In this document: positions 1 through 64,000 of the stretch, piece after piece
How the letters are laid out: each line of letters opens with the position of its first letter
Position numbering within the stretch: the stretch's first letter is position 1
IMG/VR virus record: IMGVR_UViG_3300028584_000286
Span: 5,320 to 69,319 of that record
Reading direction: 5' to 3' (one strand)
Length of the DNA stretch: 64,000 nucleotides
Source of the DNA: a virus
Notes under the pieces: generated by a model
Told to the model about the DNA's origin: nothing
The model's input: only the letters and a program-made list of their open reading frames with translations
Database searches by the model: none
Made by a program: the position numbers and the translations under genes

Positions 1-2
1 CC

Positions 3-290
3 TATTTAGACTGTGTAAATGCTATGGTATATGAGTGGACAGATGTTCCTAACAACTATACCAACCCGAAAGAAAATGCGGTTGCAAAGAAAGTTCTCGG
101 AATGACTACTGTGGACAATCTTATTAATGTAGTTCCATACTTTGTGGAAAATTATCCTAACTGGGCAAAGCCAGGTTATGAGAGTATAAATATTTTCACT
201 TTTTCTATGCACTTTCAAACAGCCCTTATGAAAATGAGGGGTACGGTAGGAAAGCGTAGCCAAAAAAATTATTCCAATGACAAACTCTAA
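3..290 (+). CDS. 5'-truncated ORF, possibly C-terminus of a replication initiator
   Basis: Frame open from nt 3; overlaps the start of the DnaC-like loader. Function inferred from position only. Confidence 0.5.
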   Translation, partial: YLDCVNAMVYEWTDVPNNYTNPKENAVAKKVLGMTTVDNLINVVPYFVENYPNWAKPGYESINIFTFSMHFQTALMKMRGTVGKRSQKNYSNDKL

Positions 291-864
291 ATATTCAAGT
301 GCTTATAATTCCTGTGGTATATGGGAACTCTGGCACGATAAAACTTGGGATGAGTACACTGATAAGAAGTATAGTAAGATTATAAAGGGTTTTGTAGATG
401 ATGAGGTTGAACATAATGTCATTCTTTATGGAAACAATGGAACAGGAAAGTCAATGCTTATGAACCTAGCAATGAAAGATTTAATGCACAAAGGTTACTC
501 TGTTTATTCTATTGATTTTAGGCACTTGATTAAGGAGTATTTGAAAAGTTGGAGGGATACTGGGAAAATAGGAACTATTGTTGGTGCCGAATATCTTGCT
601 ATTGATGATTTAGGGAAAGAGTTTAACTCTGGAGAGGTAAGCAAAGAACTTGCCATTACAACCCTTGATTATGTTTTACGATATAGATTTCAAAGAAAGT
701 TATCAACTTGGCTAACATTCAATATGCCATTAGGCGATGTTAAAGTTGAGTATAATGAGCATATTGCTTCATTGCTTAAAAGAAGTAGTGTTGCTGTTTG
801 TTTTGAGGGAGAAGATTTCGGGGAAAAACTCTTTAAAGTTATAAATCCAAATGACAAAGGATAA
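277..864 (+). CDS. DnaC/IstB-like AAA+ helicase loader
   Basis: Walker A GNNGTGKS, Walker B LAIDDLG, YRF..KLSTWLTFN typical of the IstB/DnaC family; upstream of DnaB. Confidence 0.85.
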   Translation: MTNSKYSSAYNSCGIWELWHDKTWDEYTDKKYSKIIKGFVDDEVEHNVILYGNNGTGKSMLMNLAMKDLMHKGYSVYSIDFRHLIKEYLKSWRDTGKIGTIVGAEYLAIDDLGKEFNSGEVSKELAITTLDYVLRYRFQRKLSTWLTFNMPLGDVKVEYNEHIASLLKRSSVAVCFEGEDFGEKLFKVINPNDKG

Positions 865-1138
865 AGTCATATTTTTAATAGATGAGGAGTGGGGTAAAGA
901 GCATTTATTCTGTATATTTTTAGACACCAAACGCAGGATAAATGATACAGTTCTTGGCATAGTTTCTCTATATGATTGTTATGCACATATAGGACAACAT
1001 ACAACAGCTTATAGTAATTATTTATCTGATGATAAAATTAGAGAAGCAGACCCGAATGAGTATTCTGAATTATTGGATGAGATAATCCAAATGGGCTATA
1101 AACCAGAAGTGATCCAAATTAAAGATAAATTATGTTAG
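851..1138 (+). CDS. hypothetical protein
   Basis: 95 aa, overlaps both neighbours; CYAHIGQH motif. Confidence 0.7.
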   Translation: MTKDKVIFLIDEEWGKEHLFCIFLDTKRRINDTVLGIVSLYDCYAHIGQHTTAYSNYLSDDKIREADPNEYSELLDEIIQMGYKPEVIQIKDKLC

Positions 1139-2391
1139 TAGAAAGTTTTTTATTCTCTGTTATTGAAAACGATGATGCAAACTCCTTATTTAAGGTAAAA
1201 GACACATTTGTTTCTCCAAAAGATAGACCCTACATTGATTTCGTTAAAGACTTTTATGCTAATTACAAGAAACTCCCAGACCTAAATACGGTTGAAGTAA
1301 AGTTTAATATACAACTACAAGACAATACTGAAAACCCAGATTACTGGTATAGGGAGATTGTAGATAAGTATCAAGAATACATCATAGAACAGGCTGTATT
1401 GGGTTCGGCAAAGAATAAGAAGAAAGCCATAGACATTATGCAACAAGCTATTGTTGATTATAATGTTGATGTGGATGCTCAAATTATAGATTATTCGGAT
1501 GGTAAAAAAAGAGCCAAGAGTTATGATGCTAGAAAGGGTACTGGTGGTATTACTTATTTATCAACAGGAAACCAAGATTTAGACACATTCTCCTCTGGTT
1601 ATAAAAGAGCAGACCTATGGACTATTGGAGGTCGAGAAGGGGCTGGTAAAACCTGGTTCTTGCTTCGACAAGCTGTTTGGTTAGACACCCATTTGATTGA
1701 CAAAGGAATTACAAAACCAATTCTTATAGTTTCTGGGGAGATGGATGCAGAGGAACTGGAGGAGAGGATTGATGCAATACGTTGTGAGATTTCTTATGCA
1801 CGATTATCTAAAGGAGAACTGAACCCTGCGGAGGAACGCAAGTATAAAAGATTTTTACAAGGCTTTGATACTAATATTAGGATAGTTGATACTTTTGATA
1901 ATCTTAAAGATGTTGAATATTTTATGACTATTTATAGACCTGCAATGACTTTTATTGATGGTTCACATTTACTATCGTCAAGCTATGATTGGGCGGAAAT
2001 TGCCAAGGTTACTTCTGGAATGAAACGGCTTACTAGAAATATGAAAATACCTATTGTGAATACCACCCACTTAAAAAGTGAGAAAGGAACTTCTGCAAAA
2101 GGAGGTAATATGGATGACTTCGCATACACAAAAGGATATACACGAGATAGTGATATTGTCGGTGTAATGTTTGCCTCTGATATGATGGAGATTGAAAATA
2201 AGGTCGGAATTGATTGGGTAAAAATCCGCAGGGGAAGTAGAACGCAGTTGGTTTGGGAGAACGATTATGAAACTTGCCAAACAGAACTTATAGATAGCAG
2301 AGTGGGAACCCAAATAGTTACATCCTCTGGTGGGGGAACTGGTAGTAAGCGAGGAAATAAAGGTGGTGCTAGTATTGATTTAGATTATTAA
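1132..2391 (+). CDS. dnaB: DnaB-like replicative helicase (SF4)
   Basis: Walker A GGREGAGKT, SGEM, FIDG, ADIV-like SDIV, KIRRG arginine finger. Confidence 0.9.
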   Translation: MLVESFLFSVIENDDANSLFKVKDTFVSPKDRPYIDFVKDFYANYKKLPDLNTVEVKFNIQLQDNTENPDYWYREIVDKYQEYIIEQAVLGSAKNKKKAIDIMQQAIVDYNVDVDAQIIDYSDGKKRAKSYDARKGTGGITYLSTGNQDLDTFSSGYKRADLWTIGGREGAGKTWFLLRQAVWLDTHLIDKGITKPILIVSGEMDAEELEERIDAIRCEISYARLSKGELNPAEERKYKRFLQGFDTNIRIVDTFDNLKDVEYFMTIYRPAMTFIDGSHLLSSSYDWAEIAKVTSGMKRLTRNMKIPIVNTTHLKSEKGTSAKGGNMDDFAYTKGYTRDSDIVGVMFASDMMEIENKVGIDWVKIRRGSRTQLVWENDYETCQTELIDSRVGTQIVTSSGGGTGSKRGNKGGASIDLDY

Positions 2392-2393
2392 AT

Positions 2394-2699
2394 ATGGAAG
2401 TTACTAAATGTATATCAAATAGGTTAGAGAAAGTTTCTTTAATTGATACCTATGCTATTGATGGTATTGAGATAGACTTTGTTTGCTTTCTTTACAAGGG
2501 CAAAGAGCCTGTATATTATTCTTTTTTGTCTGGCGATACATATAAGGCTATTTGCAATGGTTTGACTTATCTTATAGTTCAAAAAACAACAGAGCAAATA
2601 ATTAAAAAAGACAGTTATACTATTCCTAATAAAAAGAACATTTCGATAGGTACTAAAAAATCATATATAAAACTTAAATTGCTTAAAATAATAAAATGA
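2394..2699 (+). CDS. hypothetical protein
   Basis: 101-aa ORF in a tightly packed operon. Confidence 0.6.
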   Translation: MEVTKCISNRLEKVSLIDTYAIDGIEIDFVCFLYKGKEPVYYSFLSGDTYKAICNGLTYLIVQKTTEQIIKKDSYTIPNKKNISIGTKKSYIKLKLLKIIK

Positions 2700-3109
2700 T
2701 GAATACTAAAATAATTAAATATTGCAAGGTTAAACATAACCATTCTATTGGCAGAAGAAAGTTACTTTCTGGTAAAGAGGCATTTGCTAAAACAACATTA
2801 GTAGAATTGATAGAACAATTTGAGTATGATGGATTTTTCTTTAATGTCCACAGAGGGAGAGAAAATAAAAATAAATGGGGAGTTAGTGAGAGTACCACAG
2901 GTCTTTCAGTAAGTTCGGATAGTACGAAACCAAAAACGGAAGAGAACTATCTACATAAGACCAAAGAGTTAGCGATTAGTATGGCATTAAAAAATTTAGA
3001 AGTTGCTAAAAAAGAAAATCCTACCTCATTCTATGTTTTTAGAGCAAGACAGTTTCCAGATGCAACTACTTCACTATTTATTGAATTAAAAAAGTATAAA
3101 ATAAGATGA
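2696..3109 (+). CDS. hypothetical protein
   Basis: 137 aa, ATGA overlaps at both ends. Confidence 0.65.
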   Translation: MMNTKIIKYCKVKHNHSIGRRKLLSGKEAFAKTTLVELIEQFEYDGFFFNVHRGRENKNKWGVSESTTGLSVSSDSTKPKTEENYLHKTKELAISMALKNLEVAKKENPTSFYVFRARQFPDATTSLFIELKKYKIR

Positions 3110-3363
3110 TTATAGCACTATTAATTATTGTTGCAATTTCAAATATGTTAGTTGCATTTTTTCTTTTTGCTATTTGGAGAGCAATTTTTGGAAAATCTTC
3201 TGTGGATTTAAAGTTGGCTACATCAGTAACAGCCCAATCTAAAAAAATGGAAATATTGACAAAGAGTTTGGGAGAGTATAGCACAACACAGGATGCACTA
3301 AAGGATGTTATGAAAGATGCTGTTTCCCTAATTAGACAACTGCGAAATGAAAAGAACACTTGA
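3106..3363 (+). CDS. membrane-anchored hypothetical protein
   Basis: Hydrophobic N-terminal ~25 aa followed by a coiled-coil-like segment. Confidence 0.65.
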   Translation: MIIALLIIVAISNMLVAFFLFAIWRAIFGKSSVDLKLATSVTAQSKKMEILTKSLGEYSTTQDALKDVMKDAVSLIRQLRNEKNT

Positions 3364-4252
3364 TGAGTTAATTAATTCTATGGGTATAGATAAACTTACA
3401 CCGACACCTCACGGATGGAAAGGTTGTTGTAATGTAAATCCAGACCACATAGATAGTAAACCATCAATGCACATAAACGTAGATAAGGGTCTTGTTAAGT
3501 GTTTTTCTTGTGGTTCATTCCGTTTCCTCTCCGACTATTTGCTTGATAATGGTGCCACGTTTGATGAGGTTGTTGATTTTATGTTCCGAGATTACGAAAG
3601 AAGCAAAACAACTCCAGAGGGTATGCAAGAATGGGTTTTGGGTAGAAAGATACCAAAATCAATGGTGGATAGGGGTTATGAAATTCCCACATTACAATTT
3701 TTCGAGGTGGGTTATGATGAGTTTGAGAAACGAATTACTATCCCATTGAGATACCCACCAAGAGGAGGTACTTTATATGGAGTTCAATATCGTCAATACC
3801 CAAAGAAATTCTGGGTTTCCGATGGTTTTGTAAAAGACAACTTCATTTATAATTATGAACCAACAGAGAGTAGAATTTACACGGAGGGGTTTACTGATTT
3901 GTGGAAAATTTGGCAAAACGGATCAACAGAGGTTAGTGCATTGCTTACAGCATTTCCTTCAGATGGGCAGTTAGCATTGATGAGTAAACATAAGAAAATA
4001 ACATTAGCTTTTGATAATGATATTGCAGGGTTTAAAGGAGCATTTAAGGTACACAAAGAACTCGGCAGAGAAATAGATATAAGAGTAGCACTATTTAGGG
4101 GAAAAGATGCAGGAGAGCAGACCTATGATAGTTGGAATAGGTCGGTAGAAAATACAATAACATTCACAGAATTTGAGGTACAATTAATTCGGAGAAATCC
4201 CGAACTTTACAATAATATAAAAAAGCAAATTTATGGCAACAATTATCAGTGA
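3347..4252 (+). CDS. dnaG: DnaG-like primase (Zn finger + TOPRIM)
   Basis: C..H...KPS...CFSC Zn finger; TEGFTD and FDNDIAG TOPRIM motifs. Confidence 0.9.
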   Translation: MKRTLDELINSMGIDKLTPTPHGWKGCCNVNPDHIDSKPSMHINVDKGLVKCFSCGSFRFLSDYLLDNGATFDEVVDFMFRDYERSKTTPEGMQEWVLGRKIPKSMVDRGYEIPTLQFFEVGYDEFEKRITIPLRYPPRGGTLYGVQYRQYPKKFWVSDGFVKDNFIYNYEPTESRIYTEGFTDLWKIWQNGSTEVSALLTAFPSDGQLALMSKHKKITLAFDNDIAGFKGAFKVHKELGREIDIRVALFRGKDAGEQTYDSWNRSVENTITFTEFEVQLIRRNPELYNNIKKQIYGNNYQ

Positions 4253-4484
4253 GCATTTATCAAAATCAGACATAAGTGTAGAGGGAGTTTCTTTAGAGCA
4301 AGGAAATGTATGGACTAAAATTAAAGCTGGTGAGGCAGTTATTTATAAATCCCTAGAAGATTTTATTTCAGCAGAATACTACGGTGAAAAGATTGCAAGA
4401 AAGTATTGCCCAGAGGAGGAACTATTAATGCACTATGACGAAAGTACTTCTTGGTTTGATATACCACTAACTATTATAAATTAA
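4233..4484 (+). CDS. hypothetical protein
   Basis: 83-aa ORF, operonic. Confidence 0.6.
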   Translation: MATIISEHLSKSDISVEGVSLEQGNVWTKIKAGEAVIYKSLEDFISAEYYGEKIARKYCPEEELLMHYDESTSWFDIPLTIIN

Positions 4485-4488
4485 GTCT

Positions 4489-4785
4489 ATGAAAAAGTTT
4501 ATAATTTTACTGGTTGTTTTTATATATTCTATTTCTTATGGACAAAAAGTTTTCGTAACTAATAACAGAAATGAAGCGGATTACATAGTTTATGAAACGC
4601 ATAACCGATATGAAGCTGATTGGTTTATTCTAAAAACACTATACCCTAGTGAAGCCAAAAAAGGAAGATGGTTTTTTACTATTTATAGAAATGAAGCCGA
4701 GATAAAAATTTATTACACTACTAAAAGATTTGAAGCCACAAAAATAGTGTACTATGCTAAATACCCAAATGAAATAAAATATTAG
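4489..4785 (+). CDS. secreted protein with repeated EAD/EAE units (DUF6150-like)
   Basis: Signal peptide MKKFIILLVVFIYSISYG; repeats NRNEADYIVY / NRYEADWFIL / YRNEAEIKIYY. Confidence 0.65.
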   Translation: MKKFIILLVVFIYSISYGQKVFVTNNRNEADYIVYETHNRYEADWFILKTLYPSEAKKGRWFFTIYRNEAEIKIYYTTKRFEATKIVYYAKYPNEIKY

Positions 4786-4790
4786 AAATT

Positions 4791-5339
4791 ATGCCAGTAA
4801 GAGAAGAAAAGTTAATTGAACGTGATGGATTAGGTGGTAAAAAGTTTGCCCTAACACAGGAGCAATGGAATGAATTGGATAATAGAGTTTTCAAAACTGT
4901 TGAACGTAATAAAGAAGTTGTTACTTTTGTAGAAGAGTTATCAGAGGAATTATCCAAAACATTTAACCAAATTGTTAAGGTAGGATGTAGAGCATTCCGA
5001 AGTATTCACGAACACTCGGATGGTAGTGATAAAGTTTCTAGCAGAAGTTACCTATCTATGGAGGTTGTATCAGTGGATGATACTGGAAAAACAGAAAACT
5101 ATTATTTAGACACTCACCCCGATTTAGGTGAGTTAAGAGAAACCATTATACAAGATTTATATGTTAGAAGAGCAAGAAAACAAAAAGAGGGAGGAGATGG
5201 AGAAAGCAGTAGTGATACTGTTGAAGGGGATGGGGGAGAACCCAGAAAGAGCAGACTTGAAAAATACACCGAAAAGATTTGTGAAAGCGTTGATGTCATT
5301 CAGTCCGCAAAAAGAAGAACCAGAGGTAACAGTATTTGA
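4791..5339 (+). CDS. hypothetical protein (MPxR start); 3' end overprints folE
   Basis: 182 aa; last ~47 codons overlap folE in another frame. Confidence 0.65.
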   Translation: MPVREEKLIERDGLGGKKFALTQEQWNELDNRVFKTVERNKEVVTFVEELSEELSKTFNQIVKVGCRAFRSIHEHSDGSDKVSSRSYLSMEVVSVDDTGKTENYYLDTHPDLGELRETIIQDLYVRRARKQKEGGDGESSSDTVEGDGGEPRKSRLEKYTEKICESVDVIQSAKRRTRGNSI

Positions 5340-5715
5340 AAGTAATTCCAACGGAGTAGTTGTGGTAAAAAATCTTGAAGTACGCAGTTTATGTGGACAC
5401 CATTTATTCCCCTTTATTGGAACTTGTTCTGTTGCCTATATTCCAAATAAGTTTAAGGCAGGACTATCTAAATTTCAAAGGGTTTTAGATTTTGTCGCAG
5501 AGAAACCACAAGACCAAGAGAACTTAACAAAAGAGATGCTAGATTTTTTGGTAGCAAAAATACAACCAATTGCTATGGTAGTAGAGATTACTTGTCAGCA
5601 TACTTGTATGAGTGGTAGAGGAGTTAAGTGCCACGATGCAGAAACATTTACAAGTGAGGAATACAACACCGACCCTACTGGACTTGACCTTCAGAAAATT
5701 TATCGAAAATTATAA
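5197..5715 (+). CDS. folE: GTP cyclohydrolase I
   Basis: TPKR, SLCGHH, GLSK, QDQE, HTCMSGRGV motifs; start set at ATG 5197 (track gives 5161). Confidence 0.92.
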   Translation: MEKAVVILLKGMGENPERADLKNTPKRFVKALMSFSPQKEEPEVTVFESNSNGVVVVKNLEVRSLCGHHLFPFIGTCSVAYIPNKFKAGLSKFQRVLDFVAEKPQDQENLTKEMLDFLVAKIQPIAMVVEITCQHTCMSGRGVKCHDAETFTSEEYNTDPTGLDLQKIYRKL

Positions 5716-5814
5716 TCAATAGTTATTGCTCTTTAGCAATTTTTACTATATTTGCTTTATACTTATCACTATGATAAGAATGATTAATTATTAACTATTT
5801 TAAAAACGAAGCGT

Positions 5815-6624
5815 ATGCCAAGTAGAGAAGAAGGTGGTAGAGGAAACAGAAGAGTTCCTGCATCTCCACAAAGAAACGGTGCGACAGCCCGACCAAGAGC
5901 GAGTGCTAATAATGCCTCACAAGATGAAGATGAAGTTTGGGAAGAAATTATGGAAATGAAGCAAGGTGCTTCTGGAGAGAGTGGTGGGTTTAATAAGATG
6001 AACACAAATTTCTGGTTAAGCAATGGCGAGGAAATTGATGTTGTTTTTTTAGACAATTCCCCAACGATTTTTAATGGACACGTTATCAAATGTAGTACCG
6101 AAGCAGGTAAGACTTTTTACAGAACGGAGGCGTGTCAAAAATCAGCACAGGACTATTGTGTACTTTGCGAAACCGAAAACAAGACAGTTAGCAAATCAAA
6201 AAAGATTATTGCTTTCCGTATTTTGGACAGCAGGGGTAACTGGAACAAAGACCTAAACAATAAAAAAGGAGGAATGGATGGAGTTGCTTCTCCTAAAATT
6301 TTCTTGGTATCTTTAGACCTTGCAAAACAAATCAAACTTTTGAGAGATGATGCAGGTGGAGAACTTACCGACAAGGTTATCAAACTTTCTAAAAACGAGA
6401 AGTATATTGCTAACTTCAAGTTTAGAAAAAATACCAATGGAAGTTTAAGCTACATTCCTGCACCTTCCTACGATGGAGAGTTACCAGAAATTCTTGATAT
6501 TTATGCTCCTATGGATGATGAAGAGTTGATGGAGTTTGTTAGAAAGTTCTCTTATTCTGAACCTGCAACAGCACCATCAAGAGGTGGTGGAAGCAACAGA
6601 AAAGCAGGAAGTTTTGGAGATTAG
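5815..6624 (+). CDS. gp32-like single-stranded DNA-binding protein
   Basis: H..C..C..C Zn ligands (GHVIKC, ACQK, CVLC); disordered Gly/acidic termini; replication context. Confidence 0.7.
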   Translation: MPSREEGGRGNRRVPASPQRNGATARPRASANNASQDEDEVWEEIMEMKQGASGESGGFNKMNTNFWLSNGEEIDVVFLDNSPTIFNGHVIKCSTEAGKTFYRTEACQKSAQDYCVLCETENKTVSKSKKIIAFRILDSRGNWNKDLNNKKGGMDGVASPKIFLVSLDLAKQIKLLRDDAGGELTDKVIKLSKNEKYIANFKFRKNTNGSLSYIPAPSYDGELPEILDIYAPMDDEELMEFVRKFSYSEPATAPSRGGGSNRKAGSFGD

Positions 6625-6648
6625 TCCTATATTTTAATCAAATTAAGT

Positions 6649-6680
6649 AAAGCCCTTTGTACTAACTAAAGGGCTTTTTT
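6649..6680 (+). terminator. intrinsic terminator
   Basis: AAAGCCCTTT-gtactaact-AAAGGGCTTT plus T run after the SSB gene. Confidence 0.85.
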
Positions 6681-6688
6681 ACCCCACT

Positions 6689-7183
6689 ATGGAAACAGCT
6701 TATATATTTACAGATGGTTCAAGTAATCCACGCACCAAAGAGGGCGGATGGGCATTTTGCCTAACCGATAACCCCAAAGGAAAGAGTGAGATACATAAAG
6801 CCTCTGGCTACCATTACAACACCACCAATAATAGAATGGAATTGTTGTCGGTCATAAATTCACTACACTATATATATGCTAATATTTCTACTGTTAGAAG
6901 AGTGGTTGTTCATTCAGATAGTAGGTACGTTTCAGACCCAATATACTTTAATTGGATTTCAGACTGGAAAGGCAATAACTGGATTAAGTCGGATGGTGGA
7001 GAAACGAAAAATTATGACTTATGGGATGAGTTGCACATACTACTTGATAGGTTTAGGTTTAGAAATATTAAGGTAGATGTTTTGTGGGTTAGGGGTCATA
7101 ATGGAAACCACTTTAACGAGATTTGTGACAAACTTGCCAAGCAAGGAAGGTATAACAAACAAGTAAATAAAATTTATGGATGA
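6689..7183 (+). CDS. rnhA: ribonuclease HI
   Basis: IFTDGSS, TTNNRMEL, HSDSRY, WVRGHNG...NEICDKLA. Confidence 0.95.
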   Translation: METAYIFTDGSSNPRTKEGGWAFCLTDNPKGKSEIHKASGYHYNTTNNRMELLSVINSLHYIYANISTVRRVVVHSDSRYVSDPIYFNWISDWKGNNWIKSDGGETKNYDLWDELHILLDRFRFRNIKVDVLWVRGHNGNHFNEICDKLAKQGRYNKQVNKIYG

Positions 7184-9161
7184 TTTTAAATGGATAAAGA
7201 CCATAGAAGAGTTGAAAGACTTTGCAGACAATTTTACTGCAAAAGATTTTTCATTCGATACCGAGTTTACCAGTCTAAAGTTTATGAAGCAGGAACTTAT
7301 TGGAATGTCTGTTTATGCAGGTAATGAGCCTATGGCTAAACCAACATACATACAGTTTAACTTTAGTGATACCTATGTTGAAAAAGAAAAAGACCCAAAG
7401 GGGGGCAGAAAAAAAGTTGATGTTGTGTATCAATATGACAAAACTGATGCAATAGATTTTCAAGAAGCAAAACCATATATACTTAAAATGTTTGAGGATG
7501 CAAAGTGTATTTGTGCTAGTGCTAAAGTAGAGTGGAAGATATTCAGTAAGTATGGAATTACTAATTGGAGAATTGAGGATGATGTAAATCTTATGAGTTG
7601 GATGCTTAATGTATCTACTCCTAGTGATTTGAAAGGAAATACCAAAAGAGAATTAAAGGTGGATATGCCAAGCTATACTGATACTGTTGGAATGAAACCA
7701 GACAACATTAACTGGAATAGAGTAGATTGGAGAGGTTATGCAGAATATGGTGCTAGAGATGCGTGGGCAACTTATAACTTGAGAGATGTTTACTTACCAA
7801 AAATGCAAGAGTTCCCTGCCCTATTCAAATGTTATAAAAGTTTAGAAATACCGCTACTTTATGAAGTTGCTAAATCTGAAATGGCAGGAGTTAGTATTGA
7901 TACTAAAACCTTAAAAGAAATGTCCAAAGAAATTGATGTAGATATTGCAAAATTTAAAGAGGAAATATTCGATAAGGTTGGTGTTGAATTTAACATTGGT
8001 AGTTCAAAGCAATTAGCTGAAATGCTTTTTGACAGATTAGGTTATCCAGTTATTAAAACTTCCGACAAAACAGGAGCAAGAAGTTGTGATGAGGACACAT
8101 TAAAAGAACTCGCTTTCAAAGGATATGATGTTGCCGATGATATTTTGGATTTCCGAAAACTTGAAAAGCTGAAAGGAACTTATATTGATGCAATTCCATT
8201 AATGGTTGATAGTGATGGCAGACTTCGAGGAAACTTCAATCAATCTGGTACTGCTACTGGCAGATTTTCTAGTTCACAACCAAACCTTCAGAACCAACCA
8301 AATAACAAAAGTTACCCGATAAAAAGTGCATTCGTTCCGAAGAAAGGCTATAAATTCATAGTTGTCGATTGGAGTACTATTGAGATTAGGATAATGGCTC
8401 ACGAGAGCGGTGATAAAAAATTAATCGACCTACTTAATGCAGGGAGGGATATTCATCAAGAAACTACCGATAGTATCAATAAGCAATTTCATTTAACACT
8501 TACTCGTAGTGATGGCAAGACTATTAATTTTGCTGTTTTATACTTAATGGGTGCCGATAGTTTGGCATACACCCTAAACAAGGAACTTAAAAAGAGGTTG
8601 AAGGAAGGAACTATTTCTATGGATGAATATAAGCAACTTATAGTTACCAGAAGAATTGCACAGAATATTATTGATGGATATTTCAACACCTATACTGGGT
8701 TTAAGCAGTTTATTCAAGATGAAACAGTAGAGAGCAAAAACTCTGGTTGGGTTTGGACAATGGGGGGCAGAAGGCGACCTGTGTTTGAGTTGCGTAAGAG
8801 AGAAACTTTTGGCATTGGACAGAGAAGAACTATAAACACAATCATTCAAGGGGGTGCAGGGGATTTAATGAAATTGGGAATTATCAAACTTGGTAGATTG
8901 TATAGAGAAAAAGAGTACGATGCAAATACCTTACTTTATGTTCACGATGAGTATGTTATCGAAGTAAAAGAAGAACAGGCAGATAGACTACTGGTGGATG
9001 TGATAAACCTAATGGAGAATATTTACCCTCCCTGCTCCGTTCCTATTAAATGTGATGGCGGTATTTATGATAGTTGGGCAGGATTGAAGCAAGGAACTAT
9101 TAAAAAACGCAAAAAGAAATCAATAGTCAGTAAATTAAAAATCTTAAAACTAATTAAATAA
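7176..9161 (+). CDS. polA: family A DNA polymerase (3'-5' exonuclease + polymerase, no 5'-3' exonuclease)
   Basis: FDTE ExoI, TATGRFSSSQPNLQN, motif A VDWSTIE, motif B GKTINFAVLY, motif C YVHDEY. Confidence 0.95.
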   Translation: MDDFKWIKTIEELKDFADNFTAKDFSFDTEFTSLKFMKQELIGMSVYAGNEPMAKPTYIQFNFSDTYVEKEKDPKGGRKKVDVVYQYDKTDAIDFQEAKPYILKMFEDAKCICASAKVEWKIFSKYGITNWRIEDDVNLMSWMLNVSTPSDLKGNTKRELKVDMPSYTDTVGMKPDNINWNRVDWRGYAEYGARDAWATYNLRDVYLPKMQEFPALFKCYKSLEIPLLYEVAKSEMAGVSIDTKTLKEMSKEIDVDIAKFKEEIFDKVGVEFNIGSSKQLAEMLFDRLGYPVIKTSDKTGARSCDEDTLKELAFKGYDVADDILDFRKLEKLKGTYIDAIPLMVDSDGRLRGNFNQSGTATGRFSSSQPNLQNQPNNKSYPIKSAFVPKKGYKFIVVDWSTIEIRIMAHESGDKKLIDLLNAGRDIHQETTDSINKQFHLTLTRSDGKTINFAVLYLMGADSLAYTLNKELKKRLKEGTISMDEYKQLIVTRRIAQNIIDGYFNTYTGFKQFIQDETVESKNSGWVWTMGGRRRPVFELRKRETFGIGQRRTINTIIQGGAGDLMKLGIIKLGRLYREKEYDANTLLYVHDEYVIEVKEEQADRLLVDVINLMENIYPPCSVPIKCDGGIYDSWAGLKQGTIKKRKKKSIVSKLKILKLIK

Positions 9162-10324
9162 TGGCAAAACAGGTAACAGTAGGCAGGGGTGATAAAATCG
9201 CCACGACTGAAAGTAACAACTTTTCAAGAGTTAGAGGTCTAATGACCGACATTAATAAACACTATGGTAAAAAGTTATTGCGGAGTGGGGAGGATATTCC
9301 GGTTATAAATAAAGTTCCATTTGACGAGCCTGTATTAGATTATGTATCCGATGGTGGAACACCAATAGGTAGATTTATAGAATATCTAGGAGAACCTCAT
9401 AGTGGAAAAACACGAAATGGTTTAAAAGCAATGGCTAAATTTCAGAGGTATTGTTTCAGCTGTAATACACCAAATGCACTTTCAGCAGAGTGGGATATGG
9501 ATAAAGAGGGTATTCCATTTGTAAAAAACTGCGAATGTAGTAACTGCACCACGCCAAGAACTACCATACAAGCTATGGTTGATATTGAGGGAACTACCGA
9601 CCCAGAATTTATGAAATTATTTGGTATTGATGTTATGGGGGTAATTTATTCAAGACCAGATAAACCCTCACAAGCGGTTGGTATTGTTGATGCACTTTTG
9701 AGAGAGCCACAGATAGGTTTAATACTTTTTGATAGTGTCGGTTCTATGGGGTCTGATAAGGAGGTTGATACTGCTATTGAGGATGACAAAATGAACCAAA
9801 ATGCACTATTCCTAAATAAGGCAATGAGAAAGTGGCAAGCGGCGTTAAATTCAAATACTAATGAAACCTCTATGGAGAATGGGGCAACTATGATTATAGT
9901 GAACCAATCTTATGTAACACTCTCAATATTTTCTACGGAGGTTGCACAGGGGGGTCGTGGTTTACGACACGGAAAGGGAATGAGTTTAAAAACTCGTATC
10001 AAAGAGCGGAACAAAGATGAGAAAACGAAAAAGGTATATGGTGTCCATATTGAGTATAAAAATGAAAAAAACAAAACTGGAATACCTTATAGGGTTAAAG
10101 AATATTACCTAAATCTTGATCCAGATGATGATGAGATAGGTTATTGCCAAACCAATACAAAATTACAATATATTGAACTGGCTATCGAGTGGGGAATTTT
10201 AGACCAAAGAGGTGGTTGGTTCTCCTTTAATGGTAAAAAATGGCAAGGAAAGGCATCCGTTATTGAGGATTTTGATGAGGGTATTAAAGAAGAAGTTGAT
10301 AAGAAACTTTACAATAAAAAATAA
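9161..10324 (+). CDS. recA: RecA/UvsX-like recombinase with Cys-rich insertion
   Basis: GRFIEYLGEPHSGKT, DIEG, LFDSVG, GGRGLRH, KNKTG, GGWFSF. Confidence 0.9.
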   Translation: MAKQVTVGRGDKIATTESNNFSRVRGLMTDINKHYGKKLLRSGEDIPVINKVPFDEPVLDYVSDGGTPIGRFIEYLGEPHSGKTRNGLKAMAKFQRYCFSCNTPNALSAEWDMDKEGIPFVKNCECSNCTTPRTTIQAMVDIEGTTDPEFMKLFGIDVMGVIYSRPDKPSQAVGIVDALLREPQIGLILFDSVGSMGSDKEVDTAIEDDKMNQNALFLNKAMRKWQAALNSNTNETSMENGATMIIVNQSYVTLSIFSTEVAQGGRGLRHGKGMSLKTRIKERNKDEKTKKVYGVHIEYKNEKNKTGIPYRVKEYYLNLDPDDDEIGYCQTNTKLQYIELAIEWGILDQRGGWFSFNGKKWQGKASVIEDFDEGIKEEVDKKLYNKK

Positions 10325-10326
10325 TT

Positions 10327-10563
10327 ATGAAAAAAGAAACTATTACCGCTAACGTAGTCGCTTGTTTGCTATTCCTTACAGCTACTTACCTATTTATGTC
10401 TTTAATATTTTGGACTTTTTATGTACCCAACTGGACTATTTCTGGGCAAATAGTAACTATTTGTTTATTTATGTTTTTCATTCTTTATGCAAGGCATAGA
10501 ATTTTACTAGAGTTCAGAGCCATAAAAGAAGTTGATAAATTTTTGGCTAAAAATGAAGAGTAA
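10327..10563 (+). CDS. membrane protein (2 TM)
   Basis: Two hydrophobic helices. Confidence 0.65.
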   Translation: MKKETITANVVACLLFLTATYLFMSLIFWTFYVPNWTISGQIVTICLFMFFILYARHRILLEFRAIKEVDKFLAKNEE

Positions 10564-10783
10564 GTCTAAACAAAAAAAGGTAGCAGAATATCTCCAATCT
10601 ATGCAGGTTGGAGATAGTTTTATTATTAAGGATTTTGTCAAAGAAGTCTGGGGAGATTATACTTATTTTATCCGAAGAAGTTTTGATGTGTACTTGTCCA
10701 ATGCAAAACAACCATATCAAACTTGTGGAGTTAAAGTAAGAGTTTTTAAATGCACCAAAGGTGTTATAACACGAACTTTATAA
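10553..10783 (+). CDS. hypothetical protein, possibly small DNA-binding
   Basis: Basic ~76 aa; start moved to ATG 10553. Confidence 0.6.
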   Translation: MKSKSKQKKVAEYLQSMQVGDSFIIKDFVKEVWGDYTYFIRRSFDVYLSNAKQPYQTCGVKVRVFKCTKGVITRTL

Positions 10784-11118
10784 TGGGAAAACCTACTTGG
10801 CTCGGAAAAGAAAAGCCTACACGAGTGAACTCGGAGAAACAAGAAAAAAGATTAGCAAAAGAAATGGGTGGTAGAAAGACTGCAAACTCTGGGGCAAGAT
10901 TTTCTGAAAATGACGTTAAGACAGCAGATTTTGACATTGAAGCCAAGACAACTAAAAACAGTCAGTTTATATTAAAAGTTGCAGACCTAAAGAAAATGCA
11001 GAGAAAATGTAGTATAGATAGGATAGCACTATTTATCATAGAATTTTCAGAGCAAGGTGAAGAAATGGTACTCTTAAATAAAGCTGATTTTTATAGTTTG
11101 ATGAGTATAAAGGATTAA
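10783..11118 (+). CDS. Hjc-like PD-(D/E)XK Holliday junction resolvase
   Basis: E..LAK..GG...NSGA...D...IEAK pattern. Confidence 0.7.
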   Translation: MGKPTWLGKEKPTRVNSEKQEKRLAKEMGGRKTANSGARFSENDVKTADFDIEAKTTKNSQFILKVADLKKMQRKCSIDRIALFIIEFSEQGEEMVLLNKADFYSLMSIKD

Positions 11119-11185
11119 ATTTTACTCAAATTAAATAAAATTATTATAGTTATAATATCCACACAATAACCTATAAATTTGACTA

Positions 11186-11470
11186 ATGAAAAAAAGAAAA
11201 TCGAATAACAAACCTATTACACCAAAGGGCATCAAGATAGTTGAGTTAGATGATGAGTACAGATTTTATAAAATATGGTCTGGAAATAAAGTAGTAGCAG
11301 AGCCATTTTTGATAACATCCGACATTGAAGATGTTGTAAGCCGATACGATGAGTATTGTAGAAAATGGAATATAAAACCAGATATGGAGTTAGTGTATAA
11401 ATTAGTAAATAATAACAATCAAAAAAAGCAAAAAGATGAAAGCAGTTTTCTTAAAGGTGGTATCTTCTGA
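11186..11470 (+). CDS. hypothetical protein
   Basis: 94-aa ORF. Confidence 0.6.
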   Translation: MKKRKSNNKPITPKGIKIVELDDEYRFYKIWSGNKVVAEPFLITSDIEDVVSRYDEYCRKWNIKPDMELVYKLVNNNNQKKQKDESSFLKGGIF

Positions 11471-12677
11471 TAACATTCCAACACTTACAATTTGTGGTGG
11501 ACAGTTTCAACAGAATGCAAACGGAGTAGAAGAAAAATTACCAACAACAGTATCTTGTGTTATTAGAAATCCAAGTACAGTTTTATTAGAGGGGGAGTAT
11601 TATGCTACCAACTCTGTGCATTTGAAACAGCAGGGATGGTATGTTGTAGGCACGGAATTTTATAAGGTTGCCGATGAACTCGGACTTATCTTAACAGAGT
11701 TTGACGACAAAAAGCAACAAGAGTATGCAGAAGCATACAGAGAGTTTTCACAGGGTGTATCTAGCCCAACTGATTTTGGAACTTCTAATGTTACACCTAA
11801 AAAATCACAACCTACACTACTTCAAAAATTGGTAGATACAAAGTCCTTTGCACCCCCAACTATCGAAGATGATGGATGGTATGTAGATAAAGACCTGTGG
11901 TATTACTTATTAAGAAATTATAAGAAGCGAAAAAATACCCTCCTTATTGGGTCGTCTGGTGCAGGTAAAACCGAGTTACTACAATTTATGATACAGAAGG
12001 TTAATTCTGGTATCAAGTCTTTGGACAAAAAGCTAAATATTGATATTTTCGATATGGCGGTATCAAATCCCAATAAAACATTTTGTGGGAATTTAAGAGC
12101 CGAAAATGGGAGTACATATTATCAACTTGCTCGGTTTGCAACTTCAATACAGCAGAAAGGATTGATAGTTATGGACGAGTTGTCAAGAGCAACACCAACA
12201 GCAAACAATATTTTTCTACCATTGCTTGATGGTCGTAGAACTTTGTATATCGAGGATGCTATTGATGAGGATGATCGTATGATTAAAGTACACGAAGATT
12301 GTGTTTTCTGGGCTACTGCAAACATAGGGGCTGAATTTATTGGTACATCTACTTTAGACCACGCATTGCTAAACCGATTTAACCAGGTTTGCGTTAAATA
12401 CCCACCAGAGGACAAAGAGAGTTTACTTTTGCAAAAAAGATTTGGTGTTTCAAAAAGAGATGCTGATGCACTCGTTAGAGTAGTAACTACTATTAGAAAC
12501 AATCAAGACCTTTCGAAGGATATTTCAACTCGACAATTATTTGAAGTTGCCGAACTTGTTGCAGATGGGTACAAACCAACTGATGCTTTTAAATGGAGTG
12601 TACTTCAACAATTTGAGGGTAGTGATGTAGATGGTGGAGAGCAATCTACCGTATTGAGCATTATCCAATCCCTGTAA
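11436..12677 (+). CDS. MoxR/CbbQ/CobS-like AAA+ ATPase
   Basis: GSSGAGKT, MDELSR, FWATAN.G..F.GT..LD.ALLNRF, STRQL. Confidence 0.88.
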   Translation: MKAVFLKVVSSDNIPTLTICGGQFQQNANGVEEKLPTTVSCVIRNPSTVLLEGEYYATNSVHLKQQGWYVVGTEFYKVADELGLILTEFDDKKQQEYAEAYREFSQGVSSPTDFGTSNVTPKKSQPTLLQKLVDTKSFAPPTIEDDGWYVDKDLWYYLLRNYKKRKNTLLIGSSGAGKTELLQFMIQKVNSGIKSLDKKLNIDIFDMAVSNPNKTFCGNLRAENGSTYYQLARFATSIQQKGLIVMDELSRATPTANNIFLPLLDGRRTLYIEDAIDEDDRMIKVHEDCVFWATANIGAEFIGTSTLDHALLNRFNQVCVKYPPEDKESLLLQKRFGVSKRDADALVRVVTTIRNNQDLSKDISTRQLFEVAELVADGYKPTDAFKWSVLQQFEGSDVDGGEQSTVLSIIQSL

Positions 12678-12697
12678 TATTATTTTTTTTGGTTGTT

Positions 12698-12727
12698 GGG
12701 AGGGCTATACTGCTTTTAGACCCTCCC
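12698..12727. terminator. GC-rich hairpin between ATPase and vWA genes
   Basis: GGGAGGG...CCCTCCC stem with a T run upstream. Confidence 0.4.
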
Positions 12728-12747
12728 TAAATCAAAAATCTTTATGT

Positions 12748-12763
12748 TATATTTGTACTGCAA
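12748..12763 (+). promoter_or_regulatory. Bacteroidota-type -7 promoter box
   Basis: TATATTTGTACTGCAA, identical to 20987-21002; matches TAnnTTTG. Confidence 0.65.
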
Positions 12764-12803
12764 ATAACACTATCTTTGAATAAATAAAAACGGACTAGAA
12801 CTG

Positions 12804-15035
12804 ATGGACACATTTTATAAAGAGTTACAGCAAAGTGATTGGCTAGGAAGAAATCCAAATGACTACACTTACAAAAAATCTGGTATATCTATCGGATGGG
12901 AGGACACCCTAACCAAAGGGGATGCGTTATCCAAATTCATACTTAAAGTAAATTCCCAAAATCTTGCAATAGATAGAAAAGTATTACTTACAAAACAAGC
13001 TTGTGGAAATATTCTATCAAGAATGAATGTTCACAAGCATAAAGCCAAAATAGTTTTCACAGACCAATTTTCAAGTTATCAAAAGGATAGTACAGTTTGT
13101 GTTACACTTGAACCTCTTTCTGGTAAAATACCATTCCCAACCTTTAATCACAGTCTTGACCCCATACTTGGGTTTGCAGTTCACGAAATTGCACATTTTC
13201 TTTACACAGACAAGCGTTACCAAGATTATCTAAAAAAGTTCAAAGGGAACGAAGCGAAGTTGAAAATGATGATTATGAATGTTTTGGAAGATGAGAGAAT
13301 TGAGCAGATAGTTGCAGGAACATTCAGAGGTTATACAGGTTATTTGGGCAAAGCTAAAGATTATTGTTTTGGCAAAAGATTTGCAGAAGAGAAGGCAAAA
13401 AGAAATGTGGACGACCAGCAAGATATTGTTCAATTAGCAGAAACATTTTTACACCTACTTCGTTATCCAAAAGCATTAGAGGAAAGTCTTGTAAATAAAT
13501 TTGAGCCACAGCTTCGAGATATTATGAGTGTTCTTACCCCATACCCAACAGATATTCCAGAGTTAGTTGAGTGTACTGAAAAAATCTACGCTATCTTTAA
13601 AGAAGATAATGATGAGGACGAGGGTGATGGAGATGGCGAGGATGGAGAAGGCGAAAGTGAGGGAGATGGTAATGGTAAAAGTGGTTCTGGAAAAGGCAAA
13701 GGAGATGGGTCTGGTGGTGGTAATTCCAATAATTCCAATAATTCCGAAGAAGAAAATGAGGATGGTTCTGATGATAGTAACTCTTCGGATGATGAAAAAG
13801 ATGGTGATAGTTCTGATGAAGATGGTTCAGATGATGGAGATAAAAAAGGAAATGGTAATGGTAATCCACAGAAGAGTGAAGAGGAACAAGAGGAAGAAAA
13901 AGATGGTGATAGTTCTGATGGAGATGATACCAAAGAAAATGCCGATGATAGTAACGGTAAAAAACCAAAAAAAGATATTGACAAATTACTTGATGCTTTC
14001 GCAGAAGCATTAATGTCGTCAGCACCCTCTACTGGTGGAGATGCAGAACAACTTGCAGAGATGCTCGGAATGAAAGGGAGGTATAATGTTTCAGAAGCCT
14101 TAAAAGAAATTTCAAATTACGAAAATGAGCAGATACTACCAACACAGTCGTTTGCACACATTTACCCAGACACCGAAAATCTACAAACCTCTCAAATGAG
14201 TGTTTACTTTAATGATGCAAAGAATTTAAAAAGCACCACAAACCACTATGATAGTGCGTTAAATGAAGTCAAGTCTTATTCAGCATCATTGAGAGCAAAA
14301 ATACAACAGTTGAATAGACATCAAGATATTACCTATAAAGGACTAACTGAAGGAGATTTTGATGATGGTATGTTGGTTGATGCAATAGTTGGTGCAAAGA
14401 ATATATACAAGCAAGACCATAAGGTTATGAATAGAGGTGCTTGTATTGGACTTCTTATTGATGAGAGTGGTTCTATGGGTTCCTCCTCTAGGTGGTATCA
14501 AGCTATGAAAATTGCAGTAATGTTTGAGAGAGCATTGGAGGGAGTTAATGGAGTTGATTTTTATTGCTATGGTCATACTACTGGGAATGATATAAGAAAC
14601 TCTACTTCTGGTGCTGATGCTACTTGGATTAATGTTTACTATGAGGGTAGAAAGGTTTCAGATAGAAAAGCACTTGGCAAAATACATAACCACAATACAA
14701 ATCGTGATGGACACGCAATACTTGAAGTGGTAGCAAGAATGAGAACTAAAGTAGCACAGAATATGCCAATTATACTATTTATGATTTCTGATGGTGAGCC
14801 TTCGGCTTCTGTTCCATCGGGCTATACTGGAATAACCTATACAAAAAAAGCGGTAAATGTAGTAGAGAAATACTCCAATGCAACTGTTTTGCACGTAGCC
14901 ATAGACAAAGGTATCCCCTCAAAAGATATGTTCAACCAATTTGTAGAATTTACAGATATGCAAACTCTAATAAGAGATATTGGTGGTATCTTAAAGAAAA
15001 TAATGTTAAAACAACAGTCTGCCAATGTTATTTAA
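12804..15035 (+). CDS. CobT-like vWA (MIDAS) protein with HExxH N-domain and acidic linker
   Basis: HEIAH, NVLEDERIE, long D/E/G/S linker, LIDESGSM MIDAS, TTG, ISDGEP. Confidence 0.88.
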   Translation: MDTFYKELQQSDWLGRNPNDYTYKKSGISIGWEDTLTKGDALSKFILKVNSQNLAIDRKVLLTKQACGNILSRMNVHKHKAKIVFTDQFSSYQKDSTVCVTLEPLSGKIPFPTFNHSLDPILGFAVHEIAHFLYTDKRYQDYLKKFKGNEAKLKMMIMNVLEDERIEQIVAGTFRGYTGYLGKAKDYCFGKRFAEEKAKRNVDDQQDIVQLAETFLHLLRYPKALEESLVNKFEPQLRDIMSVLTPYPTDIPELVECTEKIYAIFKEDNDEDEGDGDGEDGEGESEGDGNGKSGSGKGKGDGSGGGNSNNSNNSEEENEDGSDDSNSSDDEKDGDSSDEDGSDDGDKKGNGNGNPQKSEEEQEEEKDGDSSDGDDTKENADDSNGKKPKKDIDKLLDAFAEALMSSAPSTGGDAEQLAEMLGMKGRYNVSEALKEISNYENEQILPTQSFAHIYPDTENLQTSQMSVYFNDAKNLKSTTNHYDSALNEVKSYSASLRAKIQQLNRHQDITYKGLTEGDFDDGMLVDAIVGAKNIYKQDHKVMNRGACIGLLIDESGSMGSSSRWYQAMKIAVMFERALEGVNGVDFYCYGHTTGNDIRNSTSGADATWINVYYEGRKVSDRKALGKIHNHNTNRDGHAILEVVARMRTKVAQNMPIILFMISDGEPSASVPSGYTGITYTKKAVNVVEKYSNATVLHVAIDKGIPSKDMFNQFVEFTDMQTLIRDIGGILKKIMLKQQSANVI
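13794..13920 (+). repeat. 25-bp direct repeat in the acidic linker
   Basis: GAAAAAGATGGTGATAGTTCTGATG at 13794-13818 and 13896-13920. Confidence 0.85.
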
Positions 15036-15074
15036 TTAGTTATATGTATATTTGCAAAATAAACATATAGGTAT

Positions 15075-15623
15075 ATGGAAAAATGGATTGAAATAACAGG
15101 GTACGAGGGATACTATGAAGTATCCAATTTAGGTAATGTTAGGACTTTTGATAGGGAGATAACATATAAAGCAAGAGGTGGAGGGTATAGAACAGATTTT
15201 TTAAAATCCAGAAAATTAAAACCACAAAAGCATAAAAATAGTTATCTATCCGTTACTCTATATAATAAAATTAGGGAAAAAAAGCAGTTTAATATACACA
15301 GGTTAGTTGCACTTATGTTTATTGAAAATCCATTTGGTAAGTTAGAGGTAAACCATAAAGACGGAAATAAGCTAAATAATATAGTTGAAAATTTGGAGTG
15401 GGTAACTCGTTCAGAAAATGCAAAACACATGGTGGATAACCAAATGATAAAGTACATAACTGGAAGTGGTAATTCTAATTGTGTATTATCTTTTTTAGAT
15501 GCAGAAAATATAAGAACTGAATATAAAAACGGTAGTTATTCACAAGACAAACTGGCTAAAAAATATGGGTGTAGTCAAGCAACAATCTCACAAATAATAA
15601 GAAACATAACATATAAGAAATGA
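15075..15623 (+). CDS. NUMOD4-HNH homing endonuclease with C-terminal HTH
   Basis: W..I.GYEG.YEVSNLG.VR (NUMOD4), HRLVA..F, VNHKDGNK.NN...NLEWVT..EN. Confidence 0.93.
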   Translation: MEKWIEITGYEGYYEVSNLGNVRTFDREITYKARGGGYRTDFLKSRKLKPQKHKNSYLSVTLYNKIREKKQFNIHRLVALMFIENPFGKLEVNHKDGNKLNNIVENLEWVTRSENAKHMVDNQMIKYITGSGNSNCVLSFLDAENIRTEYKNGSYSQDKLAKKYGCSQATISQIIRNITYKK

Positions 15624-16564
15624 GTTTAAAAAACTTGGTTAATCAAGCAAAAAAAGCCACAATACAACACACAAAGGGTGGGGTTTCAGTTAATACTGGA
15701 ACTCCCTCCTTTCAATCTTTGATTTATGGGCTACATTATTTGACCCCTCAAAAAAACGATTTAAGGGCATTATTAGAAGGCTTTATTGCTTTATTGGATA
15801 AGCAACCCGAACCAACAGAAACGGACAAAAAAAGACTTATTTTAGCTTTTTATAGACTTGCATTCTCGCAAGATGCAAGAGCAAAGGGGGTATTTCACCC
15901 ATCGGAAATATCTACTGAAACACAGGTTTGTGAAAGAAAGATGTATTTTCAAAAAGCAGAAGTATCACAGGATGCAACTTATGTAAGTTTTACAGCAGAT
16001 AATAGAATGATGAGGTTATGTGATTTAGGCACAATGGTTCATTTGTACGTTCAGGATAACTTGGATAGGTCTGGTATTTTAAAAGATTTTGAAGTACCAG
16101 TATCAGCACCAGATTTAGGTATTGAGGGAAAGGCAGATGGGCTATTTGATTTCTATGGTTTGGATGACTTGGGAAATTTTTATGAGCCAGAAGAGATGGT
16201 TTTAGAGGTTAAGACTATCAATGATTATGCTTTCAAATATTTGCGTAAGGCAAAAGATGAGCATTTAAAACAAGCCTCTATTTATGGTGCCATATTGAAC
16301 AAGAAAAGAATATGTTTTCTCTATTACAATAAAAATACTTCGGAACACAAAACGTTTGTTCAAGAGGTAGATTTTAAATATTTCGAATGGTTTAAGGAGT
16401 TAGCCTCTGGGGTAATAAAATTATACAATTCTAATGTTAGACAGACAAGAAGCAAAGATGTAAATTTACATAATGCAATACCAACTAGAATTTGCCACGA
16501 CAGAACTAATCAACGTGCTATGAGTTGTGCTTTTGCAGATTATTGTTTTAAGTTACAAAAATAG
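15620..16564 (+). CDS. Cas4/RecB-family PD-(D/E)XK exonuclease
   Basis: HPSE..C.RK, GT.VH, GKADG, EVKT, Q..IY, C-terminal C..C..YC (Fe-S ligands). Confidence 0.8.
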   Translation: MSLKNLVNQAKKATIQHTKGGVSVNTGTPSFQSLIYGLHYLTPQKNDLRALLEGFIALLDKQPEPTETDKKRLILAFYRLAFSQDARAKGVFHPSEISTETQVCERKMYFQKAEVSQDATYVSFTADNRMMRLCDLGTMVHLYVQDNLDRSGILKDFEVPVSAPDLGIEGKADGLFDFYGLDDLGNFYEPEEMVLEVKTINDYAFKYLRKAKDEHLKQASIYGAILNKKRICFLYYNKNTSEHKTFVQEVDFKYFEWFKELASGVIKLYNSNVRQTRSKDVNLHNAIPTRICHDRTNQRAMSCAFADYCFKLQK

Positions 16565-16904
16565 AAAGTATATGGTTATGGACTATGAACTAAATGAACT
16601 GGATGCGGTTAGCACTTTACAATGTGGAAGTATTTTACCAAAAAGACATTGTGGAAATACTACCCGACAAATAGACTGGGCTATACAACAGCTTTATAAT
16701 GGTAGAGTAGTTCATTTGAAAGACCACCATTTAGGAGGTACACATAGAGAAGCAAATTTTAATATGCTAAAGGTTATTGAAAAAAGATTACCCTATTATG
16801 ATAGACAACCCAATAGATTTGTTGTTAATACCATTAATGGATTATTTAAGCAAATTTTATTTATCCCAGAGTTTTTAGAAGAGTTAGAGCGTAGAAGATA
16901 TTAA
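16527..16904 (+). CDS. hypothetical protein
   Basis: 125-aa ORF; true start may be downstream. Confidence 0.6.
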   Translation: MLLQIIVLSYKNRKYMVMDYELNELDAVSTLQCGSILPKRHCGNTTRQIDWAIQQLYNGRVVHLKDHHLGGTHREANFNMLKVIEKRLPYYDRQPNRFVVNTINGLFKQILFIPEFLEELERRRY

Positions 16905-16915
16905 ATTAATTAGTT

Positions 16916-17512
16916 ATGCCAATTAGACCACTTGACGGAGAATATTTAGAAAAGTCCACAAATTTAGCAGGACAACTGGAGGAAGCATTTAATAACATAG
17001 GTACTTCTATGATGTCCCCTATTGAGATAAGAAATTTGAACAATAAAACATTAAGAGTAACACACGGATATTCAAGAAGTTCAGACCCAGTTAAAAAATC
17101 TCTATACAGAAGATGGTGTTCTATGAAAACACGCTGTACTAATTCTAACACAAATTGTTCAAAATATTACAAGGATAAGAATATTTCATTATGTGATGAG
17201 TGGTTTCATAGTTTTGAGTTATTTATGACTTGGTCATTAGAAAATGGTTATGCCAGTTCATTGCAAATAGATAGAAAAGATTGTTCTCTCGGTTACACAC
17301 CAGAAAATTGTAGATGGGTAACTCCTACAAAAAACTGTAATAACAAAACTAACAATAGAATACACATTTATAAAGGATTTTCTGGTACATTAAGAGAATT
17401 TTCAGTAAAATATAATATTCCATATAGTTTATTACGAAGTAGAATTTATGAGGGCTGGACTATTGATAAAGCCTTAAATACTAAAAAATTAAAAGTTATA
17501 AAAAATGCCTAA
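16916..17512 (+). mobile_element. HNH-type homing endonuclease carrying a copy of the N-terminus of the next gene
   Basis: THG, LY..W.SMK.RC.N, CDEW..F..F..W, IDR.D...GY.PENCRW; first 29 aa are 23/29 identical to the ORF at 17505. Confidence 0.88.
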
Positions 17513-17999
17513 AAGACCTTTAGATACACCGTATAGAGAAAATTCTACTAACCTTGCAGGTCAGTTAGAAGAAGCCTTAAATAATATAGGATTGTCCGCT
17601 ATGACCTATGATTTCGCAGGGAAGCTACTTGCATTTTTATTGAAGTATGGTGGAGGTATGGAAGCAACAACCCATCATAAGGGGTTAAATGCAGGTATTA
17701 TGATTGCACAGGAAAAATGCAATATTAAAGGTGGGTGCATACCGACTATGGAAGGATTACAAGCAATTCAAAAATACAATAATGAGTTGAACAAAGAAAC
17801 CCAAGATTTAGAATGTGAATGGCTTTGGGAAATTTTTCTTCGTTATGATTTGCCTACTGGAAATTTAAAAAGTAAATGCCCAGAGGAGTTAAAAGCAAAG
17901 TATGGAGAGCCTAAAAAATCTAGTGGATCTAAACCGATTAAAAAGGGAGGTGGATTAAGCCAGTTCATTGATAGTGTAAATTCAGCAACAGGGAAATAA
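17505..17999 (+). CDS. hypothetical protein (MPxR start)
   Basis: 164 aa. Confidence 0.75.
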   Translation: MPKRPLDTPYRENSTNLAGQLEEALNNIGLSAMTYDFAGKLLAFLLKYGGGMEATTHHKGLNAGIMIAQEKCNIKGGCIPTMEGLQAIQKYNNELNKETQDLECEWLWEIFLRYDLPTGNLKSKCPEELKAKYGEPKKSSGSKPIKKGGGLSQFIDSVNSATGK

Positions 18000-18256
18000 T
18001 GGAAATTAAAATAAATAGTTGGTTTAGAAAAAGTGAAGCAATCCCACATACAGGCTCAATGGTTATTGCTGTAACAGATGCAGACAAAACCTATGAAGCA
18101 TATTTTGAAAACTTTTTGGGTAATGAGATTTGGGAAACTTCGGGTAATTTTGATGATACTGAAAAAATTATTTTTTGGAGATACCGAGAAACGGTTGGGG
18201 ATGTTCCAAAGAAATACCCAGAGCCGAGAGCAATAAGCAGTAAACTTAATAAATAA
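17999..18256 (+). CDS. hypothetical protein
   Basis: 85 aa. Confidence 0.6.
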   Translation: MEIKINSWFRKSEAIPHTGSMVIAVTDADKTYEAYFENFLGNEIWETSGNFDDTEKIIFWRYRETVGDVPKKYPEPRAISSKLNK

Positions 18257-18261
18257 AAATT

Positions 18262-18840
18262 ATGCCAGTTAGAGAGAAAAAAGACGAGCCAAGTAAAGAT
18301 GTTCGTTCACGAGAAAAAGTAGTAGGAAAATCAGAAGGCGGAAAGTATAAAGATATACTTGACCTATCTTTTTTACCTCGTCAAATGATTGAGAGAATAG
18401 ATGATATTTTTGACAGTTATTTCGGGTTGGGAATGAAAAAGAGCAATGCTACTATGGAATGTAGTTATACCCCTAGATTTCCAGCTGATATGGCATCGCT
18501 AACCTCACCAGAATTAGGTAATACTTTGGGGGAATATACAGCTTGGTTTGCCTATGCCTCTGATAAGCTGAAATATATTGTAGTAGCTTGTTCACACATC
18601 GAAAGAGAGATGGATAAGGTTATTGATGGTGAACTCGGTACTATGGTAGCGGACAAAGGAAACATTGAAGCCAAGAAGTCAAAAGCAAAGAGTTCCTCTG
18701 ATTACATTACTTTGGTGTCTTACCACCAAAAATTATCTGGGCTAAAAATACTATTGGATAGTGAATTGAAGTCCTATGATAAATGTATTTCTACTTTATC
18801 AAGAGAGGTTAGTCGAAGAGAATTTAATGGTGGTTTCTAA
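18262..18840 (+). CDS. helical protein, possibly UvsY-like recombination mediator (MPxR start)
   Basis: Long amphipathic helices ending LSREVSRR; function is inference. Confidence 0.55.
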   Translation: MPVREKKDEPSKDVRSREKVVGKSEGGKYKDILDLSFLPRQMIERIDDIFDSYFGLGMKKSNATMECSYTPRFPADMASLTSPELGNTLGEYTAWFAYASDKLKYIVVACSHIEREMDKVIDGELGTMVADKGNIEAKKSKAKSSSDYITLVSYHQKLSGLKILLDSELKSYDKCISTLSREVSRREFNGGF

Positions 18841-18891
18841 TACTATGTTTTAATTATGTTTTCTTTTAATGTAACGTATTAAGTATAAATT

Positions 18892-19485
18892 ATGCCGATT
18901 AGACCACATATACCAGAAAAGAAAGTAACTATTGAGGATATTGATGAGTTTGTTTCAGGAGTTCAAAGCACTAAAAAGAAAAATGGAACGCACAAAGAAA
19001 CGTGGAAACTGTTTGAGAGAAATGTGTCTAAAGATTTTGGAACTACAAGAACTCCCCTCTCCGGTATGGTCAAAACTATTACTAATTCAGATACTTTGCA
19101 CCCAAAGATTTATGTTGAGTGTAAGTTGAGAGCAAAGGATTTCAATTTTTGGGATGAATTTGAAGAGTTGCGAAAAACTAAAAATAAAATTTGTGGATTT
19201 ACTATAATTAAGGATGGTTATGAAATTGTGTTAATACATAACACACAATTTTTGGAACTGATGCAGGTTACTAAATTTGACTTAAATTTAATTTCTGAAA
19301 AAATTACATCTAAAAAACATACTTCTGTATTATCTTTGTTTCATCAAACGGAAGAAAGAGCAGAAATTGAAGGTAAAATACCAGTTGTGGCTTTAAAGAG
19401 GAAGAATAAGTCGGGATATTTGATTGGAACGCATCCGAGAAATTTAGAAGTATTACACAAAATTTTAAACAAGGTTAAACAATGA
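18892..19485 (+). CDS. PD-(D/E)XK nuclease/resolvase-like (MPxR start)
   Basis: WK.FER.V, D...IYVECK, C-terminal PVVALKRKN typical of Hjc-like proteins. Confidence 0.6.
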   Translation: MPIRPHIPEKKVTIEDIDEFVSGVQSTKKKNGTHKETWKLFERNVSKDFGTTRTPLSGMVKTITNSDTLHPKIYVECKLRAKDFNFWDEFEELRKTKNKICGFTIIKDGYEIVLIHNTQFLELMQVTKFDLNLISEKITSKKHTSVLSLFHQTEERAEIEGKIPVVALKRKNKSGYLIGTHPRNLEVLHKILNKVKQ

Positions 19486-19787
19486 GCGAAGAAGCCAAAG
19501 ACCATAATAGAGAAGATGTAATCTTTGTTAGTGGAAAAACGGAAACCAAAGGGTTATCTACTTGTATTTTTGCATCCTCTACAAAAGATGGCAAAAAAGA
19601 AATCAAGATGAGAGGTATCGGACACGGTGCTATTGGGCAAATGAGTAAAGCATTCATTATTGCAAAAGGGAAGTTATCTGAAAAAGGTATCAATGCTACT
19701 GTTGATATGTATTTTAAAGATATTGCCTCCAAAAGAGATGGTGAGGACAACATTACAGCTATTGAGTATTTAATTAAATTTGAATAA
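19482..19787 (+). CDS. SpoVS/Alba-like nucleic-acid-binding protein
   Basis: MRGIGHGAIGQMSKAFIIAKG resembles the SpoVS IRAIGAGAVNQAVKAIAIARG motif. Confidence 0.7.
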   Translation: MSEEAKDHNREDVIFVSGKTETKGLSTCIFASSTKDGKKEIKMRGIGHGAIGQMSKAFIIAKGKLSEKGINATVDMYFKDIASKRDGEDNITAIEYLIKFE

Positions 19788-19791
19788 AATT

Positions 19792-20547
19792 ATGCGTAAA
19801 TCATTAGTATTATTCTCTGGTGGTTTGGATAGTTTTTTATCATTATTGATAGCAATTAAAGATGGGGGAACTGTAACCCCCATTTTTTATAACTATGGAC
19901 AAAACCCCTACAAAGAGGAAAAAGAAGCGGTTTGGAAAATCTGCAAAAAATTAGGTCTTGCACCTATTGAAATAAACTTGACTGGGATAGGTCATCTTTT
20001 GAGTTCCTCATACACTACTGGAGAGAACGCATCAACGGATGAAAGCTACAATTCTTATGTACCAAATAGAAATTTATTATTCCTAACTTTAGCATCTAAT
20101 TTAGCACACATACAAAATTACAAATATATCTATACTGGGTTTTATTTCAAGAGTGGAAAGTCAGATGAGGCTATACGAGGTAATAAACTTGCTACATTGG
20201 TAGAAAATCAGTTAGAAAAAATTGATAAGGATAGGTACAATTATATACCACACCCAGACCAATCTAAAGAGTTTATAGAATTGGTTGGTAAAGTTCTTAA
20301 AATATCAGACACAGAAAATAGTCCAGAGATTATAAACCCTTTGGAGAATTTGGATAAGGTTGATATTTATGCAGAACTCGAAAAAATGGGGCAGATGGCA
20401 ATGGCTATTGTGGATACTTATTCGTGTTATGCAAAAGATAGCACAAAGCATATTTGGGGAAAAGGTTGTGGAGTTTGTACAAGTTGTGCAGGAAGGAAGA
20501 AAGCATTTGAGGTATTACGGAAAAATTATGGAAAGATTACAGATTGA
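19792..20547 (+). CDS. queC: 7-cyano-7-deazaguanine synthase
   Basis: SGGLDS PP-loop, YVPNRN, TYSCY...CGVCTSC Zn site. Confidence 0.92.
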   Translation: MRKSLVLFSGGLDSFLSLLIAIKDGGTVTPIFYNYGQNPYKEEKEAVWKICKKLGLAPIEINLTGIGHLLSSSYTTGENASTDESYNSYVPNRNLLFLTLASNLAHIQNYKYIYTGFYFKSGKSDEAIRGNKLATLVENQLEKIDKDRYNYIPHPDQSKEFIELVGKVLKISDTENSPEIINPLENLDKVDIYAELEKMGQMAMAIVDTYSCYAKDSTKHIWGKGCGVCTSCAGRKKAFEVLRKNYGKITD

Positions 20548-20947
20548 TATACATAAGTTAGATAAATTAGATGGTCATAATTCTTGCCCGTTAATTGTAG
20601 GTAAAATTGATATGTGTAGTGTCAGATTTTTAATTGATACTGGGGCAAGTTTAAGCTACCTTGATAAAAGTTTTGTTAAGAACCACCCCTTACTATCTAA
20701 TTTTGTTGAAGTTACAGATATTATGTGTATTACTAATATGGTTGGAGGCTTCACTAATTCTTGTGAAGTATTACATACTGAAAATTTGATTTTTAAGACA
20801 GGTAAGTATTTAGGTACATTCAATCTTATAGACCTCAATCAAGGCATTGAAAATAAGGATATTGTATATGATGGTATTCTCGGTTTAGATTTTATATTGT
20901 CTTATGGAGTTAAGTTGGATTTTAGTAGAAATACATTTACTATTTAA
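20528..20947 (+). CDS. retropepsin-like aspartic protease
   Basis: FLIDTGAS active site, DGILGLDF; start set at ATG 20528. Confidence 0.85.
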   Translation: MERLQIDIHKLDKLDGHNSCPLIVGKIDMCSVRFLIDTGASLSYLDKSFVKNHPLLSNFVEVTDIMCITNMVGGFTNSCEVLHTENLIFKTGKYLGTFNLIDLNQGIENKDIVYDGILGLDFILSYGVKLDFSRNTFTI

Positions 20948-20986
20948 TTTTATTGTTCACTATTTGTATATTAATTATATTAAATA

Positions 20987-21002
20987 TATATTTGTACTGC
21001 AA
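20987..21002 (+). promoter_or_regulatory. Bacteroidota-type -7 promoter box
   Basis: TATATTTGTACTGCAA upstream of the small Arg-rich gene. Confidence 0.65.
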
Positions 21003-21030
21003 TAGTGCAGAAAATTAAATATCAACTCTT

Positions 21031-21243
21031 ATGGCATCAGTTTCAAAAGAAGCAAAAGCATTGAATACTAAAGTTGGGGTAAAACGTTCAGGCGGAGTTA
21101 CTGTACAACGTAGTACAAGAAATGCACAAGGGCGATTGTTAGCACAACAAAGAGGTGCTACAACTTTCAGACAAAGACGTGAGGCGTTAGCAAACGTTAG
21201 GTCAACTGGAGGAGCTACTGGAGGACGAAGAAGAAGATTATAA
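21031..21243 (+). CDS. small Arg-rich basic protein
   Basis: 70 aa with 13 R, 4 K, 2 E; has its own promoter and terminator. Confidence 0.75.
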   Translation: MASVSKEAKALNTKVGVKRSGGVTVQRSTRNAQGRLLAQQRGATTFRQRREALANVRSTGGATGGRRRRL

Positions 21244-21273
21244 GATAATTTTCTTTTGACGTTAGTTAATTAT

Positions 21274-21300
21274 AAAAGACTGCCTTATGGTAGTCTTTTT
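21274..21300 (+). terminator. intrinsic terminator
   Basis: AAAAGACTGCC-ttat-GGTAGTCTTTT. Confidence 0.85.
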
Positions 21301-21348
21301 AATTTAATTAGTATTTTTGTATTAAAGTTTAATCAAATTAAGTAAAAT

Positions 21349-22884
21349 ATGCCGTATCAAAAACCACCCATTACAAAGCTGAATGATAGATTTATTGGGT
21401 ATTGTGCTGTAACACCTAACAGAAAATTTATGAAATTATTCGAGAGAGCAGATGTTAAGAACATTCTAATCTCTTTTCACTACATCAGAAAGGATAAGGA
21501 GTTTACGCAGGATATTCTACAAATGGTTCAAGAGAGAGGTGGACTATTTATGACTGATAGTGGTGCGTTCTCGTTTTTAAATGATAAAAGTTTTGACCTA
21601 AAAAACTTTGACTGGATTAGATATTTGGAGGAATATGTTGGGTGGATTGACGACAACACCAAGCACGTTTTTTCTGCCTGTAATTTGGATGTTGATTATT
21701 ATGTTGGACACGATGAGGTTGTGAAATGGAATAAAAAGTTTTTTGAACCTTTAGGAGATAGAACAAATATTATTTATGTTGCACATCAGAACGCCAAAGG
21801 AATGGGCGACTTGGATGCCTTGAAGGAGTATTGTAAGGAGTATGATTATGTTGCTGTAAATGAGCAAATGACAAAGTATGCTTCGGCTATCTATCAAGAG
21901 GCTAAAATAACTAAAACTGCAATTCACGGATTGGCGTGGACGAAACCAACAATACTTACTGATTTCCCATTTTTCTCTGTTGATAGTTCCTCTTGGGTAA
22001 ACTACCAAAAATATGGGGCTACACCTGTTTGGGATGGCAAAAACTTTTCTCAATATGATAAGGACAACAAAGACATTAGAAAAACTTTGCGAAAACAATG
22101 TTCTAATTATGGAGTTAAGGAATATGAATTTGTTCACGAAAAAAATGAAGCAGATGGTACACACAATGACGATGAGGGATTGACATTCTCACTTCGGACT
22201 TGGTTGGATGTATTTCATAGTATTAAAAGATTTGCAAAAACAAAATTAACCATAGACATAAAAAAGATGTTAGAGGGAAAGGAAACACAATTCGTAGAAG
22301 ATGCCTCTGGTGATCCAGACACACCTAGAAAAAGTAGGTTGGCTAGTATAATTGATGATAATGATGATATTATCTTTACTCCGGTAGCAAAGACTACATT
22401 CGCAGTAGGGGATGATGGAACAGAAGTTGCTATTTATGAGAAGAGGGATAGCAAGATTGCCATAAATGAATTTACTGCAAAGGTTGGTGATGCTATGGTA
22501 TGCACTTATTGTCATATTCAAGATAAATGCCCAAAGTATAAAGAGGATAGCACTTGTGCCTTTGACTTTGCCCCTGCAAGTTTTACGGAAAGTCCTTTGG
22601 TTGTTATTGACTTACTAATAAAAACGCAAACCGAGAGAGTGAACCGAGCAATGTTTTTTGAAAAAATGGAGGGTGGAATGCCTAACAAGGTGTTTACACA
22701 GGAATTGAAAGCATTAGAGGGATTGAATAACACTAAAACGAATATGCTACTTATGATGCAGTCGAGAGGGTTGAGAATTACACAGACTACTGTTGAGGTT
22801 GGTTTCGATGGTGGAGCAGAAAAACCCCAAGAGAAAAAACCTGGTTTTGCCGATATGCTTACATCCCTAATGGGAAAGAAATAA
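21349..22884 (+). CDS. dpdA: DpdA-like (TGT-fold) 7-deazaguanine DNA transglycosylase with C-terminal Cys4/helical domain
   Basis: DSGAFS, NLDV, IHGL, SVDSSSW motifs of phage TGT-like enzymes; folE/queC/queD/queE in the same genome. Confidence 0.8.
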   Translation: MPYQKPPITKLNDRFIGYCAVTPNRKFMKLFERADVKNILISFHYIRKDKEFTQDILQMVQERGGLFMTDSGAFSFLNDKSFDLKNFDWIRYLEEYVGWIDDNTKHVFSACNLDVDYYVGHDEVVKWNKKFFEPLGDRTNIIYVAHQNAKGMGDLDALKEYCKEYDYVAVNEQMTKYASAIYQEAKITKTAIHGLAWTKPTILTDFPFFSVDSSSWVNYQKYGATPVWDGKNFSQYDKDNKDIRKTLRKQCSNYGVKEYEFVHEKNEADGTHNDDEGLTFSLRTWLDVFHSIKRFAKTKLTIDIKKMLEGKETQFVEDASGDPDTPRKSRLASIIDDNDDIIFTPVAKTTFAVGDDGTEVAIYEKRDSKIAINEFTAKVGDAMVCTYCHIQDKCPKYKEDSTCAFDFAPASFTESPLVVIDLLIKTQTERVNRAMFFEKMEGGMPNKVFTQELKALEGLNNTKTNMLLMMQSRGLRITQTTVEVGFDGGAEKPQEKKPGFADMLTSLMGKK

Positions 22885-22916
22885 TTTAGAGTGTATTGAT
22901 TTTAAAAACAATTCAT

Positions 22917-22935
22917 TAAATTTGATTAAAATTAA
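22917..22935 (+). promoter_or_regulatory. TAAATTTGATTAAAATTAA promoter/operator motif
   Basis: Identical 19-mer at 22917, 30536 and 42462, each just upstream of an ATG; contains TAnnTTTG. Confidence 0.7.
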
Positions 22936-22944
22936 TTAGAACCT

Positions 22945-23571
22945 ATGGAAGCAGAAAATATGTTTAAGGATTTTAAAGGATTAGATAATGGGTACTTTGT
23001 TTCAATAATAGTAAATACAAAAGGAAAAGGAGTACCGATTTACGTTCTATCCTACATAGCCTCTCAAATAAAGGAGAGTAATAAAATCTTTGATATTCCA
23101 GTTATTTATGACTTGACAGGAAACCTTAAAGGTTTTATAGCTGAAAATCCCTCAATAAAAAATACCGATACTCTTATACAATTGGTATGTAAGGTAAACA
23201 TAGAAATATCTGAAAAAAGTTTCTCCGAATATATGGAAAGAATGGTTGTGGACACGTTAGCACCATTCTTTATAGGTTGTGGTTTTGAGATTATCTCTTG
23301 GTACTATTTATTTAATATGCCACAGGATATGAAAGATGTTAGATATTTAGAAGGAACTCGTTCCATTATATTTAAAGAGAAAAAAATTACCAATGCTATG
23401 AGGTTGATTTTTAATGAACTTTTTGAGATGAATGAATTTGAGATTGACAAAGCAAGAGGTTATTTTGATATGATAGGTCAGTTTAGGGTTGGGAATTGTA
23501 TTAAAGAGGAGCAGGTTGAAAAACTTGAAAACTTTTTGCATAAAATAGACATTAACTTTGAAATAGAATAG
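22945..23571 (+). CDS. hypothetical protein
   Basis: 208 aa. Confidence 0.75.
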   Translation: MEAENMFKDFKGLDNGYFVSIIVNTKGKGVPIYVLSYIASQIKESNKIFDIPVIYDLTGNLKGFIAENPSIKNTDTLIQLVCKVNIEISEKSFSEYMERMVVDTLAPFFIGCGFEIISWYYLFNMPQDMKDVRYLEGTRSIIFKEKKITNAMRLIFNELFEMNEFEIDKARGYFDMIGQFRVGNCIKEEQVEKLENFLHKIDINFEIE

Positions 23572-23573
23572 GT

Positions 23574-23930
23574 ATGCACATAATCAGTAAGGAGTTTCAT
23601 TTCTCCGCTTCACACGTTTTAAATGGTCTTTGCTCTGGGCATCCTTGCGGAAGAGTACACGGACATAACTACATCTTAAAAGTATTTTTGAAAGGAGAGC
23701 CTAATGAGGTTGGATTTGTTCAAGACTACAATGATTTATCACCCATAAAAAAATATGTAGATGATACTTTAGACCACAGGCACTTGAATGATATTTTTGA
23801 GTTTAATCCTTCGGTGGAAAATATTAGCCAACATATTTATCATTTGTTCAAACCTAAATTTCCAAAACTTCACGCTGTTGTTATGCAAGAAACACCTAAA
23901 ACAAGTTGTTACTATGAACCAACCTACTAA
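23574..23930 (+). CDS. queD: 6-carboxytetrahydropterin synthase
   Basis: FSASH, CGRVHGHNY, LDHRHLN, NPSVENI, ETPKT. Confidence 0.95.
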   Translation: MHIISKEFHFSASHVLNGLCSGHPCGRVHGHNYILKVFLKGEPNEVGFVQDYNDLSPIKKYVDDTLDHRHLNDIFEFNPSVENISQHIYHLFKPKFPKLHAVVMQETPKTSCYYEPTY

Positions 23931-24078
23931 ACAAATGGTTGAAGTTTATGACATTCCACACAAGGTCATTGTTGGTGTAGATGTTTTAAATTTCCCAGTA
24001 TATCACACTCTCTATTTACCACGTTTGGTGGAAGTAGAAGTTCCTGCAAATAAACACATAACCAGAAAAAAGAAGTAG
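23914..24078 (+). CDS. small hypothetical protein
   Basis: 54 aa from ATG 23914; fills the gap between neighbours. Confidence 0.5.
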   Translation: MNQPTKQMVEVYDIPHKVIVGVDVLNFPVYHTLYLPRLVEVEVPANKHITRKKK

Positions 24079-24079
24079 T

Positions 24080-24544
24080 ATGGGATTAGAAGTATTATTT
24101 GATAAATTAGTTGGTGCCACAATGTACCATAAAGAAGAAGAGCAAATAAGAGCCAAAGATTATAAGGTTATAATGGCTGACTTCAAGGACATAAAATCTT
24201 TTTGGGGTAAGGCACTTTTTATTGTTTACCTGCGAACCTACAAAGACAAAAGCACAAAAGCAATAGGAAATAAAATATTGCGTGATCTAAAAGTAAAAGA
24301 GCCAGAAGTATTCAAAAGACATATAGAGCCTTTTGTTAAGGATTTGAATAGAAGAACATTTACTAACCCAGTAGGAATTATGGATAACCTGATAGATAAA
24401 ATGGTAGAATATGGAGAAACCGAATTTGTTTCTTTATGCCGAGTAATTTATCAAGCAGGAAATAATGAATGGGTTACAGAAAGCAAGAAAGTTAAGCTAC
24501 CTATGAGTAGTATTTTATTAATTACAAAACCCTATTACAAATGA
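24080..24544 (+). CDS. hypothetical protein
   Basis: 154 aa. Confidence 0.7.
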   Translation: MGLEVLFDKLVGATMYHKEEEQIRAKDYKVIMADFKDIKSFWGKALFIVYLRTYKDKSTKAIGNKILRDLKVKEPEVFKRHIEPFVKDLNRRTFTNPVGIMDNLIDKMVEYGETEFVSLCRVIYQAGNNEWVTESKKVKLPMSSILLITKPYYK

Positions 24545-25257
24545 AACAACAAATTAATCTTCACGAAGTGAACTACAAGAGGTTAGGTATTATTGTCCTA
24601 ACACTGTTAGTTATTTATTTACTTACAAAGAACTGCAATCAAGGTAGTGAACTACAACGATATGCAGACAATGAAAAAATTTTTCAAGACAGTATCAAAA
24701 ATTACAAACTATCTAACGGTAATTTAGCTTATTCGGTTGGGCAATTACAGTACACTAAAAAGGAACTTGAAAATAATGTTCTTGCAAAAGACAAGCAACT
24801 GAAGGAGATGAGTAAAAAGTTTTCGAAGGTTACTGGAGTATCAACAATGACCATAAAAACTAACATACCAAAGGTTAGCGTTGCACACAACCCACTACCA
24901 CCAGAGGCTACAAATAATTTAAAAGATAGTACATCTATTGTGGAAACTCCTTGTAAATTTACAGAACGAAATGGGGCATATTTCGGAAAATGGTTTGAGT
25001 TTGGGTATAATGTAAAAAAAGATAGCTTGGAGATAGAACCGTTTGCCACTTGGACTGATATAAAGCAGGTTAATGGAATGAAGAAGAAATGGATTTTTGG
25101 TAAAGCAACCCCTACCACCGACTATTCATTTACAAACCCATTTATTGTGGCAAGTGAAGTGAAAGTTATTGTAATCCCATATAGAGTTCCTATTTATGAT
25201 ACTCGGCTATTTAACATAGGACTGGGTGTAGGTTTAGGCTATTTACTATTTAAGTAA
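24541..25257 (+). CDS. spanin-like membrane protein
   Basis: N-terminal TM, coiled coil, C-terminal hydrophobic GLGVGLGYLLFK. Confidence 0.55.
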   Translation: MKQQINLHEVNYKRLGIIVLTLLVIYLLTKNCNQGSELQRYADNEKIFQDSIKNYKLSNGNLAYSVGQLQYTKKELENNVLAKDKQLKEMSKKFSKVTGVSTMTIKTNIPKVSVAHNPLPPEATNNLKDSTSIVETPCKFTERNGAYFGKWFEFGYNVKKDSLEIEPFATWTDIKQVNGMKKKWIFGKATPTTDYSFTNPFIVASEVKVIVIPYRVPIYDTRLFNIGLGVGLGYLLFK

Positions 25258-25275
25258 CAAATTAATTTATATAAA

Positions 25276-25512
25276 ATGGCAAAATTTTTAGTAACATTTA
25301 AAGTAGAAGTTTTATCATCTCTTTTGGTTGAAGCAGATGATGAAGAAAGTGCAAAAGAAACTGCATTTGAGTTGCACACAATAGAAGAGGGTACAAACAG
25401 CATTTTTGTAAATTCCTCCGATGATAAAAAAAGGAGAATAACCTATACTGGTGAAATTCTGGGCTATGACGAGGACACTATGGTTGAAGAGGTTTCAGAT
25501 GATTACGATTAG
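25276..25512 (+). CDS. hypothetical acidic protein
   Basis: 78 aa. Confidence 0.65.
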   Translation: MAKFLVTFKVEVLSSLLVEADDEESAKETAFELHTIEEGTNSIFVNSSDDKKRRITYTGEILGYDEDTMVEEVSDDYD

Positions 25513-25514
25513 AG

Positions 25515-25871
25515 ATGGCAAAAAAGAAAATTAAAGAAGAGGTGGCACCAGAAGTTGAAGTGCAGAAAAAAGAGATTAGATACTTGAATAAAGCATCTAT
25601 TAGTGGGGTAAATAAAATGTTTAAGTGCGAGGTAAATACTGGGATTGTTTCAAAAATAATTCCGCAAAAGCAATATTTCAAACATAAAACCACTGGTGTT
25701 ATTACAGCCGAGTTTTTTATTGAGATAGAGCCTAGTGAGTTTTATGTTAGTGCTAGAAATGTTGAGGAAGCTAGAGGAAAGTTTAATCAAATCTTTTTTG
25801 AAATTGAGCAAAAAATAGCAGAGCAAGGAGAAGAAGAGATGTTGGCTACACAGGAGCAAGTAATTGAGTAA
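25515..25871 (+). CDS. hypothetical protein
   Basis: 118 aa. Confidence 0.65.
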   Translation: MAKKKIKEEVAPEVEVQKKEIRYLNKASISGVNKMFKCEVNTGIVSKIIPQKQYFKHKTTGVITAEFFIEIEPSEFYVSARNVEEARGKFNQIFFEIEQKIAEQGEEEMLATQEQVIE

Positions 25872-25890
25872 TTTTTAATTTTTTATTTAT

Positions 25891-26154
25891 ATGACTAAAT
25901 CAGATGTTGTCAATTTTGTAGCAGAAAGCACAGGATTGAAAAAAGGAGAAGCGGAGAAAGCGGTAAATGCCACATTAGAGGCTATTAAGTCTGGTACTGC
26001 AAAGGATGGTAAGGTTACATTAGTAGGTTTTGGTAACTTTACTAAAGTAACCACTAAAGAGAGGGAGGGAAGAAACCCCTCTACTGGTGAGAAAATTATA
26101 ATTAAGTCAAAAGACAAACCCAAATTTTCTGCATCAAAAGAGTTTTTAAGTTAA
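25891..26154 (+). CDS. hup: HU family DNA-binding protein
   Basis: VTLVGFGNF, REGRNPSTGE, PKFSASK. Confidence 0.95.
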   Translation: MTKSDVVNFVAESTGLKKGEAEKAVNATLEAIKSGTAKDGKVTLVGFGNFTKVTTKEREGRNPSTGEKIIIKSKDKPKFSASKEFLS

Positions 26155-26205
26155 ATTTAATTACATTTGTACTTAAATATTTGTTTAATTTAAAATCTAT
26201 TAACT

Positions 26206-26430
26206 ATGGCATTAGTTTGGAAAACAGAGAGTGGGAAAGAGGTAGGTACTATTGATGGTGCTACCAACCCTGCATTTATTTTAGATGGTCAGAATTTAGA
26301 AGTTCGTATTACTGGTGCGGAGCAACTCTCTGGAGAGAGAAGTGGCACAACAGCAGAAATCAAGGCTTATTGTTCAGACCTCTTAACCGAGCATAGCATT
26401 CCTTTAGAGGGAACCGTAACACAAGGATAG
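26206..26430 (+). CDS. small hypothetical protein
   Basis: 74 aa followed by a terminator. Confidence 0.7.
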   Translation: MALVWKTESGKEVGTIDGATNPAFILDGQNLEVRITGAEQLSGERSGTTAEIKAYCSDLLTEHSIPLEGTVTQG

Positions 26431-26458
26431 TAAGTAATTCTATTCAATTAGTAAAATT

Positions 26459-26485
26459 AGAGATAGCTTTGGCTATCTCTTTTTT
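26459..26485 (+). terminator. intrinsic terminator
   Basis: AGAGATAGC-tttg-GCTATCTCT-TTTTT. Confidence 0.9.
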
Positions 26486-26544
26486 GATTTTAAAGAGTTA
26501 TTTATTGCTAACTATAATTACTATTTTTATTCAAAATATAAGAT

Positions 26545-27471
26545 ATGCCAAAAAGAGAAGAACCAAAGGAAACAGATATAATTAGCAAGTTTGATGCTAT
26601 TGATGTAAAACCTGCTTTAAAAATTCCTCCAGAAGATTTAGCGTTTTGTGAAAATTTACAATCCCAAATGGTAGAAACATTACTATCCATAGATACTTGG
26701 GTTACGGAGTTAGGGGAACTTGCAAAAAAATACCCCTCTCCAGACTTCCTAGAAATTGGTAGGAGGTATAATGGGGAGAAAACTATTCACAAAGACTGGC
26801 AAAAAAGTAAAGAGATAGTAGCAAAAAACATATTTGGTACTATGAGATTTTGTGTAGAGTATGACCTATTATTTTTAGATGGGTTAAGAAAAAAAGCGGA
26901 GGATGCGTTGTTCCACGAAATCATAGACTACTTCAATACTAAATACAATTTGAGATTGAGTGGTGTTGGAGAATTTTTCAGAAACCCAAAACAAATAGAT
27001 GAATATATTAAAAAGGTTCATTTTGTTGAAGTGGTTAATTGGGTTCTTGATGAATGTGGTGGTTTGGACTTCGCCAATATAGGTCTTGAAAATCTTAAAG
27101 ATGAATTTCGCAGAGAGATTGGTTCTGCAAGTAATGTTGAGGTTACTTCTAAAAAAATTACACTTACCAAATTTTTATACTTGGAGAAAAGTTATAGAGG
27201 CGATTACTCTTGGGGCTATCGAGGTATAGAGGTTTTGGAGAAAGTCAGAAAAGCATTGACCCTATATGAGAGTGGAGAACTTGGCGACCAAATATGGGAT
27301 TTAAGACCAAATTCAAGTGATGAACCTATGTTTGATAAACCCTATGAATTAGAAAGCACCACTAAAGCGAAAAGTTTAAAAGTTTTTAAGAATGGCAAGT
27401 TAGAGATACGTTTTAATGAGGTAGGACAGGAAAAAGAATTTTTTGAATTATTTGAGTTGTTTAAATTATAA
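26545..27471 (+). CDS. hypothetical protein, partner of the MTase-helicase (MPxR start)
   Basis: 308 aa; C-terminal KSLKVFKNGKLEIRF resembles DUF4942-type partners of N6-MTases. Confidence 0.65.
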   Translation: MPKREEPKETDIISKFDAIDVKPALKIPPEDLAFCENLQSQMVETLLSIDTWVTELGELAKKYPSPDFLEIGRRYNGEKTIHKDWQKSKEIVAKNIFGTMRFCVEYDLLFLDGLRKKAEDALFHEIIDYFNTKYNLRLSGVGEFFRNPKQIDEYIKKVHFVEVVNWVLDECGGLDFANIGLENLKDEFRREIGSASNVEVTSKKITLTKFLYLEKSYRGDYSWGYRGIEVLEKVRKALTLYESGELGDQIWDLRPNSSDEPMFDKPYELESTTKAKSLKVFKNGKLEIRFNEVGQEKEFFELFELFKL

Positions 27472-27473
27472 TT

Positions 27474-30400
27474 ATGCAAAAATATAACATACTTGATGTT
27501 AGCATACCACAGGACAAAAGAGCCGAAATAAATGAAAAAATAATAGGCTTAATTAGTTCTGGGAATATGCAAGGTATAACCACAGAAGAGGTATTCAATT
27601 GCTATACTGGTATCGGTGGATTACACGGCTTAAAAAGAGAGGACTATGATAGTTATCACGCTTATTCAGAAGCCAAAAAAGAAATTGAACACGGACAATT
27701 TTTTACACCTCATACGGTCTGTAAAGAAATTTCGGAATTAGTTTCTCCAACCCAAAATGATTTGGTTGCAGATATTACTTGTGGTATTGGAAATTTCTTC
27801 AACTATTTTCAAGAGGACAATTGTGTGGGTTATGATATAGATAGAAAAGCAATAGAAGTTGCAAAGCATCTATACCCGAATGCAAACCTAAAGGTAGAGG
27901 ACTTTAGATTTTTTAGAGTTGAGAATAAGGTAGATTTTGTTTTGGGAAATCCCCCATTTAATTTAAGATTTACTAAAAATGGGGAAAATAGTTGGAGCAG
28001 TACTACTATACTATCCCAATTTTTCTTTTTTACCAAAGCATTCGAAATAATGAAACCAGCAGGGATAATGTTGGTCATAGTTCCAGAGAGTTTTATACAA
28101 GATACTTTTTTCAATAAAAGTAATATTGAGGACATACAGACGATGTTTGACTTCATTGGACAGTATAAACTATCGCCCGATACTTTTTCCAAAATAGGTG
28201 TTAAAGGCTTTCCCACCAAAGTAATGTGTTGGCAGAAAAAATCCGAGAACACACAAGGTAGATTATATGATGGGGAGTTTATCACATATACCGAACTTAT
28301 GGATCAACTTAAAGGTATTCAAGTTGAACGACATCAGATGAGAGCCAAACTTCGCTCGGAATTGCTCCAGAGTGAGGACAAAGAATTTGAGTATAAGATG
28401 AGAAAGTATCTTTATGAAATCAAAACACATAAAGCTATTAGTAAAAATTATCAGAAAGCAATATCCTATTTGGAAAGGTTTAAAACCCAAAAATGCCCAG
28501 ATGGTATGGAATTTTCAGAATGGTATAAGAACCACCGAATTACTGAAAAGGGTGTGTTGAGATTTTTACTTCGCATTGTTAAAAAGCAAAGCAGTAAACA
28601 GGTAGATAAAATTGCATTCGTGAGAGGAAAAGTAAAGGTAAAAGACAAATATCTAAATGGATATAAGCTGAAAGCATATAGTGAGAAAACTAAAAAGAAG
28701 CTATTACTTACCAAAGAACGAGAGTGGGTTGAGAATGATGTAATTACAGGGATTTCAATGATACCTTCAAACATTTGCACAAAACCAATGCAAACCCTTA
28801 TAAATTCAAAAATAGAGGCTTATAATCTACAAAATACACCTTTCACGGACTTGGGGAGGGATGCCGAAATTGATAATTTTTTAAGGAGATTTTATTTTAT
28901 TGATAAGGACGACAAAAGATGTTATTTCAATAAAATACAGCGAGAAGATTTGGGGTTGATTATACAGAAAAACTTTAGTATCCTTGCTTGGCAGATGGGA
29001 GGTGGAAAGACAGCAGGTGCATTGGCTTGGGCGAAATATAAACAGCAGAGGAATACGTTTGTTATTTCAGCATCTTTGGCTATCAACTTGACTTGGGTTC
29101 CGTTCTTGACTAAAAACAATATCAAACATAGATTGATAAAAACTATTGAGGATGTTTACAGCATTGAGGAGGGAGAGTGGATATTGCTATCTTTCGACTT
29201 TCTGACAAGGTATGAAAAGCAATTACGAAATTATGTAAAAGCACAATCGCATCGAGTGAACTTGATTTTTGATGAGAGTGATGAGATTACAAATAATGCC
29301 ACCAAAAGAACAAGGTCGGTGTTGAGTATCTTCAAGAGAGTAAAAAGAAAACTATTGACTACTGGAACAACCACCAGAAACAATATTGGTGAACTATACT
29401 CACAGTTGGAACTACTTTACAATAATTCCTGCAACTTTATGAGTTGGTCGGAGTTTTACTATGTAGAGGAAAAAAGCAAAGAAGATGGGGTTGTTATAAA
29501 GAAGAAAGAAAACCGATTTTGGCAAAAACCATTCCCACCTTACTATGGACAAACTATGTTTAAGCGTTGCTTCAATCCTAGCAAGACTACTGTGTTTGGT
29601 ATTCAGAAGCAAGACCAAAATATCTATAATGAAATAGACCTAAAAGATATTATAGGGAAAACTGTTATCACGAGAAAGTTCCGAGAAATTGCAGGGGATA
29701 AATATGCTGTGGAGAATGTAAGAGTATTGCAAAACGCTGATGAGAAAGCTGTATATAAAACTATTATAAAGGAACTTGATACCATATTGCCCGATTATTT
29801 TAATTCTACTGGTAATGCAAGAAAGGATGTTATGCTCCGAACTTTGCGACAATTATCGTTGCTTATTGAGGCTACTTCTACTCCACAATTATTTGATTTT
29901 TATACTGGAAATGGTGTTCCAACTAAAGCGGTAAAAATTACTGAAATAATTGAAGCCAATGATGAAAAGGTTGCCATTGGATGCACAAGTAAAAAGGGGG
30001 CTAAATGGTATCAAGAGTATTTGACAAAGGAATTTCCAGACAGAGAGGTGTTCTATATTGATGGAGATATTTCATTTAAGGCAAGGCAGGGAATAATTGC
30101 ACGGTTTGAAGAAACAACGAATGGAATACTTGTGAGTACACAGCAGAGTTTGAAGAGTTCCGTAAATATACCTACCTGTGATTTAGTAATTGTAGAAAGT
30201 TTGCAATGGAACATCCCGAAGATTGAGCAATGGTATTTCCGTTTCATCCGCTATAATTCTTTGAACAAAACAAAGGTCGTTTTTGTAAACTACGAAGGAA
30301 CTATTGAAACAAATTTATTGGCACTTTTGATGGCAAAAGAGAGGTTGAACGATTATGTGAAAACTTTGGATTACAAAGAGAACTCGGATATTTATTCAGA

Positions 30401-30500
30401 GTATGATATTGATTTGGATATACTAAATTCACTTATATCAAAACAAAAAGATGATGATGGAAAGGTTATGATTAAGTGGGGAGAGGGAGCATCATTATAA
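27474..30500 (+). CDS. N6-adenine methyltransferase fused to SF2/SNF2 helicase (DarB-like architecture)
   Basis: DITCGIGNF SAM motif, NPPF; WQMGGGKT Walker A, DESDE, TGT, helicase C-lobe. Confidence 0.85.
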   Translation: MQKYNILDVSIPQDKRAEINEKIIGLISSGNMQGITTEEVFNCYTGIGGLHGLKREDYDSYHAYSEAKKEIEHGQFFTPHTVCKEISELVSPTQNDLVADITCGIGNFFNYFQEDNCVGYDIDRKAIEVAKHLYPNANLKVEDFRFFRVENKVDFVLGNPPFNLRFTKNGENSWSSTTILSQFFFFTKAFEIMKPAGIMLVIVPESFIQDTFFNKSNIEDIQTMFDFIGQYKLSPDTFSKIGVKGFPTKVMCWQKKSENTQGRLYDGEFITYTELMDQLKGIQVERHQMRAKLRSELLQSEDKEFEYKMRKYLYEIKTHKAISKNYQKAISYLERFKTQKCPDGMEFSEWYKNHRITEKGVLRFLLRIVKKQSSKQVDKIAFVRGKVKVKDKYLNGYKLKAYSEKTKKKLLLTKEREWVENDVITGISMIPSNICTKPMQTLINSKIEAYNLQNTPFTDLGRDAEIDNFLRRFYFIDKDDKRCYFNKIQREDLGLIIQKNFSILAWQMGGGKTAGALAWAKYKQQRNTFVISASLAINLTWVPFLTKNNIKHRLIKTIEDVYSIEEGEWILLSFDFLTRYEKQLRNYVKAQSHRVNLIFDESDEITNNATKRTRSVLSIFKRVKRKLLTTGTTTRNNIGELYSQLELLYNNSCNFMSWSEFYYVEEKSKEDGVVIKKKENRFWQKPFPPYYGQTMFKRCFNPSKTTVFGIQKQDQNIYNEIDLKDIIGKTVITRKFREIAGDKYAVENVRVLQNADEKAVYKTIIKELDTILPDYFNSTGNARKDVMLRTLRQLSLLIEATSTPQLFDFYTGNGVPTKAVKITEIIEANDEKVAIGCTSKKGAKWYQEYLTKEFPDREVFYIDGDISFKARQGIIARFEETTNGILVSTQQSLKSSVNIPTCDLVIVESLQWNIPKIEQWYFRFIRYNSLNKTKVVFVNYEGTIETNLLALLMAKERLNDYVKTLDYKENSDIYSEYDIDLDILNSLISKQKDDDGKVMIKWGEGASL

Positions 30501-30535
30501 ATTTTGACTTGTTATTTACTATGAGCCAAAAGCAT

Positions 30536-30554
30536 TAAATTTGATTAAAATTAA
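30536..30554 (+). promoter_or_regulatory. TAAATTTGATTAAAATTAA motif copy
   Basis: Lies 8 nt before ATG 30563. Confidence 0.7.
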
Positions 30555-30562
30555 ATAATACA

Positions 30563-31225
30563 ATGGAAACACCAACAACGGAGCAGGTTAGAGAAAAATT
30601 AAAAAGTGGGGAGATAATAGGCTTTGAAACCATCAAAAATGTTAAGTTTAGGTTGTTCATTTCAAGTGATGCTACTGGGAATATTCTATGCTACTATGGT
30701 AAAGGTAGAAGTAGGAAAGGCTATCAGCTTCACGAGTATCTTTTGAAAGATTTTAAAAGATGGCTTGAGGTAAAAAAGAGTAGTTTAAATGAACACCAAC
30801 AAGCCTACAACACACTTTTTAAGTACAGAAAACTGGCGAGTGAAGCAACCTTCACAAATAGGTATATTAGGGATTGCTTAAAAATTCCAGATACCTATGA
30901 CAAATGGGTTGCAGAGGGTAAGAAAGACTTGTATGGCTACCATTGTACTACTGGTACTCGAATAGATGGCAAAGTTATTACACTAGCCTCCATACAAAAA
31001 GATTACCCATATATTGTTGAAGCATACTTGTCAGCTTTCTACAATAATGTTCAATATAGTTCTGGTCGATTTGACTTTAGAGGCTATGATGGAAGTTTGA
31101 GTGTTTCAGTTGATGAGGATGGAAATTCTTTTGGACACTTGGCAATGGAGTTTAGAAATTGCGGGAATGGGTATTATTATTTATTCATAAATGATTTTAA
31201 ATTTATAGGGTATGATATTGATTAG
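30563..31225 (+). CDS. hypothetical protein
   Basis: 220 aa; ends HLAMEFRNCGNGYYYLFIND..FIGYDID. Confidence 0.8.
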   Translation: METPTTEQVREKLKSGEIIGFETIKNVKFRLFISSDATGNILCYYGKGRSRKGYQLHEYLLKDFKRWLEVKKSSLNEHQQAYNTLFKYRKLASEATFTNRYIRDCLKIPDTYDKWVAEGKKDLYGYHCTTGTRIDGKVITLASIQKDYPYIVEAYLSAFYNNVQYSSGRFDFRGYDGSLSVSVDEDGNSFGHLAMEFRNCGNGYYYLFINDFKFIGYDID

Positions 31226-31245
31226 AAAAATATTAATTTAGACAA

Positions 31246-31428
31246 ATGGAAGCAGATAAACTATTTAATGAAGAAGGCTATGAGGTAACTAAATACGTCA
31301 AGTCAGGGAGAACATCTGTGTTTTACACAAAAGAAGAAGCTGAAAAATACTCAAATAGAATTAGAACCTACATTTATCCAGTGTATGATAGGGATGGTAG
31401 GTTTTATGGTTATGGAGTACCTAAATAA
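31246..31428 (+). CDS. small hypothetical protein
   Basis: 60 aa. Confidence 0.6.
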   Translation: MEADKLFNEEGYEVTKYVKSGRTSVFYTKEEAEKYSNRIRTYIYPVYDRDGRFYGYGVPK

Positions 31429-31437
31429 CTATTACTA

Positions 31438-31614
31438 TGGAATTGGAAATTGGGAATATATTGGAGGAAAGAAGCAGTAAAACTACTCTGATTACAGGAG
31501 TACATACTATTGATAAGGTAACTAAAAACTTTGCATACGCAGGTAAACTTAAATTTACTCGAAAGCCAAAAAAAACAAAATGGAAATCAGTACGAAGTGC
31601 ATACCACTTTTAGG
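31438..31614 (+). CDS. small hypothetical protein (below track cutoff)
   Basis: Hand translation MELEIGNILEERSSK..., 58 aa, fills the gap. Confidence 0.5.
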
Positions 31615-31679
31615 GTGGGGGGAATATGCACTCTGGCAGAGAAAAGTAAGTGTGGTGAGGATGCTAAAAAGGAAAAGCT

Positions 31680-32429
31680 ATGAAATATATGGGAAGTAAG
31701 GCAAGGTTTATGAAAGAACTCTTGCCTATACTCTTAAAGGGTAGAAAACCAGAGCAGTATTACATAGAGCCTTTTGTTGGTGGGTGTAATAGTATTGAGA
31801 AAGTTACAGGCTTACGGATTGGTTCGGACAATAATAGATACTTGATTGCTTTGTGGAAAGGATTACAAGAGGGTAGGGAGTTTATGCATGAAATAACCAA
31901 AGAACTTTTTAGTGAAGCTAGAGAGGACTATAACAGCAGAACCAATAATAAATTTGATGATTTTGAACTTGGTTGGATTGGCTTTATGGGAGGCTTCAAT
32001 GGAAGATTTTATGGGGGTGGGTATTCTGGAAAGCACGGAGCGAGAGATTATGTAAGGGAGCAAATAAGCAATACTAGGAAACAGCTGAATGCTATAAAAG
32101 GGATTGAGTTTGTTCACGCACAATACTATGATTTAGACCTACCACCTAACTCTATTATTTATTGTGATATTCCATACTTCGGTACAAAAGAATATGATAC
32201 AAAAGATAAATTCGACCACAATAAGTTTTGGGCTTGGGTTCGTAAAAAATCTAAAGAGGGTCATTGGGTTTATGTTTCAGAGTACAATGCTCCAAAAGAT
32301 TTCGAATGTATTTGGAGGAAACAAACTAATGTTTCTATCCGCCCCGACAAAACTTTGGAGCAGACAGAGAAGTTGTTTGTTTATAGAAAAAGTACAGCTA
32401 TGGACTTAATTAAATATGGTATCTTGTGA
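31680..32429 (+). CDS. dam: D12-class (Dam-like) DNA adenine methyltransferase
   Basis: KYMGSK, EPFVGG, YCDIPY, VYVSEY. Confidence 0.88.
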   Translation: MKYMGSKARFMKELLPILLKGRKPEQYYIEPFVGGCNSIEKVTGLRIGSDNNRYLIALWKGLQEGREFMHEITKELFSEAREDYNSRTNNKFDDFELGWIGFMGGFNGRFYGGGYSGKHGARDYVREQISNTRKQLNAIKGIEFVHAQYYDLDLPPNSIIYCDIPYFGTKEYDTKDKFDHNKFWAWVRKKSKEGHWVYVSEYNAPKDFECIWRKQTNVSIRPDKTLEQTEKLFVYRKSTAMDLIKYGIL

Positions 32430-32668
32430 AGCTATTTATAGCTGGATTTGCACAGGTTTTCTTTGTAGCAATTAATACATTATTTTTGAGCAGGATATTC
32501 TATTTGGGTGTTTTGTTTTGTGGCTTTACCATCTCTTTTATTTGGTCTTACAATGTTAAGAAAGTAGTTTTTGGCACGATGAGAGAACGAATAATATATT
32601 CTTTTGGTGCATCAATAGGTGGAGTATTTGGCTTATTTTTATCACAACAAATTTTAAAACTTATATAA
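32426..32668 (+). CDS. small membrane protein
   Basis: GTG start, three hydrophobic segments. Confidence 0.65.
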   Translation: MKLFIAGFAQVFFVAINTLFLSRIFYLGVLFCGFTISFIWSYNVKKVVFGTMRERIIYSFGASIGGVFGLFLSQQILKLI

Positions 32669-32868
32669 TGGTAACATACGAAGATAGTCAAGAAGAGTAC
32701 AAAATTGATGCAACACTTTTGACAGAAACACCTACACAATGGAAATTAGATTGCGAAGGAGATGTTGAATGGTTTCCAAAAAGTGTTTGTAAATTTGATA
32801 AAATAAAGGGAGAATTGACAGCACCACTTTGGTTGTTGCAGAGAAAATTCCCAGAAACTAAATTTTAG
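32668..32868 (+). CDS. hypothetical protein
   Basis: 66 aa, WFPKS motif. Confidence 0.65.
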   Translation: MVTYEDSQEEYKIDATLLTETPTQWKLDCEGDVEWFPKSVCKFDKIKGELTAPLWLLQRKFPETKF

Positions 32869-32947
32869 AAATTATAAATTTTTACACGTTTTAAATACTA
32901 TTAAATTTCACTTAAATTTGATTATGATTAAATACACACATAACAAT

Positions 32948-33256
32948 ATGAAACAATTAAGAATTAATCCAGACCACATAAGTTTGTTTAGAGATGAAGA
33001 GCCAGATATGGTAACACACTTTGTTAGAACAGGTTTCAGAGATAATACAGGCAACTCGGAGTGGTTTGTATTTATGGAAGATGCCTATGAATTAGAGCCA
33101 TATCATAGCGGAGTGAAGATGCTTTCGGTAGGAACTATCGAAAAAGAATATGGAGTGAATATTCCAAAGGAGTTGGCAGAGCGACAAGAAAAAATCACAC
33201 GCCTTATGGGGGGTGTTGATAAGACCGATGAAATTGACCTTAACACAAAAGAATAA
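32948..33256 (+). CDS. hypothetical protein
   Basis: Start moved to ATG 32948, downstream of the TAAATTTG box at 32913. Confidence 0.65.
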   Translation: MKQLRINPDHISLFRDEEPDMVTHFVRTGFRDNTGNSEWFVFMEDAYELEPYHSGVKMLSVGTIEKEYGVNIPKELAERQEKITRLMGGVDKTDEIDLNTKE

Positions 33257-33762
33257 TGAACCCAGTAAATTTTAAACAGGCAAATATCACTTATGGGAAA
33301 CCAGAGGGATGGGAAGAAGATGAGTGTGGAAACTTACCAGTACACAAAGGTACTGATGGAAAGCACCCAGTATTAGTATCGGCTTGGATGCCAACTTTTG
33401 CAGACTTGCAAATATTGTCTGAAGGAAAGCCAATCTATTTAACTATTGTTGGTACAGCGATGCCTCCAGTAGCTTTATCTACGGAAAGTCCTTTTTCGGA
33501 TGATAATAAAACACCCATAGAATTAAAACACGAGAAAGAGGTGGAACCAGACTTTGAGTATAAGTTTGTAGAATTTGATAAATTCGGAAGAGCAATATTC
33601 AAAGTTATTGGCTTGGTGCAAATGGACAATGGCGACAAAGGTAAGACTAAACCAGTAAAACTCGTTGATGTTGATGGTATGCTTAACTCGATGAGTTCTG
33701 ATGGAGAGCCTGATAGCCCTACAAAATTAGTTACACCAACTCATTTAATACCAAAAAGATAA
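33256..33762 (+). CDS. hypothetical two-domain protein
   Basis: N-half P.GW..D.CG.LPV...SAW.P..PPVAL; C-half D.FGR.IFK...D..GEP. Confidence 0.7.
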   Translation: MNPVNFKQANITYGKPEGWEEDECGNLPVHKGTDGKHPVLVSAWMPTFADLQILSEGKPIYLTIVGTAMPPVALSTESPFSDDNKTPIELKHEKEVEPDFEYKFVEFDKFGRAIFKVIGLVQMDNGDKGKTKPVKLVDVDGMLNSMSSDGEPDSPTKLVTPTHLIPKR

Positions 33763-33998
33763 TGACAGTAAAACCTATTTTCTTGGTGGTTACTTCTGAT
33801 ACCCATCAAACATATTCTAGTATGCGAATTGTGGCTACTGCTACAAAAGATACTGATGCACAAAAACTTTATAGCAAAGCATTGAAAGAAGATTTCGATG
33901 ATATTGTTAGTGTATGGAAATGTGAAACTGGTAAATTGACAAACTCTGGAAATATCTTCCGTGATGCGGATAAACTTTATTCAAGTGATGGAAACTAA
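33762..33998 (+). CDS. hypothetical protein
   Basis: 78 aa. Confidence 0.65.
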   Translation: MTVKPIFLVVTSDTHQTYSSMRIVATATKDTDAQKLYSKALKEDFDDIVSVWKCETGKLTNSGNIFRDADKLYSSDGN

Positions 33999-34602
33999 AA
34001 AAGAATTAAAGAGAACCCACCAATGCAAAAAATGTCCGTGGAAGGTTTCTACAAACCCATTTGATATTCCCGATGGATATTGTGAGATGAAACACAAGGC
34101 TTTAGAAGAAACCATTGCAAAAGAGGTATCTTTTGACTTTGGTAAACCAATAAAGATAATGGCTTGTCACCACTCGAAAGATACTGACGAAAATGCTGAA
34201 CATTGCGTGGGTTGGTTGGTAAATCAACTTGGAGAGGGAAACAACATACCCCTACGAATTAGTATGATGGGGTATTCAAATTCCAAAGATTTGAAAGTTG
34301 TAGGTAAACAACATACGAGGTTTGAAGATACTTTGCCTGAAAATAAAATCGCAAAACAAGAAGTGTATTTTGGTAAGTTATTAGATAAACTTAAACAAGA
34401 CCCACAATATGAATTAAAGCAAGAGTTTGGTAAATTGCTTATGATACACATTAACGACTTTACACCAGAGCAAAAAACGAGGTATGAGGAGTTGAAGGAA
34501 CTTTTAAAAGAACCAACACAAGAACCTGGTAAAACTGGTTTTGAAATTTTAGAGGATAACGACACGGAATTTTTAGAAAATTTCTGGTCTGATTTACAAT
34601 AA
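33988..34602 (+). CDS. DUF6283-like Cys/His protein
   Basis: CKKCPW, MACHHS, HCVGWL motifs. Confidence 0.65.
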   Translation: METKKELKRTHQCKKCPWKVSTNPFDIPDGYCEMKHKALEETIAKEVSFDFGKPIKIMACHHSKDTDENAEHCVGWLVNQLGEGNNIPLRISMMGYSNSKDLKVVGKQHTRFEDTLPENKIAKQEVYFGKLLDKLKQDPQYELKQEFGKLLMIHINDFTPEQKTRYEELKELLKEPTQEPGKTGFEILEDNDTEFLENFWSDLQ

Positions 34603-34644
34603 GGATTTACTAAATTTGACTAACATTTAATAAACACATTTACA

Positions 34645-34890
34645 ATGAAAAAATTATTGATTATTTTAAGTATCTTGGTAATTGCGATTATATCAATAGG
34701 ATGCCAAAAAGAAAAAGTGGATGAGGTTGCCGAACTTCAAAAGAAACGAATGTTACAGATGGAGTATGTTACAAAACTGTACCAATTCAATGTTATGTTT
34801 TGTAGGGATAAAAAATACTGGGAGGTTGAGGAATATGTTGATAGTATTTCACGAGTGGATAGTATCAAAATAGCCAAACTAAAAAGATAG
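34645..34890 (+). CDS. putative lipoprotein
   Basis: MKK + hydrophobic core + ISIGC lipobox. Confidence 0.7.
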   Translation: MKKLLIILSILVIAIISIGCQKEKVDEVAELQKKRMLQMEYVTKLYQFNVMFCRDKKYWEVEEYVDSISRVDSIKIAKLKR

Positions 34891-34950
34891 AACTACAATG
34901 GTAACATACGACCAATTAGATATTATTATCAGAGGTGTAAAAAGAATATA

Positions 34951-35175
34951 ATGGAAGATATTAATGGGATAACTATTGAGGTTGGTATGAAAGTAAAAAC
35001 CCTACAACCAGAGGGAGGAATATTTCCTCCTGCACCTGCCGAAATTGGTGTTGTAGAAACTTGTGTGGATGCTTTTGGGAATGATGCTTTACAGATTAGG
35101 TATCGGAAGCCCAATAGAACATTCGACCAATTTATACTACTGACTGGTAAAATAAATGAAGTGCTTTATGAATAA
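34951..35175 (+). CDS. small SH3/KOW-like protein
   Basis: IEVGMKVK...IGVV pattern. Confidence 0.55.
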   Translation: MEDINGITIEVGMKVKTLQPEGGIFPPAPAEIGVVETCVDAFGNDALQIRYRKPNRTFDQFILLTGKINEVLYE

Positions 35176-35605
35176 GAAAAAGATAAAAGAGAAATTACAC
35201 TTGACTGGTGGATCAACAAGACTGGTTTTCTTTTTTGGAAAAACTGCGGTAAAAATACCTAGACTAGATTTAGGTCTAAAAGGACTTCGAGCAGGTATGG
35301 AAAGTAATAGAGAGGAGTATATTAAATGGAACAAAGCAAAGGGAGAAAATATACCCTATATCAGAACTGTTTTATGTCCAGTTAAGTGGATTTCATTTTA
35401 TGGGTTTTTCTTGGGTATGGAAAAAGCAGACGAATTTTTGAATGATTATTGGTACAAAGTATATGAAAAAGAGTTAAACCATAAGAAATACGAAGATTGG
35501 TTTAATGATGTAACCATACATAATGTTATGCTGTTGAGAGATAGAGTAGTTATGGTGGATTATGCACACTTTGAAAAAGCAAAAAAGGGTGGGTACAAGC
35601 GGTAA
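35168..35605 (+). CDS. minimal protein-kinase-like fold protein
   Basis: GGSTRLV Gly-loop, AVKIP, DVTIHNV catalytic loop, VDYA (DFG-like). Confidence 0.6.
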   Translation: MNKKKIKEKLHLTGGSTRLVFFFGKTAVKIPRLDLGLKGLRAGMESNREEYIKWNKAKGENIPYIRTVLCPVKWISFYGFFLGMEKADEFLNDYWYKVYEKELNHKKYEDWFNDVTIHNVMLLRDRVVMVDYAHFEKAKKGGYKR

Positions 35606-36422
35606 ATAGATTATTTCAGACCTTAATTTTTAATATAGCTTTCATAGATTTACTAAATGGGGTTTGTACTTGAAAATTTGGCACATAAAAGAGGCATATA
35701 AAAAGAACTTCTTTGGTAGGTGGTCGGAATAAGATAATGTATAGACAATTCGGTAGATGGGAGATAAATGCTTCATTAAATTTTATAGCAATTAAGTGGA
35801 TAAAATTTCGGAAAAAATTCTCGGCAGAAAAGATATAGATGGGTAGGTATAGGAGATAGAATGTATAATGAATGATATACACTTGAGGATGGAGTAGAGA
35901 AGATAATTTTTTGGCAAAAGATTTTCGGCACAAAATAAAGAATAAAAAATCGGGCAGAAAGGAGTGGAATGATTAATACTAATCTAAATAATAATAAATA
36001 GACATCATACATATTCATTATTCTATTAAACACCGAGATAGTTCACATAAATCAATGGATATGCCTCTATAAACCTCTATAACTGGGAGAGTACTAACCC
36101 TTGATATTACGATTTTTGAAAAGGTTTTGTAGCATTTTGACCAAAATCTAGGTATTTTGTATTTAATTTGAGTGAAATTTAATTCAATAAACATAGGGGT
36201 TGAGAAATATTTGGTGTCGTTTTTTCCCCATACAGAGAGTACACAATCATAGATGTTATTTTGGGCGAAATTCCTTTTGAGATTTTCTATCGGTTTTACC
36301 GATTTAATTTGATTGAAATTTAATTATTTAATTTGACTAAAATTTAATACTTTTATGTTTTGATTATTCATTTAATTTTACTTAAATTTGACAAATAATA
36401 AAAACGATTAAAAACATATTTT
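35606..36422. other. ~0.8 kb non-coding region with degenerate repeats
   Basis: No credible ORF; AAwTTyyGGCA-AAAA-like units at 35673-35960 and TAATTTGAnT(G/A)AAATTTAA units at 36160-36350. Confidence 0.65.
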
Positions 36423-36950
36423 ATGGAAATTAGAACTGTTACAGAATTTAAGAGATTATTTTTGCGTGAGAGTGTGAACAAATCTGGAGAGAGATGTTTG
36501 ATTGGAAAGGTGGTTGATAAGACTACTTCTCCTCCGACTGACTTGATTGTGGTTTGTAACCCCGATACTATGCGAAACTCTTCCATTGAAAAGGTGGGTA
36601 GATGGAATGTTGAGGTTAAGGCTATGAAGTCGGGTAAGGGTTTTGTGGTTTTGGGTGGCGAATGGGCTTTTGATAAGGTGGAACTTTTTATTGATGATTT
36701 CAAGGTTCAACTCCTTATTAATGGGAGAGAGGAAAAACTGAAAGAGGGTGAGAAGTTTATTCCGCTTTCTTTTGACCTTCGAAATTATTACGACCCGAAA
36801 CGAGTGGCTACTTCTATCCGCAAAAAACTTGCATATATGCAAATCCCCGATGGAGTGAATATTGATGATTTCATTGATTTCTTTTTAGACCAATGTAAGA
36901 TACAGGAAAAATTATATAAGAAAGCAATAACTAAAGGTGATGGTAAATAG
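36423..36950 (+). CDS. hypothetical protein
   Basis: 175 aa, TAAATTTG box at 36383. Confidence 0.75.
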   Translation: MEIRTVTEFKRLFLRESVNKSGERCLIGKVVDKTTSPPTDLIVVCNPDTMRNSSIEKVGRWNVEVKAMKSGKGFVVLGGEWAFDKVELFIDDFKVQLLINGREEKLKEGEKFIPLSFDLRNYYDPKRVATSIRKKLAYMQIPDGVNIDDFIDFFLDQCKIQEKLYKKAITKGDGK

Positions 36951-37470
36951 TGCAAATGTGTATTTGAGGGAGGTTGCTCTTTTGATGGAGCGACTTTTGG
37001 TAAAGCCAGAGGGTGCTATTATTATGGACACACCCAAACACAAGATTGGGCTTGGGATGAGTAGTGTTGTTGTGTTTGTGAAAGAAGGCAAGAAGATACT
37101 AAAGTGGGATGAGGTTGATGAAGAGATGCTTTATGATATTTATTGTTTTCTTGATACTACCCAAAAACTTTTCCCAAAGGTGGCTGAAAGTATTATTGAG
37201 TTAGGAAGTGCTGATGAGAAAACTTGGCATATTGAGCCTGTGGATATTATTGACCCCACTGGAGAAATTTCTTTAGGGAAGTTGGGGGTTGCGATTGAAA
37301 GTAAAACCGATGATGGGGAACAACTGGCGGTTGTGTTTATTTCTCCCGATGGAACTTGGGCTACATTGACTATGTACCGTAAGGACTTTTTTGGTGGTGA
37401 GGTAATTACAGCAAAGAATGATTTACTTTGTTTGGGGGTTGCTTTAACAAATTTTGTGAAAAAACTATGA
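36937..37470 (+). CDS. hypothetical protein
   Basis: 177 aa. Confidence 0.75.
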   Translation: MMVNSANVYLREVALLMERLLVKPEGAIIMDTPKHKIGLGMSSVVVFVKEGKKILKWDEVDEEMLYDIYCFLDTTQKLFPKVAESIIELGSADEKTWHIEPVDIIDPTGEISLGKLGVAIESKTDDGEQLAVVFISPDGTWATLTMYRKDFFGGEVITAKNDLLCLGVALTNFVKKL

Positions 37471-37700
37471 AACGATTTGTGAACTTTTTGATTATACTTC
37501 ACTACTGGTCGGTGGTGTGGAAGGCAAAGAACTTGATAGATGATCCAAAGAGTAAATATTCTACGTTACTTTCCGAAAATCTTACAATAGAGGAAATGGA
37601 GGGTGTTACGGATACTGAAAGACTTTATAGATTTCTGACTTGTAGCCCCGTTTCCCTAACCAAAGATTTTAAACATTTGAGGAAGTGTTTGCAGAGATAA
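37467..37700 (+). CDS. hypothetical protein
   Basis: ATGA overlap with the previous gene. Confidence 0.6.
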   Translation: MKRFVNFLIILHYWSVVWKAKNLIDDPKSKYSTLLSENLTIEEMEGVTDTERLYRFLTCSPVSLTKDFKHLRKCLQR

Positions 37701-37751
37701 AAATATTTACTATATTTGACTTAAATTTAATAACTATTAATTATATACATT

Positions 37752-38213
37752 ATGCCAGTAAGAGGGGAAGTAAAAAAAGAAGCACCAAAGAAAGTTGAAG
37801 CTACTACGGAAGAGGTAAAAGAGCCAAGACGAGTACCAAGTGCTAAACCAAAAACAGAAGCCGAGCCAAAAAAAGAGGCGGTTGTGAAGAAATCTATATT
37901 AGAGGAAAAGGTTAAGAAATTTATCTCTAACGTTGCCAAAGACCTTTTGGATAATGTTAATGATGTTTTTGAGCGTAGCATTTCAGACCCAGAAACAGGT
38001 GAGAAAGCAAATGTACTATTTTTAGCCTTTTCACCAGGTGGTACAGAGGATGACGTTGTAGATGATGAGTTTAACAAAGAGTGTATTAAGACTTTGTTGT
38101 TCCATTACCATACTGCACCGGACAAAGCGGTTACTGGAAAGATGCTATTTGTTGAGGTTATGCCACCTACGGAGGCAGATGCTCCACACATTTTGTGTTT
38201 TCAAGAAATTTAA
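37752..38213 (+). CDS. hypothetical protein (MPxR start)
   Basis: 153 aa, K/E/P-rich disordered N-terminus. Confidence 0.75.
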   Translation: MPVRGEVKKEAPKKVEATTEEVKEPRRVPSAKPKTEAEPKKEAVVKKSILEEKVKKFISNVAKDLLDNVNDVFERSISDPETGEKANVLFLAFSPGGTEDDVVDDEFNKECIKTLLFHYHTAPDKAVTGKMLFVEVMPPTEADAPHILCFQEI

Positions 38214-38225
38214 ACCCTGATAATT

Positions 38226-38576
38226 ATGCCTGTTCGTAAAAATAAAACGCAACAGCAGGAAGAGAAACACAGATTGTGTTATGAGTATGAAGATTTAGTA
38301 ATTCACTTACGAAAGCATATTGACGAAGAGTTTGGGGGGGTAGCACATTTTTTAGAAACGGAAGCGTTTGATAAGATGAGGTTATTCAATACCTCGAAAG
38401 AGGGGAAAGCAAAGATGTTTACTTACTTGTCCTTACCTGCTGAAGGAGAGAAGTCGAGGGTAAAAAGTTTCCCAGCTATTGCCAAATTGTATAAGGAGTT
38501 ACTGGATATAGAATTAGAGAACTCTATTACGGTTGTTAGAACACAAAAGATTTATTCTAATAAAAAATTGAGGTAG
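38226..38576 (+). CDS. hypothetical protein (MPxR start)
   Basis: 116 aa followed by a terminator. Confidence 0.75.
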   Translation: MPVRKNKTQQQEEKHRLCYEYEDLVIHLRKHIDEEFGGVAHFLETEAFDKMRLFNTSKEGKAKMFTYLSLPAEGEKSRVKSFPAIAKLYKELLDIELENSITVVRTQKIYSNKKLR

Positions 38577-38600
38577 GTTTTGGTTGTTTATTTTGGTTGG

Positions 38601-38631
38601 AAAGCCTTTCATTAATTTGGAGGGCTTTTTT
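38601..38631 (+). terminator. intrinsic terminator
   Basis: AAAGCCTTTCA...TGGAGGGCTTT plus T run. Confidence 0.7.
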
Positions 38632-38714
38632 ACTTTTACAGATTTACATATTTATTATTTTGACTTTTTATAAAACGATTAAATTTGATTAAACTTTAAT
38701 AAACCATATAAAAC

Positions 38715-38830
38715 CATCATAAAACCATAAAACCTCCTTAAAAATGCCTTATTTGATTAAATTTGATTAAAATTTAATCCTTTGAAACCCTTGAAAAATA
38801 AGACTTTTTAAAATTTTATTAAATTTTATT
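38715..38830 (+). repeat. 116-bp perfect direct repeat, copy 1
   Basis: Identical to 40510-40625 (offset 1795); extends 12 bp further with one mismatch. Confidence 0.95.
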
Positions 38831-38840
38831 CAAATTTAAT

Positions 38841-38870
38841 TTTGATATATAAAAAATTAAATTACCTTTA
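38841..38870 (+). promoter_or_regulatory. near-consensus Bacteroidota promoter
   Basis: TTTG-N18-TACCTTTA directly after repeat copy 1. Confidence 0.55.
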
Positions 38871-39129
38871 CAAAAGATTTGATGACGGAATGACCACCAT
38901 AAGGCGAAAATTCCTACAAATTACGCACATTGAAATTATAGGGCAAAGGGCAATGGAAGGCAAAAAACGACCAATGCGAACCAATGAAGAAGGAAGGGCA
39001 AAACCGCCACAAATGAAGAAGGAACGCAAATAAAACGAAATGCCTCCGATTATTCAACAAAATGCACATTTTTGAGAGCGAACCATCACAAAGGAACGCC
39101 ACGACCAAAAAAGCAATGGAAACCCGAAC

Positions 39130-39145
39130 GGTCTTTGACATACTG
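39130..39145 (+). promoter_or_regulatory. boxA-like antitermination element
   Basis: GGTCTTTGACATACTG; second copy GTTATTTGACATATTG at 40713-40728; resembles Bacteroidota rrn boxA as recalled. Confidence 0.45.
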
Positions 39146-39263
39146 GAATATAGGAAACTAAAATCAACGACAATATTAATTTATTGTAGATTTGATGTTG
39201 CTTATTCTGACTATTGTTTGTGAAAACTAAAAAATTTATTTAAAATCTTTAAAATTTACAAAA

Positions 39264-40460
39264 ATGAAATCAGCAATTAAAAAATTCGTTACAAGTTTAG
39301 GTTTATCTACTGAAATGACAGCATTCTTATTAACTAACAAGTTATCTTTTACAGTTTGCAATGTTATAATTGAAAAAAATGGAACAGTATCATTTGATGC
39401 AGTTACAGACTTTTACAAAGTTGAAAAAACTACTTTAACGAAGGATGAGCAACCTGTTTGGGATTTGTACCACGATTTTAATAATACAAAAAACGGAGCA
39501 AATGTTCTAATGAGTGCTATTGAAACTGGCAATCCAATAACAGATGATAGTTACGATAACCAAGCGAAATTAACACCTTCAGCAGGAGCGTTGAAAACTA
39601 TGACTTTTGTACAATTTTGGGCTACTTTAGCCCAAGAGCAAAAAACAAAAGCGGTTGAAATTGGTAAAAATTGGTTACAAGCAAACCATATATTTAAAAC
39701 TTCTTTTGAGTTCTTTGCTATCAATGGCAAAGATGTAAATTTCAATGAAGGAGAATATTTATTAGGGTATGATGAAACTTATGGTACAAGATTAGCCACA
39801 AGAGTTTTACAATCAAGTCCAGGCGGTTTTGTTACTTGTGTTGATGGAGAAGGTTTATTCACTTTAGGGCATTCGTTTAGACCAGAATTGGTTGCAAAAG
39901 AAGCCGTAAATGCAAAAGCAATAGCAATTATTGACCCAATGTTTGAGGGGTTGAACGAAGAGAGTGCTTCAATGAAAGAAGCAAGTATCGAGAAAGCTAT
40001 GGACATTGCAGAACGAAGAGCAAAAGCATCAGCGAAAGCGTTTGATAGCATTAACGATGCCAAAATCACAACGAAAGGTTTATTGGAGCGTTACCAAGCA
40101 TTATTTGACAAAAACACTTTCACAAAAGAAGAAAGTGAGATTTTGACAGAAAAACTTGCAACCGCAAAGAAAAACATCGAAGATGGTGTGGAGGCAGTAG
40201 TGAAAGCAAACGCAGAAAAACAAAAAGAGTTTGACCGTTTGATGGGCTTGAAACTAACTTCAAAAGATGCTATTGCAAAAGCGGTTGGAGATGTGAATAA
40301 AGCCAAATTAGGCAAGGACTTAACCGAGCAGGTGAAAGCTAAAATCAAGGAAGCTACTGCAAATTTGACCCCTGCAAAGGAGGAGGCACAAGCCACCAAA
40401 AGCAAAGGAACCCGCAAAGATGCACATTCCACACCTGCACCAACAGAAGGACAACTTTAA
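39264..40460 (+). CDS. hypothetical protein, Ala/Lys-rich coiled-coil C-terminus
   Basis: 398 aa, alone in a unit bounded by the direct repeats. Confidence 0.85.
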   Translation: MKSAIKKFVTSLGLSTEMTAFLLTNKLSFTVCNVIIEKNGTVSFDAVTDFYKVEKTTLTKDEQPVWDLYHDFNNTKNGANVLMSAIETGNPITDDSYDNQAKLTPSAGALKTMTFVQFWATLAQEQKTKAVEIGKNWLQANHIFKTSFEFFAINGKDVNFNEGEYLLGYDETYGTRLATRVLQSSPGGFVTCVDGEGLFTLGHSFRPELVAKEAVNAKAIAIIDPMFEGLNEESASMKEASIEKAMDIAERRAKASAKAFDSINDAKITTKGLLERYQALFDKNTFTKEESEILTEKLATAKKNIEDGVEAVVKANAEKQKEFDRLMGLKLTSKDAIAKAVGDVNKAKLGKDLTEQVKAKIKEATANLTPAKEEAQATKSKGTRKDAHSTPAPTEGQL

Positions 40461-40469
40461 AACCAAAAT

Positions 40470-40494
40470 AAGCCTCTTAATCGAGGCTTTTTTT
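40470..40494 (+). terminator. intrinsic terminator
   Basis: AAGCCTC-ttaatc-GAGGCTT-TTTTT. Confidence 0.85.
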
Positions 40495-40509
40495 ATGCAA
40501 TGCTGCGAA

Positions 40510-40625
40510 CATCATAAAACCATAAAACCTCCTTAAAAATGCCTTATTTGATTAAATTTGATTAAAATTTAATCCTTTGAAACCCTTGAAAAATAAGACT
40601 TTTTAAAATTTTATTAAATTTTATT
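40510..40625 (+). repeat. 116-bp perfect direct repeat, copy 2
   Basis: Identical to 38715-38830. Confidence 0.95.
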
Positions 40626-40634
40626 GAAATTTAA

Positions 40635-40665
40635 TTTGCATTTTAAATATTTATTATTACATTTG
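40635..40665 (+). promoter_or_regulatory. consensus Bacteroidota primary-sigma promoter
   Basis: TTTG(40635-38)-N19-TACATTTG(40658-65). Confidence 0.8.
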
Positions 40666-40764
40666 AATATTGAAAGGAATGGAGGCAAAAAACCACCAAC
40701 GCACGATAGGATGTTATTTGACATATTGAAGGACTTAAAAATGTAACCAATAAAATTTTTTAAT

Positions 40765-41325
40765 ATGGAGGCGAACACAGCAACCAATAGACAACGTTAT
40801 GCTTTATTTTGCATAACAAAGAAAGATTACAGAACTGTTGTTATATCAAAGGAGGAGGCATCAAAGCTAATTTCGGAGGCACAACAACAAAGTGGGTATC
40901 AGAGGAAACCAAAAAATGACTTATTACACTTCTTAGAGAGCAAGGTTGATGTTCTGGTGCAAAGCATCACAAAAGAATTTCAGATTAGTTCTACTATATC
41001 GGATGACCCAATGACAACTAAAAAACCAAAAAGCTACTTATTTTTAGGTGGTGGGTGTGGATTTAGTTTTATTGAGTTTGATAAGAGAAGCAAAAAAGCC
41101 AAAAGCATTGTGGAAGAAGCTGGTAAGTTAAGGGATAAAATAAACCAAATGGTTGTTTCTTGTATTGATAAAAACTACTTGAAAAAACTTGAAGCGAGTG
41201 GAAACCCTATACAAGCCCATTTAGCACAAAATCTTTACTACAAATCTTCGTATGATAGCCTGGTTGTTCAGTATATGGATGAGCAAGGCATCAAAGGGGC
41301 TTGGGTGAGAACAATGTATGATTAA
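40765..41325 (+). CDS. hypothetical protein
   Basis: 186 aa; GGGCGF motif seen in phage early proteins. Confidence 0.8.
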   Translation: MEANTATNRQRYALFCITKKDYRTVVISKEEASKLISEAQQQSGYQRKPKNDLLHFLESKVDVLVQSITKEFQISSTISDDPMTTKKPKSYLFLGGGCGFSFIEFDKRSKKAKSIVEEAGKLRDKINQMVVSCIDKNYLKKLEASGNPIQAHLAQNLYYKSSYDSLVVQYMDEQGIKGAWVRTMYD

Positions 41326-41379
41326 TTATTAACAGGGGGAAGGTGAATATCACGATTTCCCCCAAAATTTTTATTAAAG

Positions 41380-41766
41380 ATGAAGTATTTATCGGATTAC
41401 TCCCAACAGGGAATTACAAACCTACTAAATGAACTTGGTGGGTTTTATGCTTTTTCGGATGACCAATTAAAGGAGCAACTGAAAGAGGGTGTGGAATATG
41501 TTAGTTTGGGAATGGGTTTAATTTGCCCAAAGGAGAACGCAAAAGCACTAAAAGAGGGATTGGTTGAAAACTTTAAAAAAGCAATGCAACAAGACCTAAA
41601 AGAAAACGGAAAGGTGGGAATTATCAAAAGAGAATTGTCCAACCATGAAGCGTATTATACTGGAGATATAAGCGACACTCACGGAGCGTTGATGGCTTAT
41701 GGAATTACAGAGGAGGAAATAATGGAGGTGTATGTTGAGGAAAGAAAAAACATAGAGATATGGTAG
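41380..41766 (+). CDS. hypothetical protein
   Basis: FYAFSDDQL, ELSNHEAYYTG motifs. Confidence 0.8.
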   Translation: MKYLSDYSQQGITNLLNELGGFYAFSDDQLKEQLKEGVEYVSLGMGLICPKENAKALKEGLVENFKKAMQQDLKENGKVGIIKRELSNHEAYYTGDISDTHGALMAYGITEEEIMEVYVEERKNIEIW

Positions 41767-41978
41767 CAACTATTGATTACTCTATGTACCTATATAGCAA
41801 TTTATTAAAGCTATATGATGAGGACTTTAAAGAGTTGGAATATGATACTCAATTTAAAGTATTGCCCGACCTATACAATGAATTTAAAAGAAGTGATTTT
41901 AATCATCCTGATGGAGGGAGTGAATATGAGTGTATTATTAACTGGCTTGAAAACCAATATAACAAAGACAATGAGTAG
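41760..41978 (+). CDS. hypothetical protein
   Basis: 72 aa. Confidence 0.65.
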   Translation: MVATIDYSMYLYSNLLKLYDEDFKELEYDTQFKVLPDLYNEFKRSDFNHPDGGSEYECIINWLENQYNKDNE

Positions 41979-42099
41979 ATATAGAAAAGAAAAAACGCAA
42001 TATGAGAAAAGGTTTGATGCTTTCTGTTATGGACTTATTATACTTGCACTACTATACTTTGTTGGTAGGGGTGTTGCAGGTTTCTATTTCGGAATTTAA
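41971..42099 (+). CDS. small membrane protein
   Basis: 42 aa from ATG 41971, single TM. Confidence 0.55.
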   Translation: MSRYRKEKTQYEKRFDAFCYGLIILALLYFVGRGVAGFYFGI

Positions 42100-42117
42100 T
42101 CAGATTGGGTGGGATGG

Positions 42118-42175
42118 ATTTAGGTTTATTGGAGGGAAGAGGTTAGAAAATGACCCCCCACCTTTAAACCTAAAT
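42118..42175. other. long hairpin
   Basis: ATTTAGGTTTA (42118-28) and TAAACCTAAAT (42165-75) are perfect inverted arms with GC-rich inner pairing. Confidence 0.65.
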
Positions 42176-42204
42176 TTTTGAAATGAAACCCTCCCCTACT
42201 TACA

Positions 42205-42325
42205 TATTTATTTTCAAAATTCTAAAAATCATAGTTAAGCTACACACACATATTTATTTCCAAATTTTTTAAAATCACAGTTAAGTAAATTTTGTATTTA
42301 TTTTCAAAATTCTAAAAATCATAGT
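42205..42325 (+). repeat. three 31-bp direct repeats
   Basis: TATTTATTTTCAAAATTCTAAAAATCATAGT at 42205 and 42295 (identical), variant at 42251. Confidence 0.9.
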
Positions 42326-42461
42326 GCTATAAATTCAGAATAAATTCAAAAATTTGCTGAAATTTTGGCAGGAGCAGGATAAATCGCAGTGCAGTTGAGT
42401 GGTTACTAAATTTCAATGAAATTAAATAAAAACGCAGTACATCGACATAAAATATAATTAC

Positions 42462-42480
42462 TAAATTTGATTAAAATTAA
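42462..42480 (+). promoter_or_regulatory. TAAATTTGATTAAAATTAA motif copy
   Basis: Upstream of ATG 42502. Confidence 0.7.
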
Positions 42481-42501
42481 ATAATATAAATAACTATAAT
42501 A

Positions 42502-42789
42502 ATGGCAACAGTTGAGAACCTACAAAAGTTTAATCTTATAGAAGTACTAGAACGCAGTTTGGACAAAGAACGCATTTTGGCTGGAATAGAGAGAATGGAG
42601 TTTATAACAGAACATCCTAAATTCAAGGTAGGCGAAATTATAGAATTTACTGGTGGTTTTAGAAATGACATTCGGTTCACAAGTAAGATAACTGGGTTTG
42701 ACAAAGATGGTGGAATATATGTGGTATGGGATTGCTACTGGTATCCAATAAAAGATGATGAAATTAGACAAATTCATAAGGTGATCTAA
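42502..42789 (+). CDS. hypothetical protein, SH3/KOW-like
   Basis: FKVGEIIEF...KITG..DG.IYV.WD. Confidence 0.7.
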   Translation: MATVENLQKFNLIEVLERSLDKERILAGIERMEFITEHPKFKVGEIIEFTGGFRNDIRFTSKITGFDKDGGIYVVWDCYWYPIKDDEIRQIHKVI

Positions 42790-42790
42790 A

Positions 42791-43171
42791 ATGGTTGATA
42801 AAATAGAGTATGGGTATGGGCAGTATGTTTTTGCTGATTGTAAAGTACTAGACATTGAATATATTGAAAGTGCTGGAATGCCGTTTGCTGAATACCATTG
42901 TAAAACTATGGATGGTAAAAATATTCCTTTGAAGTTTTACCCAGAGAATATTAAACCGTTTTGGGTACAGAAAGGCGACATTTTTGGTATTGATGCTGAT
43001 AATGTTTATCTTGTTTTGGGTCTTGAATTTAAAAGGGCTACTGGTTTGGTGGTTCGGTGTGTTTTATCAAAAAAGGGAGATATGAAGCAGTTTTTAAAAG
43101 ATGCAAATAAACCTAGAAAACACAGTATATTTAGTTTAGATAAATTGGCTAATTTTGATATGATTGACTGA
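42791..43171 (+). CDS. PxWxQxGD family paralog 1
   Basis: KPFWVQKGDIF. Confidence 0.75.
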   Translation: MVDKIEYGYGQYVFADCKVLDIEYIESAGMPFAEYHCKTMDGKNIPLKFYPENIKPFWVQKGDIFGIDADNVYLVLGLEFKRATGLVVRCVLSKKGDMKQFLKDANKPRKHSIFSLDKLANFDMID

Positions 43172-43410
43172 TGAAAGATATTAAAGATTTAGAGATTGGT
43201 ACTTTTATTTGGTTATGCTTTGCGGACAGCTCTATTGGTTCTTATTGTGAGATTTTAAATAATGGTTTGTCTATAAGTGTAGTGGACTTGGCTGACGGAA
43301 AGTCTTTCCCAATATTCGGGTCTGATAAATATACTTTCAATATTCTATGGGTTCAGAGGTATGATAAAATTACTTTTGAAAATTCCAAAGAAAGCAAAAG
43401 AGTTTTTTAA
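43171..43410 (+). CDS. PxWxQxGD family paralog 2 (short, possibly truncated)
   Basis: NILWVQRYDKI. Confidence 0.6.
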   Translation: MKDIKDLEIGTFIWLCFADSSIGSYCEILNNGLSISVVDLADGKSFPIFGSDKYTFNILWVQRYDKITFENSKESKRVF

Positions 43411-43528
43411 GTAAGAGATGTTAAGGTTTGTGGTGATGATTTGGTTTTAACCTTATTCGATAATATGTTTAATAGTAAATTTGATAGGATAGTTAGTAAG
43501 AGCGTTATAGAACAAATACATTTTTTAG

Positions 43529-43921
43529 ATGAAAGCATTAGTGGTAGGAACATATTTTTCCCTCCAACTTGGTAAAACAGATGAGTGGATACTTTGTGAA
43601 GCTATTTCGGAGGATACGGTTTTAGACTTGGCAGATAGATTAGAATTTCCGATAACATCCAGAGATAGTAAACTACTTAAACCTTTATGGGTTCAAGCAG
43701 GAGATATTGTTATAGAGAAGCATTTTAAAGACCTCTCTACTGGTTATCATACTTGTATAGCTTTTAAAATTCTTGACTTGAAGTATAGCATTAAAAATAA
43801 TTTATTTCTTGTAAACCTTCAGAAAATAGATATTTTTACTGGTACACTTACTTATACCAAAAAACTATATTTGAATGAAATTGAACACTGGGAAATTTAT
43901 GAACGGAACATATTTAGATAA
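43529..43921 (+). CDS. PxWxQxGD family paralog 3
   Basis: KPLWVQAGDIV. Confidence 0.75.
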   Translation: MKALVVGTYFSLQLGKTDEWILCEAISEDTVLDLADRLEFPITSRDSKLLKPLWVQAGDIVIEKHFKDLSTGYHTCIAFKILDLKYSIKNNLFLVNLQKIDIFTGTLTYTKKLYLNEIEHWEIYERNIFR

Positions 43922-44291
43922 GATTAGGTACAACGTATCAGACTATGTTTGCCATAAATACAGCATAGTTAATAATTCAAAATTAATAGAGTGCGTTGAG
44001 GTTTATAAAATTACATCTATTAGATACAATAATCTTGGGTCAAATCCGCATAAAATTGTTGGTATATCTTTAGATACTTTTAAAGCGATAGAACTAGATG
44101 AAAATACTATAATACCTTTATGGATACAGGCTGGTGATGAGTTTTATTTTGATGGTGGGAAGTATATTGTTGATGAGGTATTTTGTAATAGCCACAAGGC
44201 ATTTAGTGTTAGGACAACTATGGGTATTACCTTTGGGCTAAACCTAAATATAGATTATGGGTATATAGATAATTTTGAACTTTTATGGTAA
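43875..44291 (+). CDS. PxWxQxGD family paralog 4
   Basis: IPLWIQAGDEF; start may be ATG 43899. Confidence 0.75.
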   Translation: MKLNTGKFMNGTYLDKIRYNVSDYVCHKYSIVNNSKLIECVEVYKITSIRYNNLGSNPHKIVGISLDTFKAIELDENTIIPLWIQAGDEFYFDGGKYIVDEVFCNSHKAFSVRTTMGITFGLNLNIDYGYIDNFELLW

Positions 44292-44674
44292 AAAGTATAG
44301 GGTTTCAGAAAGGAATGTATGTGATAACAAAAGAACACTTAACTGGTGTTCCCTCTCTTGGTGTCATTACTAATATAGATTTTGAGGGAACTATTAGTGT
44401 TATGGATTTTGAAACTAATGCTATTATATATTTTTTGGCAGAAAGAAGCAATAAATTAAAGCCTTACTGGTTGCAAATTTCAGATATGTTTATTGTTACA
44501 AATCTTCACGGTGATTATACCTATACTTTAAAATCTATTGAATATAAAAAAGGTGTATTTGGCGGTTACTTTATTAATCTTTTATTTTTGAGCAAGTATG
44601 GTAACAGAAAAAAAGAAGTAAAAACAGCACACTATAAATTAGCTGATATAGTGAAGTGGATTAAATTTTTATAA
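44285..44674 (+). CDS. PxWxQxGD family paralog 5
   Basis: KPYWLQISDMF. Confidence 0.75.
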   Translation: MVKSIGFQKGMYVITKEHLTGVPSLGVITNIDFEGTISVMDFETNAIIYFLAERSNKLKPYWLQISDMFIVTNLHGDYTYTLKSIEYKKGVFGGYFINLLFLSKYGNRKKEVKTAHYKLADIVKWIKFL

Positions 44675-44677
44675 ATT

Positions 44678-45043
44678 ATGGCATACAAAATACTTGGTAA
44701 AGACTTAAAAGAGGGATACTACTATACAATGATTGGAAGTAAAGATATTTTTGTCTTTATAGGTTCTGGTTTTAAGAATTTAGCCGATGGCAACCTAACT
44801 ATTTCAAAACACAAGTACCATAAATTTAGACCCTATTTTTTACAAACTGGTGATAAAATAAACATTGATTTTGGTGGTTCTTTAGAGGGCGATGAAACTT
44901 TTCTGGAGGTGGAGCATATAGAATTTAATTTAATGTTAGAAAAGTACAAAGTTGTATATTGTTTTCTTGATAATACATTAAAATTGGTTAGAGGTTCTTG
45001 GACTTTAAGTCGTTTTGGCATAAATAAAATAAAAATTTTATAG
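44678..45043 (+). CDS. PxWxQxGD family paralog 6
   Basis: RPYFLQTGDKI. Confidence 0.75.
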   Translation: MAYKILGKDLKEGYYYTMIGSKDIFVFIGSGFKNLADGNLTISKHKYHKFRPYFLQTGDKINIDFGGSLEGDETFLEVEHIEFNLMLEKYKVVYCFLDNTLKLVRGSWTLSRFGINKIKIL

Positions 45044-45125
45044 TGCTATTGACATAATATACTTACCTATATTTGATTATTAATATATATATATATAATA
45101 TACTACTAATTAACCACGAATAGTA

Positions 45126-45632
45126 ATGAAATTAATATCAGAGCCTAAATATACTGCCAGGGTTAAAGAAAACTTATGTGTCGTATCTCAATGCAAAAAT
45201 TCTACTGGTGTAGGTAACAGGTTTTGTTTTAAGCATAAAAGAGAATATCAAAAAATTAATAATCCATTACGTTATTGGTTTGATGTACTTCGGCAGAATG
45301 CAAGAAGAAGGAAAAAAGAATTTACTTTGACCATTGAGGAGTTTAAAGATTTTTGCGAAAAGGAAAACTATCTCGAATTTAAGGGTAGGAGTAATGCAGG
45401 TAACTATACCATTGATAGAAGAAATGATAAACTTGGCTACACCTTTAGTAATATTTTCGTACTTACATTGAGCCAAAATTCTAGGAAGCGGTGGATTGAT
45501 TTAAAATTGCAATTTGGTCGTTACCCAACGGATGCAGAACTTGAAGAATTTTACGGAGGTGAGCAGTATTTTAATGAACACATAAAACCACACTATGAAG
45601 AAACAGAGCAAGATGAAGAAGTTCCTTTTTGA
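45126..45632 (+). CDS. His-Me finger (HNH-like) endonuclease with N-terminal Cys motif
   Basis: C...C......FC..H; TIDR.ND.LGY..SNI.VLT..QN. Confidence 0.7.
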   Translation: MKLISEPKYTARVKENLCVVSQCKNSTGVGNRFCFKHKREYQKINNPLRYWFDVLRQNARRRKKEFTLTIEEFKDFCEKENYLEFKGRSNAGNYTIDRRNDKLGYTFSNIFVLTLSQNSRKRWIDLKLQFGRYPTDAELEEFYGGEQYFNEHIKPHYEETEQDEEVPF

Positions 45633-45780
45633 GTTTTCTAAACAACTTCGTGAATTTTTTTCGAATGAAATTCCATACAGTTGGGAGGAAGCAAAATACC
45701 AAATGCAGATTGAGAATATAATTTGCAGTAAAGACCTCTATTTAGAGGCATTAATTGAGCAACAAGACGATAATAAATAG
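45613..45780 (+). CDS. small hypothetical protein
   Basis: Operonic ~55 aa. Confidence 0.5.
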   Translation: MKKFLFEFSKQLREFFSNEIPYSWEEAKYQMQIENIICSKDLYLEALIEQQDDNK

Positions 45781-45783
45781 GTT

Positions 45784-46284
45784 ATGGAAATAGCACCAGT
45801 TGAGTTAGTTATTGATGGATATAAGCCACATAATTGCAGTTGTAGTAAGTGTAAGTCTATGTGTTTAGCCTCTCCCTGTTTCCCTACACCAGAGGAAGTT
45901 GTCCGTTTGCAGAAAATGGGTTTTGGGAGCGATTTGATGTTTACAATGTTTGTGAACCAAAATACACTCGAAATTTACTCATTAGTTGCCCCAAAAAGTA
46001 CTGATGATGTTTTATTTGATAGATGCACATTCCACAATAGTAAGGGTTTGTGTGAATTGCACGAACTTGGGTTGAAGCCTACGGAGGGAAGATTGGCAAA
46101 TCACGACCAACCACACTCGGCTACTGTTACTCTCCGAAATGCAGTTTGTGAAACTTGGAAATCTGAACTTGGTATAAATCTACTGAAGGAGTATGGTGGG
46201 GAAAATTATCAGAGTGAAATTAGTAAGATGCAAAACAAATTTAAAGAAATAGTATCAGCAGAAAAATATGCCATTGAGAAGTAA
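45784..46284 (+). CDS. YkgJ-like Cys-rich (Zn/Fe-S) protein
   Basis: CSCSKCKSMC...PC, CTFH..GLCELH...KP.EGR. Confidence 0.7.
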   Translation: MEIAPVELVIDGYKPHNCSCSKCKSMCLASPCFPTPEEVVRLQKMGFGSDLMFTMFVNQNTLEIYSLVAPKSTDDVLFDRCTFHNSKGLCELHELGLKPTEGRLANHDQPHSATVTLRNAVCETWKSELGINLLKEYGGENYQSEISKMQNKFKEIVSAEKYAIEK

Positions 46285-46861
46285 AGATTGGGTTGGGAAT
46301 AAGAATAGTGTTTATAAAACGCTTGGAGCATCTAGCCATACGGAAGAGGTTAGAGAGGCAAATGATTATTATGCAACCGACCCAAAGGCAGGACATAGTT
46401 TGATGCTTATAGAGAAGTTCCACGAAAATATATGGGAGTGTGCTTGTGGAGAGGGGCATTTAAGCAAAGTATTTGAGGTGTATGGACACAATGTATTCAG
46501 TTCAGATTTAATTTACAGAGGCTATGGTGATGGGGTTATAGATTTTTTGAAAGAAAATAATACTTTTGATGGTGATATAATTACGAACCCACCATATAAA
46601 TTTGCATTAGAATTTATTTTGAAATCTTTGCAGACAATTTCAACAGGCAGAAAGGTTGCAATGTTTTTGAAGTTACAATTTTTGGAGGGGAAAGCAAGGA
46701 AAGAGTTTTTCACGAAAAATCCTCCTAAAGTAGTTCACATCTCATCTGGTAGGATAGAATGTGCTATGAATGGAAAGTTCAAGGGAGAGAGTGCAGTTTC
46801 TTATGCTTGGTTCATTTGGGAGAAAGGTTATACAGGACAAACAATTATAAAATGGTTTTAG
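46268..46861 (+). CDS. N6-adenine DNA methyltransferase (MPxR start)
   Basis: DYYATDP, IWECACGEG, SSDL, IITNPPY, YAWFIWEKG. Confidence 0.88.
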   Translation: MPLRSKDWVGNKNSVYKTLGASSHTEEVREANDYYATDPKAGHSLMLIEKFHENIWECACGEGHLSKVFEVYGHNVFSSDLIYRGYGDGVIDFLKENNTFDGDIITNPPYKFALEFILKSLQTISTGRKVAMFLKLQFLEGKARKEFFTKNPPKVVHISSGRIECAMNGKFKGESAVSYAWFIWEKGYTGQTIIKWF

Positions 46862-46863
46862 AT

Positions 46864-47172
46864 ATGGAAATACAGTTAGAGTTATTTGAGAAATCAAAAT
46901 TTTACAGTACCGATTTTGAAGAAGATGCTGTACATTTTAAGAACACAACTGGTGTTAAGTTATTTGTCGATGGGTTAATGACAGCTTGTACTGGTAGAAC
47001 CCAAATTGACATACTGAAAATTGATAAAGAGATGTATCGTGAATTTCCAGAGTATGCGACAGGCACTTGCCAAAAATGCAGTTTGATTGGATTTTTAGGT
47101 AAGAAATTTGGCGAAGATATTCAATTCATAGTTCACAAATGGACACTAATACCAGATACAAAGGATGAGTAA
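46864..47172 (+). CDS. hypothetical protein
   Basis: Start moved to ATG 46864. Confidence 0.6.
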   Translation: MEIQLELFEKSKFYSTDFEEDAVHFKNTTGVKLFVDGLMTACTGRTQIDILKIDKEMYREFPEYATGTCQKCSLIGFLGKKFGEDIQFIVHKWTLIPDTKDE

Positions 47173-47404
47173 ATCTATGTTCAAGAGAAACCCAAAAACT
47201 TTTCATCTAAATTCACACGCTATCTTTAGTAAAAAATATCCAAAGAAACGAGTTGATGAAATTTTTAAAGTAGATCCCGATTATTTGTTGTACTGCTATG
47301 AGGAAATAAAAGTGTTATTTGCGGAGGAAGTTGTAACAATGCTGACTACCTATAAAACACAAAAAGAAAAACGGAATATTAAACGAGTTACTTGTTTCAA
47401 ATGA
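47165..47404 (+). CDS. hypothetical protein (ExoX C-terminal-like)
   Basis: F.KKY....DEI...DPDYL. Confidence 0.55.
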   Translation: MSKSMFKRNPKTFHLNSHAIFSKKYPKKRVDEIFKVDPDYLLYCYEEIKVLFAEEVVTMLTTYKTQKEKRNIKRVTCFK

Positions 47405-47904
47405 AGATACATAAATATCCAATATCAACACTATTGGTGGTTACTCCACAAAAAGGAATTTTCCACCCACACCCAGAAATTTGCATAGTTTCTGATTATG
47501 ACAAACCCGACAAGGATTTTATGCTAAATGGGGGCGGTTGGGTAAAGGAATGGCTTGGACTATATCCATATAATCGAGATGCGTTTAAAGATAGATGTTT
47601 GTCCACAATAGGAACTTCACCCGAAGCATCAAAATATTATGTGGCTATTGAGGATGGTGCGAATAAATTTGTACAACCTTACCTATACCAATTTAAAGAG
47701 CCTTTAGTTTATAAATCGACAGGAAGTATTTGGGAGATTGATCGTATTGATTTTGAAAGTAAATTTGGTAGAATAGGGCGTACATCAAAATTTCAAATAA
47801 GCAACCCAAAAGGATTTTTATTCTATATGGTGCCACAGGACAAGTTGATGAATGCACATTGGATTACTAGAGGAGAGTTAGAAAAGAATTATACACTAAT
47901 ATAA
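47401..47904 (+). CDS. hypothetical protein, possible distant PxWxQxGD member
   Basis: VQPYLYQFKEPL at the equivalent position. Confidence 0.65.
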   Translation: MKIHKYPISTLLVVTPQKGIFHPHPEICIVSDYDKPDKDFMLNGGGWVKEWLGLYPYNRDAFKDRCLSTIGTSPEASKYYVAIEDGANKFVQPYLYQFKEPLVYKSTGSIWEIDRIDFESKFGRIGRTSKFQISNPKGFLFYMVPQDKLMNAHWITRGELEKNYTLI

Positions 47905-47910
47905 AAATTT

Positions 47911-48318
47911 ATGAAAATTTCAGCAGGAGAGTTCGTGTTTTACAAGTCATTAAATGGGGATTTAAGTATCTACAAAGTTCAAGGAGTTGAGTATAAAGTT
48001 CAAGGAAATGGAGATGCAGAATACAAGTTGGTACAGGTAAACTCTGATGGTAACATTAGCAAAAATTCAAAAAGGTTTGACACAACTTTGAGAAATAAAC
48101 AAGGTAGTATTAGATTATTTAGAATTTGGTTACAACCAGGTGATAAGGTAAAAATGAATAATGTACTCTCTGGAAATATTCAAGGTGTTGTAGAAAAATT
48201 TATGGTAGAGCAAAGATCCAATAAAGAATATGTAAATCTTATTGAGGTTATCTCCAATGACAATAAACAGCACCTATATACTTTCGACCAAGCAGAGAAG
48301 CAGTTAGAAATTTTATAA
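47911..48318 (+). CDS. PxWxQxGD family paralog 7
   Basis: FRIWLQPGDKV. Confidence 0.75.
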   Translation: MKISAGEFVFYKSLNGDLSIYKVQGVEYKVQGNGDAEYKLVQVNSDGNISKNSKRFDTTLRNKQGSIRLFRIWLQPGDKVKMNNVLSGNIQGVVEKFMVEQRSNKEYVNLIEVISNDNKQHLYTFDQAEKQLEIL

Positions 48319-48372
48319 TTTATTTTTATATGATATAAAAAATTAAGTACATTTGTCAAAAAGTATTGGTAA

Positions 48373-49098
48373 ATGAAACTTAACTCTCTCTATACTACAT
48401 TTCAAGGTGAGGCTAATCCTTTAGGCATCGGGCATCCTGCAATCTTTTTAAGATTACAAGGGTGCCATTTGCGTTGTTATAAAAAAACAATGGGAATACT
48501 TTGTGATACTCCAGAGGGTTTAGAGAAACCCAATGAGGAGGATGAAGTTATGGAAATAGTGAATAAGACAGTTACACTATCTAAAAAAACCGGTGTAAAA
48601 TTAGTTACACTAACTGGTGGCGACCCACTTTGGAATTATGATAGTGATGTTTGGGTTTTACTATATGAACTTTCTTTGACAGGACTAACTATTTGTGTGG
48701 AAACAAGCGGAACAATTAGTTGGTTGCCATACAACAATATTAGTGATAAAATTCATTGGATACTTGACTACAAACTTATATCGGCAGGTATTAAAAATGC
48801 GGATAAATTATTTTTAGATATAGAACATTTAAACAGCTTATGTTCAAAAGATTATATTAAATTTGTTGTAGCGGATGAGGTTGATATGAATGAGTGTATT
48901 GAGGCAATTAAAAATCTAGCGGATAAAACACTTGCTACTATTTGTGTTGGTAGTTTCTGGGGTGGAAAATTAACTACATTCGATATTTTTGAAAGGTTGA
49001 AAAAAGAAAATTTGTTGGCGAGAACAACAATAAATGCACAGTTACATAAACTTGTAATATCCCCAAACACTAATATTGAAATTCCAAAAGATATATAA
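48373..49098 (+). CDS. queE: 7-carboxy-7-deazaguanine synthase (radical SAM)
   Basis: FQGE...G.PAIFLRLQGC.LRC....CDT, LTGGDP, VETSG, IKFVV, QLHK. Confidence 0.9.
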   Translation: MKLNSLYTTFQGEANPLGIGHPAIFLRLQGCHLRCYKKTMGILCDTPEGLEKPNEEDEVMEIVNKTVTLSKKTGVKLVTLTGGDPLWNYDSDVWVLLYELSLTGLTICVETSGTISWLPYNNISDKIHWILDYKLISAGIKNADKLFLDIEHLNSLCSKDYIKFVVADEVDMNECIEAIKNLADKTLATICVGSFWGGKLTTFDIFERLKKENLLARTTINAQLHKLVISPNTNIEIPKDI

Positions 49099-49146
49099 GA
49101 AGAGTTTATATAGTAGTTTTATCTAAATCAAAAATTTTTATTTAAT

Positions 49147-50313
49147 ATGCCAAATTATAACAACATAGCCAGTTCTAACATAGTTTATCTATTTGGTGGC
49201 TCAACTTCAAATGAGGAGTGTACTTGTTCTCCTGTTGGTGTAGTTTCGACACAGGCTGATTTAGCACTTATTAGTAATCCACAAGAGTTAGAGGTTGTTT
49301 TTGTTGAGAATGGTTATGGTGGAGGTGTAGATATTGCAATATTTTCCAATGGTCAATGGGTTGTAAAACCTTTAAAAGGGGTTAAAGGAGAAAAAGGTGA
49401 GGTTGGAGAAAAAGGTGAGGTTGGAGAAAAAGGAGCAACAGGTACTAATGGTCTTAATGGAACAAATGGTTCAACAGGATTAGCCCCAGAGCATAGGTGG
49501 TCTGGAACTAAACTTCAATTTAAGTTACCTAATGGTTCTTGGGGTACTCTTATAGATTTGGTAGGTCAAAATGGTCAAAATGGTACTAATGGATTAAATG
49601 GTGTTAAAGGAGATGTTGGGGAAAAGGGAGATGTTGGGGAAAAGGGAGATATTCCTAATCACGAGTGGGATTACACTAAACTTCGGTTTCAAAATCCAAA
49701 TGGTTCTTGGGGTGTTTTTTCAGAATTAAAAGGAGAAAAGGGTAATGTTCCTAGCCACCAAATAGATGATATAAATTCAAGAATACAGTTTGAGTTGCCA
49801 AATGGTTCTTTCGGGGCTTGGGTTGAGTGTAGAGGAGAGAAAGGAGATACTGGAGCAAAGGGTGATAAAGGAGATACTGGGGATGCAGGTATTGATGGTA
49901 TTGATGGGGTAGATGGTAGAGTTATGTCTGTTAATGGATATGAGGGAGAGGTAGAATTAACTACTGATGAAGTTCCAGAGGGTACTGAAAATTTTTACTA
50001 CACCAAAGAAAGGGCTAGGGGAGATGTGATAACGGAAAGTATTACAGAGGGCTATAAAGAGAAATCTCCAAGTAGCGATACTATATTTAAAGCCCTAGCT
50101 AAAAAAGTAGATGTAAGTAATAGACATCCACATACCACATTCAGGTTCATTCAAAAGGGGTTTGGAAATACAAATCTTTTAGAAGATGAAATAGGTGACA
50201 TTTTTTGTGGTTGGTCAAATGATGGGCTATTTAGATACACAGAGGCGAAATGGTTGGGTGGTAATTTGACAAATTCAGACAACTTTACTCCTTTGGTTCA
50301 AACAGAAATGTAA
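49147..50313 (+). CDS. collagen-like repeat virion protein (fibre/decoration)
   Basis: G-X-Y tracts alternating with three P.H.W...L.F..PNGSWG modules. Confidence 0.8.
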   Translation: MPNYNNIASSNIVYLFGGSTSNEECTCSPVGVVSTQADLALISNPQELEVVFVENGYGGGVDIAIFSNGQWVVKPLKGVKGEKGEVGEKGEVGEKGATGTNGLNGTNGSTGLAPEHRWSGTKLQFKLPNGSWGTLIDLVGQNGQNGTNGLNGVKGDVGEKGDVGEKGDIPNHEWDYTKLRFQNPNGSWGVFSELKGEKGNVPSHQIDDINSRIQFELPNGSFGAWVECRGEKGDTGAKGDKGDTGDAGIDGIDGVDGRVMSVNGYEGEVELTTDEVPEGTENFYYTKERARGDVITESITEGYKEKSPSSDTIFKALAKKVDVSNRHPHTTFRFIQKGFGNTNLLEDEIGDIFCGWSNDGLFRYTEAKWLGGNLTNSDNFTPLVQTEM

Positions 50314-50338
50314 TATTAACCTAAATTAAATAAAAAAA

Positions 50339-50530
50339 ATGGAGCAAACAATTTTCAGAAATGAACAGCAAGATGGTAGTTTTATCGTCCAGAGAATTAA
50401 AGATGGTGAGGTTCAAATCCTTAAAGAAGTAACATCAGATACAGGAGAAGTTGTGCAAACCACAAATTCTATGATGACAATCCAAACTATTACAATAATC
50501 CGTCATATTGGCGAAAAAACCACATTTTAA
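50339..50530 (+). CDS. small hypothetical protein
   Basis: 63 aa. Confidence 0.55.
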   Translation: MEQTIFRNEQQDGSFIVQRIKDGEVQILKEVTSDTGEVVQTTNSMMTIQTITIIRHIGEKTTF

Positions 50531-50531
50531 A

Positions 50532-52637
50532 ATGAAAAAAATACTATTATTACTCGTATTGATTTTAACATCAATAAATTTTCAAGCACAGACGACAGTT
50601 GCTAACAAATTAAAAATAAATAGCAACACAAAACAGAACACAGCTACTAGAGTTCTAGTCCAAGACAGTATTACAAAAGAAGTGAATTGGGTTTTGAAAT
50701 CTAGTTTAACTCCAACTACTCCTACTTTACAGCAAGTAGCAACGTCTGGAAGTACAGTTACTAATAAACCTATTTTATTAACTAATAGTTTAGAAAATAA
50801 AACTGTGTTAGATGTTGGAAATCATGGCAATGGAGGTACAGGAATAAGCGTTGTTGGTAATACAGGTATTGATGTAAATAGTGAAACCACAGGAATTTCT
50901 ATAAGTTCACAGCAAACAGGTTTATATATCACATCTACTGGTAAATCTGCTATATTGAATATTGAATCACCATCTACTCAAAATATAATAGACTTCTCAA
51001 AGAACTCTACTAATCAAGCCTCAATATCTCATGATGGTAAAGTTACAGCTAATAGTTTTGTAAAATCTGGAGGAACTTCAACTCAATTCTTAAAAGCTGA
51101 TGGCAGTGTTGACAGTAATGTTTACTCAACTAATTCAGGCACAGTCACAAGTGTTGGGTTATCTATTGGAACTACTGGTACAGATGTAAGTGTAAGTGGT
51201 TCTCCAGTAACTAGTACAGGTAATATTACACTGAATATACCGTCATCATCTGCTGGTAGTAGAGGTCTATTGACAGCATCAAATTGGTCATATTTTAACA
51301 ATAAGCAAAATGTTATAGCTAATAATGTAATAAGTTCAGGTACAACAACTTTTAATAGACTTACTAAATTTGTAAACTCTGGTATGGTTGGAGATACTAA
51401 CTGGAGTGAGTCAGGAAATGGTGGAAGATTATTTACAACAAATACAACAGATAACGGCGTTGATAAACTACAAGTTACTGGAAGTGCCAAGATAGATGGC
51501 ACTGCATCACAATTTGGATTGACAGTATTAGGCGGTCAAGACGGTGTTGTTGCTACTGGGTCAAGATATGGTATTTCAGGAACAGGTAATACATCAGGCA
51601 TTTACGGTTACTCTGCAACAGCAATTGGTGGAACTTTTGAAATAGGAAGTGGTAGTACTAATCCTATTGCAATATTTAAGAAAAATGGTGCAACCAATGC
51701 TTACATTACTCACGATGGATATTATCAGGGGGTTGGGTTTAGAAAGCCAGGAGGTTTAGCATCAGAATATTTAATGGCTAATGGGGAAGTTAGTTTGGCT
51801 TACATTAGCAAGACCTATTCAGAATTAGTGGCGTTGATAGCTTCAAATGGATTAATTGTAGGTAGAACCTATTTGCTTACTGATTATATGACAACTTACA
51901 CCCAGCCAGTTACTTTAGCAGCCAAATCTAGTGGAGTTGTCGAGCCTTTATTCTTGACAGCACTTGAAACTAATAAATTTAACAATATTGCATCTTCTAA
52001 ATTATATCCGCAAGACACAGTTTACTATGAGATAACCGGCGATACTGGAAATGGGGCTGGAACAGAGGGATTTACTAAAGGTAAGATTTATAGGAGGATT
52101 GACAATTTAAGACATAATGATATAGGAACTGACTGGAGGCACGTGAAGTATGACAGAGGTGGAGTTGACAAATTATTAATTGAAGATTATACTTACGCTG
52201 CATATAATGTAATTGATGGAGATTTCCTGTATAATAGTGTTTTTAATGGAGAATCAACCATTGATAACATAATTTTAGGAGAATTTTATAATAACACTGT
52301 TAACGGTTCTTTTGTTGCAAATAGAATCAATTTAAACTTTGCACATAATATAATTAACGATAGTTTTATTAGTAATATATTGGAAAGTTTTTCAGGAAAC
52401 ACTGTTAATGAGAACTTTGAAAATAACAAACTTATAGAATCAATCAGTAACCAAACTTTCAACATAGAAATACGTAATAATAAATTTACAGTAGCAACTT
52501 TACCTTCATCTGCTCCTACAAGTCTAAATTTATATGTAACAGATGCACTTGCACCAACCTATTTGGGAGCATTGACTGGCGGAGGCACTGTAACTTGTGC
52601 AGTACTTTATAACGGAACAAATTGGGTTTCACATTAA
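50532..52637 (+). CDS. fibre-like beta-rich protein with signal peptide
   Basis: MKKILLLLVLILTSINFQA signal; S/T/G/N-rich repeats, YSEL..LI....L..G..YL.TDY module, Asn-ladder C-terminus. Confidence 0.7.
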   Translation: MKKILLLLVLILTSINFQAQTTVANKLKINSNTKQNTATRVLVQDSITKEVNWVLKSSLTPTTPTLQQVATSGSTVTNKPILLTNSLENKTVLDVGNHGNGGTGISVVGNTGIDVNSETTGISISSQQTGLYITSTGKSAILNIESPSTQNIIDFSKNSTNQASISHDGKVTANSFVKSGGTSTQFLKADGSVDSNVYSTNSGTVTSVGLSIGTTGTDVSVSGSPVTSTGNITLNIPSSSAGSRGLLTASNWSYFNNKQNVIANNVISSGTTTFNRLTKFVNSGMVGDTNWSESGNGGRLFTTNTTDNGVDKLQVTGSAKIDGTASQFGLTVLGGQDGVVATGSRYGISGTGNTSGIYGYSATAIGGTFEIGSGSTNPIAIFKKNGATNAYITHDGYYQGVGFRKPGGLASEYLMANGEVSLAYISKTYSELVALIASNGLIVGRTYLLTDYMTTYTQPVTLAAKSSGVVEPLFLTALETNKFNNIASSKLYPQDTVYYEITGDTGNGAGTEGFTKGKIYRRIDNLRHNDIGTDWRHVKYDRGGVDKLLIEDYTYAAYNVIDGDFLYNSVFNGESTIDNIILGEFYNNTVNGSFVANRINLNFAHNIINDSFISNILESFSGNTVNENFENNKLIESISNQTFNIEIRNNKFTVATLPSSAPTSLNLYVTDALAPTYLGALTGGGTVTCAVLYNGTNWVSH

Positions 52638-52652
52638 TAAATTTTTAACACT

Positions 52653-52892
52653 ATGACACTACCGCAACTACAACAAGACAAAGCAAACCATTTTATTTAT
52701 GGTTTTGCACTGTTTATACTAGCAAATTTATTCTTTAACGACTACAGTGCTTTAGCAATAGTCTTTCTAATAGGATTGGCAAAAGAATTATATGATGAAT
52801 ATAGTTATGGCGGTTTTAGTATTTCAGATTTAATTTATACTTTAGTACCTTCAATAATATTAATTTTAAAATCAATTTTAATCAAAAACTAA
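52653..52892 (+). CDS. small membrane protein
   Basis: DKANHF, LAKELYD, DL.YTL. Confidence 0.7.
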   Translation: MTLPQLQQDKANHFIYGFALFILANLFFNDYSALAIVFLIGLAKELYDEYSYGGFSISDLIYTLVPSIILILKSILIKN

Positions 52893-52899
52893 AAAAATT

Positions 52900-53163
52900 A
52901 TGAAAACAAAAGACATCACAGTTAAAACAATACTCGCAATTTTTGTAGTAGTATTTGGAATTAATGCAATGGTATTCGTACCACTACCCGATATGGTATT
53001 AGGGGCATTGATTGGTTTTGTATCAAGCGTTATTATGTTTTTCTTTGGATCATCCTCTGGAAGTGCAAACAAAGACAAGATGATACAAGATGCACAAGCA
53101 ATCGCAAATGAACAGGCAAGAGCAGATATAGGTGGTGGTAATACAGGAACTATCAAGCACTAA
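52900..53163 (+). CDS. holin-like protein
   Basis: Two TM helices plus FFFGSSSGS..KD. Confidence 0.7.
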   Translation: MKTKDITVKTILAIFVVVFGINAMVFVPLPDMVLGALIGFVSSVIMFFFGSSSGSANKDKMIQDAQAIANEQARADIGGGNTGTIKH

Positions 53164-53167
53164 AAAA

Positions 53168-53704
53168 ATGAGGTTTATAGATAAAAGAAAATTAACTAGG
53201 AGAATGGGTCTATTAGCAAAACTACTAATGGCTTATTTTCCTATTATAATAACATTAGTACAGCTTATTATAAACACCCTATATTTTGTCAATAAACCGT
53301 TCTACATTAGGAATGGGTTTGAGATTGACAATTCAATAGGAACTAGCTTAATTTATTCGGTTTTCTTTGTTGTATATACATTTTATTATAGATTTTGTTC
53401 TGTGTCAAGAATTACTGCTTGTGTTCAGTTTATATTTGCTTTGGTTTACTTTTTTTATAAAAAAGATGATGTTTACAACATATCGTTTCAATGGGGGTTT
53501 GGTTTTCTAGCCTTACTATTTACCTCATTTTTCTATGTAAAAAAATATCCCAACTGCAAATTTTCTCTTTACATAAAAGCAAAAATTTACACTATAAAAC
53601 TTTGGGAACAGTTCTTAAATTCCCTATCAAAACATAATTTTAACTGTGAAAAGGCTTTAACCGATTATCAACATAAGCGAAAAACACATTACGAAAATGG
53701 ATAA
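53168..53704 (+). CDS. multi-pass membrane protein
   Basis: About four hydrophobic helices, in the lysis cluster. Confidence 0.65.
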   Translation: MRFIDKRKLTRRMGLLAKLLMAYFPIIITLVQLIINTLYFVNKPFYIRNGFEIDNSIGTSLIYSVFFVVYTFYYRFCSVSRITACVQFIFALVYFFYKKDDVYNISFQWGFGFLALLFTSFFYVKKYPNCKFSLYIKAKIYTIKLWEQFLNSLSKHNFNCEKALTDYQHKRKTHYENG

Positions 53705-53954
53705 AATATTAGAGATAAAGACTGTTGTAACTACTTTATTCATTTCTGCGGTAATATGGCTTTTTAGTTTTACAAATAGAACTCTTAAAAAAGTTGATGG
53801 TATTGAGGAATTAAAGAGGGATGTAAAAGACAGTAAGAAGGATTTTAATGAGTATAAAGAACAGCAAAAGGAAGTACACGCTGAAATTAAAGAAGTACAC
53901 AATGAAATAAAAAACAAGTTGGATGACATACACAAAAAAGTGTATAATTCGTAG
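53697..53954 (+). CDS. holin/hemolysin-like membrane-anchored coiled coil
   Basis: N-terminal TM plus heptad repeats. Confidence 0.6.
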   Translation: MDKILEIKTVVTTLFISAVIWLFSFTNRTLKKVDGIEELKRDVKDSKKDFNEYKEQQKEVHAEIKEVHNEIKNKLDDIHKKVYNS

Positions 53955-53972
53955 ATAAAAATATTTATAGTA

Positions 53973-54500
53973 ATGGAAACAAGGTACTCATATTTAGATG
54001 AAATAAAGAACCCTAAAATTATATCTGAAGGGTGGAAACTTAATGGTGTTAAAGAGATAGTAGGTAAAAATCATAATCCAGTTATTCTTGGGTGGGCTGA
54101 AAAAATTGGTCTTGGGAGGGTATATACTTCCGATGAAATTGCTTGGTGTGGTTTATTTGTGGCTTATGTTGTTTATAAAGCAGGGTATAGTTCTGTTATA
54201 AATCCTTTATGGGCAAAAAACTGGCTAAATTTTGGCATTAAACAAGTGGATGCAATGCTTGGAGATATTTTAATTTTTACAAGACCTGGTGGAGGTGGAC
54301 ACGTTGGTTTCTATGTTGGGGAGGATGCTACATCCTATCACGTTTTAGGAGGAAACCAAAATAACTCCGTTAGCGTAGCAAGAATATTGAAATCTCGTTG
54401 TATAGGTATAAGAAGGTGCGATTGGAAATTAGCACAGCCAGAAACCGTTAAGAAGTATTTTTTAAATTCCTCTGGGAATGTATCAACAAATGAAGCCTAA
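53973..54500 (+). CDS. endolysin, TIGR02594 family (NlpC/P60-CHAP)
   Basis: EIAWCGLFV, AKNWL, GGGHVGF, VLGGNQ. Confidence 0.9.
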   Translation: METRYSYLDEIKNPKIISEGWKLNGVKEIVGKNHNPVILGWAEKIGLGRVYTSDEIAWCGLFVAYVVYKAGYSSVINPLWAKNWLNFGIKQVDAMLGDILIFTRPGGGGHVGFYVGEDATSYHVLGGNQNNSVSVARILKSRCIGIRRCDWKLAQPETVKKYFLNSSGNVSTNEA

Positions 54501-54506
54501 AAAATT

Positions 54507-55253
54507 ATGAGCAGAATAATAGAGGTAGGTGCCGATACCAAAAAAGCACACGGAATATTTATTGGTTGGTTAAATACACTTATCAATAATTACATTAGTT
54601 CATTTTATGATGATGCTATTAAAAATATAATTATGCTTTCTTTCATAAGGGAGCATAATTGTTTTATGCTTGAACTATATAAAAATTTTGGCACAGAGGA
54701 TGCAGGATTTTTAACGATGCTACCTACTGATAGTACGAATGGTATTTTAATGGTACACGATGCTATTACTGGTGATCCATATTTGTATAATGACGAAAAC
54801 ATAAATGATATTTTAGAGTTCAATGCAAATGGTATTCTGGTTCGCTTTTTTGAAAATATCGTAATTCCAATGAAAGACAAAGATGGAATATCTGGTGCAG
54901 AGTGTTTTATAACTTTTGAAGATTTTTACGGAGTTAAAGCACCGATGTTTAATGTTCGATATGTTGGGAGCAATCAACCAATAGGGAAGGGCTATTTAGA
55001 TGTTCCTTTTTCTGGACGATACTCTGGAGCATATATGGTTAATAATAAACCTTTGGAAAACTTTGAAAAATATTCTATTAAAAACACATCCAAAGTTAGC
55101 ATTACGTTAGATATTCCAATTCTTAAAAATTTATCTGTACAATATGTTATCAATGCAGGTAGTTCTGTTATTGTTCCTATAACAGAGTTTTCAACCTCTT
55201 TCATAAAAAATGCAAAAGAACTTGGGAATATAGTAGTAATTAAAATACAGTAG
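54507..55253 (+). CDS. hypothetical protein
   Basis: 248 aa immediately upstream of TerL. Confidence 0.75.
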   Translation: MSRIIEVGADTKKAHGIFIGWLNTLINNYISSFYDDAIKNIIMLSFIREHNCFMLELYKNFGTEDAGFLTMLPTDSTNGILMVHDAITGDPYLYNDENINDILEFNANGILVRFFENIVIPMKDKDGISGAECFITFEDFYGVKAPMFNVRYVGSNQPIGKGYLDVPFSGRYSGAYMVNNKPLENFEKYSIKNTSKVSITLDIPILKNLSVQYVINAGSSVIVPITEFSTSFIKNAKELGNIVVIKIQ

Positions 55254-55257
55254 TAGT

Positions 55258-58026
55258 ATGGCAGAGGCGTATGAGAAGGATGCAAGTTTCTCTTTTGTTG
55301 GAACTCCAGAGGAAATAGATGTCGAGCAAGAAATAGCGGATACAACAAATGGTATGTCTTATGACCCATTTAGGTTGGCAGAGGTTTTAGTAAAAATCGG
55401 GCAACAAATGATGGGAGTACAGTTATACACCTACCAAGAGAAACCTGCATTTAGAATAATCTATTCTATATTAGCGAGAGATGGTGCGGAGATTACTATG
55501 CTTTATAGTAGGCAAAGTGGTAAATCGGAAACAAGTACATTTTGTATAGTTACTTTAGGAGTTCTACTACCAGTACTTGCGAAGATATTTCCACAAGAAT
55601 TGGGTCATTTTAAGAATGGTGTAAAAATGGGATTACTTGCACCACAAGGAGAGCAGGTGCAGACTATTTACGCACGATGTATGGAAAGATTACTCTCTGA
55701 ACCTGTTAGAATGTTTTTGGACGACCCAGACATTTTAGATAGTCCTATGTCCACAGTAAACTTTAGACTTAAATCAGGTTCTACTTTAACTGGACAATCA
55801 GCCGCTAAACAATCTAAAATTGAGAGTAAAACCTATCATATAATATTTTTAGATGAGGCACAAGATATTGATACTGAAAAGGTAAGAAAGTGTGTTGCTT
55901 GGGATAGCGAGGTCGTATTAGAAGATGGTACTAAATGTACTATGGAAGAAGCATTTTTAAATGAGAGTGTTCTGTATGGACACGAGGGAAGGATAACCCC
56001 TAAAGAATATATTGACAATGGTGTGCAAGAAGTTATTAAAATTGAACTAACAAATCAGTTTAGTATTGAGGCAACAGCAATTCATAAACACAAAGTAATT
56101 CGCAGAGGTAAAAATGATAATAAACCAATCTTTTTAACCACAGAGGAACTTACTATTTCTGATAGGTTATGCGTTGCAGATAAAATAGAGGCTTTCGGAA
56201 CTATTGGTACTTATGAAGAGGGGTTGCTTACTGGTTATGTGCTTGGCGATGGGCATAGCAAAAACTCTAAAACTCTTTTTTGTGGGTTTCTACCAACAAT
56301 ACGAAGAATTACAGACCTTGTAAAACGGTTTGAGTGTAGCGTAGTTGTACGAAGCAAACAAGAAAAATCCTCATTATATGAGGTTGCAATAGTTGGAGCC
56401 TCTAAAAAAGAAAGTGGGTACAGAACAAACTCTAAAGGAAGTAATGGCTTTATAGAGTATTTAAAGAGTATAGATTGCTATGGATTTACTGGGGAGGAAA
56501 AACACATACCAAAAAAAGCATTTAGTAGAGAATATTATGTTGGTCTTGTAGAGGGATTAATTGAAACTGATGGAAGCGTTTTTGTTTCATCAAATAAGGG
56601 GCATATTAATTTTTCTGGAATATCCGAAGAGTTAGTAAAAGGACTGCAATTTGTTTGCCAAAAATTTGGTGTTCACGGAAATATTTTGCAGAGGGATAAC
56701 TCAAAGGAATTTTCAGAAAACTCAAAGCCTATATGGTCTTTTACTATAAAAGATACAAGGTCTATTTTAGCTTTTTCAGAAAAATTTTCGCTCTATGAAA
56801 AACAAGAAAAATTAGAAGAGGTTGTAAAAATAACAAAAACAAAATCAGATAGAAATACTTGTTTATTATACCCAAGTTCAGAAAGATACTATAAAATAAG
56901 ATCTATTCAAAGTGTAGGCAAAAAACAGACTTATTGTATTGCTTCTGATAGAGATGACCATTTATGGACTGTTAATGGTATAGTTACTCATAACTCGATA
57001 ATACCAATGACAGCTTCTACATTTGGAACTATTGTTCGTACTGGAACACCTAGCAGACAGAAAGGAGATTTTTACTATACTATAAAAAACAATGAAAAGG
57101 TTGATGCTAAATTAAAGTCGCCAAAAGAGAGAGAGAAAAAGCAGTTGCATTTTCAATATGATTACCTGCAAGTAATAGCATCAAAAAAAGAGATGTTCAA
57201 GAGAGATAAACAAGACTTCCACTTGCTTTATGAAAAGTCTGTTTCTAGGGATAAAAAAAGTTGGGGTGAAAACTCCGACATCTTTAGATTAGCTTATAAG
57301 GTAGAATGGATACTTGAAGTGGGTATGTTTATTACTGAAAAAGGGTTAGAAGAGCAATGTTATGACAAACGACTTATATTACCAACTATTGATATTAAAA
57401 CTGATTTTGTTGTAGGGGGATTGGATATTGCTTCGGCAAGAAATAGTACAGTATTAACTACTGGTATTATAGATGCACCAGCAGGTGAGTTTGGAGAAAG
57501 ACCAAAGAAAACAATTTCAGATTGGTTAGTATTGTCTGGAATAAACTATGAGGAGCAGTTTCAAGTTTTAGCAGAAGATTTAATTCAAAAGAGAGTTCAG
57601 GTATTATTCGCAGACTACACAGGAGTAGGCAGGGCATTGACAGATGTTCTTATCTATCACTTATCAGAGTATATGGAAATTATTCCTTATACTTTTACCC
57701 CATCATCCAAATCGGATATGTGGAAGGCATTAGATGAGGATATAATGAATAGGAGGTTAGTTGTTCCTGCACATAAAACAGTCCAAAACAAAAAAGAGTT
57801 TAAGGATTTTGTAGAACAAATGACTAACTTGCAAAAATACTGGAGAGGTAGTTTTATGGTTTGTGAAAAAACATCGGGGTATGAAGATGATTACTGTGAT
57901 AGTTTGGCTTTGTTTAATTTAGCAGGAAACCATTTATACACCCCACCATCAATAGTTGAGGTTACTGAAAATACTATGATTGGAACAGCACACCGAAATT
58001 CAATGGTGCAAAGAAGCCGTTGGTAA
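55258..58026 (+). CDS. terL: terminase large subunit with intein
   Basis: SRQSGKS Walker A, FLDEAQD Walker B, GGLDIA and DDYCDS RNase H-like nuclease motifs. Confidence 0.92.
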   Translation: MAEAYEKDASFSFVGTPEEIDVEQEIADTTNGMSYDPFRLAEVLVKIGQQMMGVQLYTYQEKPAFRIIYSILARDGAEITMLYSRQSGKSETSTFCIVTLGVLLPVLAKIFPQELGHFKNGVKMGLLAPQGEQVQTIYARCMERLLSEPVRMFLDDPDILDSPMSTVNFRLKSGSTLTGQSAAKQSKIESKTYHIIFLDEAQDIDTEKVRKCVAWDSEVVLEDGTKCTMEEAFLNESVLYGHEGRITPKEYIDNGVQEVIKIELTNQFSIEATAIHKHKVIRRGKNDNKPIFLTTEELTISDRLCVADKIEAFGTIGTYEEGLLTGYVLGDGHSKNSKTLFCGFLPTIRRITDLVKRFECSVVVRSKQEKSSLYEVAIVGASKKESGYRTNSKGSNGFIEYLKSIDCYGFTGEEKHIPKKAFSREYYVGLVEGLIETDGSVFVSSNKGHINFSGISEELVKGLQFVCQKFGVHGNILQRDNSKEFSENSKPIWSFTIKDTRSILAFSEKFSLYEKQEKLEEVVKITKTKSDRNTCLLYPSSERYYKIRSIQSVGKKQTYCIASDRDDHLWTVNGIVTHNSIIPMTASTFGTIVRTGTPSRQKGDFYYTIKNNEKVDAKLKSPKEREKKQLHFQYDYLQVIASKKEMFKRDKQDFHLLYEKSVSRDKKSWGENSDIFRLAYKVEWILEVGMFITEKGLEEQCYDKRLILPTIDIKTDFVVGGLDIASARNSTVLTTGIIDAPAGEFGERPKKTISDWLVLSGINYEEQFQVLAEDLIQKRVQVLFADYTGVGRALTDVLIYHLSEYMEIIPYTFTPSSKSDMWKALDEDIMNRRLVVPAHKTVQNKKEFKDFVEQMTNLQKYWRGSFMVCEKTSGYEDDYCDSLALFNLAGNHLYTPPSIVEVTENTMIGTAHRNSMVQRSRW
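55891..56994 (+). mobile_element. intein with LAGLIDADG homing endonuclease
   Basis: Starts at C212 (CVAWDS), ends VTHN579 followed by Ser; GYVLGDG and GLIETDG motifs; 368 aa. Confidence 0.93.
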
Positions 58027-58050
58027 TTAAATTTTTAATAATTTTGCCTT

Positions 58051-59511
58051 ATGTTTGGAAAAGATAAAAGTCAATTAACGAGTTATGGGAATAGCAATGG
58101 AGCAGGAAGTGATTTCCTTCGAAATACTATTCGCTCAAAGGTCTATTCTGGTGATGCCTCAATAGAGAAGAAACTAACGCAATATCAATTGTTTTGGAAG
58201 TATTATAACAATCAGCATTGGGCTGAAAATAATGATAGTTTATTATCATTCAACTATGTTAGGGCAGTAGTGGATAAAATAAATAATTTCATTATTGGTA
58301 AAGAGGGTTTTGAGGTAAATATCAAAAATGTTTTCGGTGATAAGGTAGAGGAGAATTTGGAAAAATACTATGAAGCACTTATTGGGTTTAACTGGAGGAT
58401 GAATAAAAAGAAAACCCTATTACAGAAAATATACCAAATGGGTTCCGTTTGTGGAGATTGCTATGTGTTTCTTTATCCAGATGAAGCCAAAGGCTATGTA
58501 GAGTATCTATTACTTGATAGTAGGACTACTATTCCACTTCTTTCTCAATATAACTCCGAAATTGAGGGGTATAAGGTTATTAAACTTTTAGGCACTAATG
58601 ATAAAGACTTCATCCAAAAGGTTACTGAATATAAAAAAGGTTTGGTTAAAAAATATTTTGTTAAGGAAACAGGTAAGGATGCAGAGAAGTTTGAGGTTGA
58701 GGAAACAACAAACGATTATGATTTTATTCCGGTGGTACATATTGAGAATATACCTATGTCAGATAACTATGGGGGTAAGTCGGATATGGAGGATATTGTT
58801 AAAATCAATAAAATCTACAATGAGATGGCAGAGGATGTTAAGATGATTATTGATTACTATGCTCAACCTACTACTGTTATTACTGGTGGAACTGTCGGAC
58901 AATTAAAGAGAGGTATTAACCAAATTTGGTCTGGACTTCCATCGGATGCACAAGTTTTTAATTTGACACTCGGAGAAGATTTGTCGGCTTCAATGACATT
59001 CTTGAAGTTACTAAAGGATAGTATTCACGATTTGTCTGGAGTTCCAGAGGAGGTTTTATCAAAAGTTCAACATATCTCTAATACAAGTGCTTCGGCACTT
59101 CAAATGCTTTACCAACCTATAATTCAAATTGCTGATAAAAAAGCAGTATCTTATGGTGAGGGAATAGAGCAGATAAATAAATATACTGTTCTTATGTATG
59201 CTTCTAATATTCAAGAAAATGAAGCATTCAAAAAATTAAATTCAACAGAAAAGGTGGACAAGTCTTTTATAACTAAATATGCCCCAGAAACAGTTTGGAA
59301 ATACAATTTACCAAATGATAGGTTGGGAATGCTTAATGAAGCAACCATTGAACTTTCTAATGGTATAGGGTCTAGGCGAGAAGTTATGGAAAGGCTTGGC
59401 AAGGAGAATATTCCAAAGCTAATGGATGAAATAGAAGAGGATGCAAAGTTTAAAATGGATAATGCAGTTAAGCCGAATGATCCAAATGTTGGTACTCCAC
59501 CACAACAATAA
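58051..59511 (+). CDS. portal protein (SPP1 gp6-like)
   Basis: 486 aa after TerL; FIPVVHIEN, SG VP, SASALQMLY. Confidence 0.85.
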   Translation: MFGKDKSQLTSYGNSNGAGSDFLRNTIRSKVYSGDASIEKKLTQYQLFWKYYNNQHWAENNDSLLSFNYVRAVVDKINNFIIGKEGFEVNIKNVFGDKVEENLEKYYEALIGFNWRMNKKKTLLQKIYQMGSVCGDCYVFLYPDEAKGYVEYLLLDSRTTIPLLSQYNSEIEGYKVIKLLGTNDKDFIQKVTEYKKGLVKKYFVKETGKDAEKFEVEETTNDYDFIPVVHIENIPMSDNYGGKSDMEDIVKINKIYNEMAEDVKMIIDYYAQPTTVITGGTVGQLKRGINQIWSGLPSDAQVFNLTLGEDLSASMTFLKLLKDSIHDLSGVPEEVLSKVQHISNTSASALQMLYQPIIQIADKKAVSYGEGIEQINKYTVLMYASNIQENEAFKKLNSTEKVDKSFITKYAPETVWKYNLPNDRLGMLNEATIELSNGIGSRREVMERLGKENIPKLMDEIEEDAKFKMDNAVKPNDPNVGTPPQQ

Positions 59512-59593
59512 AAAAGTTTTTTATAATTGCAAATAATATTTTATATATTTGCGGTAGTTTATTTCATTAAAATTTAATTAATTAGTAGAAATT

Positions 59594-59791
59594 ATGGAAC
59601 AAAGTGCAAACACCAGTGATGGTGTAAGTGGAACTCCACTAAAAGGTCAAGCTAAAGAGTTTGACAAAGGAAATAATCCTGCTGGTATGGGTGGCTTGAA
59701 AGAAGCACGAAATACAGGGGAGATGAAACAAGGAACTGCTTACTTGCGTAGCAAAACAGGTGGTGTTGATAATGGTATGAAGTCTGAATAA
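59594..59791 (+). CDS. small hypothetical protein
   Basis: Gly-rich 65 aa after a TATATTTG box (~59545). Confidence 0.65.
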   Translation: MEQSANTSDGVSGTPLKGQAKEFDKGNNPAGMGGLKEARNTGEMKQGTAYLRSKTGGVDNGMKSE

Positions 59792-59852
59792 GACCTCAAC
59801 CATTTTTTAGTTTAGTACAAAAATTCGTAGAACAATTAAAGAGAAACAAGTT

Positions 59853-60740
59853 ATGCCAGTACCAGAAAAAATCGTAATTGATGGTAAAGAGTACATCGTT
59901 AAAGACCACCCAGAATTGATGGCAATGGTTCAAGATGTTAGAAAAGAAGAGAAAGATAAGCTATATAGTAAAATCTCAACAACAGAAGCAAAGATTAAAG
60001 TTTTGGAAGATGAGAAAAAAACTAATGGTGATTTATCCACTAAAAAGGATGGTGAGTTGCAAAAACTTAAAGATGATTTAGCAGTAACCAAAAAGGAGAA
60101 AGCCGATTTAGAAACAGCTATGAAATCTAAAGGTAAGAAAGCCGATGATGGTGAAGATGAGGATGAGGAGGATGACAAGAAAAAAGGTAAGAAACAACCT
60201 TCTGGAGTAAGTAAAGATGATGTTGCACAAATTGTTGCGGATGCTTTGGCAAAACAACAAGAGGGTTTTGATAAAAAACTCGAAGAGGTAACTGGCAAAC
60301 TTGGAAAGAAAACAGTTGGAGATTATCGAAAAGAACAACTGGCAAAATATAAAGATGTTATCATCGAGGATTTTGTTAGTGAAAATCTTGATAGTGAGGA
60401 AGCAGTAAACAAAGCAATTCAAGTTGCTTTAGAAAAATCTAAAAAATACATTCGAAAGGATGTAGATGTAGATGGTACTAAAAAATCACTAACCTTATCT
60501 GAAATTGAGGAGTTTGAAGCCAACAAGGACAAAGGAGGTAAAAACTCTGGAGGAGATGGTGGCGGAGAATGGGAGGGCAAGAAAAAAGCACCTGCAAAAC
60601 CTGATGGTGGAAGTGGAGATTTGACAGGCAAAGAGTTACTTTCAAACATTGGCAATATGACCGATGATGAGTATGCGAAACACGCAGACGCTATTTTGAA
60701 AGAAGTGAAATCTGTTAAATACCAAGATGGTAACGAGTAA
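59853..60740 (+). CDS. head scaffolding protein
   Basis: Charged coiled coil directly upstream of the capsid gene. Confidence 0.75.
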   Translation: MPVPEKIVIDGKEYIVKDHPELMAMVQDVRKEEKDKLYSKISTTEAKIKVLEDEKKTNGDLSTKKDGELQKLKDDLAVTKKEKADLETAMKSKGKKADDGEDEDEEDDKKKGKKQPSGVSKDDVAQIVADALAKQQEGFDKKLEEVTGKLGKKTVGDYRKEQLAKYKDVIIEDFVSENLDSEEAVNKAIQVALEKSKKYIRKDVDVDGTKKSLTLSEIEEFEANKDKGGKNSGGDGGGEWEGKKKAPAKPDGGSGDLTGKELLSNIGNMTDDEYAKHADAILKEVKSVKYQDGNE

Positions 60741-60771
60741 CACATTTCATTAATCTAAAAAAATAATTAAG

Positions 60772-61677
60772 ATGCCAGGTACTACTACGGTAAATATTCC
60801 AGCAAGTGTAAGAGCGGTCTATTCAAAAGAAATTATTAGACAAGCCCAACCAAAGTTGCGTTTCAGTCAGTTTGCTAAAAAGAAAACTGAATTGCAAAAC
60901 GCTCCAGGTGGTTCAATTAAGTTTACTAAATACTCTAACATTACAAAGGGTGGTAAACTTACTGAAGGTATTAGTATGGATGAGAAAGCGATGAGCAACT
61001 CTGAAATTGCTATTACTGTTGAAGAGTATGGTAATGCAGTTGTAATCCACGAGAAAGCAATTCAGTTATCAATGCACGATGAGCTAAAAGAAGCCTCTGT
61101 TTCTTTGGCAAATGATATGGCACAGGTTCTTGACGAGGAGTTGAGAGATGTTGCCTTGACAACCTCTAATAGAGCATACGGAGGAGGTAAAACTTCTGCC
61201 TCTGCTTTAGTAAGTGGTAACGGTTTCACTACACAAACTATCAAGGATGTTGTAGAGGCATTAGACACTAACAACGCTCCTAAAATTGATGGTCAGTACT
61301 ACATTTGTATTGCTCACCCACACCAATTAAGACAGTTGCGTGATGATAGTGCTTGGGTTAATGCCCACTCTTACGTTGGAGTTGATGGAGTTTATAGAGG
61401 AGAAGTTGGTATGTACGAAGGAGTTCGTTTTATCAGTTCTACTCAAATGCCTCACTTATCTGCAACTGAAAGTTTGGCTAAATATAACGTAAACATCCCT
61501 ACTTGGGAGGCTGTTATATTCGGTGAAAACTCTTATGGTTGGGCAGAAGCACTTCCAGTAGAGATGAGAGATAACGGAGTACAAGATTATGGTCGTAAAC
61601 ACGGTATTGCGTGGTACGCTATCTGGGGCTTCGGGTTGATTGAAGAAAAAAACATTTTTTCTGTATTGACTGCATAA
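60772..61677 (+). CDS. major capsid protein (N4-gp56-like)
   Basis: LRF.QFA, G.SIKF.KY, EYGNAV, HPHQ..QLR, GE.G.Y.GVRF, D.GR..GIAWY. Confidence 0.9.
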   Translation: MPGTTTVNIPASVRAVYSKEIIRQAQPKLRFSQFAKKKTELQNAPGGSIKFTKYSNITKGGKLTEGISMDEKAMSNSEIAITVEEYGNAVVIHEKAIQLSMHDELKEASVSLANDMAQVLDEELRDVALTTSNRAYGGGKTSASALVSGNGFTTQTIKDVVEALDTNNAPKIDGQYYICIAHPHQLRQLRDDSAWVNAHSYVGVDGVYRGEVGMYEGVRFISSTQMPHLSATESLAKYNVNIPTWEAVIFGENSYGWAEALPVEMRDNGVQDYGRKHGIAWYAIWGFGLIEEKNIFSVLTA

Positions 61678-61688
61678 GGAAATTAATC

Positions 61689-61721
61689 AAGTAGGAGGTC
61701 ATTTAATGATTTCCTACTTTT
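61689..61721 (+). terminator. intrinsic terminator after capsid gene
   Basis: AAGTAGGAGGTCAT-ttaa-TGATTTCCTACTT-TT. Confidence 0.8.
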
Positions 61722-61742
61722 AATCATTTTAAATTACAAGTT

Positions 61743-62108
61743 ATGCCAGAGCCACGAGATGCTAAAACAACAGCAAAAAAAGCTGATGAAAAAAAAGAGG
61801 TAGTAGTAGAAAACAATGCACCAGAAAAAGTTGGTGAAGAGATTGTAGAAACTTTTGTACCAGTTGATGATAGTGTAAAAGAGGCTAATACAATAGAGGA
61901 AACTCTTGGCAATTCTCTTTCTAAACAAGAGGTAATCGCAGAGGTGGTTGCACCAAAACAAAAATTATACAAGGTTAAGTTCCTTGAAAATCACGAGTTC
62001 TGTGTAGGTACTGAAAAGCACACTACAAAGAAAGGAGATGTTCTTAAAGTGGAACTTCACTTGGCTAATCTATTCGGACAAAGAAAAATCGCCTATATGG
62101 TGGAATAA
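61743..62108 (+). CDS. virion-associated hypothetical protein
   Basis: 121 aa, disordered N-terminus; head module position. Confidence 0.7.
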   Translation: MPEPRDAKTTAKKADEKKEVVVENNAPEKVGEEIVETFVPVDDSVKEANTIEETLGNSLSKQEVIAEVVAPKQKLYKVKFLENHEFCVGTEKHTTKKGDVLKVELHLANLFGQRKIAYMVE

Positions 62109-62119
62109 AAATATTAGAT

Positions 62120-63007
62120 ATGAGTTTGCTTGTAACACAAATAACATTTCAACAAGCAATTCGTTCTATCCGAGAGGTAGTATTAGATACAAGTCCTGTT
62201 CAATGCTTTAATGTATCTGGGCAGGATTTTTCTTTTAGTAAGGATGCGAATGGAATTGTTTTAGATACGGACAGCTACACTTTTGATGTGGTACAGAAAC
62301 AATATGATTTGCTCCGAAAATTGAGAGCAAAACAGGTTGTGGTGGAAATATTACCAGACTATGTTGCTATTGAAATTAATTCGGAATTAGTTGAGTTCAA
62401 CTATGCATCCATTACGGATAAGAAGTTGGTTGAAAGAGAAAATTATTTTTCTTCTTATGCTATCGAAAAGGTTATGGAAGAGTTTTTTGCTTTTTATGTT
62501 CCCTACGATGGAATTTCCAAAACAGTTGAAACTATGTTTAGCCAACTGCATTATTTGGAAAAAAGAAAAATGATTTTATGGGTTGCTTACTACTTGGTGG
62601 ACAAGAAAAGAATGAATTACGCATCTGTATCAGAAATGATAAGATTGCAGAATGGTTCTTCTGGCGAGGGATGTAGTAATGATAACCAATTTAAGAATGT
62701 AGAAACATCGGTAACTACTAGAGTTGGAGAAGTATTTTCGGTAACGGAAAAAGATGCGGAAACTGGTAAAGGATTGGATGGCTTTACAGACTACTGGGGT
62801 GATAAGTTTGGTTACTTTACTAAACTTCAATTGTACATTCGAAGTATGTTTGAGAAACAATTTCAAGATTATTCATTGAGAGATGATTGTATGATTAGCC
62901 AGTCCTTCAGTATGGAAAAAAATTGGACAAATTCTGCGTGGATAGATACACATAATTTATCTAACTTTACGCAAGATATTTTACAACCCGATAGGGATAA
63001 TTACTAA
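62120..63007 (+). CDS. putative head-tail adaptor
   Basis: Position after the capsid gene; helical composition. Confidence 0.55.
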   Translation: MSLLVTQITFQQAIRSIREVVLDTSPVQCFNVSGQDFSFSKDANGIVLDTDSYTFDVVQKQYDLLRKLRAKQVVVEILPDYVAIEINSELVEFNYASITDKKLVERENYFSSYAIEKVMEEFFAFYVPYDGISKTVETMFSQLHYLEKRKMILWVAYYLVDKKRMNYASVSEMIRLQNGSSGEGCSNDNQFKNVETSVTTRVGEVFSVTEKDAETGKGLDGFTDYWGDKFGYFTKLQLYIRSMFEKQFQDYSLRDDCMISQSFSMEKNWTNSAWIDTHNLSNFTQDILQPDRDNY

Positions 63008-63020
63008 ATATAATTGAGTA

Positions 63021-63488
63021 GTGATAACACCATCTAAATTTAGAAGCATACAGGAACTATTTTTTAAAAAGGTTACACTTTGTTGTAACCCTTCCTCTAT
63101 TAAGTTGAAGTTTATTGTGGTAGCCAGTACAAATGATTACGATAGTTTTACTGGGGATGGAGAACGAAGTGTGGATAAAGAGGTTGAATTGAAGTGTTTT
63201 TATTTAAGAAACATTTCAGATAAACAACGTGAAAAAACAGGGGTCAGTCAAGATGTAACAGACATTGTGTATATTTCACCATTAGACTTAGAAAGAAAAA
63301 CAAATAGTGATCAGTTACCTGATTACATTAGAAATTCATACTCTAACATAATGGTTGAATTTTTGGGTACTAATTATAATGTTGTTAATATAAAAGAATT
63401 AGAGCCTATGCAGGTTGGCAATAAATTTGTGTGTTTAGCTTATCAATTTAATTTGAAAAGAACTAGCGGAATAAATAGTGAGTTATGA
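63021..63488 (+). CDS. putative head-closure protein
   Basis: GTG start; beta-rich, size typical of SPP1 gp16-like proteins. Confidence 0.55.
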   Translation: MITPSKFRSIQELFFKKVTLCCNPSSIKLKFIVVASTNDYDSFTGDGERSVDKEVELKCFYLRNISDKQREKTGVSQDVTDIVYISPLDLERKTNSDQLPDYIRNSYSNIMVEFLGTNYNVVNIKELEPMQVGNKFVCLAYQFNLKRTSGINSEL

Positions 63489-63952
63489 CAAAGGTATCAA
63501 TACGAAACATTAGAGGGCAGTATGCCCCTTTAGACATCTTCAAGTATTTTGATGATGGTATTCGTAAAAGATTGCCTAAAGGAATTGCAGGGGAATTTAA
63601 AGAGGAAATATTGAAAAACGTTGAAACTAATAGGTTCGGTTTTGTGTTGAGTAAAGATTGGGAGAATTATAAGAAAAGCGTTGGTGCCGATAACAGACCA
63701 TTTATAATGTTTAACCATTACAAAAAAGCAATAGAGATTATTACGAGTGATGGTCATTTATCCGTAGGGTTCAAGAAAACAAGTACACATCCAAGAGCCA
63801 AAATGTCTATGGGCAGACTGGCGGTTAGATTGGAGTATGGAGATTTATCAAGAGGACTACCTGCAAGACCTTTGTGGAGATGGACAGCCGATAAATTTTT
63901 TAAAGAACGCAAAGAAAAATTAGGTCGTTTAATAAAACAATCATTGAAGTAA
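63485..63952 (+). CDS. putative neck/tail-completion protein
   Basis: LEYG....PARPLWR motif typical of HK97 gp10-like/neck proteins. Confidence 0.65.
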   Translation: MTKVSIRNIRGQYAPLDIFKYFDDGIRKRLPKGIAGEFKEEILKNVETNRFGFVLSKDWENYKKSVGADNRPFIMFNHYKKAIEIITSDGHLSVGFKKTSTHPRAKMSMGRLAVRLEYGDLSRGLPARPLWRWTADKFFKERKEKLGRLIKQSLK

Positions 63953-64000
63953 TGGGAAAGACAGGTAAAAAAGGGTGTATAGTAAAATCCTATATGCGAA
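63952..64000 (+). CDS. 3'-truncated ORF
   Basis: TAATG overlap; MGKTGKKGCIVKSYMR... Confidence 0.4.
   Translation, partial: MGKTGKKGCIVKSYMR

Follow-up and report, generated by a model that had tools for sequence, protein, structure and literature searches.

A predicted homing-endonuclease cassette that appears to supply a replacement 5' end to the phage gene it interrupts

In a phage genome, an ORF for a putative endonuclease begins with a copy of the first 34 codons of the gene that follows it, here called X, and X itself begins with a second, diverged copy of the same codons. We consider it likely that this arrangement arose when a homing-endonuclease cassette bearing replacement codons 1-34 invaded X between codons 34 and 35, and that X was kept whole by the codons that the cassette brought with it. 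The sequence analysed, referred to as the window, is a stretch of 64,000 nucleotides corresponding to positions 5,320 to 69,319 of the IMG/VR virus record IMGVR_UViG_3300028584_000286. The record is 84,459 bp long, has a G+C content of 34 %, and its completeness was estimated at 98 %. Positions given below are those of the window, and all of the features listed are on the + strand.

The endonuclease ORF and X lie within a + strand block of early-type genes. On the 5' side are genes for a CobT/vWA-like protein (12804-15035), a classical NUMOD4-HNH_3 endonuclease (15075-15623) and a Cas4-like PD-(D/E)XK nuclease (15620-16564), followed by a small variable gene (16574-16904, approximately 110 aa from the ATG at 16574). 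This variable gene corresponds to the C-terminal part of a 144-aa gene in the relative L003. The ORF that combines the upstream copy of the X codons with the endonuclease, here the fused ORF (16916-17512, 198 aa), and X (17505-17999, 164 aa) come next, and on the 3' side of X there are three small genes and then those for SpoVS and QueC. At least 10 genes in the window open with MPxR.

X belongs to a family of small proteins made up of 334 representative clusters at 50 % identity. A structural model (mean pLDDT 77) suggests that it is a conserved small helical phage protein, with a first helix predicted at residues 17-32 and a second at residues 35-48, and the boundary between codons 34 and 35 would therefore fall in the loop between these two helices. 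Members of the close subfamily have the conserved N-terminus MPxRP...S.NLAGQLEEAFN.IG.SMM. No match to X was found in Pfam, in PHROG or among 50,697 cultured-phage records. A Foldseek search with the model gave no significant match and no PDB fold was assigned, and only sub-threshold leads were obtained from the ESM Atlas.

The original prediction, which was made from the letters of the window, reported that the N-termini encoded from 16916 and 17505 are identical at 23 of 29 residues. Both ORFs are present at these positions and the count was reproduced. The homology between the upstream copy (16916-17017) and the downstream copy (17505-17606) was found to reach codon 34, with 25 of 34 residues identical, and past this codon the upstream ORF continues with PIE and X with YDF. 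At the DNA level, the copies share 58 of 87 bases over 29 codons and 66 of 105 bases over 35 codons. The near-total difference in codons that had been noted in the core was also recovered, as 9 of the 11 codons from S14 to A24 differ synonymously. Over codons 1-34 there are 23 non-Met positions at which the residue is shared, and the codon is also shared at 7 of these. It had been pointed out that such a peptide might occur by chance on many unrelated proteins. However, when the whole 84.5-kb genome was searched in six frames with X as the query, only X and the upstream copy were retrieved (E 7e-10), and residues 1-40 of the fused ORF, searched against 5.8 billion proteins, matched only their own protein and two orthologous fusions. 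The match between the two copies is thus not a chance one.

X was found intact and free of any endonuclease at the syntenic place in five distinct loci (L003/L004, L005, L006, L008/L009 and the P0002 contig), referred to below as empty alleles. The shared gene order is vWA-like protein, Cas4-like nuclease, variable gene, X, g85, g192, g197, SpoVS and QueC. In L003/L004, L005 and the P0002 contig, X begins 3-4 bases past its upstream neighbour, and L006 and L008/L009 are short contigs that carry an intact X. A first scan of viral contigs with X alone retrieved no relatives, and alignment-based scans of viral and metagenome contigs retrieved distant empty alleles only.

The complete arrangement, namely upstream copy, endonuclease, downstream copy and the rest of X, recurs in L016, L017 and L018. 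These are independent assemblies from different projects, and recurrence of the architecture in three further assemblies excludes an assembly artefact. L016 and L017 encode the same fusion protein and the same X and were counted as one locus, so that there are three occupied loci including the window. The fusion proteins of the other two are 82 and 70 % identical to that in the window, and their N-terminal copies match it at 29 of 29 and 27 of 29 residues. In all occupied loci, the junction follows codon 34. The insert is therefore sporadically present or absent at one precise site in syntenic genomes, with five empty and three occupied loci. The cassette unit is conserved in the three occupied loci, whereas their left neighbours differ. 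In the window, the C-terminal part of the variable gene precedes the upstream copy. L016 retains only a 52-aa N-terminal remnant of that gene at this place, and L018 has the Cas4-like gene directly next to the copy. Two of the empty loci (L006 and L008) and one occupied locus (L016) come from metagenome assemblies of a single project, labelled MUNK22-1.

Based on the alignments with empty alleles and on the mosaic boundary described below, the inserted cassette would span 589 bp (17018-17606), made up of the endonuclease body and the replacement codons 1-34, and would lie between codons 34 and 35 of the ancestral X. The remainder of the resident gene, codons 35-164 and the stop codon, occupies 17607-17999.

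Comparison of the two copies with the empty alleles distinguishes them. The upstream copy is identical to L006 at 86 of 105 bases, with identical runs of 29-33 bases, and it encodes F25 and M32, the consensus of the empty alleles in the close subfamily (12 distinct DNA sequences and further proteins were compared, and position 32 is L in two). For the downstream copy, the nearest type of allele is P0006/L008, with 80 of 105 bases identical and 4 of 34 residues different. This copy includes the substitutions F25L (17577-17579) and M32A (17598-17600). Among the close-subfamily sequences compared, L25 and A/S32 are confined to the downstream copies of the three occupied loci, and F25L and M32A/S sit 6-30 bases from the junction. 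By its sequence, the downstream copy looks like an imported allele with two private substitutions. F25 is not invariant beyond the close subfamily, as only 52 % of 99 more distant representatives of the wider superfamily have F at this position, with A in 18 % and L in 13 %. The occurrence of Leu in 13 % of the superfamily indicates that F25L is tolerable, as is expected of an immunising change in a functional gene.

The search for endonuclease-free alleles that had been suggested as a check was thus productive, and it is the upstream copy that they match. This copy is located at the native start position of X, now provides the endonuclease ORF with its translation start and N-terminus, and is probably also the left homology arm. 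One of the two explanations offered in the original prediction was that the endonuclease had inserted into the 5' end of the gene and taken over its start, with the gene then restored, and the allele comparison supports it.

The presence of both copies in one genome might also go back to a tandem duplication, in place, of the 5' end of X, with the copies then diverging over a long time and no foreign allele imported, and the degree of divergence is compatible with long, simple saturation. We regard this as very unlikely, because each copy is closer to a different empty allele (L006 for the upstream and L008 for the downstream copy) than to its partner. Indeed, the pairs of copies found within one genome are the least similar of the whole matrix (63-66 of 105 bases). 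The copies had, moreover, fully diverged before the three occupied loci split from their common ancestor, and from the mosaic seen between P0002 and L016 it is clear that codons 1-34 move together with the endonuclease.

This mosaic, which was examined at the protein level, is found when X of L016 is compared with the empty allele in P0002. The two differ at 8 of 34 positions before the junction and at only 3 of 130 positions after it (Fisher p = 1.7e-4). The exchange tract ends at the insertion site, and the break between codons 34 and 35 indicates that gain and loss of the endonuclease involve codons 1-34 of X as well. The upstream copy in L016 differs from the N-terminus of P0002 at 6 of 34 residues. 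An exchange must therefore have taken place on the left side as well, an outcome expected from co-conversion in the course of break repair.

The original prediction also held that both copies are under selection, and substitution rates between occupied loci bear this out as purifying selection. In the comparison of the window with L016, used here unless stated otherwise, pN and pS are 0.025 and 0.231 for the upstream copy, 0.116 and 0.536 for the endonuclease body, 0.025 and 0.485 for the downstream copy, and 0.130 and 0.787 for the rest of X, and pS is 0.37-0.66 in the flanking genes. In a second comparison of occupied loci, the values for the downstream copy were 0.10 and 0.69, and pN for the upstream copy ranges from 0.025 to 0.056 across such comparisons. 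Judged by these ratios, the endonuclease, both copies and the rest of X are all under purifying selection.

The downstream copy had been described as recoded, and synonymous sites as saturated. The second of these descriptions stands, and the first does not if recoding beyond saturation is meant. In the three occupied loci, 7, 6 and 7 positions share the same codon, where 9.6, 9.6 and 8.3 are expected from independent draws from the codon usage of the genome (p = 0.18, 0.08 and 0.35, respectively; the first value is for the window). As these counts are not significantly below expectation, extra synonymous divergence between the copies was rejected, and there is no sign that selection has favoured it. 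Synonymous sites are saturated between lineages across all of X, and saturation throughout the family indicates that two old alleles were brought together, rather than that one copy was rewritten after a duplication.

The age of the cassette appears to be roughly that of the divergence of the window from L016. Its pS of approximately 0.5 is within the range for the flanking genes, and the three occupied loci therefore probably derive from one insertion. On the same figures (approximately 0.5 against 0.37-0.66), there is no support for the cassette having passed horizontally between the window and L016 in recent times. We note that, with a single insertion, the link of L25/A32 with occupancy is effectively one event and could be a matter of lineage history.

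In the comparison of the window with L016, the upstream copy has the lowest synonymous divergence of the region, and among the empty alleles the first 34 codons likewise have a lower pS than the rest of the gene. The low pS of the 5' end of X may reflect a constraint at the DNA level, or repeated exchange of the start region or left arm. Another reading of the conserved N-terminus, also raised in the original prediction, is that its 34 residues, with the predicted helix at 17-32, form a functional module, a binding or targeting peptide required by X and the endonuclease alike. No other part of the fused ORF is as well conserved as the upstream copy (29/29 and 27/29 residues, against 82 and 70 % identity overall), which has a pN of 0.025-0.056, and the MPxR start of at least 10 genes in the window hints at a role for an N-terminal motif. 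However, conservation of the upstream copy extends to its synonymous sites (pS 0.23, compared with 0.54 for the endonuclease body), which argues for constraint on, or exchange of, the DNA rather than for selection on the peptide alone. The peptide was found only on the three orthologous fusions in the search of 5.8 billion proteins, and in the predicted structure of the endonuclease this segment has a pLDDT of 40-58 and is not packed against the core. We therefore find a common peptide function unlikely, and it is not needed, as the position of the upstream copy and its resemblance to empty alleles are explained without one.

The ATG of X is located 8 bases before the end of the endonuclease ORF, in the overlap ATGCCTAA (17505-17512), and this overlap of start and stop is identical in the window, L016 and L018. 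X is probably translated by termination-reinitiation at this point. The first ORF ends with a TAA stop at 17510-17512, and the reading frame shifts by +1 between the two ORFs (17505 minus 16916 is 589). The frame shift and the intervening stop rule out an intein.

The possibility that the interval is removed as a group I intron or an intein, with the true X made up of the upstream copy joined to codons 35-164, would accommodate the consensus residues F25 and M32 in the upstream copy and the location of the insertion at a conserved site within a gene. Apart from the frame and the stop codon, which exclude the intein, several findings make removal of the interval extremely unlikely. No intron family was detected in an Rfam search of 16400-18300 at E values up to 10, and there was no excess of RNA structure at either start region (folding z -0.8 to +1.0). 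Coding sequence under purifying selection fills the whole interval, and in three loci the downstream copy keeps its own ATG and the conserved peptide despite the synonymous changes. The 5' splice site of a group I intron is usually preceded by U, whereas the base before the junction is C or A.

The endonuclease body consists of residues 35-198 of the fused ORF and the stop codon (17018-17512). Residues 54-193 match phrog_3377, a PHROG family annotated as 'HNH endonuclease' (E 1.4e-43), and the shared peptide therefore lies ahead of the enzyme. A relationship to gp59 of phage ICP1 was found by BLASTP (E 4e-8) and, using the family alignment, by hhalign (probability 96.9 %, E 1.4e-10, 154 columns). 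The predicted atypical HNH-like core is at about 17075-17360 and includes a QIDR motif (17264-17275), which is part of the invariant family motif QIDR.D..GY.P.NCRWV...N. When profiles are aligned, the invariant D119-R120 falls on the N-H of the classical HNH endonuclease encoded at 15075-15623. The general-base His of the first HNH motif is absent, with Arg found here and D-K in ICP1 gp59. The HNH of the original prediction is thus of an atypical class and not a textbook HNH endonuclease, as it has Arg in place of the general-base His.

A search of Pfam, including HNH_3, gave no match for the fused ORF at E values up to 0.01, and HNH_3 was matched weakly by 10 of 41 relatives (best E 0.005). 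AP2 was not matched in the fused ORF and was found in only 3 of the 41 relatives. At the C-terminus there is a helix-turn-helix-like module that aligns to the helix-turn-helix region of the neighbouring HNH protein. The structural model has pLDDT >90 over residues 60-190. In an exhaustive VIA search, the best solved fold was that of the HNH restriction enzyme PacI (Z 6.4, rmsd 3.5, 83 residues); a sequence search of the PDB found nothing, and Foldseek with the model found nothing significant. Support for a beta-beta-alpha fold of the core is thus middling, and catalytic activity of the protein is plausible.

Relatives of the endonuclease were identified in 804 phage records, and most have an N-terminal zinc-ribbon module that is absent in the fused ORF. 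A view of the endonuclease as 5'-truncated, based on this absence, was softened because natural short forms with approximately 20 residues before the core occur (P0036 and P0054). A free-standing precursor of the endonuclease was not found, and the next relative is 54 % identical.

The insert might alternatively be a fossil or a domesticated gene that has lost homing and now persists through a role in DNA binding or regulation, or only because read-through of it is needed for the translation of X. Arg in place of the general-base His could be taken as a sign of this, but it is invariant in the family and so belongs to a whole widespread group of proteins, with no decay specific to this copy. 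The zinc-ribbon of most relatives is missing, but short forms without this module exist elsewhere in the family. The cassette seems to be of about the same age as the split of the window from L016, and the overlap of ATG and stop would tie expression of X to translation of the endonuclease ORF. Set against these points are the purifying selection on the endonuclease body, the coexistence of empty and occupied alleles in assemblies of the same project (L006, L008 and L016; MUNK22-1), and a very recent exchange boundary, between P0002 and L016, located exactly at the junction. The distribution of the family is also sporadic, as is typical of homing endonucleases (PMC10448857). Loss of homing is a real possibility, but we consider it doubtful.

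If, as we favour, a homing-endonuclease cassette invaded X, it would consist of the startless body of a free-standing atypical-HNH gene followed by diverged X codons 1-34 with their own ATG. The resident codons 1-34 would then be fused in frame to the endonuclease and provide it with the native translation start of X, and full-length X would still be made from the codons 1-34 of the cassette and the resident codons 35-164. The occupied allele would be protected from the putative nuclease in both copies. In the upstream copy the target sequence would be broken by the junction, and in the downstream copy it would be altered by the many synonymous changes together with F25L and M32A/S. The longest run common to both copies is 6 bases, which is about what 63 % identity predicts, and, with no long identical runs, the cassette is unlikely to be deleted by recombination between the repeats. 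An empty allele would be invaded through double-strand-break repair, with the upstream copy and the DNA preceding it as the left homology arm and X from codon 35 onward as the right arm.

The origin of the cassette is a matter for speculation. The donor could have been a phage with a free-standing endonuclease gene located just upstream of an immune X with L25 and A32. A recipient with a different upstream neighbour would have been cut between codons 34 and 35, and repair may have copied leftwards through the 5' part of the donor X and then the endonuclease. Where homology was absent, the start of the endonuclease may have been joined in frame to the broken end by an illegitimate event. The donor arrangement, a free-standing endonuclease upstream of an L25/A32 form of X, was not found among the relatives.

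On balance, we lean towards regarding this arrangement as a third way, besides introns and inteins, for an endonuclease to reside inside a phage coding gene, in which the endonuclease carries an immune spare first helix, takes the resident start and homology arm, and hands translation back to the host gene at an overlapping stop and start. If so, an endonuclease could enter a conserved phage gene without a ribozyme, an intein or a split protein, and part of a host gene could be replaced by foreign sequence through such an insertion. Cassettes of this 'self-splinting' kind may be a general and overlooked source of short N-terminal duplications and mosaic gene starts in phages, and would provide a specific mechanism behind the proposal that the limits of genetic exchange between phages are marked by nuclease genes. 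In annotation, short duplicated N-termini beside endonuclease genes should not be taken for assembly errors, paralogues or introns. The locus would also provide an experimental system for a widespread HNH-like class in which Arg or Lys replaces the catalytic His, as the putative sensitive (empty) and putative immune (downstream) sequences have few defined differences within about 30 bp of the junction.

Homing by free-standing endonucleases without introns is known from phage T4, where SegF acts at gene 56, SegG at gene 32 and MobE at nrdB. In these systems, cutting is directed at the allele that lacks the endonuclease gene and is followed by co-conversion of the flanks, and sequence polymorphisms protect the carrier allele. 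The T4 endonuclease genes lie between genes, and in Aeromonas phage Aeh1, where mobE interrupts nrdA, the host gene stays split and two polypeptides are made. The window resembles these cases in having an endonuclease gene of the free-standing type beside or within a conserved phage gene. We know of no duplication of the displaced coding segment, and of no fusion of the endonuclease to the start of the host gene, in the T4 and Aeh1 cases.

The IPA-HNH endonucleases of ICP1-like phages (Barth, Dunham and Seed 2023, PMC10448857) are also related in kind. ICP1 gp59, to which the core of the protein in the window is homologous, belongs to this class together with gp115-116 and gp209, and the class has been proposed on genomic grounds to comprise homing endonucleases (PMC10448857). 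As in that class, the protein is too divergent for the Pfam HNH_3 model and some of its relatives have AP2, and a recombination boundary coincides with the endonuclease gene (PMC10448857). The protein in the window itself differs in having a helix-turn-helix-like C-terminus and no AP2. In the parts of that paper drawn on here, the IPA-HNH genes described are mostly free-standing, genes interrupted by endonuclease sequences are mentioned, and a duplicated 5' end of the host gene is not among the features described (PMC10448857). No phage example of an endonuclease cassette with a spare gene start was found in the literature searched.

Precedents are found in fungal mitochondria. The 'N-terminal duplications' reported from Tremella in 2020 (PMC7315562) are similar in that the mobile insert includes a sequence homologous to a part of its host gene, and in that fragment exchange through gain and loss is seen when alleles are compared. 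However, those inserts are in fungal mitochondrial DNA and are at least 2 kb long, and their fates are mixed, as they may be a true intron, part of the cDNA or downstream sequence. Takeover of the start codon and translational coupling, found or predicted in the window, are not described for Tremella (PMC7315562). Elements with a foreign copy of the displaced end of a host gene are also known from atp6 of Allomyces macrogynus, rps3 of Ophiostoma novo-ulmi and cox2 of Phlebia radiata (PMC4019555). With these the window shares an endonuclease ORF inside a coding gene and fused in frame to its upstream part, a diverged duplicate of the displaced segment that keeps the host ORF at full length, and a gene partly replaced by foreign sequence (PMC4019555). 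In view of the fungal mitochondrial precedents the arrangement is not new in principle, and what appears to be new, judged from the literature searched, is a phage version with duplication of the 5' end. The atp6, rps3 and cox2 elements are organellar, encode LAGLIDADG or GIY-YIG enzymes, duplicate the C-terminal end and are often in an intron context (PMC4019555), whereas the window is from a phage and has an atypical HNH enzyme, a duplicated 5' end, a resident start that the endonuclease has taken over, and an overlapping ATG at which X restarts.

The segment most divergent between the window and L016, a related assembly that also carries the cassette (the putative insert at 17018-17606, comprising the endonuclease body and replacement codons 1-34 of gene X), is the resident part of X (window 17607-17999, L016:3342-3731). 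The proportion of synonymous differences here was 0.79, whereas the flanks gave values of 0.37-0.66. In L016, this part of X is almost identical to the empty allele P0002. As judged from these sequence comparisons, the high divergence from the window and the near identity to P0002 together suggest that the body of X was exchanged recently in a separate event, with the cassette as its boundary. X itself (window 17505-17999) belongs, with P0113-P0260, to a family of small helical proteins of approximately 100-180 aa that lack annotation and form 334 clusters at 50 % identity. G29, L42, A43, E53, G76, G77, P80, W106 and Y114 are near-invariant. In near relatives, X adjoins a Cas4-like nuclease gene within a replication/recombination-type module.

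A small gene between the Cas4-like nuclease gene and X is variable (window 16527-16904; L003:4563-4997; L016:2503-2661). It encodes 144 aa in L003, which lacks the cassette, and only the C-terminal ~110 aa are retained in the window and only a 52 aa N-terminal remnant in L016; it is missing from L005 (empty) and L018 (occupied). The deletion endpoint in L016 lies no more than 11 bases from the start of the upstream copy of X codons 1-34, and this position hints that the deletion is tied to the cassette through rearrangement.

Ten ORFs of at least 60 aa in the window, all on the + strand, begin with Met-Pro-x-Arg (starts at 4791, 5815, 16916, 17505, 18262, 18892, 26545, 37752, 38226 and 46268; variants MPVRE, MPSRE, MPIRP, MPKRP, MPKRE, MPVRG, MPVRK and MPLRS), whereas the chance expectation for the 136 ATG-initiated ORFs listed is approximately 0.2. 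This start is retained in X homologues of related phages, and it may represent an N-terminal signal or a favoured initiation context (ATGCCnnnnAGA).

The 743 aa CobT/vWA-like protein (ORF 12804-15035) includes a long acidic low-complexity linker rich in Gly, Ser, Asp, Glu and Asn (13560-14030, + strand). As a by-product of this linker, the opposite strand and other frames show long spurious ORFs. Between the vWA-like and Cas4-like nuclease genes lies a second endonuclease gene (15075-15623, + strand). These two flanking genes overlap directly in L003/L004, where the insert is absent, and are separated by a 74 aa ORF in L016 and a 156 aa ORF in L005. Like the X/cassette locus, which lies 1.3 kb downstream, this interval shows a presence/absence polymorphism, and its occupant in the window, with NUMOD4, HNH_3 and helix-turn-helix domains, is a classical homing-endonuclease gene.

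Follow-up and report, generated by a model that had tools for sequence, protein, structure and literature searches.

The window (the whole 64,000-nucleotide stretch analysed here) encodes a 511-aa protein that is probably bifunctional, joining a DpdA base-exchange enzyme to the small terminase (TerS) of the phage. This reading draws on the observed architecture, conservation, homology, gene context, and loss of catalytic residues in relatives. The source record is an 84,459-bp virus with a completeness of 98% (CheckV), and it is a myovirus with sheath and baseplate genes. AT-rich gene starts free of Shine-Dalgarno sequences and kinship to Bacteroides phage BS162P1 suggest a Bacteroidota host. 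The nearest large terminases (TerLs) are those of BS162P1, Streptomyces phage BRock and its relatives, and Bacillus phage BCD7.

The reading frame is intact, and the fusion of DpdA to a C-terminal domain proposed in a preliminary description of this DNA holds at its full length, since about 50 near-full-length homologs (about 460–540 aa, 42–92% identity) rule out an assembly chimera or a frameshift artefact. The AlphaFold2 model has high confidence up to residue ~320, and its final barrel helix stops at ~299 (the earlier placement of the end of the TGT fold was near residue 290). The top 50 Foldseek matches in the PDB are all tRNA-guanine transglycosylases (best E 2e-5), and the matches in BFVD are named phage queuine tRNA-ribosyltransferases (E 2e-8). 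Residues D70, D114 and D212, matched by motif order to DpdA Asp95, Asp130 and Asp256 (PMC10164549), make up the acid/base, base-binding and nucleophile Asp set. In four DpdA homologs (L005 5893–8091, P0072, P0117 and P0233), inteins are inserted right behind the D212 motif, a position expected of an active site.

The phage also encodes the whole base supply, FolE, QueD, QueE and QueC, which PMC6884629 gives as the minimal set yielding dPreQ0 in Rosebush and CAjan. With the Asp set intact and the que set complete, the sequence leads us to expect an active preQ0-inserting DpdA, and the gene content predicts dPreQ0 in virion DNA. Enterobacteria phage 9g (preQ0 group, Hutinet 2019, PMC6884629) likewise has a TGT barrel with the catalytic Asp residues and the four supply genes, and its DpdA modifies DNA in E. 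coli according to that paper. The 9g DpdA aligns with the barrel only (24.7% identity over residues 26–235); unlike it, the 511-aa protein carries a ~150-aa Cys4-hairpin-tail domain after a ~70-aa linker. In two relatives, methyltransferase-like or 2OG-Fe(II) oxygenase-like genes stand beside the dpdA/que genes (L008 7661–10001, L007 11512–12102), hinting at further guanine hypermodifications.

The AlphaFold2 model drops to a pLDDT below 50 across most of residues 327–372. The linker, previously described as acidic, is only mildly so (14 D/E versus 8 K/R in residues 310–372). The four cysteines of the Cys4 motif are real, but their spacing is C-x2-C-x5-C-x8-C (C385, C388, C394, C403), not the x4 first given, and this spacing is identical in 141/141 diverse homologs examined. 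The conserved cysteines suggest that the module binds zinc. The helical segment announced after the Cys module is present in the model as helices at residues 416–440 and 447–472, which form a hairpin of high confidence (pLDDT 88–96) and generic motif type, and a further helix spans residues 500–508. Specifically, Q427, R430, E438, G442, G443 and E452 are nearly invariant among the 141 homologs. The tail is not simply flexible as had been supposed: its last part is an amphipathic helix that is conserved, its motif recurring in 109/141 homologs. A strand-like segment, like the terminal helix, is visible in the sequence, the strand being unformed in the monomer model.

In tRNA TGTs, the zinc site consists of C-x-C-x2-C plus His and lies within the enzyme domain. 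We reject the equation of the Cys4 module with that zinc subdomain, because the Cys4 cysteines are spaced differently and the module is frequently encoded by a gene of its own. Pfam searches with the 511-aa protein and with the domain returned nothing for either, and a PDB sequence search with the family profile gave no match. VIA-align of the domain against 48,161 chains retrieved generic hairpins only, and Atlas searches yielded nothing usable, a match to T5 TerS at 0.77 being at chance level. The coordinates of all features are collected in Table 1.

Table 1. Features of the dpdA fusion gene and of related genes, in window coordinates.
Feature	Position	Strand	Basis or remark
dpdA-CTD fusion gene, 511 aa	21349..22884	+	phrog_887 family; homolog of BCD7 gp21, BRock gp36
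DpdA/TGT barrel, residues 1-300; D70, D114, H146, H193, D212 all present	21349..22248	+	model, Foldseek, alignment
Variable low-confidence linker, residues ~301-372	22249..22464	+	AlphaFold2 pLDDT, alignment
Cys4 module C385/C388/C394/C403, probable zinc site	22501..22557	+	invariant in alignments; zinc binding predicted from the cysteines
Two antiparallel helices 416-440, 447-472; putative oligomerisation hairpin	22594..22764	+	model and alignment
Alternating hydrophobic segment 474-484, candidate inter-subunit beta-strand	22768..22800	+	sequence pattern
C-terminal amphipathic helix 499-511, conserved; candidate TerL-binding tail	22843..22881	+	role by analogy with P22 TerS
QueC	19780..20547	+	Pfam PF06508, E 1e-38
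QueD	23574..23930	+	Pfam PF01242, E 3e-29
FolE (GTP cyclohydrolase I)	5161..5715	+	phmmer to BCD7 gp22, E 6e-30
QueE	48373..49098	+	phmmer to BCD7 gp27, E 4e-16
TerL with LAGLIDADG intein, 554-aa extein; proposed partner, 32 kb downstream	55258..58026	+	
248-aa gene immediately preceding TerL; rival TerS candidate by position; without family match	54507..55253	+	

The TerL intein spans about residues 212–579 and is absent from near-identical relatives such as P0259. Elsewhere in the genome, 12 of 117 plus-strand ORFs start with M-P-x-R, versus about 0.14 expected from composition (window positions 4791, 5815, 16916, 17505, 18262, 18892, 26545, 37752, 38226 and 46268; two lie outside the window), and this recurrence possibly reflects a signal for translation start or a tag at the protein N-terminus. 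The adjacent ORFs 16916–17512 and 17505–17999 have a duplicated ~30-aa N-terminus in common, and the former resembles a homing endonuclease that has invaded the latter.

The fusion itself was already catalogued. The 509-position profile of PHROG 887 (phrog_887, 'queuine tRNA-ribosyltransferase') extends over residues 18–466, and BCD7 gp21 and BRock gp36, in both of which the two domains are present, are entered as DpdA without comment in the Hutinet 2019 supplement. Term searches of phage-DpdA papers, including PMC6884629, found no mention of the extra domain, and a literature search of incomplete coverage found no paper that joins DpdA with terminase or describes the domain. BCD7 and BRock have the fused architecture and the TerL clade in common with this phage; BCD7 gp21 differs in its much longer linker (757 aa protein), and BRock gp36 in a Ser at the nucleophile position.

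A search with the domain profile retrieved 1004 clusters at 50% identity. Among the best 141 new clusters, 41 are DpdA-fused, 88 are short or stand-alone, and 12 have other N-termini. Most of the short or stand-alone forms are ~250 aa long and carry a second cysteine-rich segment in front. A search for shorter homologs gave one fragment; the stand-alone forms came from other homolog searches. A 128-aa archaeal-virus protein (A0A1S5Y302) is also among the matches. In the lineage of this phage, the domain is fused to DpdA at 90 of 111 loci, has dpdA adjacent or at most four genes away at 16, and lies at a contig edge at 5, so that no complete locus among the 111 is without dpdA. The domain gene stands among recombination/replication genes, and a lineage-type TerL lies near it at none of the 111 loci, within the flanking DNA examined. 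In the barrel tree, split forms are interspersed with fused ones at more than one point; the fusion thus looks ancestral, and the split forms arose more than once yet stay beside dpdA. Two unusual arrangements were also observed. At L016 10001–11068 (P0201), an HNH module takes the place of DpdA in front of the domain, and an intact dpdA lies a short way upstream together with que genes; at L131 7252–8420, a split pair comprises a catalytically dead DpdA and a 139-aa stand-alone domain protein.

D212, often together with D70, is lost in most diverse fused homologs, BRock included. Genes of the que pathway are nearby at none of 77 loci without D70 and/or D212 and at all 17 intact loci, counts that are not independent because catalytic loss occurred only once or twice in the barrel tree. 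BRock, with its nucleophile lost, has no que gene in the ~104 kb examined. The catalytically dead clade comprises 30 clusters under 50% identity, all with the barrel scaffold and the cysteines, and this retention implies long selection for a non-catalytic role. In addition, the dpdA-domain gene is among the ten genes detectably common to this phage, BCD7 and BRock, the others being polymerase, helicase, RecA, resolvase, SpoVS-like, TerL, portal, capsid and baseplate genes.

The BRock domain weakly retrieved Gordonia and Rhodococcus phage proteins annotated 'terminase small subunit'. In a profile-profile comparison, the domain matches this pre-TerL family with a probability of 95.9% (E 5e-9) and identical Cys spacing, and the hairpin alone, with the cysteines removed, scores 22.9 versus at most 14.4 in 30 column shuffles. 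The family comprises 116 Gordonia, Tsukamurella and Rhodococcus records, including Gordonia GTE7 gp1, Woes gp6, Jumbo gp6 and Mbo2 gp1 (phrog_6902, phrog_16015), which have the hairpin as well as the cysteines. Its gene lies directly before terL in 10/10 genomes opened, with stop and start often overlapping, and in Gordonia phages it opens the structural operon, with the primase gene pointing the opposite way. Stand-alone homologs beside terminases, which the preliminary description had proposed to look for, do occur: Rhodococcus phage Trogglehumper gp28, linked to the domain profile transitively via GTE7, is the domain alone (199 aa) and overlaps the terL start. Both this length and a location directly before TerL are usual for a TerS. 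Unlike the fusion gene studied here, the genes of the Gordonia family and Trogglehumper gp28 directly precede terL, belong with a different TerL clade, have a barrel without catalytic motifs or none, and are assigned TerS function by position. The Gordonia label was itself assigned by position (PMC4524720), and the TerLs of these phages have no BLAST similarity to the TerL of this phage; we therefore treat the 'TerS' label as a lead and the gene position as evidence.

In a global comparison, the N-terminal ~290 aa of the Gordonia proteins align with the DpdA barrel from one end to the other (probability 47%, score 27.8; block shuffles 3.8±2.8, maximum 12.0). Foldseek pairs the full model with the Gordonia Jumbo 'TerS' across 581 columns with an E of 1e-4, versus 0.044 for the domain alone. 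A search by HMMER alone gave no barrel match in these Gordonia phage proteins. Since the barrel is seen only by global alignment of a pooled profile and by Foldseek, we call the homology probable: the long Gordonia 'TerS' is probably a decayed DpdA barrel plus the domain, with the catalytic motifs gone. In Rhodococcus phage ReqiDocB7 (L022 152–1548), gp001 and gp002 look like a single member of the GTE7 gp1 family split by a frameshift, and the annotated start of gp002 removes three of the four cysteines.

The TerL neighbourhood of this phage is, as claimed earlier, without a recognisable TerS. The 248-aa protein encoded directly before TerL is 50% identical in the close relative L028, was not found in the TerL regions of BS162P1, BCD7 and BRock, and has neither a family nor an Atlas match; it is a candidate TerS by position, seen only in this genome and the close relative. 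No annotated TerS is present in the regions of BRock and BCD7 examined, a search of this genome with PF03592 gave no match, and the TerS family phrog_6902 matches only the domain described here. Fusobacterium phage Fnu1 gp13 (L021 4382–5104; 240 aa), encoded before a distantly related TerL, is helical and TerS-like by eye; it has no cysteine module and does not score with the domain profile.

A TerS gene directly upstream of terL is usual, not universal. The fusion gene lies far from terL, and its Gordonia and Rhodococcus homologs adjoin it. Characterised TerS proteins combine a DNA-binding N-terminus, a two-helix ring hairpin, and a C-terminal strand with a TerL-contacting region, and P22 TerS is without a helix-turn-helix and has a predicted terminal helix (10.1101/851345). 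Like the TerS proteins of P74-26, T4/44RR (gp16), SF6 (G1P) and P22 (gp3), the domain has an antiparallel helix pair of the oligomerisation type, a strand-like segment and a terminal helix. Unlike them, it has no N-terminal helix-turn-helix, the Cys4 module and the TGT barrel standing in its place, and it has no sequence match or specific structural match to them: Pfam gave no match to a characterised TerS, the only matches being the positionally annotated phrog_6902 and phrog_16015. Without a helix-turn-helix, the domain is best described as one that would work like a TerS, and we assign it to none of the characterised TerS families. A complex prediction of the domain with zinc and the P0259 TerL (an intein-free near-cognate, 91% identical over the C-terminal 340 aa) scored 0.17 and 0.27 against a mark of 0.32, and does not bear on the TerS reading in either direction.

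We propose that, after replication, the barrel would exchange guanine for preQ0 in phage DNA, fed by FolE, QueD, QueE and QueC, a step that rests on family knowledge and on catalytic residues seen directly. The C-terminal domain would be the TerS core of the phage. By analogy with characterised TerS proteins, its helix hairpin may pack into a ring, and the post-hairpin strand and terminal amphipathic helix may recruit TerL. The Cys4 module and the tethered barrel would bind DNA in place of a helix-turn-helix and recognise the packaging site, so that the DNA-targeting Zn finger suggested earlier is compatible with a TerS role, not an alternative to it. If packaging is the essential role, the domain and the dead barrel would persist where modification is lost. 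The earlier suggestion of a TerS-like module thus gains from the pre-TerL homologs, the 199-aa stand-alone form, retention without catalysis and the failure to find another TerS; its second part, a coupling of base exchange to packaging, may apply here, but the split forms and the catalytically dead clade weaken it as a general rule. The main weaknesses of the TerS reading are the distance from terL in the lineage, the generic nature of the hairpin and the fact that the members of the family are known from sequence. More tentatively, in a widespread myovirus lineage a DpdA-TerS ring with several base-exchange domains might modify or proofread guanines of packaging-bound DNA, and the actinophage barrel might have passed from a dead enzyme to a DNA-recognition domain that was then decayed or dropped, giving the long Gordonia 'TerS'.

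The most serious competitor, to which we give roughly a one-in-five chance, is that the domain has an essential role other than TerS, most plausibly as a DNA-binding regulator of late or structural genes or as an adaptor from replication to packaging. A zinc-binding activator would likewise head the structural operon, as the Gordonia gene does, the lineage gene is located among recombination and replication genes, and retention after catalytic loss shows a second role, not which one. Against this, both lineages would then be left without a recognisable TerS, the Gordonia and Rhodococcus homologs overlap or abut terL, the order of hairpin, strand and tail helix fits a TerS, and the protein matches no regulator family in Pfam or PHROGs.

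It is rather unlikely that the domain serves DpdA only, oligomerising or targeting the enzyme and raising modification density, with the Gordonia position incidental. The constant company of dpdA in the lineage, including the recurrent split forms, is what such an accessory would show, but the domain is invariant across the 30 diverse clusters in which the barrel is dead, and in Trogglehumper it precedes terL as a protein of its own. The 9g DpdA is active on DNA in E. coli, and its match to the 511-aa protein stops at residue 235. The notion that the domain carries out further chemistry on the base once inserted, a second step also raised in the preliminary description, is very improbable: the invariant polar residues Q427, R430, E438 and E452 would suit it, but no enzyme fold or family is matched, the domain is retained in phages without a base to modify, and a zinc knuckle with a hairpin offers too small and simple a structure. 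With the bifunctional reading preferred, what is new here with respect to the literature searched is the probable small-terminase identity of the domain, its homology to the pre-TerL proteins, and the series from active fusion through dead fusion and decayed fusion before terL to the lone domain before terL.

If the bifunctional reading is true, the small terminase so far missing from BCD7/BRock-like myoviruses would be identified, about 1000 clusters would make up a zinc-containing TerS family, and the oddly long (455–540 aa) 'TerS' of more than 100 Gordonia phage records would be a decayed DpdA fusion. The enzyme may be dead in 'DpdA-only' phages such as BRock, which have been counted as possibly modified, and DpdA would then not always be a signature of modification. 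The link between hypermodification and packaging would become addressable in cultured phages, with BCD7 active, BRock dead, Trogglehumper carrying the domain only, and BS162P1 split.

Follow-up and report, generated by a model that had tools for sequence, protein, structure and literature searches.

Two 16-nt elements in the leaders of an uncultured Bacteroidota phage (genome of 84.5 kb) were near-copies of the ribosomal RNA operon (rrn) boxA of the phylum, and the phage therefore probably borrows the Nus-factor anti-termination machinery of its host. Both elements were on the + strand of the 64-kb stretch examined from within that genome (the window), at 39130..39145 (site 1, GGTCTTTGACATACTG) and at 40713..40728 (site 2, GTTATTTGACATATTG), in untranslated and unstructured RNA ahead of two paralogous units. 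It is the favoured explanation, judged from sequence, that they are working copies of the Bacteroidota rrn boxA in the 5' untranslated regions of these units, and it is likewise probable that they load the host NusB-S10 pair onto RNA polymerase and so protect the transcripts from Rho.

In the rRNA operons of E. coli, in lambda and in T7, processive anti-termination through boxA and Nus factors belongs to textbook knowledge, and the rrn anti-termination complex consists of NusA, NusB, NusE/S10, NusG, SuhB and S4. Bacteroidota have unusual promoters, make little use of Shine-Dalgarno sequences and have an atypical Rho. To our knowledge boxA/Nus anti-termination is essentially unstudied in Bacteroidota, with no bench study that we are aware of, and no publication on boxA in this phylum, or in phages infecting it, came up in a literature search.

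Organization of the two units

All phage genes were on the + strand, the same strand as both sites. The preceding transcription unit ended in an intrinsic terminator-like hairpin (38599..38636; 13-pair stem, then a T tract). A 128-nt direct repeat, an upstream promoter module, was found in two copies differing by one mismatch (copy 1, 38715..38843; copy 2, 40510..40638); copy 1 held a TTGATTAAATTTGATTAAAATTTAAT box that was recurrent in the phage, and the promoter-module pattern had no match in IMG/VR. The first-pass annotation had placed both leaders behind promoters, and Bacteroidota-type promoters were indeed predicted at the 3' ends of the repeat copies. Predicted promoter P1 (38841..38870) combined a -33 TTTG (38841-44) with a -7 TAccTTTA (38863-70) at 18 nt; predicted P2 (40635..40665), with TTTG (40635-38), 19 nt and TAcaTTTG (40658-65), was a perfect match to the Bacteroidota promoter consensus. 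In a relative of about 89% identity, a sequencing-run contig compared with leader 1 upstream of 39130, the -7 box of P1 read TACATTTG (38866 C>A, 38870 A>G).

The body of leader 1 (38877..39150) was of unusual, C-enriched composition (A 43, C 21, G 21 and T 15%), unstructured and without a conserved ORF. About 385 nt were untranslated in leader 1, and site 1 was 118 nt before the ATG of the gene for a 398-aa protein (39264..40460). This single-gene unit was closed by an intrinsic terminator (40470..40496; AAGCCTC-TTAAT-CGAGGCTT and a T run). Site 2 was 36 nt upstream of the ATG (40765) of a 186-aa gene without family (40765..41325), the first in the unit behind leader 2, followed by a DUF7659 gene (41380-41766) and two small ORFs, to about 42181.

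The 398-aa protein had 9 relatives (53-76% identity) and no Pfam or PHROG family match; its AlphaFold model was confident (pLDDT 86), yet had no PDB fold match at E ≤ 0.001. Related loci of this gene were not found among the viral or metagenome contigs searched, and blastn against cultured phages gave no match. The phage had no tRNA genes. No Rfam family matched the window at gathering scores, and none matched 38600-40800 at E up to 1. Small shares of the phage were present in four DNA sequencing runs, and no RNA run was listed for it.

Match to the host boxA

The Bacteroidota rrn boxA was derived anew, independently of the phage, from 120 genomic 16S loci. A boxA of the form TTC(A/T)TTGACATATTG had been named by the first-pass annotation, and proved real: the 16S-23S spacer consensus GTTC(A/T)TTGACATATTG was found in 61 of the 84 loci read, mostly with 0-1 mismatch, and a looser copy was found in the 16S leader, 80-284 nt (median 134 nt) before 16S. 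The Bacteroidota element aligned with the boxA of B. subtilis (AUGAUCUUUGAAA) and that of E. coli (UGCUCUUUAACA), both as quoted in PMC13753749. NusB (PF01029) scored above cut-off in all four Bacteroidota genomes searched, as well as in B. thetaiotaomicron, and the same search did not find it in the phage.

A weight matrix was derived from the host spacer sites alone, and both strands of the whole 84.5-kb genome were scored with it (169 kb): site 2 ranked first (21.8 bits) and site 1 second (19.4 bits); the next score was 8.4. Among 200 Markov null genomes, the top site scored 11.1 on average and 19.6 at most, the second best did not exceed 14.8, and none of the 200 matched the phage at either rank. 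Of 100 genuine 16S leaders from hosts, only 20 scored 19.4 bits or more. Site 2 agreed with GTTCTTTGACATATTG at 15 and site 1 at 14 of the 16 positions, that consensus being phylum-wide and possibly not the host's own. The alignment with rrn boxA proposed earlier was thus borne out at the level of the phylum.

Including its flanks, site 1 matched host locus L095 at 20 of 22 positions. The likeness to host was confined to about 22 nt (AACGgTCTTTGACATAcTGGAA vs AACGTTCTTTGACATATTGGAA) and ended about 3 nt beyond each edge of the element, and so indicates a short signal; a captured rrn fragment was rejected on the same grounds.

Each site carried a deviating base at a position well conserved among hosts. 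Site 2 had A for C4, and C occupied that position in 96% of the host spacer sites; the suhB boxA of E. coli is inactivated by a double mutation that includes the C4 position (PMC5725501). Site 1 had two off-consensus bases, T14C, which is a common variant, and G at position 2, which is unusual, and is for this reason the less certain of the two.

The exact string TTTGACATAYTG occurred twice in the window, only at the two sites. With two mismatches allowed there was no enrichment in the window (20 found vs 21.4 expected). The two sites are paralogous and hence do not represent two independent events, and the boxA-like pair compared leader against leader scored 9.5, a score reached by 68 of 150 shuffles and thus not significant. 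The significance of the boxA likeness rests on the independent match to host boxA, not on the likeness between the leaders.

Paralogy, the non-significant comparison between leaders and the off-consensus bases would all be expected if the elements were functionless leftovers of duplicated promoter cassettes, resembling boxA by chance in an AT-rich genome. This explanation is rather unlikely, since the two sites were the top two matches to an independent host matrix in 169 kb and beat all 200 null genomes. It is also opposed by the persistence of islands in leaders that had otherwise diverged beyond alignment, although the 128 nt upstream were near-identical.

Leader context

Site 2 lay 47 nt and site 1 259 nt after the -7 boxes of the predicted promoters. 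For site 1 the distance from the predicted start was about 254 nt, rather long for a signal that loads factors. An mRNA beginning downstream of site 1 could also arise from a second -7-like box (TAGATTTG, 39187-94). The leaders folded no better than shuffled sequences (z of +0.37 and +1.0), and both sites were largely free of pairing in the centroid structures.

Small ORFs in the leaders (26 and 47 aa from 38953 and 38890; 16 aa from 40679) were rejected as conserved genes, as the copies differed by a 1-nt indel; in the relative of about 89% identity, those of leader 1 had lost the ATG and carried a further 1-nt deletion.

Read as working boxA copies, the sites would act as follows. Both units would be read by host RNA polymerase, and boxA emerging in the nascent RNA would bind the host NusB-S10 (NusE) pair. 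Together with NusG and NusA, NusB-S10 would turn the polymerase, during elongation, into a processive complex of rrn type that resists Rho and may secure full-length transcripts through the untranslated, unstructured and C-enriched leader 1, and the same complex would carry polymerase through the short operon behind leader 2. Neither a NusG nor a sigma homologue was detected in the phage, from which dependence on the host transcription machinery follows. The search for a phage RNA polymerase (PF00940) gave no match, and its control matched nowhere either.

The sites might bind Nus factors and nevertheless act negatively, as does the suhB boxA of E. coli, at which NusB-S10 near the start codon lowers translation and thereby provokes Rho termination. 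The distance of site 2 from its ATG is inside the 50-nt window of suhB-type sites (PMC5725501; PMC12360218), and a 16-codon upstream ORF (40679-40729) ended inside site 2 and could couple translation to access to the site. Negative action is improbable, as site 1 is far from its own ATG, and the upstream ORF was conserved neither between leaders nor, for the ATG of copy 1, in the relative. If it were true, expression of the phage genes would be tied to the free Nus-factor or ribosome-synthesis state of the host.

It is very improbable that the 16-mer is read for a purpose other than Nus binding, such as a leader-trailer processing helix, an RNase site, a protein site at the DNA level or an alternative promoter with TTGACA. 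In favour of such a purpose, the conserved block is 16 nt, longer than the 11-12 nt boxA of E. coli, and site 1 overlapped TTGACA, 18 nt and TAAAAT (39135-39164). A sigma-70-type promoter through this TTGACA was rejected, as it was found only at site 1, the -10 box being absent at site 2, and is not the promoter type of the phylum. The main sigma factor of Bacteroidota does not use TTGACA/TATAAT. A leader-trailer helix was rejected too: the duplex search found no partner strand downstream of either gene, and its best duplexes (-20.2 and -18.8 kcal/mol) were no better than the shuffled-query means (-20.3 and -21.2). Moreover, the copies in the 16S leader and the 23S spacer of hosts share the whole block, although each would have a different trailer to pair with.

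Many terminators had been claimed to lie downstream, and this was not upheld: between 35.5 and 50.5 kb there were 9 terminator-like sites vs 6.8 ± 2.6 expected, which is no excess.

Upstream shared motif

The four motif and boxA strings named by the first-pass annotation were all present on the + strand, including the motif strings AATGGAAGGCAAAAAACGACCAATGC (38952-38977) and AATGGAGGCAAAAAACCACCAACGC (40678-40702). That the leaders share this motif was supported by local alignment of 38945..38977 (copy 1, AAAGGGCAATGGAAGGCAAAAAACGACCAATGC) with 40673..40702 (copy 2, AAAGGAATGGAGGCAAAAAACCACCAACGC), which scored 17.5 against 9.4 ± 1.3 for shuffled leaders (maximum 14.5-15.5). Copy 1 began about +69 from the predicted start and copy 2 approximately at the predicted transcript start. 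Elsewhere in the 84.5-kb genome the motif had no further copy, and it was not found in IMG/VR. It is a second conserved island, and is not needed for the boxA model.

A boxB-like hairpin in the motif was rejected as neither stable nor conserved: the best stem had 3+2 bp, was not kept between copies, showed no compensatory change and was broken in the relative of about 89% identity. Over 26 nt, copy 1 differed in that relative by 3 substitutions and one deletion, a conservation no higher than that of the background. The distance from motif to boxA was 10 nt in leader 2 and 152 nt in leader 1. A search for an N-like protein found no suggestive Pfam or PHROG match among the neighbouring ORFs, and the small basic ORFs of leader 1 were not conserved.

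The defining features of a nut site were not found in the phage leaders, and the parallel with lambda nut drawn earlier was not supported. The earlier proposal of Nus-dependent antitermination stood in part, as regards an rrn-style boxA at sequence level in a phage of a phylum that encodes NusB, and was not supported as regards a lambda-style two-part site.

A two-part site could nevertheless consist of a suboptimal boxA and an upstream motif bound by an unrecognised phage N-like protein. The motif was significantly shared, was unique to the two leaders and stood in the same order relative to boxA; both boxA copies were slightly off consensus, like that of lambda, and many neighbouring small genes were without known family. 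Such a site was given a low probability, considering the absence of a stable hairpin, the variable spacing, the failure to find the motif in IMG/VR or a candidate protein, and the lack of the motif in phages with the same boxA variant. A phage-specific complex that also overrides intrinsic terminators forms part of this reading and is just as improbable.

The same 16-mers in other phages

The canonical 16-mer was found in at least 115 IMG/VR contigs, 65 times outside ORFs and 42 times followed, within 300 nt, by a tRNA on the same strand; the reversed control pattern gave 40 matches, 1 of them intergenic and 0 near a tRNA. The exact site-2 variant GTTATTTGACATATTG occurred in 107 IMG/VR contigs (108 copies), and 65 of the 108 copies were outside ORFs, while 51 preceded a tRNA on the same strand by at most 100 nt. 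About half of its copies were 9-15 nt before tRNA genes. The T14C variant, as in site 1, gave 93 IMG/VR matches (55 intergenic). The exact site-1 string behaved elsewhere like chance (33 matches, 4 intergenic, 0 near tRNA), as a functionless origin would predict; site 2, in contrast, is a variant whose occurrence across other phages is far from random. The site-2 string turned up once in about 800 Bacteroidota genomes that were sampled, in a stretch resembling coding sequence, and in no rrn operon.

Other Bacteroidota phages thus carried the 16-mer, also in exactly the C4-to-A form of site 2, on the transcribed strand of non-coding stretches, as here. They differed in having the signal 9-15 nt before tRNA genes, whereas the present phage, without tRNA genes, had it in mRNA leaders. 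The predominance of tRNA genes behind the 16-mer in the other phages of the phylum also speaks against negative action, as translational repression would be meaningless there.

Hundreds of viral contigs with a non-coding 16-mer suggest a general strategy of shielding untranslated phage RNA from Rho. Bacteroidota phages may, although this is doubtful, own a boxA allele of their own, the C4-to-A string of site 2. Were C4A to alter affinity or to recruit a phage-modified complex, phages would tune host anti-termination and not merely copy its signal; the upstream motif would then be a possible partner, and the window would show such tuning in mRNA leaders.

Relation to known systems

The phage sites resembled rrn boxA in near-identical sequence and in their placement in single-stranded, untranslated RNA behind strong host-type promoters. 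They differed in preceding protein-coding genes and not rRNA, in the lack of a boxB-like hairpin, a boxC and a leader-trailer helix, and in one or two off-consensus bases per site.

The nearest published precedents are the early-leader boxA of T7 and lambda nut. With nutL and nutR of lambda (boxA, spacer, boxB, N protein and Nus factors) the phage leaders share a boxA that deviates slightly from consensus and a second conserved RNA island downstream of an early promoter; unlike in lambda, the second island precedes boxA, at a variable distance and with no conserved hairpin, and no N-like protein was found. T7 is described in PMC3709561 (citing Savalia et al. 2010) as having a boxA anti-termination element behind its early promoters A1-A3, which are read by host RNA polymerase. 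On that description T7, of lytic type, resembles the present phage in placing a host boxA behind host-polymerase promoters and, as proposed here, in anti-terminating its own transcription without an N protein. T7 has a host of another phylum, with another boxA consensus, and its element has reportedly been tested genetically, the present one being known from sequence. In T7 an RNA polymerase of its own takes over later, whereas neither a polymerase nor a sigma factor was detected in the present phage.

Two natural variants are available here, each paired with a promoter and a gene of reporter size, and they form a compact and testable system for asking whether the Nus mechanism runs in Bacteroidota and how phages exploit it. 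For uncultured phages, the 16-mer might in addition mark the host phylum.

Layout of the two transcription units

The IMG/VR virus record that contains the window (84.5 kb, 98%-complete) encodes proteins similar to those of Tenacibaculum and gut phages. Every long ORF in the window lay on the + strand, and no tRNA genes or Rfam matches were found in it. Predicted phage promoters matched the Bacteroidota TTTG / TAnnTTTG type. Both transcription units had the same build on the + strand: an opening 128-nt direct repeat (38715-38843 and 40510-40638; one mismatch between copies), a predicted -33/-7 promoter at the repeat end (38841-38870 and 40635-40665), a leader and a gene. Unit 1 consisted of one gene of 398 aa (39264-40460, +) closed by a clean intrinsic terminator (40470-40496, +), and unit 2 extended from 40765 to about 42181 (+). 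Save for two islands, the leaders could not be aligned 3' of the repeat.

Family searches and a structure model gave no function for the 398-aa protein. Its gene, leader and terminator formed a 1,795-bp cassette between the 128-nt repeats (38715-40638). For several relatives of the protein, the contig measured 1.7-2.0 kb. Assemblies that break at equivalent repeats would give such lengths, and the repeat-gene-repeat layout may thus be conserved. A dispersed box of about 24 nt (TTGATTAAATTTGATTAAAATTTA and variants), containing a TAAATTTG -7 element, marked many intergenic regions (19271, 36158-36390, 37706-37730, 38675-38838, 40548-40633 and 42403-42484). It probably represents a class of extended promoters or operators specific to the phage; short-leader units with this box had no boxA (e.g., 42462, ATG at 42502). 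In the gene-free stretch after the leader-2 operon, a direct repeat of about 38-46 nt (ACATATTTATTTTCAAAATTCTAAAAATCATAGTTAAG) was present in three tandem copies (42202-42329).

Leader sites and the host boxA

Host boxA was derived from 120 genomic Bacteroidota rrn loci (L001-L120), fetched with a Bacteroidota-specific 16S string. The 16S-23S spacer contained GTTC(A/T)TTGACATATTG in 61/84 loci, mostly with 0-1 mismatch; position 5 was A in Flavobacteriales and T in Sphingobacteriales and others, and the element started with GATC in Bacteroidales. A looser copy (e.g., GTTCATAGACATATTG) preceded 16S at a median distance of 134 nt. Because it occurred in leader and spacer alike, and aligned with boxA of B. 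subtilis (AUGAUCUUUGAAA) and E. coli (UGCUCUUUAACA) as quoted in PMC13753749, this block was identified as the phylum's boxA. Complete genomes held few boxA 16-mers (e.g., 7 in a 6.5-Mb genome; reversed control, 0). Among the same host loci, rrn promoters of the 16S leaders had TAtaTTTGCACCCGCTT in common, Flavobacteriales 16S leaders had a conserved ATATTGAATTGACAGCG block 3' of boxA, and many rrn operons had two tandem promoters with a GTTC(A/T)T... boxA start after each.

The four leader strings named by the first-pass annotation were all exactly in place, and its interpretation of 39130-39145 (site 1) and 40713-40728 (site 2) as boxA gained support from both the sequence match and the occurrence in other phages. 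When a weight matrix of the 61 host spacer sites (a phylum consensus) was scanned over both strands of the whole phage genome, site 2 (40713) ranked first at 21.8 bits and site 1 (39130) second at 19.4 bits; the next-best score was 8.4. The top score in 200 null genomes (first-order Markov) had a mean of 11.1 bits (highest 19.6), and the second best was at most 14.8. Only 20/100 real host 16S leaders reached 19.4 bits or more, which puts both phage sites within the natural range. Site 1 matched host locus L095 at 20/22 positions; likeness to host rrn DNA ended a few bases beyond the element, which marks it as a short signal and rules out capture of rRNA-operon DNA.

boxA in other phages

The canonical 16-mer, GTTC[AT]TTGACATATTG, occurred in at least 115 IMG/VR contigs. 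Among 115 listed copies, 65 were outside ORFs of at least 70 aa and 42 had a same-strand tRNA within 300 nt downstream, often at 10-15 nt; no rRNA contamination was found among these listed matches. The reversed control was found in 40 contigs (complete; 40 copies), once outside such ORFs and never with a tRNA, and the ORFs over its matches were balanced by strand (26 to 22). The site-2 string GTTATTTGACATATTG was found in 107 contigs (108 copies, 65 outside ORFs of at least 70 aa), with a same-strand tRNA within 100 nt downstream in 51/108. Among the approximately 800 Bacteroidota genomes sampled (G001-G778), it had a single match, in a coding-like stretch (L502). This C4-to-A variant may be a phage-typical boxA allele. 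T14C alone (GTTCTTTGACATACTG) and the full site-1 sequence, which also has G at position 2 (GGTCTTTGACATACTG), each formed part of the matches in at least 119 contigs. Among listed matches, T14C was common in functional-looking contexts (55 of 93 copies outside ORFs of at least 70 aa; same-strand tRNA within 100 nt downstream in 23 of 93), and the exact site-1 string was chance-like in other phages (4 of 33 copies outside such ORFs; tRNA, 0). On these IMG/VR contexts, site 2 is well supported as a working boxA variant, and site 1 is plausible but weaker.

The 16-mer and its two one-base variants occurred, mostly in non-coding sequence, in several hundred viral contigs (L121-L235, L276-L501), and phage boxA was very often 9-15 nt 5' of the first gene in large tRNA arrays, the largest with 26 tRNAs; no paper describing boxA at the head of phage tRNA arrays or non-coding stretches was found in the literature. 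In a recurrent phage family (L130:5097-5172, about 10 similar loci), with which Bacteroides phage BS-TP2 (PQ571275, 12706-12824) was grouped, boxA directly followed the DUF2693-FD RNA motif (RF02926, 75 bits), and the stretch of about 975 nt between this boxA and a tRNA contained no convincing ORF. The boxA-to-tRNA distance was about 1057 nt in a second family. Both families may carry boxA-led long non-coding RNAs.

The upstream motif

The first-pass annotation had also drawn a parallel to lambda nut sites, from a second RNA motif and many terminators downstream; this nut-style extension was not supported. The motif (38945-38977 and 40673-40702) was significantly shared between the leaders (alignment score 17.5 vs. 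9.4 ± 1.3 in shuffles) and limited to them across the phage genome. A boxB-like role was not supported: the best stem had 5 bp interrupted by a mismatch, the copies differed without compensatory changes, the stem was broken in an approximately 89% relative (3 bases changed, one deleted), and the distance to boxA differed 15-fold between leaders. The motif (ATGGAGGCAAAAAAC...) was similar to the start of the coding sequence of gene 40765 (ATGGAGGC..., ATGGAGGCGAACAC...; 40765-40800), and part of the leader likeness may therefore date from the origin of the cassettes. Terminator-like sites were not enriched downstream of the leaders, and no leader-trailer partner strand better than chance was found 3' of either gene.

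Proposed role of the leader sites

Both leaders folded no more than shuffled sequence, and leader 1 (about 385 nt) was T-poor, relatively C-rich and without a conserved ORF. Rho acts on untranslated RNA of the leader-1 kind (review PMC12360218). NusB is encoded in Bacteroidota; homology search detected no sigma, NusG or NusB homologues in the phage. In the best-supported reading, of which we infer all beyond the presence of the sequence, boxA in the nascent RNA would load host NusB-S10 and, as happens in rrn operons, give a processive polymerase that resists Rho. The nearest published precedents for a phage leader boxA are those of T7 and lambda. A boxA antitermination element lies behind the T7 early promoters (PMC3709561), and the role proposed here for the phage leader sites is the same. 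What is notable in the present phage is boxA in mRNA leaders, and a variant apparently typical of phages.

A negative role for site 2, like that at suhB, is possible, as the site is 36 nt 5' of its start codon (PMC5725501); antitermination through NusB-S10 is the preferred reading. A 16-codon upstream ORF (40679-40729) started in the second motif and had its TGA stop inside site 2.
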